From: an uncultured Thermococci archaeon
GTDB taxonomy: Archaea; Methanobacteriota_B; Thermococci; Thermococcales; Thermococcaceae
Reading direction: 5' to 3'
Length of the DNA stretch: 28,242 bases
NCBI GenBank assembly: GCA_964487115.1
Contig: CAZAPD010000084.1
Coordinates: forward strand, 1-28,242
Under the pieces are notes generated by a model. The model was not told the origin of the DNA. It saw only the letters and a program-made list of their open reading frames with translations, and searched no databases. Shown piece by piece: positions 1 through 28,242 of this stretch. Position 1 is the stretch's first letter; every line of letters begins with the position of its first letter. The position numbers and the translations under genes are program-made.

Positions 1-528
1 AGGATAATCCATGACCTTTGTTGTGTTTTCAGGGATATCCTTTCCAATATTTCTGTGTATGTAGTAATCTTCAGCTAACCATGAGGATGTCATGAATGTG
101 ATAACCCCGGAAACCACCAGCAGGGCTATAACTGTGTAAGTTGCCAGCGGATTCAGACTAACCTCCCTTTTTCTAATAGACTCCATAAAAATAATCCCCA
201 GAATCGAACTTAGAGCCCATACATACATTATTTCAGTATCCGGAAAGTCCCTCATAACAACGGCTGATGACCCTATCAATCCAAAAAGGAAATACACCTC
301 ACCGCAAAAGAACGCACGTCTTGAATTGATGCTCATGTAGTAAATGGATGCAGCCCCTAATAGGAAATAGGCTAGAAGCAGAAAAGGAATGGCCCATGCA
401 ATGTAATGATATACAGAATCTGGAATTACAACGGTAAACATAACTGGAATGAATCCAAAAAGCCTCATGTTTATTGTTGCCTGAATGGCAAAGATCACAA
501 GGAGGAGGTAGCCCTGAATATCCTTCAT
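1..528 (-). CDS. Hypothetical multi-pass membrane protein (3' end runs off the window)
   Basis: My translation from ATG 528 (MKDIQGYLLLVIFAIQATINMRLFGFIPVMF...) stays open to position 1 (176 codons). It has several hydrophobic segments and a purine-rich GAAGGGAAG upstream. Co-oriented just downstream of the YkgJ gene. Not in the ORF track. Confidence 0.75.
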   Translation of the reverse strand, partial: MKDIQGYLLLVIFAIQATINMRLFGFIPVMFTVVIPDSVYHYIAWAIPFLLLAYFLLGAASIYYMSINSRRAFFCGEVYFLFGLIGSSAVVMRDFPDTEIMYVWALSSILGIIFMESIRKREVSLNPLATYTVIALLVVSGVITFMTSSWLAEDYYIHRNIGKDIPENTTKVMDYP

Positions 529-555
529 ATCTAAACTTCCCTTCTCGAAATATAT

Positions 556-1062
556 TTAACTTTCGCTTTTAATTAGTTCTGCAAATTCATCTAAATTTGT
601 TCTCTCCATTTCCTTTTCAAATCGAATCCCCAGCTCCGCTATTTCTTCAGGTGTTATTGTCTCATTGCCTCCCCCGATTCCAGGACAGCTCTCATCATAA
701 TACAGCCAAAATTTTTCTCCCTTGTATTCAAAGGGCTCCTCCCCTTCAACTCCCAGAGGCTTTCTCGAAACCATGAATGGGTATATTCTGCACACCAGAG
801 GACTGTAATCGTGAATTCTGCATTTGCCTGTTTCGGGATCATGAAAGATGCATCCCAGATCCCATTCCCGGTATGCCAGAACAAATCTAACCTTTTCACC
901 TTCAAAAGTTAGCATAAGAAAATCCTGAGGATCATGTCCGTGCTCAGCTATCTTTTCTATATCTCCAAGTGTCAGGTAAATAAATCTACCCCTGCAGCAG
1001 TCCACACAGAATTTGCATTCAAAATTAACATCGCTTTTGAGAGGTTTGGGTTTAAATCTCAT
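556..1062 (-). CDS. YkgJ-family cysteine-cluster (CxxCxxCC) putative Fe-S/Zn protein
   Basis: FECKFCVDCC, GCIF, CRIH, PLVCRIYPF and CPGIG motifs; GAGGTGA RBS overlapping the elp3 stop. Confidence 0.85.
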   Translation of the reverse strand: MRFKPKPLKSDVNFECKFCVDCCRGRFIYLTLGDIEKIAEHGHDPQDFLMLTFEGEKVRFVLAYREWDLGCIFHDPETGKCRIHDYSPLVCRIYPFMVSRKPLGVEGEEPFEYKGEKFWLYYDESCPGIGGGNETITPEEIAELGIRFEKEMERTNLDEFAELIKSES

Positions 1063-1071
1063 TGGCTCACC

Positions 1072-2841
1072 TCATGTGTTCAGGTGTCCATCAAACTCTT
1101 TGCTCTTCACGAAGTCAGTACAGCTCTTACCAAGTCTCTTGCTCACGTAGGGTCCGTCTTTTCTGTATCCAAACTTCCTGTAGTACTCTCTAACCCCAAC
1201 GCCGCTTATAACAAGCATTTTTTTAACATCAAACTCCTCCCTTGCGATTCTCTCAGCTTCCGCCAGCAATTCCCTTCCATATCCCCTGTGCTGCCACTCG
1301 TACTTTGGTTTTCCTCCTATAGGAACTAAAGGCCCATACACATGAAGCTCCCTGACTATGGCTGAGGGAACTTTATTGATCTCCTTTCGGTGAGCCTTTT
1401 CGCTTGGAATCCTCAATCTCAAAAACCCGATTAGAATATCGTTTTTAACGTCCTCAAAGCTCAGGAATATTTCTCTTCCTCCAGAAGCGTCATAATCCTC
1501 ACGGAGGAGTTTTATATGTTCGATTTCAGGTTCTATTCCAAACTTCTGCATCATATGACCGACTTCTCTGAATCTTATCTCTCTCGGCCTGATTCCCCTC
1601 TTAATCAGCTCATTGAAGACGAGCTGGCCGAGGTTAGAGTGCTTCACGCCATCAACTATGAGCTGAACTGGAATGTCGCGTTGAATTCTCATGACTCTGA
1701 CCCACTTGGGGAAGAACTTGTATGCTTCAACGAGTAATTCAACAGCTTCTTCAGTTCTGTAGGGGCGATATTTACCTTCCTTCCACCAGCTGTAGAGGGG
1801 AGCATCTGCAGTAACCAGCGTCGGATAGACCTTCAGCATGTCCGGTTTGAAACGTTCATCCTCAAATATTGTCCTGAATGAGAGCAGATCCCTCTCAAAG
1901 TTGCTTCCCGGCAGACCGGGCATCATATGGTAGTTTATCTTAAGGCCCGCATCCTTTAAAAGCTGCGTTGCTCTAACAACGTCCTCAACCGTGTGTCCTC
2001 TCCTTACACGCTCATAGATAAAGTTGAAAACTGTCTGAACACCGAGCTCCACTCTGGTGGTTCCAAAGGCGAGCATCCTATCAATCTGTCTCTCAAAGGC
2101 CCAATCTGGCCTTGTTTCAATTGTCAATCCAACCATCCTGACCTTTGCCTTCTCATTCTTCCTCTGCTCATCCTCAAGATAATAATAAGGCTTTTTGTGG
2201 GTTCTTTCCCAGGCTGCCTTAAAAGCTGGATCTTCTTCAAGAATGGAGTAGTCTTTGTGGATTAAAACCCGGATTAACTTTTCTTCAAGGTTTTCTATAT
2301 CCCTGAAGTACTCGAAATCATTCATGGCCTTGAAAGCACATTTAATGAACCACTCCTGATAGTCTAAATCAACCGCGGGAAAAGTTCCGCCCTGGATTAT
2401 AACCTCTACTTTATCCACATCATGGCCTATGTCGGTGAGCTGTTTAAGACGGCGCATCATAATTATGTAAGGATGATAACCACTCTGAATTGCTCTCAAA
2501 GCTGAAGGTTCCTTTCCAGTGTAGCTCTGGGGGGAACCAATTGATGGACCGCCGGGACAGTATATGCACCTTCCATGAGGGCAGGGAAAAGGCTTTGTCA
2601 TCATGGCAACCACAGCAACTCCACTTATCGTTCTCGTGGGCTTCTTTTTGAGTATCTCCCTGACTCTCTCCCTTTCATTTTCAGGGATGGCCCGGAGTAT
2701 ATCCGCATTCCCCGGGATTCTGCTGAGATGGTATCTCCGGGAAACAGCCATTTTATACCGATTAAGCTCATTTCTATCTTTAATCTCACCAGATAAGATT
2801 GCTCTCGCAAGTTCTTCAATGGCTTTTTCATAGCTGTCCAT
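1072..2841 (-). CDS. elp3: Elp3 tRNA uridine(34) acetyltransferase (radical SAM plus GNAT)
   Basis: KKKPTRTISGVAVVAMM, CPHGRCIYC radical SAM motif, TIETRPDW, VRELHVYG, WQHRGYG, ISGVGVREYYRKFGY. Confidence 0.96.
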   Translation of the reverse strand: MDSYEKAIEELARAILSGEIKDRNELNRYKMAVSRRYHLSRIPGNADILRAIPENERERVREILKKKPTRTISGVAVVAMMTKPFPCPHGRCIYCPGGPSIGSPQSYTGKEPSALRAIQSGYHPYIIMMRRLKQLTDIGHDVDKVEVIIQGGTFPAVDLDYQEWFIKCAFKAMNDFEYFRDIENLEEKLIRVLIHKDYSILEEDPAFKAAWERTHKKPYYYLEDEQRKNEKAKVRMVGLTIETRPDWAFERQIDRMLAFGTTRVELGVQTVFNFIYERVRRGHTVEDVVRATQLLKDAGLKINYHMMPGLPGSNFERDLLSFRTIFEDERFKPDMLKVYPTLVTADAPLYSWWKEGKYRPYRTEEAVELLVEAYKFFPKWVRVMRIQRDIPVQLIVDGVKHSNLGQLVFNELIKRGIRPREIRFREVGHMMQKFGIEPEIEHIKLLREDYDASGGREIFLSFEDVKNDILIGFLRLRIPSEKAHRKEINKVPSAIVRELHVYGPLVPIGGKPKYEWQHRGYGRELLAEAERIAREEFDVKKMLVISGVGVREYYRKFGYRKDGPYVSKRLGKSCTDFVKSKEFDGHLNT

Positions 2842-2967
2842 CTCAATCCTCCCGGCTTAAATTAATAAAGGGTTTTAAAAGGGTTTGCGGGAAAGGTGTT
2901 ATATACACTGTGAATAGAGTCTGAAATAGACGTTTGATGTTCTCAACGAAGAGCTGGAGGAAGGAAA

Positions 2968-3720
2968 ATGAAGCGCGATGAACTCGTTTCATTTCTCGAT
3001 GAATACCTGAACATTTCCACCTATTCCGACAAGTCCAGCAATGGCCTGCAGGTCGAAGGGAAAGAGGAAATCGGGCGGATAGCCTTTTCTGTGGATGCGA
3101 CTCTAAGAACAATAGAGCAAGCCGCAAGGAGAAATGCAGACATGCTGATAGTCCATCACGGCGTAATCTGGGGTGGGCTGAGCTACATCAGGGGAATACA
3201 CTACAGGCGATTAAAGACTCTCTTTGACGCTGGCATGAACCTCTATGCAGCACATCTGCCCCTCGATGCCCATCCAGAAGTAGGAAACAACGTACAGCTC
3301 CTAAAACTGCTCGATCTTGAGCCGAAGGAACCATTCGGCGAGTACAAAGGAACAGCCATAGGATTCCTCGGCGAATTCAAAAAGACGGAACCCATCGAGA
3401 AAATTGTTCAAATCCTTGCAGAAAGGTTAAACACGACAGTTAAAACCTACGAATTCGGTAAGAAAGAGATACGTACGATCGGAGCTGTAAGCGGGGCGGG
3501 TGCATTTGCACTGGAGGAAGCTCATAGAAAAGGGATTGATCTTTTCATAACCGGCGAGTTCGGTCATGCCGACTACCTCACCGCCGTTGACCTGGGAATC
3601 AGCGTTGCTGTAGCTGGCCACTACAAGACCGAGACTCTGGGGATTAAGGCACTGATGGAAGTTGTAAAAGAAAAGTTTGGAATAGATGCTATTTTCATCG
3701 AAGAACCTACTGGACTTTGA
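2968..3720 (+). CDS. Nif3-like dinuclear metal-centre protein (DUF34 / GTP cyclohydrolase 1 type 2 homolog)
   Basis: NGLQVEG, IVHHG, HLPLDAHPEVGNN, ITGE and GHYKTE motifs; GGAGG RBS. Confidence 0.93.
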   Translation: MKRDELVSFLDEYLNISTYSDKSSNGLQVEGKEEIGRIAFSVDATLRTIEQAARRNADMLIVHHGVIWGGLSYIRGIHYRRLKTLFDAGMNLYAAHLPLDAHPEVGNNVQLLKLLDLEPKEPFGEYKGTAIGFLGEFKKTEPIEKIVQILAERLNTTVKTYEFGKKEIRTIGAVSGAGAFALEEAHRKGIDLFITGEFGHADYLTAVDLGISVAVAGHYKTETLGIKALMEVVKEKFGIDAIFIEEPTGL

Positions 3721-4075
3721 TACTATATATTTTTTCAAGGAATTCCTCAGGTTTCAGGATTTTGATTTCCACACCGAGATCCTTGGCATATTCCTCTATC
3801 CAGCCAAGGTGAGGGATCTGAAATGGGTAGACAATCCAGAGCTGTGAAAATCCTGCCCGGGAGGCTTTGATGATGTTATACAGGAGTCTCTGACGTATCC
3901 ACTTATAGGAGTTCTCAAACTCTATCGCCAGCAGCTTCTCCCTGCCGTCCATTATAACAAGATCTATCCTCGTCCCGTCAGCCGTTCTGTATTCTGAAAC
4001 TGGTAAAAGTCCCATGTCACGAACTATTTCAGAGGCTTCTTTCGTTAGGCCTCTCACTCTGATTTTAACCACCAA
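3707..4075 (-). CDS. Small hypothetical protein with PD-(D/E)XK nuclease-like motif
   Basis: SEY...GTRIDLVI...LLAIEFENS resembles the E...D...ExE core of restriction-endonuclease-like folds. The start overlaps the alaS stop, and the exact start codon is uncertain. Confidence 0.6.
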
Positions 4076-6815
4076 TGAGGCTTTTCTTCACCTCTGCTAT
4101 AGCATCCCTTGCCTTAAGGATGTTCTTTATTCTGCCCTGAGCAAGTTCCTTTCTTCCTCCTCCACCACCACCAGCAATGGAGGTTATAGTCCTCACAATA
4201 TCACCTGCTTTCAGATCAAGCTTATCGCCCACACTTACAACCACAGTATTGGTGTCCTCACTTATGAGAACAACAATTCTTTTTGGCCTTCTGAGGCTTA
4301 TAGCCGCTTCCCTAAGGTTGTCTATGTCCCCCTCAACAATCTCTCCTATAAATTCAACACTACCAATCTTTTCGATTTTCTTCTCCAGCTCATAAACGAG
4401 GAGCTTTGCAAGCTCCTTCTTCAGTCTCTCAGCCTCCTTTCTTGCATCCTTCCACTCATTGAAGAACCTCTCAGCTGTTTCGGGCAGTTTTTCGGGTGGC
4501 ACTCTAAACACTTCACTGGTCTTCTTAAGGATTCTTTCAGTCTCCTGCATCCAGCCGACAGCAGCTTCACCACAAGCAAAAATTATCCTCTCAACACCAT
4601 CCTGTATGCGCTCGGTTCTGAGTACCTTGATCGGCCCAATTAAACCTGTGTTTGGCAGGTGGGTACCACCACATGCCTGCACATCCCAATCCTCTATCTT
4701 GAGAACCCTGATTATCCTCCCGGGAACAACACCGCCCTGATAAAGGCGGAAGCCATACTTCATCTCGGCTTCAGTTCTCGGAAGCCATTCCCAGCTTACC
4801 CTCCTATTCTCCATCACAATACGGTTAGCTAAGCGCTCTATCTTCCTCAGCTCCTCCTCGCTTATGCGCTTGTAGTGGGCTATGTCGAGCCTCGCCCAGT
4901 CGGTATGGAGCTGACTCCCAGCTTGCCAGACGTGCTTTCCCAAAACCCTCACCAGAGCGCCCATGAGAACGTGGGTTCCGGTGTGGTGGCGCATGTGCTG
5001 TATTCTTCTCTCCCAGTCAATTCTTCCATGAACAGCCTGCCCTTCCTTGAAGAGTTCCGGTCTTTCAACTTTGTGGAGGATAACCTTTCCAACCTTCTGA
5101 ACGTTGGTGACCTTAACTTCTTCGCCCTCCACCACCAGAATGCCGGTGTCACAGGGCTGTCCGCCGCCCTCTGGGTAGAAGACCGTCTGGTTCAGGATCA
5201 CCCGGTCATCTATGACTTTAAGAACCGTTGCCTCGAATTCCTTCATCATAGGGTCTTCATAGTAGAGTGTCTTAGTCTCAGACAGCTCTTGGACAAGCTC
5301 AAAGTCTACTAAAGTTTTTTCTCCCTCCTCTTCTTCACTTCTCTCAGCTTCTTTTGCCACCAATGTGTAGAAATTGTCAGGGATATGGACTTTTATCCCC
5401 TCACTTTCAGCAATCTCTCTAACGATTTCCGGGGTTAGTCCGTGGCTCTCGTAGAATAGTATGAGCTTCTCAAGAGGTATTTCTCGTCTACCTGACTTTT
5501 TGAGCTTAGTTATCTCCCTTTTCACGAGGTCACTTCCCCTCTTGAGGGTTTCCTGATAGCGCTTCTCCTCGACGTTGACTATATCCAATATTACATCTTC
5601 CATTTCCTTAAACTCTGGGAATGTCGGTGAGAGAGCCTTTATGTGCATCGCCATTATCTCGCTCAACGGAATCTCGATGCCGAGCTCCTTTAGGTGCCTT
5701 ATACTCTTCCTTATGAGGAGCCTTGCCAAATAGCCGGCTTTCACGTTTGATGGAATGACACCATCGGCCAGCATGAATGTTAAGGCTTTGGTATGATCAG
5801 CTATGGCATAGATAAGCTCGTAGGGCCTAACAGCTTTTTCGAGCTCCTCAACACTTATTCCTACTTTATTTGCCACCTCTCTCCTCAGAACCTTGAGGTC
5901 TCCCATATCCTCGATGTCGAACATTCCAGCTAAGCGGGAATTCTCCATTAAAATTCTCTCATCTATTTTCTCCACTCCTGCCATCCTTTTTAAGGGATCT
6001 ACAACATAACCTAAAACAGCATCATAAGCTGTTGGCGTCCCCTGACTCATCCAAACTAATCTTTCTAAACCGTAACCTGTATCAACAACCCGAGTTTCCA
6101 TCGGAACATATTTATCCCCCTTAATCTCGACGATCTGAGAGGGATCGGCATTTGGAGGAGCTAATTTGTACTGCATGAAGACGAGCGTGGCAACCTCAAG
6201 ACCGCGGTAGAGCACTTCGAATGCTGGTCCAGCATTTCCTCCACCAGCCCACGGATTTTCTTTGAAGGTTATATCTTCCCCCTTCATTCCAAGATCTCTT
6301 GTGAAGAATTCGTATGCATACTCCACGGTTTCATCCATCCAGTATATTGGCTTTCCGGGATAGTTGAAAGCATGATGCGCCATCATCTCGAATATCGTGA
6401 AGTGCCTTCCAGTTATTCCGACGTTGTCTATGTCAGTAAAGCGGATTGAAGGCTGACTTATCGTTAGTGGATTTGCCGGAGGTTCGGCCTCACCGCTTAT
6501 GACCCAAGGCTGGAAGTCCATTATGCTTGCTCCAACGAGGAGAACATCATCCCTCCACCTTGGGAGAACAGGATAACGCTTTACTCTTCCATGCCCATGT
6601 CTCTCAAAAAAGCTCAGAAAAGCTTCACGCATCTCCTCAAGTGTATATTTCTTTGGTATCCCTGGCTTTCCTATGAAAGCATACTCATCACACGGCGGAT
6701 CCCCACAAGTCTCTCTATTCGGATCGAGTGTCCAGAAGGGCTTTCCACAGACTTTACACGTTTTTCTAATCCAGCCTTCCTCTTTGAACATTCGCGTGCT
6801 CATATCCATCGACAT
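4065..6815 (-). CDS. alaS: Alanine--tRNA ligase, archaeal type
   Basis: N-terminal CxxC...[28 protein letters not shown]; editing motifs HHTGTH and CGGTH; C-terminal GGGGGG. Start moved to ATG 6815, which follows a GGTGA RBS. Confidence 0.97.
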
Positions 6816-6894
6816 TTTTATCACCTTTTAAATCCTAAGCTATGATGAGTTTATACTTAAAAAAGGCTTTCGTTTGAAGTTTGATTTGTATAAT

Positions 6895-7182
6895 TTACTT
6901 TGCGATAAGCACCAGAACCAGCTCCATAAACACCAGCCCAAATATAATGATGAGCAAAATTACTTTTGTTATGGACTCAACAGTGCTCACGGCTTTCTCT
7001 ATTGTGTCATTGGCTTCCAATGATGTAAAGTCCGAGGCTGGTGAGGTATCGTTCCTACTGATCTGATCAGGTCCCAACTCCTCGTTTCTTGATGGCACAT
7101 GATTAAATGCACTGTACATCACAGTACAATATATGAAAAATGCCAATATGATGAACACTGGAGCTATCCTCTTGAATCCCAT
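6895..7182 (-). CDS. Small hypothetical membrane protein (two hydrophobic helices flanking a polar loop)
   Basis: ORF-track protein; probable start MGFKRIAPVF at 7182 after GGAGGG; N- and C-terminal hydrophobic stretches. Confidence 0.6.
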   Translation of the reverse strand: MGFKRIAPVFIILAFFIYCTVMYSAFNHVPSRNEELGPDQISRNDTSPASDFTSLEANDTIEKAVSTVESITKVILLIIIFGLVFMELVLVLIAK

Positions 7183-7504
7183 AAACCTTACCCTCCGTTC
7201 CAATGCAGATTTAACACCAACACATAAAACTAATTCAAAAATAGTTATTCCATTAATGTTATCTTAATCCTTGCTATATTTAAATTTTATGCCCTATGTT
7301 ATATTTAGATAATAGGGTAAATCACTTGTAGTTATTCACCTTTAATATTTTCTTACAACAAGGGCCAGAATTCTGTATTTTATGCAAAAATTTTCGATAA
7401 TAAATAAAATAATTCCCAGACATAAAAAGAAATTTTAATAGATATATTTCCAAAAGGCTCGATTTTACATAAAATACAAACCCTTGGATCGAAACTCTAA
7501 GCAT

Positions 7505-7560
7505 GGGGTCAGCCCTGTGAAACCTCCTCATCACTCAGGGGGCTCCAGACTCATCATCCC
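7505..7560 (-). ncRNA. Box C/D 2'-O-methylation guide sRNA
   Basis: Minus strand reads GGG-ATGATGA(C)-GTCTGGAGCCCC(12 nt)-CTGA(D')-GTG-ATGAGGA(C')-GGTTTCACAGGG(12 nt)-CTGA(D)-CCCC. It has a terminal GGG/CCC stem, is GC-rich within AT-rich intergenic DNA, and has a TATA-like GAAATGATATAA about 25-35 nt upstream. Confidence 0.9.
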
Positions 7561-7648
7561 TAATGTTAATTATCGTGTTTCCCGGTTATATCATTTCACT
7601 TCCCATACTTAAGTTCGAGGGTAGTATATTGGAAAACCTAACTACTAA

Positions 7649-7711
7649 GGTCCAATAAATTATTGACCAAATTTTCACATAACAATCAAAAGTCTTAAAT
7701 ATATTGCAATA
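7649..7711 (+). promoter_or_regulatory. Promoter of the symporter-racemase operon with flanking palindromes
   Basis: BRE/TATA-like CAAAAGTCTTAAATA (about 7687-7701); palindromes CAATAA-A-TTATTG (7653-7665) and TATTGCAATA (7702-7711). Confidence 0.45.
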
Positions 7712-7807
7712 CTTAAATTTTCTCTGTAGAGTTCAGTGATGTACCACCAACTTCTATTTTGATATACAGTAGTTCAGTGAAGCACTATTAAGTTGGGAGG
7801 TGTGCAT

Positions 7808-9358
7808 ATGGGAGTTGTAATGGACTTTATTAACTGGCTGGATGGCATAGTATGGGGCCCTCCCATAATGATTTTGCTTGTTGGTACTGGACTTTTCTTG
7901 ACCATTATGCTGGGAGGAATCCAGATCAGGCGTCTGGGCTGGTCCATTAGATATACCTTTGGCAAAGAAGGAAGGGCAAAAACAGGAGAAGGCGATATTA
8001 GTCCATTTCAGGCTTTAATGGCAACGATTTCCGGAACGGTCGGTATAGGGAACATAGCAGGTGTGGCAACAGCAATTTATCATGGAGGTCCTGGGGCACT
8101 CTTCTGGATGTGGGTAACAGCTGCGGTTGGTATGGCCACGAGATATTCAGAAGGTCTGTTAGGTGTGGCCTTCAGAGGAAAGTTACCTGATGGGACAATG
8201 ATAGGAGGTTCATTTAACGCCCTGGAGAGGGGATTCGCAGAGGTTGAAATTTCACCAACCGGGAGATATCTGGCATCAATATTCATGCTGATATTCGCGG
8301 CTTTTATAGGATACGATGGTACAAAGCATAGCGGAGGACTAATGATTGGAGCATACATCATAGCACTGTTGTTCCTTATACTGGCATACTATCTCATTAG
8401 AGGTCACGCCATGCCCTCTTTAGGAAAAGTCCTTGCAATACTGTTTTCAACCTTCGCAGCAATTGCAGCTTTTGGAATCGGAAACATGACGCAGTCAAAT
8501 TCATTAGCTCTGGGTATGAAAGTAGCATTCCACGTTCCGTTCTGGGCCACTGGTGTTGCCTTTGCTATCTTGACGTTCATAGTTACTATTGGAGGAATCA
8601 AGAGAATTGGTGAGTTTACAGAGTACCTCGTCCCATTCATGGCAATAATCTACTTTATCTTTGCAATTGGTGTATGGATCAAGTTCGCAGGGAAGCTACC
8701 AAGCGCAATAGCACTGATATTCAAGGACGCCTTTACCGGACAGGCTGTTGCCGGTGGTGCCATAGGTACAGTTATAAGGTGGGGTGTTGCGAGAGGTCTG
8801 TTCTCCAATGAAGCTGGTTTAGGAACAGCAAGTATGGCACACTCAGCCGCAAAAACCGACAATCCATCAAGACAGGCCCATGTTGCCATGCTCGGACCCT
8901 TCATTGATACACTCATAATCTGTTCCCTGACAGGAATTTCAATTGTTGCTACAGGCGCATGGCAGACAGGTAAAACAAGCACAGCCTTGACACAGGAAGC
9001 CTTTGCAAGGGCATTTGGACATGCAGGAGAGGTTATGGTCGTTATAGGTGTCATACTGTTTGCATACTCAACGGTTCTCGCATGGAACTACTACGGAAGA
9101 CAGAACATAATGTATCTGACAAAATGGATCACAGGAGATCCAGAAAAATTTGCCAACCTTTATCCAAAATTGCACTTAGCATATAATATACTCTGGGTTA
9201 TATTCATATACATCGGTGCAACAACAGTTCTTGAAAACGTCTGGACATTCTCAGATATGATGAACGGTCTAATGGCAATACCCAACCTGCTTGGACTTGT
9301 GGTACTCTATACCGTCATCAAGAAGTACACAGATGAATTCATAAAAGCCAATCCATAA
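7808..9358 (+). CDS. Alanine/glycine:cation symporter (AGCS / AlsT family)
   Basis: GDISPFQAL...GTVGIGNIAGVATAI..GGPGALFWMW; RGLFSNEAGLG; FIDTLIIC; MAIPNL. ATG 7808 follows GGAGGTG. Confidence 0.93.
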   Translation: MGVVMDFINWLDGIVWGPPIMILLVGTGLFLTIMLGGIQIRRLGWSIRYTFGKEGRAKTGEGDISPFQALMATISGTVGIGNIAGVATAIYHGGPGALFWMWVTAAVGMATRYSEGLLGVAFRGKLPDGTMIGGSFNALERGFAEVEISPTGRYLASIFMLIFAAFIGYDGTKHSGGLMIGAYIIALLFLILAYYLIRGHAMPSLGKVLAILFSTFAAIAAFGIGNMTQSNSLALGMKVAFHVPFWATGVAFAILTFIVTIGGIKRIGEFTEYLVPFMAIIYFIFAIGVWIKFAGKLPSAIALIFKDAFTGQAVAGGAIGTVIRWGVARGLFSNEAGLGTASMAHSAAKTDNPSRQAHVAMLGPFIDTLIICSLTGISIVATGAWQTGKTSTALTQEAFARAFGHAGEVMVVIGVILFAYSTVLAWNYYGRQNIMYLTKWITGDPEKFANLYPKLHLAYNILWVIFIYIGATTVLENVWTFSDMMNGLMAIPNLLGLVVLYTVIKKYTDEFIKANP

Positions 9359-9406
9359 AGCCTCTTTCTTTTCTTTCTTCATTCTGAAAACTGGAGGTGA
9401 GCAAAA

Positions 9407-10792
9407 TTGGTTTCTAAATCTGAATATCCCAGATTAGTTACAATTCCTCCGGGTCCAAAGGCCCGAGAGCTTATTGAGCGTGAAAAAAAGGTCGTTTCTC
9501 AGGGGCTTGGAGTTAAGCTCTTTCCGGTTGTTCCCGAGAGAGGCTACGGCGCTTTAATAGAGGATGTTGATGGTAATGTCTTTATAGACTTTTTAGCTGG
9601 AGCTGCAGCAGCTTCAACAGGCTACGCTCATCCAAAACTCGTAAAAGAAGTGCAAAAGCAGGTGGCAAAAATTCAGCATTCTATGATAGGCTACACCTAC
9701 AGCAAAAGGGCTATAGAAGTTGCGGAAATTCTCACTGAAAAAGCTCCGATAAAAAATGCAAAGGTGCTCTTTGGCCTCAGTGGAAGTGATGCAATGGATT
9801 TAACCATGAAGGTGGCGCGCTTTGCAACAAGAAAACCATGGTTCATAGCATTTATAGGAGCTTATCATGGCCAGACCTACGGGGCAACCTCTATAGCGGC
9901 ATTTCAGAGCTCTCAGAAGAGAGGATTCTCGCCGTTAGTACCCAATGTCGTTTGGATTCCATACCCCAACCCCTACAGGAACATCTGGGGAATAAATGGT
10001 TACGATGAACCCAACGAACTGATAAATCGTTTTCTGGATTATCTTGAGAGCTATGTTCTTGCCCATGTTGTTCCGCCCGACGAAGTCTCAGTTTTAATTG
10101 CAGAGCCCATTCAGGGAGATGGAGGAATCGTAGTTCCACCAGAGAACTTCTTCATTGAGCTAAAAAAGGTTCTGGAAGAGCATGGAATTCTTCTGGCGAT
10201 GGATGAGGTTCAAACAGGAATTGGAAGGACAGGGAAATGGTTTGCCAGTGAATGGTTTAAAGTTGAGCCGGACTTTTTGGCTTTTGGAAAAGGCGTGGCA
10301 AGCGGTATGGGACTGAGTGGCGTCATAGGAAAAGCTGAACTTATGGATATGACAAGCGGCTCTGCACTATTAACGCCAGCAGCTAATCCCGTAATTTCAG
10401 CCGCAGCTTATGCAACGTTGAAGATAATCGAAGAGGAGAATATCCTCGAAAACGTCCAGAAGGTAGGAGCTTTCATGATGAAGCGCCTCAAAGAGATGAA
10501 GGAGGAATATGAGGTCATAGGAGATGTTAGAGGAAAAGGCCTAATGATAGGAGCAGAGATAATAAAGCCGGATGGAAGACCCGATCCAGAGCTCACAGGA
10601 AAAATATGCTGGAGGGCGTTTGAACTCGGCTTAATACTCCCAAGTTATGGTATGTTTGGAAACGTCATCAGGATAACGCCGCCTCTTGTGATTACACAGG
10701 AACTGGCAGAAAAGGGCCTTGAAATTATGGAGCAGGCGTTGAAGGATGCTCTGGCAGGGAAAGTAACACACAGAACGGTTACGTGGCATTGA
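9407..10792 (+). CDS. Class-III aminotransferase-fold PLP enzyme, probable alanine/serine-type amino-acid racemase
   Basis: DVDGNVFIDF, AYHG, DEVQTGIGRTG, PLP lysine in FGKG. EPIQGDGG carries Asp, as in fold-type I racemases/epimerases, rather than the Glu of transaminases. TTG start after GGAGGTGA. Confidence 0.8.
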   Translation: MVSKSEYPRLVTIPPGPKARELIEREKKVVSQGLGVKLFPVVPERGYGALIEDVDGNVFIDFLAGAAAASTGYAHPKLVKEVQKQVAKIQHSMIGYTYSKRAIEVAEILTEKAPIKNAKVLFGLSGSDAMDLTMKVARFATRKPWFIAFIGAYHGQTYGATSIAAFQSSQKRGFSPLVPNVVWIPYPNPYRNIWGINGYDEPNELINRFLDYLESYVLAHVVPPDEVSVLIAEPIQGDGGIVVPPENFFIELKKVLEEHGILLAMDEVQTGIGRTGKWFASEWFKVEPDFLAFGKGVASGMGLSGVIGKAELMDMTSGSALLTPAANPVISAAAYATLKIIEEENILENVQKVGAFMMKRLKEMKEEYEVIGDVRGKGLMIGAEIIKPDGRPDPELTGKICWRAFELGLILPSYGMFGNVIRITPPLVITQELAEKGLEIMEQALKDALAGKVTHRTVTWH

Positions 10793-10876
10793 TCTCTGTT
10801 ATTTAGATTAGATTAATGAAACCTTTTTCATAATTTATTTTTTAAACTCTCTCTTTAAATTTTCTTAGGTGATAAA

Positions 10877-10993
10877 ATGGGATTCAAAGGATTTATCGAA
10901 AAGTGGCATAAAAGGTGTCCATTCATAAGAACAATCGAGAAGTGGAGGTTTAAGAGGAAGAAGAATAAGTTTGAAATCAAAAAGAGGCCCTGA
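10877..10993 (+). CDS. Unannotated 38-aa highly basic small protein
   Basis: AGGTGA RBS (10867-10872), ATG 10877, MGFKGFIEKWHKRCPFIRTIEKWRFKRKKNKFEIKKRP, TGA ending 10993; AT-rich promoter-like DNA upstream. Confidence 0.6.
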   Translation: MGFKGFIEKWHKRCPFIRTIEKWRFKRKKNKFEIKKRP

Positions 10994-11041
10994 AGCTGGT
11001 TTCTTGAATACATCCTCCATGGTAAAAAGCTTCATTCAGCT

Positions 11042-12346
11042 TTACATCATCTCACTAACTTCATCCACCACCATCTCAACCTTAACCGCTTTCTGTTCCC
11101 CAGTTTTCATGTCTCTCACCGTAACCTTCCCTTCAGCGAGATCTTTCTTTCCAATGATGATCACAAGCGGCACTCCAAGCCTATTTGCGTGATCCAGAGC
11201 TTTCCTAAGCTTCCTCCCCTGAAGATCATACTCGGCCTTTATTCCAGCTCTCCTGAGCATCTGTGTTATCTCAGCTGCTTTCATCCTGATCTCAAGCCCT
11301 TTTCCGATATACGCAACAAAAACATCCGGCCTGAGCTTAAACTCTGGGAGAAGGTTTTTGTTTTCAAGTATTGGAATCAGCCTCTCAATTCCAATGGCAA
11401 AGCCCGTTGCGGGAGTTGGTTTTCCCCCAAAGACTTCAATGAGATTATCGTACCTTCCTCCACCTCCGATTGAACCTATCCCCAGTTTATTGGGTGCTAT
11501 GGCCTCAAAGACAATACTCGTGTAGTAATCAAAGCCCCTCGCAATTCCAAAGTCAATCAAGGCATAATCATAGACGCCATATGCTCTGAGCAGTTCAAAT
11601 AATTCTTCAATCTTTTTCAGCTCTTCCTTTGCCACTGCACTTGTAAAAAGCTCATAAGCCTTTGATAAAACCTCATCGGGTTTTCCTTTTAGTTCAATTA
11701 AGAATAGAACTTTATCCACAGCATCGTCGTCCAATCCAAAATCCCTGAGCGAGGCGATGAAATCCTCCCTGTTCATCTTATCCTTCTTATCTATCAGGCG
11801 CATTAGGCCAATATCATTCTTGACACTAAGCATTTTGGCAAACTCATCGAGCAAAACGCGGTCTCCTACGTTAACAGTAAATTCTCTGAGGCCTGTCGCA
11901 AGGTAGCTCTCAATCATCAGAGCTATAACCTCTGCATCGGCTTCAACGCCTGCTGATCCTATAAGCTCAACCCCTGCCTGCCAGAATTCCCTGAGGCGAC
12001 CACTCTGGGGTTCTTCATAGCGAAACATGTTTGTTATGTAGTACCACTTTATCGGCTTCGGAGCATTCTGGAACTGGTTTACAAATAGACGGGCAACACT
12101 TGAAGTCAAATCTGGCCTTAAAGAAACATCTCTGCCACCCTTATCCTTGAAAGCATAGAGCTGATTAACAACCTCTTCCCCGCTCCGGAGCTGGAATAGC
12201 TTCGTGTATTCAAATGTGGGGGTGAGAATCTCATTAAAGCCGTACAGTTCGAAGACCTCTCTGATCCTCTCAAAGATGTACCTTCTCTTTGCCATCTGTT
12301 CCGGAAGCAGATCCCTCGTTCCCTTAACTCTCTCAATCTTCATCAT
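11042..12346 (-). CDS. hisS: Histidine--tRNA ligase
   Basis: VKGTRD, LRPDLT, FRYEEPQSGRLREFWQ, RGFDYYT, GGGRYD, GFAIGIER; start at ATG 12346 or 12343 after GGTGGAGAGG. Confidence 0.97.
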   Translation of the reverse strand: MMKIERVKGTRDLLPEQMAKRRYIFERIREVFELYGFNEILTPTFEYTKLFQLRSGEEVVNQLYAFKDKGGRDVSLRPDLTSSVARLFVNQFQNAPKPIKWYYITNMFRYEEPQSGRLREFWQAGVELIGSAGVEADAEVIALMIESYLATGLREFTVNVGDRVLLDEFAKMLSVKNDIGLMRLIDKKDKMNREDFIASLRDFGLDDDAVDKVLFLIELKGKPDEVLSKAYELFTSAVAKEELKKIEELFELLRAYGVYDYALIDFGIARGFDYYTSIVFEAIAPNKLGIGSIGGGGRYDNLIEVFGGKPTPATGFAIGIERLIPILENKNLLPEFKLRPDVFVAYIGKGLEIRMKAAEITQMLRRAGIKAEYDLQGRKLRKALDHANRLGVPLVIIIGKKDLAEGKVTVRDMKTGEQKAVKVEMVVDEVSEMM

Positions 12347-12445
12347 CCTCTCCACCTAAGCTTAAAAGATGAAGGAAGTTTATAGGCTTTCCGATTGTGA
12401 GTTTAATAGCTGTTACGGATGCATACTGGCTACAAAAGCTTAATG

Positions 12446-13048
12446 TCATTGAATCATCGAGAGGTATATTCCAACAACACCCTGAACCATCATCTGAGCG
12501 CCTATGGCCATCGTGAAAAGACCTATTATTCTGATGAAGACTCCAAGGGTTGTCTTTCTAACGTTCTTTAGAGCATAAAGCGTTACAGCCATCATAATGG
12601 CCGTCAGAAGAATTGCAATGAAAATTGCAGCTGTGGAAACGATCATCCCGTATTCAGCCGTCAGTGTTATGGCTGTCGTTATAGCTGCCGGTCCTGCTAT
12701 CAGAGGAGTAGCAACTGGAACAGCAGCCAAAGCAAGTATGTTTTTCTCCTTTTTCAGAGTTACCATGCCACCGCTCTCAAGGGCTTCAAGGCCTATCTTG
12801 AAGAGCACGAAACCGCCGGCAACACGGAGAGCATTCAAATCTATGTGAAAGATCTCCTGCAGTATAATCTTACCTGTGAGGGCAAAGAGAACAAGGAGAA
12901 TAAATCCTATCATGTTTGCTCTGACTATGAGGGTCTTTATGTCCTCTATGTGGAAGTCCTCCCGAAGAAGGCTAACCAAGAGTATCTTATCGCTTGGATC
13001 TATCATAATGAGCATTAACAGGGCTGAGCTGAGTATTTCCGCCATCAT
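12446..13048 (-). CDS. MarC family integral membrane protein
   Basis: [33 protein letters not shown] motifs. Confidence 0.9.
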
Positions 13049-13079
13049 CAGTTTCGAAAACGAAATGAGGTTTATAAAT

Positions 13080-14213
13080 TTATGGAGGAGACCTTATGTA
13101 GAGCCATTTCAAAAGGGGAGGTGTTACAGTGGTTGTTGTAAAGACCATCAGAATAGCCACTGTGAGAGCATCAGCCCCTATGGATCCGCTGGCCATCGCG
13201 ACTGCAAGCATGGCAAGCTCAACTCCAAGTCTCGGTATCATCCCCACCCCTATTCTAAGGGATGCCATCCTATCAAACCCGCTTATACGCGCACCAAAGC
13301 CGCATCCTATTATCTTACTCACTATGGCAGCAACTGTGTAAAGGACTGCAAAGACGCCCGCATGAACTATGTAATTGAGCTCGATTCTCATACCAACTTC
13401 GACAAAAAAGAGTGGTATAAAGAGAGAATATCCGATAACATTGACGTGATCAAATATCTGCTTCTTCTGGTGGCTCTGTCCGAGGGCCAGCCCCACAAGA
13501 TACGCTCCAAGGATGGAGGCGAGGTTGAGGTGTTCAGCGAGATATGCAAAGATTATCAGAAACACAAGGGCAAATGTTGTGGTCGCTTCCGGCAGATCTA
13601 TCCTTGATATCCGTCTGAATATCTTTTCGGCCAATTTAGGACCAAAATAAAGGAACACAAAGAGGAAACCGCTAACTTCAAGGAGGACCTCTGTTATTGT
13701 TCTGTATTCAACATTACCTCCCCTTACAATGGACAGAGCTATGGTGAGTATGAGAATTCCGAGAACGTCATCAACAACGGCCGCCGCCAAAATCGTCGTG
13801 CCTTCCTTAGTATTCAGTTTCCTCATCTCCATGAGAACCTTCACAGTTATGCTAACACTCGTTGGAGTCATTATAGCCCCATAAAGGACAGCTTCGTGGA
13901 TTTCAACAAAGGGATAAGCGACCAGAAATCCCATCAAAAAGGCCACGGCCACGCCAATACTGGCAACAATAACACTCGGCCTACCGACTCGTTTGAATTC
14001 CTCCATGTCGCTTTCAAGACCTGCCAGAAAAAGAAGAAGGAGAACCCCAAGATTTGAGAATTCCCTGATTACAGGATTTGTCTCGAAAAATATGCCTATG
14101 AGAAGACCGCCAATTATTTGGCCCAGAACCACCGGCTGGCCAGCTTTTTCAAATAGATATCCCAGCATCTTAGCGGTTGTAAGCATGAAAGCTATAAACA
14201 ATAGTATCTCCAT
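13080..14213 (-). CDS. Cation:proton antiporter (CPA2 / NapA-like), paralog 2
   Basis: [32 protein letters not shown]; many hydrophobic helices. Confidence 0.9.
13762..13803. repeat. 42-bp exact repeat, copy 1 (copy 2 at 14891-14932)
   Basis: AGAACGTCATCAACAACGGCCGCCGCCAAAATCGTCGTGCCT is identical in both antiporter genes. Confidence 0.9.
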
Positions 14214-14214
14214 C

Positions 14215-15357
14215 TCACTCCCTCGAAAAAGCCCACTTAAGAAGGAATGGGGTCACAAGCGTTGTTATTACCACCATGGTAACTGGAATTGAAAACACTC
14301 CCCTGTCGAATACGCCCTCATTCAGAGCAACGTTGGCCATAATGAGGGCAACTTCCATCCTCGGTATCATGCCCACACCGACCTGAAGGGCTTCAATGGG
14401 TTTGAAACGGGATATCACAGCCCCGGTGCCGCATCCAAAAACTTTTCCAGCCACAGCCAGAGCAGAATATACCAGAGCAAAGACCCCAGCATGCTTCAGA
14501 ATATGAATGTCGGTTTCTATGCCGATGCTCACAAGAAACACAGGGATAAAAAGGGAATAACCTATTGTAAGAGTCTTCTCCGTAACCTTTCTGGCTTCAG
14601 TACTCCCGGCTATTATCAATCCTGCCAGATATGCTCCCGTAATACCGGCTATCTGGAACTGTTCAGCGAGATACGCAAAAACAAGCATTATTGCTATGGC
14701 GGTCGCAGTAACTGTCTCAGGGAGCGTTATTTTCTCTGACGCCCTTAGAGCTTCCTTAACAGCAGGTGTTCCAAGAAGAAGCCCCAGTATGAAAAAAACA
14801 GCAATTTCGCCGAGGATTATCAGGAGGTCTTCGGCATAAACACTCCCCTTTGTGTTCAGACCAACGAGAATCGTGAGGATAACTATACCCAGAACGTCAT
14901 CAACAACGGCCGCCGCCAAAATCGTCGTGCCTACTTTGCTCCTGAGCCGTTTCATCTCCATGAGAATGCTTGTTGTCAGACCGACACTTGTTGCCGTGAG
15001 GATTCCCCCGAGGAAGAGGGACTGCACTTTTGGGTATCCCCAGACAAGAGCGCTCACATATCCAAGCGTAAATGGTGTCATGACACCAAGAACAGCCACC
15101 ATGAAAGCAGGCACACCAACGTGCTTGAACTCCTCAACATCAGTCTCAAGGCCCGCCAGAAAGAGCAACATCACAACACCGAGATCAGCTATAAGCTTAA
15201 CCCCCTCATCGAAAGCAACAACATCAAGGAGAGAGGGGCCGATGACCATGCCTCCAACGAGCTGTCCAAGAGCTGCAGGAAAGCCTAAACGAACAGTTAG
15301 ATAGCCAAACAACTTCGCAACTACCAGTATCAGTGCAAGTTCCAGGAATACATCCAT
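14215..15357 (-). CDS. Cation:proton antiporter (CPA2 / NapA-like), paralog 1
   Basis: [34 protein letters not shown]. Probable start MDVF at 15357 after a GGTGA RBS. Confidence 0.9.
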   Translation of the reverse strand: MDVFLELALILVVAKLFGYLTVRLGFPAALGQLVGGMVIGPSLLDVVAFDEGVKLIADLGVVMLLFLAGLETDVEEFKHVGVPAFMVAVLGVMTPFTLGYVSALVWGYPKVQSLFLGGILTATSVGLTTSILMEMKRLRSKVGTTILAAAVVDDVLGIVILTILVGLNTKGSVYAEDLLIILGEIAVFFILGLLLGTPAVKEALRASEKITLPETVTATAIAIMLVFAYLAEQFQIAGITGAYLAGLIIAGSTEARKVTEKTLTIGYSLFIPVFLVSIGIETDIHILKHAGVFALVYSALAVAGKVFGCGTGAVISRFKPIEALQVGVGMIPRMEVALIMANVALNEGVFDRGVFSIPVTMVVITTLVTPFLLKWAFSRE

Positions 15358-15379
15358 GATCACCATCCCGCTGTTAAAG

Positions 15380-15934
15380 TTATCCCGAAACAACTCTGAT
15401 CAGACGAATAATATCCTTCACCTCCAAGACACCGTGAACTTTCTTCCCATCATCAATAACAGGAAGATGATGCTTACCTGTTTCTATCATAATCTTTATG
15501 GCCTTCCCGAGATTATCATCAATGTGAACCGTTATCGGCTTTCTCACCATTATTTCCTCCACGCTGGAAGCGCGGGAGAGTGAGTATTTCTTCAGCAGCC
15601 CGACACCGACTATGGAATACCTCCTCGGAGGCTCAAACAGATGAAGTATATCCTTCATCGTTATGAAACCAATAAGCCTGCCCTCATCATCAACCACTAC
15701 AGCAGAGCTCTCCTCACCCTTTAGCTCATGGACGACTTTGACAAGAGAATCTGAGGGATGAAGCGTCAGAAAATCCCTGTCCATGACGATCCTAACAGGC
15801 ACCTTCGAGATATAACGGATGTTATAGCTCAGCTCTTCTCTGCGTCTGAGCTGAACCAAGTGCCTCTTACCAACGATTATGGACATCTTCTTAGCTTTAT
15901 TATCCTTACTCTTGGGGGGTATCATGAAAATCAC
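15380..15934 (-). CDS. CBS-domain pair protein
   Basis: VVVDDEGRLIGFITMKDI and HHLPVIDDGKKVHGVLEVKDI; start uncertain; first gene of the antiporter operon. Confidence 0.88.
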   Translation of the reverse strand: MIFMIPPKSKDNKAKKMSIIVGKRHLVQLRRREELSYNIRYISKVPVRIVMDRDFLTLHPSDSLVKVVHELKGEESSAVVVDDEGRLIGFITMKDILHLFEPPRRYSIVGVGLLKKYSLSRASSVEEIMVRKPITVHIDDNLGKAIKIMIETGKHHLPVIDDGKKVHGVLEVKDIIRLIRVVSG

Positions 15935-16079
15935 TGAAATAAATTACTCACAGGAATGTTTAAATCTTTCGGGCACGGGAAATCTTTTTTACATTATTAT
16001 GTGAATTTACAGCGAAATTTACAGTAGAATGAACAAAAACATTTAAATACTATGGGGCTTAGACTTCGACAAGGGAAAT

Positions 16080-17534
16080 ATGATTTCCGAAAAAGAGACT
16101 GATGTTCTGATAGTTGGAGCAGGTCCAGCAGGTTTATTCGCCGCTTATGAGCTTGCCGAAAAAAGCAATTTCAGGATTCTGGTTGTTGATGAAGGGGGGG
16201 ATATAGAGCAGCGCGTTTGTCCGATGTACGAGCTTGGCTACTGTGTTGCCTGTAAACCGTGCCACATCATGAGTGGTATCGGTGGGGCGGGAGGCCTCAG
16301 CGATGGAACAATAAACCTCCGTCCGGACATAGGTGGCAATTTAGCAGATTTAACTCACGATGAGAACTATTCTTGGCAGCTCGTCTGGGAGGTTGACCGG
16401 ATTTTTCTCAAACATGGTGCCCCGAAGAACCTTTTCAAAGGGAATCCCGAGCAGATAAGGGATTGGGAAAGAAAGGCAGCTCAGGCGGGAGTGAAATTTA
16501 TCCCCATAATTCAGAGACATATAGGCTCAGATCACACCCCTGAAGTTATAGGGAGCATAAAACAACATCTGGAAGGTAGAGGTGTTAAATTCCTCCTCTG
16601 GACAAAGGTTCTGGAATTCAGGCAGGGGGAGGCAGTGGTGAAGAGAGGAAAAGATGTTTTTACAGTCAAAGCAAAGTACATTATCGTTGCTCCGGGGAGA
16701 GGAGGAGCCGACTGGTTCCATGATGTAGCTCAAAAGATAGGATTAAAAGCCAGACACGGACCGATTGATGTAGGTGTAAGGGTTGAGGTGCCTGCAATAG
16801 TTATGGAGCCCATAACGAGCATAAATCACGACCCTAAGTTTCACATTTATACCGACACCTATGACGACTTTGTTAGGACATTTTGCACCAACCCGAACGG
16901 TTTTGTTGTTGAGGAGCGCTATGACGGTTATGTTGGAGTTAATGGCCACTCTATGAGGGACAGAAAGAGCAACAATACAAACTTCGCATTTTTAAGCAGA
17001 ATAGAGTTAACAGAGCCTGTTGAGGATACAACAGCTTATGGAAAGAGCATAGCACAGCTCTCAACGACAATAGGTGGAGGAAAACCTCTTCTTCAGAGGC
17101 TCGGAGACCTTAGAAGAGGAAGGAGGAGCACGTGGACAAGGATAAGGAGGAGCGACGTAGAGCCAACGCTGAAACACGTCACCCCCGGGGATATAGCAAT
17201 GGCTCTTCCCCACAGAATCGTCACAAACATCATGGAAGGTCTTGAGAAGCTCGACCGGGTGATTCCCGGAGTTGCAAGCGATCATACTCTACTCTATGCT
17301 CCGGAGATAAAATACTATGCCATGCGTGCGGAGGTGGATGAGAACCTTGAAACGAATATAGAGGGCATCTTCGCCGCTGGAGATGGTGCAGGCCTTTCGA
17401 GAGACATAGTAAATGCTGCAGCAACGGGAATTTTAGCAGCAAGAGGAATACTCAAGAAGGAAGGTCTCTTCACGGAGAAGGAATTCAGGAAACCGGGAAA
17501 CTGGAGGCATGTTATAGAATCCATGGAAGAGTAA
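16080..17534 (+). CDS. NAD(P)/FAD-dependent oxidoreductase (COG2509-like) with N-terminal Cys cluster
   Basis: IVGAGPAG Rossmann motif; CPxxxxxxCxxCxPC; GGAGGLSDG; RTFCTNPNGFV; AAGDGAGLSR. Confidence 0.88.
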   Translation: MISEKETDVLIVGAGPAGLFAAYELAEKSNFRILVVDEGGDIEQRVCPMYELGYCVACKPCHIMSGIGGAGGLSDGTINLRPDIGGNLADLTHDENYSWQLVWEVDRIFLKHGAPKNLFKGNPEQIRDWERKAAQAGVKFIPIIQRHIGSDHTPEVIGSIKQHLEGRGVKFLLWTKVLEFRQGEAVVKRGKDVFTVKAKYIIVAPGRGGADWFHDVAQKIGLKARHGPIDVGVRVEVPAIVMEPITSINHDPKFHIYTDTYDDFVRTFCTNPNGFVVEERYDGYVGVNGHSMRDRKSNNTNFAFLSRIELTEPVEDTTAYGKSIAQLSTTIGGGKPLLQRLGDLRRGRRSTWTRIRRSDVEPTLKHVTPGDIAMALPHRIVTNIMEGLEKLDRVIPGVASDHTLLYAPEIKYYAMRAEVDENLETNIEGIFAAGDGAGLSRDIVNAAATGILAARGILKKEGLFTEKEFRKPGNWRHVIESMEE

Positions 17535-17550
17535 AAGCAAAAATTCAGTA

Positions 17551-18363
17551 TTAAATTACTTTCTCGGGATTTTCTATATAGTATTTTATCCTCCCCAAGA
17601 ATCTTGCGGCTGGTGCTCCATCTATCGCCCTATGATCAAAACTCAAGGACAACATCATCATGTGAGCAGATTCAATTTTTCTGTTCCTTACAAGTGGTTT
17701 TTCAATTATCCTATTGAGGCCAAGAATTGCAACCTGAGGCGGGTTTATTATCGGAGTAAATGAATCAACACCAAACATGCCCAAATTCGTTACAGTAAAA
17801 GTTCCACCAATAAAATCCTTCTCTTTTAGGAGACCCTTTCTTGTCCTCTCAACAATATCCAGATACTCATCAAGGAGCTCTTCAATGCTTTTCTCATCAA
17901 CCTTTCGGATCACTGGAGTTATTAAGCCTAAAGGACTATCAACAGCTACGTTAATATTAATGTCTTCATAAACTGTTATTTTGTCACCCTCTATTGTTGC
18001 ATTAACATCAATGAAATCCCTAATAGCTTTAGCTATGCATTTTAACATAAGTACTGTGTAAGAAGGCTTCTTCCCAAGCTTCTTACTGAGTTCTTTTCTA
18101 ACATCAATAAGCTCATCAACTTCCACTTCCATGTTGAGAGTTACATGAACAGCCTTGCGATAGCTCCCTGAGAGCCTATCCGCAATTACTTTCCTGATTC
18201 CTATTAACTTACTTTCCCGCAAAATCTTTGGATAGAAATGCTCCCTTATGTATCTCTCAAGATCCTCAATAGTGACTTCTCCATCTGGTCCAGAACCTTG
18301 AATTTTCGATAGATCTATATCATACTGCTCAGCAATCATTTCGATCTCTTCGTTATGAACCAT
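17551..18363 (-). CDS. 2-oxoacid/acetoin dehydrogenase E2 acyltransferase lacking a lipoyl domain
   Basis: Subunit-binding-domain-like IDLSKIQGSGPDGEVTIEDL; GGTFTVTNLG, FTPIINPPQVAILG, catalytic SFDHRAIDGA. It has its own GGTGA RBS and no N-terminal lipoyl domain. Confidence 0.92.
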   Translation of the reverse strand: MVHNEEIEMIAEQYDIDLSKIQGSGPDGEVTIEDLERYIREHFYPKILRESKLIGIRKVIADRLSGSYRKAVHVTLNMEVEVDELIDVRKELSKKLGKKPSYTVLMLKCIAKAIRDFIDVNATIEGDKITVYEDININVAVDSPLGLITPVIRKVDEKSIEELLDEYLDIVERTRKGLLKEKDFIGGTFTVTNLGMFGVDSFTPIINPPQVAILGLNRIIEKPLVRNRKIESAHMMMLSLSFDHRAIDGAPAARFLGRIKYYIENPEKVI

Positions 18364-18490
18364 ACTATCACCATTTTTTAGTAACCTATTTGAGATATAA
18401 CTCTTCCCTTTACCATGTTAAATTACGGGAATTCAATATAGACACCTAAAAAATTTAAAATGGGCAAAAAAACAGTTAATGGTGAGGCAA

Positions 18491-18931
18491 ATGAAGGATC
18501 TAAGCTTTGTAGTGATCGGAAAGTCATTCTCCGATACCAAACTGCTTGCAAAAGTTAGAGGTTTTACCGTGATTGTTGATGAACCTTCTGAAATTGGAGG
18601 AAGCGATAAAGGTCCTACTCCCCTGGAGTATCTTCTCATAGCACTTGCTGGATGCCTAAATATAACCTTTCGAAAAATAGCAGCCGAACGAGGCGTAAAT
18701 ATAAGCTCATTAGAATTTGTCATGAAGGGTACCCTTAATCCCAGTAAGTTTCAGGGTATCCCCACAAAAGAAAGAGCAGGTTATAAAGAGATAACAGTCC
18801 TTGTTAAACTTAACTCAGACGCTCCAAAAGAGACACTCATGGAAATCCTCAAAGAAGCTGAAAAAAGATGTCCAGTCAGTGATAATCTAATAATGCCAAC
18901 GCCATTAAAAATTGAAGTTAAGAAACTATAA
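18491..18931 (+). CDS. OsmC/Ohr family protein
   Basis: DEPSEIGGSDKGPTPLEYLLIALAGC and AEKRCPVSDNL, with both conserved Cys. Probable start MKDL at 18491 after GGTGAGG. Confidence 0.92.
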   Translation: MKDLSFVVIGKSFSDTKLLAKVRGFTVIVDEPSEIGGSDKGPTPLEYLLIALAGCLNITFRKIAAERGVNISSLEFVMKGTLNPSKFQGIPTKERAGYKEITVLVKLNSDAPKETLMEILKEAEKRCPVSDNLIMPTPLKIEVKKL

Positions 18932-19058
18932 TGAATTGTTATGTCGCTTATTGCCCAGTATAATTCATAGTAACAAAGGTGGTCATATATTTAGTAAATT
19001 TGTGTAACATTGTACTTAAACAGAAAAATATAAAAGTCCAAATGAGCAATGTGATATC

Positions 19059-19790
19059 ATGAGATATTTACTCTTAGACATATGGCAACCAGATTGTCCA
19101 ATCGTTCATCTCTCCGAAAGAATACACGATTTGAGAATTTATATTATAATGCCCCATGTTCTATCAACTGAAACCCGTGTTTTATTCACCGTCAGAGGAG
19201 AGGATGTTCAAAGGGTCATGGAAACTATTAGAAAAAACAAACATGTAAAATATGCCAAAGCCCTCTGGAAGGATGAACTGGGAGAAGATATCGAAATTGT
19301 ATGTAAAACTACGGATGCAATGGAAAGCTTTCTTCAATCTCATGTCGTTTTTCAACGTTCTCTTTATGCATTTGACGGCTTTGAGAGATGGTTTGTTATT
19401 GTCAAAAATAAAAGAGATGAAAATGAAGTCCTAAACAGACTCAGGGAGAGAAATGAAGTAAAAATTGTGGAAAAAAGGAAGATTAAAGAACAGGATTTCA
19501 GAACGATGATATGGCTTATGGCAAATCCATTAAGCTATCTCCAAATAGCATCTATTCTAACTAATCTCAACCTATCTCAGACTCAGGAAGCCCTGTTAAG
19601 AGAGACTTTACGAGAAGGGTATTATGATTATCCAAGAAGCACAAATCTGGCTAAATTGGCAGAGAGCATTGGAGTCTCAAAGGCAACAGTTGTGAAAAAC
19701 CTCAGAAAGCTTGAAGGTACCAGTATGAGGTTGTTCTTTAACCTTCTAAAAATAAAAGAAGAAAACGAAGCAAAAAACAGAGGGGGCTAA
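19059..19790 (+). CDS. Bacterio-opsin-activator-type (HTH_10) transcriptional regulator
   Basis: C-terminal LSQTQEALL...GYYDYPRSTNLAKLAESIGVSKATVVKNLRKLE; N-terminal WQPDCP similar to this archaeal family. Confidence 0.85.
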   Translation: MRYLLLDIWQPDCPIVHLSERIHDLRIYIIMPHVLSTETRVLFTVRGEDVQRVMETIRKNKHVKYAKALWKDELGEDIEIVCKTTDAMESFLQSHVVFQRSLYAFDGFERWFVIVKNKRDENEVLNRLRERNEVKIVEKRKIKEQDFRTMIWLMANPLSYLQIASILTNLNLSQTQEALLRETLREGYYDYPRSTNLAKLAESIGVSKATVVKNLRKLEGTSMRLFFNLLKIKEENEAKNRGG

Positions 19791-20761
19791 AATAAAGACT
19801 TCACGGCGTTGATTATGTCCTCTGCTTTTGGTACCATGAACTGCTCCAGTGGAGGACTGAAAGGATGTGGGACGTTTTTAGCTCCTACTCTTCGTATCGG
19901 AGCCTCAAGCTGTCCAAACAACTCCTCAGATATAGTTGCAGCAACTTCAGCTCCCCAACCCGCTCTTCTCCAAGTTTCATGGGCGATTACGACACGCCCT
20001 GTCTTTTTTGCTGAGTTGAGCACAGTTTCTTTGTCCCATGGAACAAGGGTTCTGATGTCGACAATTTCAACATCAATTCCTTCTTTGCTTAGGTATTCCG
20101 CAGCTTTTAACGATTCATGTACCATTCTCGATGCTGTTATGATTGTAACGTCACTTCCTTCCCTCTTTACATCAGCCTTACCCAAGGGTATGTAGTATTC
20201 CTCCTCTGGAACTGGTCCTTTTATCTTATAGAGAGATTTATGTTCAAAGAATATTACAGGATCTGGATCCCTTATTGAGGTTTTTATAAGACCTTTAGCA
20301 TCGTAGGGAGTTGAGGGTATGACAACTTTTATCCCCGGAACATGCATAAAGATCGTTTCTATGCTTTGAGAGTGCTGGGCAGCTGCAGATTTTGCAACAC
20401 CATCTGGACCTCTGAGAACTATGGGCAGACTAATCTGTCCCCCTGTCATGTATCTAATTTTCATTATCTGATTTGTTATTGCTGTTATCCCAGTGAAAAT
20501 GAAATCTGCAAAATGGAATTCCACCACAGGCTTCATACCGGCCATTGCTGCACCGAGAGCCGAACCATATATAACTTCTTCTGAAATTGGAGTGTCAAAT
20601 ATCCTATCCCCAACTTTTCCTAACAAACATTTATATGCTCCAAATATTCCCCCCTGTTTTGCTATGTCTTCTCCATAGGTTATGATGCTCTCGTCCTTAA
20701 GCATCTCCTCAAGAACACCTTCACATATTGCCTGGGCGAATGTTATAATCCTCTCTCCCAT
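19787..20761 (-). CDS. 2-oxoacid/acetoin dehydrogenase E1 beta subunit (AcoB/PdhB-like)
   Basis: GEDI..QGGIFG, DTPISE, AAQHSQS, PSTPYDAKGL, FFEHKSLY, DIRTLVP. Confidence 0.93.
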   Translation of the reverse strand: MGERIITFAQAICEGVLEEMLKDESIITYGEDIAKQGGIFGAYKCLLGKVGDRIFDTPISEEVIYGSALGAAMAGMKPVVEFHFADFIFTGITAITNQIMKIRYMTGGQISLPIVLRGPDGVAKSAAAQHSQSIETIFMHVPGIKVVIPSTPYDAKGLIKTSIRDPDPVIFFEHKSLYKIKGPVPEEEYYIPLGKADVKREGSDVTIITASRMVHESLKAAEYLSKEGIDVEIVDIRTLVPWDKETVLNSAKKTGRVVIAHETWRRAGWGAEVAATISEELFGQLEAPIRRVGAKNVPHPFSPPLEQFMVPKAEDIINAVKSLF

Positions 20762-20772
20762 TGTTGCTCACC

Positions 20773-21768
20773 TCAGTAGTCGTAGCCAGAATCATCAACA
20801 AAAAGATCTTTTAGAGCATCTTCCGGTTTAGGGAACTTGCTTTTCCTTGCAAACTCCACGGCTTCTGCAATCATCTGTTCTACTTTCATGTCTATTTCTT
20901 CAATCTCCCTTTCAGTTAAGATGTTATTTTCAAGCAAAAATTTTCTATATCTCCCCAAAGGCTCTCTTTCCCAGAATTTCTTAACCTCTTCTTTTGATCT
21001 GTAAAGCTCTGGGTCTCCAACAAAATGTCCTTTCAGTCTATAGGTCTTTGCCTCTAATAAAAACGGGCCACTTCCACATCTTGCTCTCTCTATTGCCATT
21101 TTCGCCGCTTTATAGACCTCAAGAACATTGTTTCCATCAATTGTCATTCCGGGTATTCCATATGATGCTGACCTAATAGCAACATTCTTAACTGGTATCA
21201 TTTCTTTTGCTGGGGCTGTTGATGCATATTCATTGAATTCTACCACAAATACCACTGGAAGGTTATAAACAGCGGCGAAGTTTAATCCTTCATGAAATGC
21301 TCCTCTGTTTGTTGCTCCATCCCCAAAAAATGAAACAACAACTTGATCTGTCCCTTTGAATTTAATTGCTAATCCTGCTCCAACTGCTATGGGAATTCCC
21401 CCAGCAACTTCCCCATTGGCTCCAAGTACTCCCTTTGAGACATCAGCTATGTGCATTGAACCTCCTTTTCCCTTGCAGTATCCACTCTCCTTTCCATAAA
21501 GTTCTGCCATCATTCGCTTCAAATCTGCGCCCTTTGCTATCATGTGTCCATGTCCTCTATGAGTGCTCGTTATATAATCGTCCTCTCTAAGATTTGCCAT
21601 GACTCCTGTTGCAATGGCCTCTTCTCCCACATACGAATGAATAAATCCGGGTATCTCACCTCTAAGAAAATTCTGTTCTGCGGTTATATCAAACTTCCTT
21701 ATCTTCACCATTGTTTCATACATCCAAATCAGTTTCTCTTTTGGTATATCCTCCCATCTAACCCTCAT
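20773..21768 (-). CDS. 2-oxoacid/acetoin dehydrogenase E1 alpha subunit (TPP-dependent, AcoA-like)
   Basis: PGFIHSYVGEEA, STHRGHGH, GKGGSMH, GDGATNRGAFHE TPP motif, YRLKGHFVGDP. Confidence 0.93.
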   Translation of the reverse strand: MRVRWEDIPKEKLIWMYETMVKIRKFDITAEQNFLRGEIPGFIHSYVGEEAIATGVMANLREDDYITSTHRGHGHMIAKGADLKRMMAELYGKESGYCKGKGGSMHIADVSKGVLGANGEVAGGIPIAVGAGLAIKFKGTDQVVVSFFGDGATNRGAFHEGLNFAAVYNLPVVFVVEFNEYASTAPAKEMIPVKNVAIRSASYGIPGMTIDGNNVLEVYKAAKMAIERARCGSGPFLLEAKTYRLKGHFVGDPELYRSKEEVKKFWEREPLGRYRKFLLENNILTEREIEEIDMKVEQMIAEAVEFARKSKFPKPEDALKDLFVDDSGYDY

Positions 21769-21780
21769 CCAAACACCTCC

Positions 21781-23070
21781 CTAATATAAATTGGCATGTT
21801 TAGGCAGCCAGAGAGAAAGCTGTGGGAACAACATCGCGATTATTAATGCTAATATGGCGGCAAGTATCAATGGAAAGGCTTCTCTGGCTATATCTTCTAA
21901 GCGCACTTTGGCTATATTTGCCGCAACGTATGCATTTACAGCAACGGGAGGAGTTACTTGGCCTATTGCAAGGTTTATTGTTATGACAACTCCAAACCAT
22001 AAAGGATCCCACTTAAAATGCTGCATTATTGGCATGAAGATTGGAAGAAAAACATAGTATATTGAGATTGCATCTAAAAACATTCCTGCAATAAGTAACA
22101 TTATGTTAATCAGGAACAGTATTACTATTGGATTACTTGAGAAACCAGTTATTGCAGCTACCGCATGGTTTATCAGACCTGCAGTTTCCTCAACCCATGA
22201 AAATAAAGTTGCAAAGGTAACAACAAACATAACTACAGCTGAAGTCTCTGCCGAATCTCTTAAAATTTTAATAAACTTCTTGAAGGTTATGGTCCTGTAG
22301 ATGACGGCTCCTATGAACCAGGAATAAACAACCGCAACAACTGCAGCCTCTGTTGGAGTAAATACTCCTCCATAAATACCTCCCAGTATTATCAATGGAG
22401 CCAAAAGACCAAGGAAGGAGTCTTTAAATGCCTCAATAATTTCTCCCATACTCCTTTTTTCAACACCTCCTCTCCAATTTCTTTTTCTCGATACTAAGTA
22501 GGTTGTTATTATCAAGAGGGAACTTGTGATCAATCCCGGGATTATACCCGCAATAAAGAGGGCTCCGATAGAAACGCTTGTTATTACGCCATAAATGATA
22601 AAAGCTATACTGGGAGGTATTATTATCGCCAAGCCAGATGCCGTTGATATAACACCTGCCGAAAACCCCTTAGAATAGCCACTTGCTATCAATGCTGGAA
22701 TCAGGATAACTCCCAATGCCGCTGTAGTCGCTGGCCCCGAACCAGAAACTGCTCCCCAAAATGTCGCTACTATTACTCCAACTATCGCAAGGCCTCCGTA
22801 AATGTTTCCTATTAGAAGTTTTGCCAATTTTATTATCCTCTCTGCTATGCCAGATTCCTGCATAGTTATACCGGCAGTTACAAAGAAGGGAATTGCGAGT
22901 AGAGGAAACTTTGCTATGGCTGAGTATATGTTTGGTCCGACAACTTCAATTCCATAGGCATAGTGCCAGATCGCAAATATCGAGACTATACCAAGGGATG
23001 TTCCTATCGGAACACCCACCAAAAGAAGAACTCCAAAGAGGAGGAGTATAAGGATTGATGGGTCAAGCAT
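21781..23070 (-). CDS. TRAP transporter large permease (DctM)
   Basis: LLAIPFF, GAVSGSGPA, IIPPSI, GVFTPTEAA, IGQVTPPV. Confidence 0.93.
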   Translation of the reverse strand: MLDPSILILLLFGVLLLVGVPIGTSLGIVSIFAIWHYAYGIEVVGPNIYSAIAKFPLLAIPFFVTAGITMQESGIAERIIKLAKLLIGNIYGGLAIVGVIVATFWGAVSGSGPATTAALGVILIPALIASGYSKGFSAGVISTASGLAIIIPPSIAFIIYGVITSVSIGALFIAGIIPGLITSSLLIITTYLVSRKRNWRGGVEKRSMGEIIEAFKDSFLGLLAPLIILGGIYGGVFTPTEAAVVAVVYSWFIGAVIYRTITFKKFIKILRDSAETSAVVMFVVTFATLFSWVEETAGLINHAVAAITGFSSNPIVILFLINIMLLIAGMFLDAISIYYVFLPIFMPIMQHFKWDPLWFGVVITINLAIGQVTPPVAVNAYVAANIAKVRLEDIAREAFPLILAAILALIIAMLFPQLSLWLPKHANLY

Positions 23071-23518
23071 TTTTCATAACCTCCCTCATGCTCTGTATTA
23101 TCCTAAAAACTACCAGAACAGATATTATCGGCATTCCAATTGTATATATCCACATTGGAATTCCTAATGCCATTGTCGTCGAATGATAAACTGTCATGTC
23201 AAGGTAGACATATTGAGCCGTGAGATAGAGAACCACAATAAAAAGGATTAAGCTAAGTATCTGTCCAAATATTATGAGATGCTTTCTTACAGGTAACCTA
23301 TCCCTTACAAAGACCATCGCTAAATGAGAGCCTTTTTTAAATGCCATAGCTATCCCCAGAAACGTTACCCACACAAAAAATGCTACTTCAATTTCTTCTG
23401 TAAACGCTATAGAAGCCCGAAAAAGATATCTTGTAACAACATTTATAAACGCCACAAGAATCATGATCAGAAGAAGGACAGCTGCAACATATCCCTCTGG
23501 TTCAATTTTCTCTTCCAA
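23063..23518 (-). CDS. TRAP transporter small permease (DctQ)
   Basis: NVVTRY, FTEEI, WVTFLG, GSHLAM; four hydrophobic helices. Probable TTG start at 23518 after GGAGGTG (the ORF track uses 23527). Confidence 0.9.
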   Translation of the reverse strand: MEEKIEPEGYVAAVLLLIMILVAFINVVTRYLFRASIAFTEEIEVAFFVWVTFLGIAMAFKKGSHLAMVFVRDRLPVRKHLIIFGQILSLILFIVVLYLTAQYVYLDMTVYHSTTMALGIPMWIYTIGMPIISVLVVFRIIQSMREVMKNA

Positions 23519-23546
23519 ATTAGGCACCTCCTTCAGATTTGGATTT

Positions 23547-23563
23547 GAAAGAAAAATAAAAAG
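23547..23563 (-). terminator. Oligo(T) tract between dctP and dctQ, possible partial terminator
   Basis: Minus strand reads CTTTTTATTTTTCTTTC just after the dctP stop; archaeal terminators are U-tracts. Confidence 0.35.
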
Positions 23564-23569
23564 ATAGGG

Positions 23570-24757
23570 TCATGAAGGAATTTCTACTTTTATTCCAAGA
23601 GCATTTTCAATGTCTGAAACTGCATCTTCCACTAATCCTTTCCCTATCTTCGGTACCCATGTCTTGTAAACACCGCCGACCTTAGCCTTGAATTCTGCTC
23701 TTTGACTTGGAGATAAAGTCGTTATTTCCATGCCCTTACTCTCTAAGAAGCTGATGGGATCTGTTATTTTGGGGGTGTAATTGTATTCTTCTTTTAGTAT
23801 CTTCAAAGAGGTACCGTCATCAAGACCTACACGTGCCATAGCTTTTTCCCATTTAGCTGCTTTTATAGCGGCTTCCTTTATTATCTGTTGAGTTTGTGGG
23901 TCAAAAGACTCCCACGTCTTTTTATTTACGGCGAATATTAGTGGATCGATTGCATAGTCCCATATAGTCATATACTTGTGGAACTGATAAATCTTGTATG
24001 GGATTATAACGATATTTATCGGGTTTTCTTGTCCATCAACTACTTTCTGCTGGAATGCTGTAATAGCATCCCCCCAGTTCATCATTGTTGGGTCAGCACC
24101 AAGTGCCTTGAATGTATCAACAAAGATGGGTGAACCTACTACTCTAATTTTCAATCCTTTGAGATCATCTGGGGTTTTAATTGGATGTTTCCAATTAGTG
24201 ATTTGTCTAAATCCGTTTTCGCCCCATGCTAATGGAATTACGCCTTTGCTTTCCAATATTTGTGCAATCCTTTTACCCGCTTTTCCATTTTCTACAGCAT
24301 CAACTGCTTTGTATATATCCCCCTTCTTCTTCCCTTCAGGGAAGAAAAATGGCAATATAAACAAGTTCAGCTCTTTAACCTGAGGTGCCCAGTTTATAGT
24401 TGAACCAACTGCAAAATCCGCAACTCCCTGACTAAGAAGAACAAACTCATTTGTTTGTTTTCCTGCAAAAAGCTGTCCAGAGAAATATATCTGAATCTTT
24501 ATCCTGCCATGTGTCTTTTTCTCTATCTCATCTGCCCACATCTTTGCAGCCTGTCCCCAAGGAGAATTGGGCCCAACAACAACGCTCATTTTGTATACCT
24601 TGGTTGGGGCAGAAGATGCTGAAGAGGATGTCGAGGTAGATGCTGATGCTGTAGAGGTTGCAGAGGTTGTAGATGTAGTGCTCTTTCCTATACATCCGGC
24701 CCCAATCACGCCAAAAATCAAAATTCCCAACAACAATATAGTTCCAAGTTTTCTCAT
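23570..24757 (-). CDS. TRAP transporter substrate-binding protein (DctP family), lipoprotein-type N-terminus
   Basis: Signal peptide ending GAGCIG, Ser/Thr linker, WGENGFRQIT, DLKGLKIRV (carboxylate-binding Arg), VDGQENP. Confidence 0.92.
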   Translation of the reverse strand: MRKLGTILLLGILIFGVIGAGCIGKSTTSTTSATSTASASTSTSSSASSAPTKVYKMSVVVGPNSPWGQAAKMWADEIEKKTHGRIKIQIYFSGQLFAGKQTNEFVLLSQGVADFAVGSTINWAPQVKELNLFILPFFFPEGKKKGDIYKAVDAVENGKAGKRIAQILESKGVIPLAWGENGFRQITNWKHPIKTPDDLKGLKIRVVGSPIFVDTFKALGADPTMMNWGDAITAFQQKVVDGQENPINIVIIPYKIYQFHKYMTIWDYAIDPLIFAVNKKTWESFDPQTQQIIKEAAIKAAKWEKAMARVGLDDGTSLKILKEEYNYTPKITDPISFLESKGMEITTLSPSQRAEFKAKVGGVYKTWVPKIGKGLVEDAVSDIENALGIKVEIPS

Positions 24758-24759
24758 CT

Positions 24760-25002
24760 TCAGACCTCCGTTTCTATCAACGCTATCGGTTCCCCAATAG
24801 GAACCTCATCCCCCTCCTCATGTATTATCTTAACAAGAATACCATCGGCCGGAGATTCAACCTCCCCAGTAAGTTTTTCACTTTCTATCTCTGCGATTGT
24901 TTCACCTTTTTTGACAAGGTCCCCTTCTTTCTTTATCCACTTGATTATAGTGCCACTTTCCATAGTTAGTCCCAATTTCGGCATTACGATTTCTACTTTC
25001 AC
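24760..25002 (-). CDS. Stand-alone lipoyl-domain protein (AcoC-like lipoyl domain)
   Basis: VMPKLGLTMESGTIIKW.KKEGD.V..GE.IAEIESEKLT.EVESPADG has the lipoyl-Lys in ESEK. Probable GTG start at 25002; the stop lies 2 bp before the dctP ATG. Confidence 0.9.
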   Translation of the reverse strand: MKVEIVMPKLGLTMESGTIIKWIKKEGDLVKKGETIAEIESEKLTGEVESPADGILVKIIHEEGDEVPIGEPIALIETEV

Positions 25003-25180
25003 GGATATCCCCAATATCTTATAAAACTTGCAAAATCTAAAAGTTTTGAGTGAACATATTAAACACCTGATTTATCTAAAGTAGGTGTATGCATAGAATA
25101 CATCCCACTGGGACTAATGAACAACTTTTAAAGCTGAGTAATTGTACTAATGCTCAAAAATCAACAGAGGGGAGAATACT

Positions 25181-26119
25181 ATGAGATGCAAATTCTGTAG
25201 GAGAAAAGCCTTCATCAAGATCCACTATCCAAAAATGTATCTCTGCGAGGAACACTTTAAGGAGTATTTTGAGAGAAAGGTTAAGCGCACGATTGAGAGA
25301 TATAAACTTCTCAATTTTAATGAGAAGATCCTCGTTGTAGTCAGCGGCGGCAAGGATTCGGCAGTTACCGTTTACGTTCTCAAAAAACTCGGCTATAACA
25401 TAGAATGCCTCCACATAAACCTTGGAATAGGTGAGTACTCAGAGAAGAGCGAGGAGTATGCGAGAAAGCAGTGTAAGAAGCTCGGAGTTCCACTTCATAT
25501 CGTCCGCATCAGGGAGCTCTTAGGAAAAGGAATCGGCGAGGTCAGAACAAGAAGACCAATTTGTTCTTACTGCGGTTTAACCAAACGCTACATCTTCAAC
25601 AAGTTCGCCTATGATAACGGCTTTGATGCAGTAGCTACCGGTCACAATCTCGACGACGAAGCGAGCTTCATCTTCGCCAATCTGATGAACTGGAACACAC
25701 AATATCTGGCCAAACAGGGCCCTCTCCTGCCAAGAGATGGGAAATTCGTTAAGAAGGTGAAACCTCTTTATGAGCTCACCGAGAGGGAAGTCACTGCATA
25801 TGCTCTGGTCACCGGGATAGATTACATGCTGGATGAATGCCCCCATGCAGAAGGTGCGACAACAATTGAATACAAAGAAATCCTCAACAGAATGGAGGAG
25901 AAACGACCCGGAACAAAAATCAACTTCATAAAGGGCTATCTGAGAAAGAAAAAGCTCTTTGAGATTGAACTTGGAGAGCATGAGCTCAGGGAATGCAGAG
26001 TCTGTGGTATGCCCTCCCAGGGAGAGAAGTGTTCCTTCTGCAATTTCTGGGGTCTGGAAAAACCTCTAAAATTTAAAATAACCAGCGACAGGATAAAGGA
26101 AAGCTTTAAGTCTCTTTAA
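25181..26119 (+). CDS. ttuA: tRNA 2-thiolation enzyme TtuA (TtcA/TtuA family, TIGR00269-like)
   Basis: N-terminal CxxC...CxxH zinc finger, SGGKDS PP-loop, CSYC, GHNLDD, ECPH, C-terminal CxxC...CxxC. The N-terminus resembles Pyrococcus TtuA as I recall it. Confidence 0.85.
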   Translation: MRCKFCRRKAFIKIHYPKMYLCEEHFKEYFERKVKRTIERYKLLNFNEKILVVVSGGKDSAVTVYVLKKLGYNIECLHINLGIGEYSEKSEEYARKQCKKLGVPLHIVRIRELLGKGIGEVRTRRPICSYCGLTKRYIFNKFAYDNGFDAVATGHNLDDEASFIFANLMNWNTQYLAKQGPLLPRDGKFVKKVKPLYELTEREVTAYALVTGIDYMLDECPHAEGATTIEYKEILNRMEEKRPGTKINFIKGYLRKKKLFEIELGEHELRECRVCGMPSQGEKCSFCNFWGLEKPLKFKITSDRIKESFKSL

Positions 26120-28058
26120 ATTCCAGGCTGAAATCGAGCTTCCCTTCGATAGGGAACAGCATTGTATAACTAACACCCTGCTGTATGAAGTCCCATCCAG
26201 CCTCGCTCTGGGAGAGTGTCTTTATTGGAAACTTCCAGACTCTCGCTTCTTTGCTCAGCTCAATCTCGATTTCCCCAATGCCATAGGGATCGCTAACCTT
26301 GATAGTTTTTGCCTTAAACTCACCCGGACTTTCCATAACACTATGCACAGCCAGATTTATCTCCACCCCAAAGAGCGCTCTTCTCGGACTCTCAACCCTG
26401 TAGGTCACCTCAAATCCATTCTTCTGAAGTCTGAAGTCCTTCTCAACTTTAGCCGGCTTCGAGTCCACCAAACCGTTACGCCATAACCTCAACCTTTCAC
26501 CGAATTCAAACTGATAGGGCTGGTTTATGAAGTCCCCAAGCTCGTTATAGTGCACTAAGCGATAGTCATCAAGCTTTGTGTCTGTACTCAGAAAGTGGTC
26601 CTGAAGAATCGCTCTTAACTGCCAGTCGTATGCCAGTTCGCGTTTTATCTCCTCGGGTATCTGCTTTCCGACTTCATGAATGCTCGCAACTCCTTCCGTA
26701 GATTTTCCCTCATGAGTGGCACTGCCGACATCATGGTAATGTTCCCATCTTCTCGCAAGGACGTTGTTGTAGTTCACGGCCCTTTTTTTGGAACTGAACT
26801 CAAACAATGCCCCACCATAGGAAGGCTTAAAAACAGCGTAGAAACTTTCATTCTCAAAAAATATCTCTTCCCTACCATCAAAATCGATATCTCTGACAAA
26901 GCTTCCACTGGAAATGAAGCTGTTGGCTTTTATGATGTTCTCCCACACTGTACTGCGGAGATGGGGGAGATAGACCCCACCAAAGACGCCGTGCCAGTAA
27001 GCATCATTACACTGTGCCCTAAATAAGAACCGTCTTGCCTCTGGAACATCCCTCACAAGCTTGCTCACCATCAGCATCCTCTTGTGCATGTAGTTGCTTT
27101 CCGGATACTTGAAGAAAAAGTTCTTCCATATACCTCCGCGTACAAAGACGCGGTATTTCTCAAAGTCCCCTTGATTCTTCAGCTTTTCCACAAACTCGAC
27201 AAACAGCTTCGCCTGTCTGGCCGGCAGCGACCACTCGCTCATCTCGAAGTAGGAGGCTATGGGCAGGTAAACCAGACCTTTAGGCTTGAATTTCGATAGA
27301 TACTCATTGTAGGTCATGATGCTGATTCTTTCATTGCTCGTCACAGCCTCAAAGAACCTCCTAAGCCACCCTTTCTCATAGACCCATTTATATGTTCCGG
27401 GCCAGACACCGAATTTTTCACCATCATCATGAAAGACAGCAAGCTTTGAGGGGTCTTCATCCGTGAGGCTCTCCAGATATTCAACGGTCTTTTCCACAGG
27501 CCTGAATGGTATTAAATAGCGGAGCTTCTCATCTATCGGAAATACTGCTATAACCTCCCCTCCATCCTCGGTATAATACGGCCAGAAGAGCTCTTCCTTG
27601 CTGAGGCCGGCGCTCATGAAGTGGTAGTCATCAACGATGACATAGTCTATTCCAGCCTGACGGAGACTCTTCACAAGTTCAGGTTGCCAGACACGCTCAG
27701 TAAGCCATACGCCTTTTGCCTCATAGCCAAGTTTTTTGGCAAATTCTTTTAAGAGTTTAATCTGTTCTATCCTATCCTCCTTAGGTATGGCAGCAAGAAC
27801 AGGCTCATAAAAACCAGCAACAACAATCTCCAGCTGTCCTTTTCTAACGAGAGAGCGCAGAAGATCAATATATTCCGGCTTATTCTCATCCAGCCATTCA
27901 AGAAGGGGACCGCTTATATGAACAGATACCTTCATATCAGAGTATTCCTCAAGAATTTCCATAAATGGACGATATGAATGTTCATATGCACTCTCGAATA
28001 CCCATCCGAAATTCCCAAGCGGCTGATGATTATGAATGCCAAAGATGAAATTTACCAT
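26106..28058 (-). CDS. GH57 4-alpha-glucanotransferase / alpha-amylase
   Basis: HNHQP, WLTERVW (nucleophile Glu), HDDGEKFG (acid/base Asp), AQCNDAYWHG. True start MVNF at 28058 after GGAGGTG. Confidence 0.95.
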   Translation of the reverse strand: MVNFIFGIHNHQPLGNFGWVFESAYEHSYRPFMEILEEYSDMKVSVHISGPLLEWLDENKPEYIDLLRSLVRKGQLEIVVAGFYEPVLAAIPKEDRIEQIKLLKEFAKKLGYEAKGVWLTERVWQPELVKSLRQAGIDYVIVDDYHFMSAGLSKEELFWPYYTEDGGEVIAVFPIDEKLRYLIPFRPVEKTVEYLESLTDEDPSKLAVFHDDGEKFGVWPGTYKWVYEKGWLRRFFEAVTSNERISIMTYNEYLSKFKPKGLVYLPIASYFEMSEWSLPARQAKLFVEFVEKLKNQGDFEKYRVFVRGGIWKNFFFKYPESNYMHKRMLMVSKLVRDVPEARRFLFRAQCNDAYWHGVFGGVYLPHLRSTVWENIIKANSFISSGSFVRDIDFDGREEIFFENESFYAVFKPSYGGALFEFSSKKRAVNYNNVLARRWEHYHDVGSATHEGKSTEGVASIHEVGKQIPEEIKRELAYDWQLRAILQDHFLSTDTKLDDYRLVHYNELGDFINQPYQFEFGERLRLWRNGLVDSKPAKVEKDFRLQKNGFEVTYRVESPRRALFGVEINLAVHSVMESPGEFKAKTIKVSDPYGIGEIEIELSKEARVWKFPIKTLSQSEAGWDFIQQGVSYTMLFPIEGKLDFSLEFKET

Positions 28059-28078
28059 CGAGACACCTCCACCAATAT

Positions 28079-28095
28079 TATCACTATGAGTGATA
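28079..28095. promoter_or_regulatory. Thermococcales glycolytic motif (TGM), Tgr/TrmBL1 operator
   Basis: Perfect TATCAC-N5-GTGATA (TATCAC TATGA GTGATA) between the TATA box and start of the GH57 gene. Confidence 0.9.
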
Positions 28096-28128
28096 TTTAA
28101 AAAGGTATATAAATATTTTATGCACATA

Positions 28129-28165
28129 TATCAACAAGGGTGAATAGGTATCACCCGAGGTGAAT
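28129..28165. promoter_or_regulatory. Two degenerate TGM-like sites before the divergent secreted-protein gene
   Basis: TATCAA-CAAGG-GTGAAT (28129-28145) and TATCAC-CCGAG-GTGAAT (28149-28165); the latter overlaps the GAGGTGA RBS. Confidence 0.6.
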
Positions 28166-28169
28166 AAAA

Positions 28170-28242
28170 ATGAAGAAAGGTATAGTGCTATTTTTAGTAG
28201 CCATTATGAGTTTTAGTGTGGCACCTGCGATAAAGCTTGTAA
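28170..28242 (+). CDS. Partial gene (5' end) for a secreted protein
   Basis: GAGGTGA RBS followed by ATG 28170; MKKGIVLFLVAIMSFSVAPAIKLV... looks like a signal peptide; runs off the window. Confidence 0.7.
   Translation, partial: MKKGIVLFLVAIMSFSVAPAIKLV

Follow-up and report, generated by a model that had tools for sequence, protein, structure and literature searches.

A mosaic, E3-less gene island in a Thermococcaceae genome combines a TRAP importer and an acetoin-dehydrogenase-like E1 pair with an OsmC-like protein, and suggests a candidate route for acetolactate-type acids

The gene block at positions 17551..25002 of the 28,242-nucleotide stretch of archaeal DNA analysed here (the window) is a low-GC insertion. 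By sequence comparison it is also a mosaic, in which a mobile TRAP-E1 module has been combined with an E2 core and an osmC gene from the AcoX-type clusters of the Thermococcaceae. We propose that the island would import an acid, cleave its ketol bond with E1, transfer the acetyl group with E2 and reoxidise the lipoyl carrier without E3, with the OsmC-like protein as a helper. For this proposal as a whole we see slightly less than an even chance.

All nine island genes are real and intact, as judged by open reading frames and family checks, and the gene set of the first-pass annotation, with a minus-strand operon, osmC and an HTH gene on the plus strand and a separate minus-strand E2 core, was confirmed. 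The E2 core (17551..18363, minus strand, 270 aa) combines a peripheral-subunit-binding and an acyltransferase domain (PF02817, PF00198); its DHRxxDG motif is intact and it carries no lipoyl domain. The divergent intergenic region between the E2 core and osmC (18364..18490) contains AT-rich TATA-like boxes and ribosome-binding sites, read from the sequence, that we assign as putative promoters of both genes. The OsmC-family protein of the Ohr-like type (PF02566) is encoded at 18491..18931 on the plus strand, with an alternative ATG at 18479. At its left edge the TRAP-E1 module has a conserved TATA-like box, rich in A and belonging to the regulator (19011..19058, plus strand), where DNA homology to the relatives G085 and G097 begins in the alignment. 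The regulator itself, an HTH_10 (Bat-like) protein (19059..19790, plus strand, PF04967), belongs to the module, is convergent with E1beta and occupies the equivalent position in G097, G085, G087 and G049. The minus strand then carries E1beta (19787..20761), which belongs to a transporter-linked clade and shows the motifs HFADF and PDG...AAAQHS, and E1alpha (20773..21768, PF00676) of the acetoin-dehydrogenase/PDH-like superfamily. These are followed on the same strand by the TRAP large permease DctM (21781..23070, TIGR00786 above cut-off), the small permease DctQ (23063..23527, PF04290), the solute-binding protein DctP (23570..24757, TIGR00787 above cut-off) and a stand-alone lipoyl domain of about 80 aa (24760..25002, PF00364) with its lysine in ESEKL. 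The putative operon promoter region (25003..25083, minus strand) contains a conserved TGTTTAA-A-T-TT block, whose columns are invariant in 6/6 aligned copies and which may act as promoter or operator.

The insertion stands out by its GC content (0.395 versus 0.459 and 0.449 in the flanks) and its GC3 (0.29-0.39 versus 0.47-0.53). Its two flanking genes are separated by 45 bp in G028, and their coordinates make them neighbours in five further genomes (G043, G041, G030, G029 and G026). One conserved flank is a FAD protein (16080-17534) that scores 38 bits with TIGR01350, against a cut-off of 408.8. A contig from the sequencing run of a separate study covers positions 17768-18912 and thus bridges the junction between E2 core and osmC. 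In the tree the E2 core groups with the E2 proteins of G033, G036, G045 and G066 (81% identity to G036), and it shares 73% with a paralogue on another contig of the same genome. E1alpha is placed outside the AcoX-linked clades. Lipoyl domain and E2 catalytic core are separate genes, here 6.4 kb apart, and they are also separate ORFs in the Thermococcaceae AcoX clusters; the oadh clusters of Haloferax volcanii presumably contain a lone lipoyl domain too. The module starts with the stand-alone lipoyl domain in G097, G085, G087, G049 and G066. The mobile unit, consisting of regulator, E1alpha/beta, lone lipoyl domain and TRAP importer, is also found in other Thermococcaceae, on Thermus thermophilus plasmids and in anaerobic bacteria. 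The source genome (96.5% complete) harbors a second, larger E1/E2/lipoyl/OsmC/AcoX cluster (G000:C62:7307-15917), and hence the island is not the sole source of these parts. The search for lipoylation genes found LipS1, LipS2 and LplA (large subunit) above cut-off.

The E1 pair has the ThDP-binding GDG...N motif in E1alpha and the catalytic His (AQHS) in E1beta, and E1alpha reaches 362.6 with TIGR03182 (cut-off 393.85). E1alpha is nested in a 19-row clade (SH-aLRT 99) within a 28-row clade (97). This clade is distinct and tied to carboxylate transporters: the E1beta clade motif occurs in 28/28 members and the His motif in 0/86 others, TRAP genes adjoin E1 in 19/27 metagenome loci of the clade, and at least four further loci of the 27 have an anion-symporter MFS gene. 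The MFS loci carry a gene best matching 2-hydroxy-3-oxopropionate reductase, under its cut-off. A lysine in an E1beta loop was considered as carboxylate binder and discarded, since the position varies between K, R, Q, N and S across the clade. The clade motifs are missing from an Azospirillum E1-TRAP locus, which was therefore not counted with the clade. The PDB matches to the island E1 include no solved AcoAB.

The TRAP transporter is complete, with dctP, dctQ and dctM intact, and is of the carboxylate type, as had been annotated. By whole-sequence similarity DctP is closest to 4P8B (314.5 bits, E 1.1e-92; the next PDB match has 145.9 bits). 4P8B is the TRAP binding protein H16_A1328 of Cupriavidus necator, listed as solved with (S)-2-acetolactate in supplement row 241 of PMC10443332, which makes this compound a putative ligand here. 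DctP of the bacterial locus L081 also best matches 4P8B, and in locus L078 ilvB-ilvN-ilvC are divergently adjacent. The source genome yielded no match to ilvB, ilvC, ilvN or ilvD, and ilvC was above cut-off in 0/5 relatives with the module, so that use of acetolactate would be catabolic. The imported acid is probably acetolactate or something close to it, and the 4P8B match, together with the tie of the E1 clade to carboxylate transporters, points to a putative, so far uncharacterised cleavage of acetolactate-type (2-hydroxy-3-oxo) acids. Acetolactate is heat-labile, which is awkward for a hyperthermophile. The distant DctP 4OAN (E 6.6e-31 to the island DctP) likewise captured acetolactate, so the compound may have been picked up by chance from the host used for expression. 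DctPs of 49% identity have no E1 within 10 kb in L068 and L070, and one of 81% identity (L067) has none on its 5-kb contig.

It is possible, though in our view less likely than not, that the acid is decarboxylated first, by heat or by a PPC/DUF296 protein, and that E1 then cleaves the neutral acyloin acetoin, or that E1 decarboxylates a plain 2-oxo-acid. PF03479 genes immediately precede the clade E1 at two loci, L079 and L082, and one adjoins an AcoX cluster in L028, and a Thermus record names its E1alpha acoA by automatic annotation. However, the island has no PF03479 gene and the genome's single copy is on another contig, AcoX-linked E1 pairs are already present in the genome, and the clade's own E1beta motifs suggest a different substrate.

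No canonical E3 was found in the genome, nor in the window, where the first-pass annotation had already noted its absence: the best TIGR01350 score is 141 bits, far under the cut-off given above, and the two PF02852 matches of the genome are a CoA-disulfide reductase and a CoADR/NADH-oxidase-like protein. In a profile search with a positive H. volcanii control, 0/99 Thermococcales genomes had an E3 above cut-off. GcvH is present in 98/99 of these genomes and E1 clusters in 24/99. The absence of E3 is therefore family-wide, extends to glycine cleavage and is not a special design of the island. Among PF02852 proteins of relatives considered as E3, the five sequences fetched from the 14 top matches all end in a Cys-Cys pair, one of them being MerA above cut-off, and 4/5 fetched mid-scoring matches resemble glutathione reductase and lack the E3 His motif. 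G001, which belongs to another family and has no E1 match, encodes a probable true E3 just under the cut-off, and this confines the claim to the family Thermococcaceae.

The OsmC-like protein has the expected fold and two conserved cysteines, as seen in sequence and model. Cys59 and Cys131 (numbered from the ATG at 18479; the probable start is 18491) are invariant in 10/10 aligned OsmC sequences. A near-invariant Glu stands nine residues before the first Cys, the Ohr/OsmC reference position being ten residues before, and a near-invariant Arg is located in a later loop. The protein scores 94.3 with NF041052 (cut-off 95). Its predicted model (pLDDT 84) matches Ta0195, 1LQL, 2PN2 and AQ1549 best (Z 14-15.5), with Z 15.5 and an rmsd of 2.2 A over 138 residues for Ta0195. 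In the grouping given in the relevant part of PMC5384416 these top matches are Ohr-like proteins, with true Ohr rows just 2-3 Z units lower. The island protein ranks with this poorly characterised Ohr-like group, one member of which is described there as having no peroxidase activity. All E1-linked OsmCs (10/10), the island protein included, fall into one clade (99/97), which upholds the tie between E1 and OsmC and may reflect one old co-transfer. Most other subfamily members stand alone or beside an aldehyde:ferredoxin oxidoreductase. Three haloarchaeal plasmid OsmCs (40-43%) were set aside, as their neighbours include no E1 or lipoyl gene, and a search of longer proteins gave no fused OsmC forms, which is weak evidence.

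The combination of OsmC and TRAP, put forward earlier as the likely novelty, did not hold up as a conserved feature. OsmC adjoins the module in 1/5 resolvable archaeal copies, the island itself, is not adjacent in G085, G087, G049 and G055, and stands beside it in 0/80 metagenome and 0/2 Thermus plasmid loci examined. Comparison of homologous clusters for lpd and osmC gave a divided answer: osmC is usually absent, which speaks against the earlier idea, but lpd is absent from most clusters too.

The OsmC-like protein might be a passenger, with the dihydrolipoyl arm reoxidised by a general family-wide route as for glycine cleavage; we rate this as possible but less probable than a helper role. 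Such a route could run through protein disulfide oxidoreductase (PDO) and thioredoxin reductase, through CoA-disulfide reductase (CoADR) or through an AhpD-like protein, or polysulfide could react with the arm directly; the source genome does encode PDO, CoADR, an AhpD-domain protein (on C90) and a thioredoxin-reductase-like ORF. The near-universal GcvH, together with 27/99 genomes that have no OsmC match at E 1e-5, fits this explanation, as does the lack of osmC in the cluster of 10/24 E1-bearing genomes and its disruption in 1/24 (G087). However, 5/5 tested of those 27 genomes retain a distant PF02566 member, and we have dropped the notion that many genomes are devoid of any OsmC-family protein. 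Furthermore, wherever a cluster lacks osmC and a check was possible, the genome holds a close homologue at another site, 6/9 genomes with a cluster osmC have no other close copy, and the island retained just E2 core and osmC from its donor cluster. A close OsmC homologue occurs in 22/24 E1-positive versus 30/75 E1-negative genomes, counts in which kin are not independent. A role of OsmC among the oxidants of the dihydrolipoyl carrier is plausible, with the chances about evenly balanced.

That it is the obligatory substitute for E3 we consider rather unlikely, and the fuller version, a self-contained island for catabolism or substrate-fuelled peroxide defence, more unlikely still: the E1-linked clade, the missing E3, lipoylated proteins as the stated reductants of Ohr/OsmC (PMC5384416, in part) and AhpD-domain genes adjoining related TRAP or E1-E2 genes (L067, L132) argue for it, but the OsmC-TRAP link is not conserved, the metagenome loci L090 and L109 have split-E2, E3-less clusters without osmC, and the island encodes neither AhpD nor AhpC nor any oxidant for OsmC. 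The pathway remains E3-less, as annotated; its self-contained nature is doubtful, since OsmC needs an oxidant and the same parts are available in trans from the paralogous cluster.

In the helper reading that we prefer, TRAP would import a small acid of the 2-hydroxy-3-oxo type, with (S)-2-acetolactate or a near analogue as the most likely one. The ThDP-dependent E1 would cleave the ketol bond in the manner of acetoin dehydrogenase, release the 2-oxo-acid half (pyruvate in the case of acetolactate) and reductively acetylate the free lipoyl domain, and the E2 core would pass the acetyl group to CoA, both according to family chemistry. Because the family has no E3, the dihydrolipoyl arm would be reoxidised by thiol-disulfide exchange and not by NAD+. 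The OsmC-like protein could be one dedicated acceptor, handing electrons to peroxide or a sulfur/disulfide oxidant, and would be an optional aid that does not define the system. The AcoX-cluster-derived E2 core and OsmC are the very ones required for unloading the carrier and oxidising it again, which favours this proposal; an E3-like gene in 9/27 clade loci indicates that E1 normally works with E3, which weighs against it. A bolder version, in which E1, lipoyl domain and TRAP form an imported-acid "acetolactate dehydrogenase" plug-in across archaea and bacteria and in Thermococcaceae the Ohr-like protein replaces E3, with sulfur or peroxide receiving the electrons, seems improbable to us; if true, it would also make the Ohr-like protein a candidate for the work of the L protein, which the family lacks.

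In AcoABCL systems acetoin is cleaved by a ThDP E1 and a lipoyl relay leads to E2. The systems of Pelobacter carbinolicus and Bacillus subtilis, listed in PMC8305020, share with the island the ThDP E1alpha/beta, the lipoyl relay and the E2 acetyltransferase, and their AcoX-like gene has a counterpart in the paralogous cluster. In contrast, the island has its lipoyl domain split from the E2 core, no E3, an operon that includes a carboxylate importer, E1beta motifs of its own and a substrate predicted to be probably an acid. Haloferax volcanii oadh2 and oadh3 are likewise archaeal acetoin-dehydrogenase-like E1 pairs, entered without identified substrate in a table of PMC8305020, but H. volcanii has an E3-family match. 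In the Mycobacterium tuberculosis AhpC/AhpD/DlaT system an E1-reduced lipoyl carrier is reoxidised by a thiol protein and not by E3/NAD+, and HoaS or AceE can fuel the peroxidase system without LpdC and NADH (PMC8811941, relevant sections). There the adaptor AhpD works with AhpC, Lpd is present and no dedicated importer is described, whereas the island has an OsmC-like protein instead. Lipoyl-dependent peroxidases of the Ohr/OsmC type, such as Trichomonas OsmC with H and L proteins and Hyphomicrobium GcvH_1-OsmC (portions of PMC5384416 and bioRxiv 10.64898/2026.10.01.755906), share the two-cysteine OsmC fold beside a lipoyl carrier, but their electrons flow from NADH through E3/L, while in the island they would come from E1.

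The literature search returned no paper that combines acetolactate catabolism, a TRAP transporter and acetoin dehydrogenase, no main text naming 4P8B and none on Thermococcales E1-OsmC clusters, and prior description of either is possible; the part of PMC3904984 concerned gives E2 in three Thermococcus species merely as a count. E1-fuelled, E3-free thiol-peroxidase chains are already known from M. tuberculosis. The analysis names acetolactate-type acids as candidate substrate for an E1 clade that is widespread and of which our searches returned no characterisation; the module is also present in Thermus thermophilus strains that can be cultured, which makes the candidate open to test. It also offers a candidate answer to how lipoate is recycled in Thermococcaceae, whose GcvH and E1 clusters are accompanied by no E3 above cut-off. 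If the proposal is true, NAD-independent lipoyl recycling would extend from a mycobacterial stress response to the catabolism of anaerobic archaea.

The nine-gene island at 17551..25002 is borne out by our analysis with all genes intact. It runs from a minus-strand E2 (acyltransferase) core gene through plus-strand genes for an OsmC-like protein and an HTH_10 regulator to a minus-strand operon of lipoyl domain, dctP, dctQ, dctM, E1alpha and E1beta. The block is an insertion, because its GC content (0.395) lies below that of the flanks (0.459 and 0.449), as does its GC3 (0.29-0.39 vs 0.47-0.53), and because the flanking genes, for an FAD protein and ttuA, are adjacent in relatives: 45 bp separate them in the genome G028, and by coordinates they are neighbours in several further relatives. 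The FAD protein itself (16080-17534) is a conserved protein of 484 aa with an N-terminal Cys cluster and ttuA as its usual neighbour; it is not an E3 (dihydrolipoamide dehydrogenase). A single contig of sequencing run X2, whose study differs from that of the possible source run, spans the join between E2 core and osmC. Both covering runs, X1 and X2, read G, not A, at position 18358, a synonymous change in the E2 core gene.

The island is of mosaic origin. Regulator, E1, TRAP importer and lipoyl domain (19011-25083) are common as a unit to the Thermococcales genomes G085 and G097 (83-84% DNA identity) and partly to G049, G087, G055 and G066. Past the E1beta/regulator end of this module other genes follow in G085, G087, G049 and G055; the contigs of G097 and G066 and two metagenome contigs stop before that region. 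With four loci that duplicate contigs already counted taken only once each, osmC and the E2 core adjoin the module in one of five resolvable copies. In trees the island E2 core nests among the AcoX-cluster E2s of the family, apart from the fused E2s that bacterial TRAP clusters encode, and its OsmC among the AcoX-cluster OsmCs. Such a cluster lies in the same genome (contig C62, 7307-15917, locus L057), again E3-less, with two E1 pairs, two lipoyl domains, an E2 core and an OsmC (73% and 57% identical to those of the island), DUF6506 and Lin0512-family genes, a lipoate ligase and an NAD-kinase-fold gene that we take to be AcoX-like. One of its E1alpha types has GELHLS as an unusual motif and makes up a separate clade on a long branch, with a member also in metagenome locus L109. 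Of 99 Thermococcales genomes, 24 have E1alpha relatives (E 1e-30), most with the AcoX-type layout, lipoyl domain and E2 core being separate ORFs.

The module itself reaches beyond archaea. In a quick tree of 120 sequences (129 collected, 9 near-duplicates dropped) the island E1alpha falls in a 19-row clade (SH-aLRT 99) inside a 28-row clade (97). The partner E1betas share an H-F/Y-A/V-D-F ... PDG signature in 28/28 clade rows, and the His motif is found in none of 86 rows outside it, 6 rows having no partner. Among the clade's 27 metagenome loci, 19 have TRAP genes and 9 an E3-like gene. A profile search for OsmC, on contigs many of which are short and with a profile that could miss distant members, gave no hit in these 27 or in all 80 metagenome loci. 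The OsmC-TRAP combination, proposed as the likely novelty in the first-pass annotation, is not a conserved link. Eight Thermus thermophilus plasmids encode relatives of DctP (56-57% identity) and E1beta (54%); on the two plasmids examined the order is regulator-E1alpha-E1beta-lone lipoyl domain-dctPQM, and the annotation of these loci shows neither an E2 core nor an E3 nor an OsmC. Since these modules carry a lipoyl domain without an E2 core, the lone domain looks like an adaptor that would plug the clade's E1 into the host's E2.

A canonical E3, which the first-pass annotation reported absent from the window, is missing from the genome (96.5% complete, 132 contigs) too: TIGR01350 peaks there at 141 bits, its cut-off being 408.8, and the two PF02852 matches are a CoA-disulfide reductase and an oxidase-like relative. 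None of the 99 genomes of the order exceeds this cut-off, and GcvH is present in 98 of them; E3-less lipoate recycling is therefore a family-wide problem and no peculiarity of the island. GcvP and, as the first-pass annotation had suggested looking for, lipoylation genes (LipS1, LipS2 and lipoate ligases) are encoded in the genome. The near misses inspected in relatives comprised five MerA-like and four glutathione-reductase-like proteins; one more, from a genome outside the family and without an E1 match, is probably an E3. In G082, G078, G087 and G004 (L153-L156) the ribosomal-protein gene region carries an insertion made up of the gene for a glutathione-reductase-like flavoprotein and a small partner gene.

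Among solved structures DctP matches 4P8B best (314.5 bits; runner-up 145.9), which is Cupriavidus necator H16_A1328 with bound (S)-2-acetolactate according to a supplement table of PMC10443332; a passage of PMC5812351 counts 2-acetolactate among the TRAP ligands that Vetting et al. identified. As an acyloin, acetolactate could be split by an acetoin-dehydrogenase-type E1 to pyruvate and a ThDP-bound two-carbon unit. In agreement with this, E1 at sister loci has as partners an anion-symporter MFS gene and one resembling 2-hydroxy-3-oxopropionate reductase (scores below cut-offs), and ilvBNC adjoins the E1 locus L078. However, acetolactate is heat-labile, and close DctPs exist without E1. The distant DctP 4OAN also bound (S)-2-acetolactate (same supplement table), which counts against it too. 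The genome itself has no match to ilvB, ilvC, ilvN or ilvD. We tentatively favour acetolactate or a near analogue, at a little short of an even chance; that E1 acts on acetoin after decarboxylation, or on a plain 2-oxo-acid, seems rather unlikely. Aldehyde:ferredoxin oxidoreductase-like genes adjoin E1 clusters on metagenome contigs L094, L100 and L133, which fits an aldehyde product of acyloin cleavage. PPC/DUF296 (PF03479) genes adjoin others, on bacteria-like contigs (L079:3994-4416, L082:3181-3672) and in Thermococcaceae (L028:5946-6365).

Both cysteines of the OsmC-like protein are invariant among 10 aligned homologues, and its structure model (pLDDT 84) best matches Ohr-like structures. 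Passages of PMC5384416 describe an Ohr-like group without the catalytic Arg/Glu, one member being inactive in the authors' hands, and state that lipoylated proteins reduce Ohr/OsmC. In the clusters of the 24 E1 genomes osmC is intact in 9, broken in 1, absent in 10 and cut by contig ends in 4. In a tree of 38 OsmCs, built without the broken copy of G087 and that of G076, all 10 E1-linked ones group together as a single clade (99/97); the other 28 stand alone or beside aldehyde:ferredoxin oxidoreductase. Most other Thermococcaceae members of this subfamily directly follow a ferredoxin-like and aldehyde:ferredoxin oxidoreductase pair, often with a MoaD-like gene next (L049, L051, L162-L173 and others). 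Close homologues (E 1e-20 or better) occur in 22/24 E1-positive vs 30/75 E1-negative genomes, the two E1-positive exceptions being 73% and 85% complete. In six genomes the osmC of the cluster is the only close copy. Such a distribution is what a requirement for OsmC, in cis or in trans, would give; but it may be the product of one or two transfer events, and genera with osmC-less clusters all have a resident copy, with or without E1. The genome with the island also encodes other candidate thiol oxidants: PDO, CoADR, AhpD-like and thioredoxin-reductase-like proteins. That OsmC is a passenger seems rather unlikely; an obligatory OsmC is improbable. Genes with an AhpD domain immediately precede an 81%-identical TRAP on a Desulfurococcales contig (L067:800-1153) and, in a metagenome cluster without E3, immediately follow E1-E2 (L132:13062-13397); there another thiol protein may fill the OsmC slot.

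The most likely reading, although we hold it with less than even confidence, is that the substrate would be imported and cleaved by the ThDP enzyme E1, the acetyl group would reach CoA by way of the free lipoyl domain, and reoxidation would be NAD-independent, through a thiol exchange in which OsmC is one of the acceptors. The substrate question is independent of that of OsmC, so the likelihoods of the readings need not sum to one. Each step has precedent in acyloin cleavage, lipoyl-dependent Ohr/OsmC and an E1-fuelled peroxidase without Lpd, known in Mycobacterium tuberculosis from a passage of PMC8811941. A literature search, mostly outside subscription papers, returned no description of the E1 clade, its substrate or Thermococcales E1-OsmC clusters. 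If peroxide is the final oxidant, the pathway would be a stress defence; polysulfide or disulfide in that role would allow steady catabolism.

Follow-up and report, generated by a model that had tools for sequence, protein, structure and literature searches.

The flavoprotein E3 is commonly regarded as a fixed component of lipoyl dehydrogenase complexes. Acetoin dehydrogenases of the acoXABCL type and bacterial modules of the arrangement E1-E1-TRAP-E2(-E3) share E1 alpha and beta, an E2 with the motif DHRxxDG and a lipoyl carrier with the locus described here. Another related group is formed by the Ohr and OsmC peroxidases, which, as described in PMC5384416, are reduced by lipoylated proteins and are defined by an added arginine and glutamate, a separate 'Ohr-like' group lacking both. 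The electrons of Ohr and OsmC come from E3. The same paper deals with the L-H-OsmC system of Trichomonas hydrogenosomes, in which an Ohr-like protein draws on a stand-alone lipoyl carrier; peroxidase activity of an Ohr-like Trichomonas protein was not detected by one laboratory, and the electron source is NADH via the L protein, unlike in the proposal made below (PMC5384416). A GcvH-like/OsmC pair of Hyphomicrobium likewise combines an Ohr-like protein with a stand-alone lipoyl carrier, its role being only proposed (bioRxiv 10.64898/2026.10.01.755906). A precedent for the bypass of E3 comes from mycobacteria, where, according to PMC12995895, carbon-derived electrons leave the lipoyl-E2 via a small thiol protein (E1 to DlaT to AhpD/AhpC). 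For Archaea it has been suggested that E2 together with lipoylation marks an aerobic way of life, E2 having been noted in three Thermococcus species as well (PMC3904984), and the OsmC TK0189 of T. kodakarensis was studied earlier (PMC4473059). No paper combining OsmC, lipoyl and acetoin dehydrogenase, or giving the arrangement reported here, was found in the literature searched, subscription journals lying mostly outside of it.

The window, i.e. the whole stretch of 28,242 nucleotides that was analysed, is contig C84 of the genome of a hydrothermal-vent archaeon (G000; completeness 96.5%) whose named relatives are Thermococcus and Palaeococcus. It contains an island of 7.5 kb located between a FAD oxidoreductase (16080-17534) and the tRNA thiolase TtuA (25181-26119), with a GC content of 0.396 vs 0.432 for the genome. 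The island is composed of the following features:

17551..18363, minus strand: E2 acyltransferase with subunit-binding and catalytic domain (DHRxxDG); PF02817 31.8 bits, PF00198 264 bits
18364..18490, no strand: divergent intergenic region of 127 bp, common to E2 and the OsmC-like gene
18491..18931, plus strand: OsmC-like two-cysteine protein of 146 aa, candidate dihydrolipoyl oxidiser; PF02566 78.8 bits
19059..19790, plus strand: transcription regulator of the HTH_10/BAT type; PF04967 49 bits, weak PF15915
19787..20761, minus strand: E1 beta; PF02779, PF02780; NF006667 354 vs cut-off 321
20773..21768, minus strand: E1 alpha, thiamine-diphosphate dependent; PF00676 289.5 bits; TIGR03182 362.6, below cut-off 393.85
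21781..23070, minus strand: TRAP large permease DctM; TIGR00786 393.7 vs cut-off 268.45
23063..23527, minus strand: TRAP small permease DctQ; PF04290 92.7 bits
23570..24757, minus strand: TRAP solute-binding protein DctP; nearest solved relative 4P8B (H16_A1328)
24760..25014, minus strand: stand-alone lipoyl domain (Lys47 within ESEK) at the head of the TRAP-E1 operon; PF00364 71.3 bits

The E2 and OsmC-like genes stand head to head with 127 bp between their starts, which agrees with the common divergent region of about 130 bp reported in an earlier note on this DNA, and a contig of run X2, which belongs to an independent study, covers 17768-18912 and thereby spans the junction. With a GC3 of 0.30 the OsmC-like gene resembles the other island genes (0.33-0.41) and not the flanks (0.47-0.53). 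Between 18364 and 18490 an AT-rich, TATA-like word is present on the plus strand only, and the SurR-type word GTTn3AAC is absent; a sigma-70 promoter scan is unsuited to archaeal DNA. A search of metagenome loci yielded no second example of the island arrangement.

The start of the OsmC-like gene at 18491 is favoured over an in-frame ATG upstream at 18479 because of a word resembling a ribosome-binding site (GGTGA, 18481-18485) and the length of the homologues. As the earlier note had stated, the product possesses both cysteines, namely Cys55 in LAGC (codon 18653-18655) and Cys127 in RCPV (18869-18871), and it belongs to the Ohr/OsmC superfamily (PF02566 cut-off 27.5 bits). Both residues are invariant across 63 homologues and align with the two catalytic cysteines of Ohr and OsmC; the spacing of 72 residues, compared with about 60 in the superfamily, is attributable to a loop insertion. 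This extra loop carries an invariant ERAG-type arginine in the homologues. The structure predicted with AF2 (pLDDT 96.6) retrieved only OsmC folds as top Foldseek matches, the best one being the uncharacterised GSU2788 (2OPL; TM 0.90), whereas structures of Ohr and OsmC reached a TM of only about 0.6.

The label 'OsmC' given earlier holds for the fold but not for the subfamily. The OsmC profile TIGR03562 scored 21.4 vs a cut-off of 85.8 bits, and no match to the Ohr profile TIGR03561 was listed. Judged against reference rows retrieved by family model (five Ohr, one OsmC), the loop-1 arginine of the five Ohr rows is not present, and relative to the single OsmC row the loop-3 arginine is replaced by Pro32 and the position of the glutamate after NP is taken by Leu45, a conserved Glu46 following one residue on. 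On the model NF041052 (OsmC-related (seleno)protein domain) the window protein scored 94.4 vs a cut-off of 95, and paralogues scored 91.6, 93.3 and 73.7. The profiles and residues place the window protein as OsmC-like, outside the OsmC and Ohr subfamilies. Since the defining arginine and glutamate are out of place and TIGR03562 is missed by so wide a margin, peroxidase activity is not transferable from Ohr/OsmC, and the peroxidase chemistry invoked in the earlier note finds no support in that form. Any likeness to E3 would be one of function only: the protein has 146 aa and an OsmC fold, while E3 is a FAD/NAD disulfide oxidoreductase of ~460 aa (TIGR01350). Complex prediction for the lipoyl domain and a dimer of the OsmC-like protein scored 0.00; the controls remained unfolded, and this result counts neither way.

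E1 alpha and beta, the catalytic domain of E2 and the lipoyl lysine of a canonical 2-oxoacid or acetoin complex are all encoded; an E3 is not recognisable. The E2 of the window has no lipoyl domain. Its carrier is instead the separate domain encoded at 24760-25014; the lysine of this domain is invariant in 22 aligned rows, and among NCBIfam models it best matches the N-terminal part of NF011457 (acetoin dehydrogenase E2). Candidates for a lipoate ligase are present in the source genome. The nearest named non-archaeal relatives of E1 alpha occur in Synergistetes, Atribacteria, Caldiserica and Halanaerobiales (64-71%). DctP matches 4P8B with an E value of 1.1e-92 (next structure entry 1.8e-41), and the same entry ranks first by fold at 46% identity. 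The ligand of 4P8B is reportedly (S)-2-acetolactate. The substrate may accordingly be an acyloin such as 2-acetolactate instead of a decarboxylated keto acid; judging from this relative of DctP and the acetoin-type paralogous cluster described below, acyloin cleavage appears at least as likely as decarboxylation, which the earlier note had named as electron source and which finds no support here. In PMC5812351, 2-acetolactate is among the ligands listed for such binding proteins, the entry 4P8B not being given there.

Among 97 genomes of the Thermococcaceae none contained an E3 above the cut-off, compared with 11 of 14 controls (at most 14 candidates scored per genome). The best score in the source genome was 141 vs a cut-off of 408.8 bits, and no E3-type CxxxxC reading frame was found in it. 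The FAD oxidoreductase flanking the island (16080-17534) was rejected as E3, with 38 bits on the E3 model and a flank-like GC3. Also rejected were 11 matches in the family at 356-402 bits (7 viewed, none beside E1; one, when scanned, proved to be MerA with 583.8 vs a cut-off of 454.45) and 5 at 315-332 bits (3 loci viewed; the one scanned reached no family cut-off). All near misses viewed were MerA or glutathione-reductase-like and away from E1. With scores close to those required by the E3 model, these patchily distributed flavoproteins (L080-L085, L211-L215) might wrongly be annotated as E3.

The source genome contains a second E1/E2 cluster without E3 (L019; G000:C62:7304-15917), which is acetoin-dehydrogenase-like and also harbours an OsmC-like gene. 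It comprises two E1 alpha/beta pairs, two lipoyl domains, E2, the OsmC-like gene, DUF6506, Lin0512, a lipoate ligase and an AcoX-like kinase-fold gene; the last of these and Lin0512 are among the features in common with acetoin dehydrogenase. The GC content is 0.56 in the left and 0.42 in the right arm. Two of the three OsmC-family genes of the genome lie inside E1/E2 clusters, and they are 58% identical to each other. In the acetoin-type clusters E2 and the OsmC-like gene are ~3 kb apart in opposite arms, the latter directly after DUF6506. The E2 of the window nests among the acetoin-type cluster E2s of the same genus (quick tree, SH-aLRT 98). The island thus took its E2 from such a cluster and, of the other genes, kept the OsmC-like one only. 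DUF6506 (L019:10071-10373), with a conserved cysteine, occurs in 20 of the 97 genomes, all within the 24 that bear E1, and is not found in the window island; it may itself be a component of the complex. In several clusters it is preceded by a gene of the glyoxalase fold and by one for a membrane protein of 345 aa without Pfam match (L087:14175-15770).

E1 alpha (matches >150 bits) is present in 24 of the 97 family genomes, and 20 of these could be scored, four being excluded for contig ends or incompleteness. An intact linked OsmC-like copy was found in 9 genomes (10 loci); the linked copy is broken in G085, and none is linked in 10, the absence in G084 resting on a genome-wide search. All 11 scorable genomes without an intact linked copy possess an unlinked one and none has E3. 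The cluster of G016, in which E1 alpha, DUF6506 and OsmC are all missing, carries no information on the link. None of five orthologous TRAP-E1 modules in relatives has OsmC or E2 beside the regulator, two of them ending at or near contig ends. A linked copy is present in 6/6 genomes without an unlinked copy vs 3/14 with one (p 0.002); this is a hint only, as kin are not independent, the split tracks genus lines and G003 is 78% complete. In the careful tree (52 rows chosen from 129; a quick tree of all 129 agrees) the 9 linked rows included share a single clade with 4 rows of unknown context (support 97/94); the Thermococcales group around it, to which the unlinked copies belong too, has a support of 94/95 and is not starred. 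Taken with the second cluster and the fusion described below, this speaks against a vertically inherited gene unlinked to E1/E2, one of the two outcomes which the earlier note had set as its refutation. Many unlinked copies adjoin an aldehyde:ferredoxin oxidoreductase (AOR); in L056, L061, L062, L064 and L225 the operon contains a 4Fe-4S protein, an AOR of 626 aa and, in many cases, a gene resembling ThiS/MoaD. Eight genomes of a single genus (L034, L041, L047, L049, L221-L224) have the unlinked copy head to head with the C-terminal subunit of a lipoate ligase (PF10437) in one inherited block.

The strongest single item of evidence is a protein of 468 aa (P0261) in which a lipoyl domain (5-75), an E2 catalytic domain (107-318) and an OsmC domain (360-465) of the same subtype as the window protein are joined by Pro-rich linkers and in which no match to an E3-binding domain was found. 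It is a single Logan record on one contig of 3.3 kb, detected among the best 150 of 6649 matches. Its OsmC part is 49% identical to the window protein, and its best six matches in 133 genomes are linked copies (52-56%), the E2 part being only 34-38% identical. P0261 groups with the linked clade at a support of 95 in the quick tree, and stands among the linked rows of the careful tree without starred support. No second fusion of this kind was found in 133 genomes of the phylum, no relatives in viral contigs, and no Atlas cluster combined E2 and OsmC. When long matches from the full HMMER search were scanned, 25 of 26 had OsmC domains only. A word-index search for longer fused forms was discarded: of 7994 candidates it gave one protein, with rhamnosidase-type domains, and it missed P0261.

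Of 25 bacterial E1 loci none has OsmC within 6.5 kb and 8 have an E3-type gene. Eight of these loci are orthologues of the TRAP-E1 module (TRAP and E1 at 41-68% to those of the island) with a lipoyl-bearing E2 in the operon; OsmC is present in none, E3 follows directly after E2 in two, an E3-like gene lies in pieces nearby in one, and the other five hosts have E3 elsewhere in the genome. In a sister archaeal family all three operons read E1-E1-E2-E3-LplA, without OsmC. The island differs from the acetoin dehydrogenase and bacterial modules in that E2 is split from the lipoyl domain, E3 is missing from cluster and genome and an OsmC-like gene has been recruited. E1, a lipoyl domain or a ligase was found in 0/78 OsmC-like loci outside Thermococcales (flanks up to 8 kb), two of which have putative E2-like matches at only 22-23%. 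Downstream of one Halanaerobiales homologue, at a distance of 1.2 kb, lies a gene for a class-I disulfide oxidoreductase (L112:9674-11068).

The explanation that we prefer, with chances that seem evenly poised, is that the OsmC-like protein is a dedicated dihydrolipoyl oxidiser standing in for E3. The TRAP system would import a small carboxylate, which may be 2-acetolactate or some acyloin related to it; E1 would cleave the substrate and acylate the lipoyl domain, and E2 would transfer the acyl group to CoA. We infer that thiols are exchanged with the carrier: the Cys55-Cys127 disulfide would oxidise the dihydrolipoyl arm of the stand-alone domain, and the resulting dithiol would hand two electrons to a sulfur acceptor (polysulfide, persulfide or small disulfide) and not to NAD+. 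A sulfur compound is probably the acceptor, favoured over NAD+; it is favoured over peroxide by argument only, since an operon for catabolism that brings its own importer calls for a constant electron sink and the arginine and glutamate of the peroxidases are out of place. Energy would be gained from the acyl-CoA by substrate-level phosphorylation, which is established Thermococcales physiology. In contrast to the Ohr/OsmC peroxidases, which have E3 as electron source, this host lacks E3, and the arginine, the glutamate and the extra loop differ as well; the mycobacterial host retains E3 and uses AhpD/AhpC for defence, whereas here the thiol protein is of the OsmC fold and perhaps the sole outlet. 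As to the E3 replacement already proposed in the earlier note, the link to E1/E2 and the missing E3 stand, and an obligatory role does not, given that 11 of the 20 scorable genomes do without an intact linked copy. Several further observations argue against the dedicated oxidiser: more than half of the scorable E1 genomes manage without the gene in cis, DUF6506 tracks E1 clusters better (20/24), bacterial homologues lack the context, five TRAP-E1 modules are without OsmC, unlinked copies are tied to AOR, GcvH occurs without E3, and the fusion is a single record.

Unlikely, though the most serious alternative, is an accessory antioxidant branch, in which a lipoyl-dependent peroxidase taps the dehydrogenase during exposure to oxygen and routine recycling follows a family-wide route shared with GcvH. 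That route might be a flavoprotein of the NOX/CoA-disulfide-reductase type, the near-universal YhfA-type OsmC, a protein disulfide oxidoreductase or direct polysulfide chemistry. GcvH occurs in 96 of the 97 genomes, none with E3, so that the L-protein of glycine cleavage is unaccounted for; some OsmC-family gene is present in 93/97 and the window subfamily in 50/97 (E at most 1e-20). If glycine cleavage runs, the near-universal GcvH and the much rarer window subfamily imply another route of lipoyl recycling, and a generic one may exist. The source genome has GcvP, GcvH and two NOX/CoADR-like flavoproteins. The branch would account for the scorable genomes that lack an intact linked copy, fits the precedents from mycobacteria, Trichomonas and Hyphomicrobium, and is compatible with P0261 too. 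It is opposed by the Ohr loop-1 and OsmC loop-3 arginines and the glutamate after NP, all out of place, and by the observation that OsmC and E3 never occur together in the clusters seen (OsmC in 0/25 bacterial loci and 0/3 sister-family operons), since a branch that serves defence alone could just as well lie next to E3. For T. onnurineus, Table 2 of PMC4463584 gives GcvH and the two P subunits as higher on sulfur; OsmC is unmentioned in the main texts of PMC6981617 and PMC4463584.

A quite improbable reading ties the protein to the cluster in another role, either repair or maturation of the lipoyl arm (removal of persulfides or mixed disulfides, sulfur transfer) or partnership with DUF6506 or an AOR handling an aldehyde product. 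The unlinked copies opposite the lipoate ligase subunit (a single synteny block), those in operon with AOR, 4Fe-4S and ThiS/MoaD-like proteins and the position directly after DUF6506 in C62-type clusters are in line with it; the window island, however, retains the OsmC-like gene without DUF6506, ligase or AOR, and the fusion to an E2 core suggests use in every catalytic cycle. That the paralogue entered an ancestral cluster by chance and is now lost piecemeal is very improbable, for despite the patchy retention, the broken copy in G085 and bacterial homologues devoid of such context, the gene was retained through a rearrangement that placed it head to head with E2 in a different island, and in P0261 it is fused to a distant E2.

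Extending the dedicated-oxidiser reading, we tentatively suggest, as a whole with somewhat less than even confidence, that an OsmC-fold protein is the third component of Thermococcales lipoyl dehydrogenases without flavoprotein E3 and would couple the oxidation of acyloins or 2-oxoacids directly to the reduction of sulfur in the cytoplasm, with neither NAD nor ferredoxin in between. The fusion would then be the one-chain form, and the L-protein missing from glycine cleavage may likewise be an OsmC-fold paralogue. In this anaerobic family 24 of 97 genomes bear E1 clusters and none has E3. Naming the electron outlet would explain how these complexes, and perhaps GcvH, work in such hosts, and would for the first time assign a function to this uncharacterised subfamily of OsmC-like proteins.
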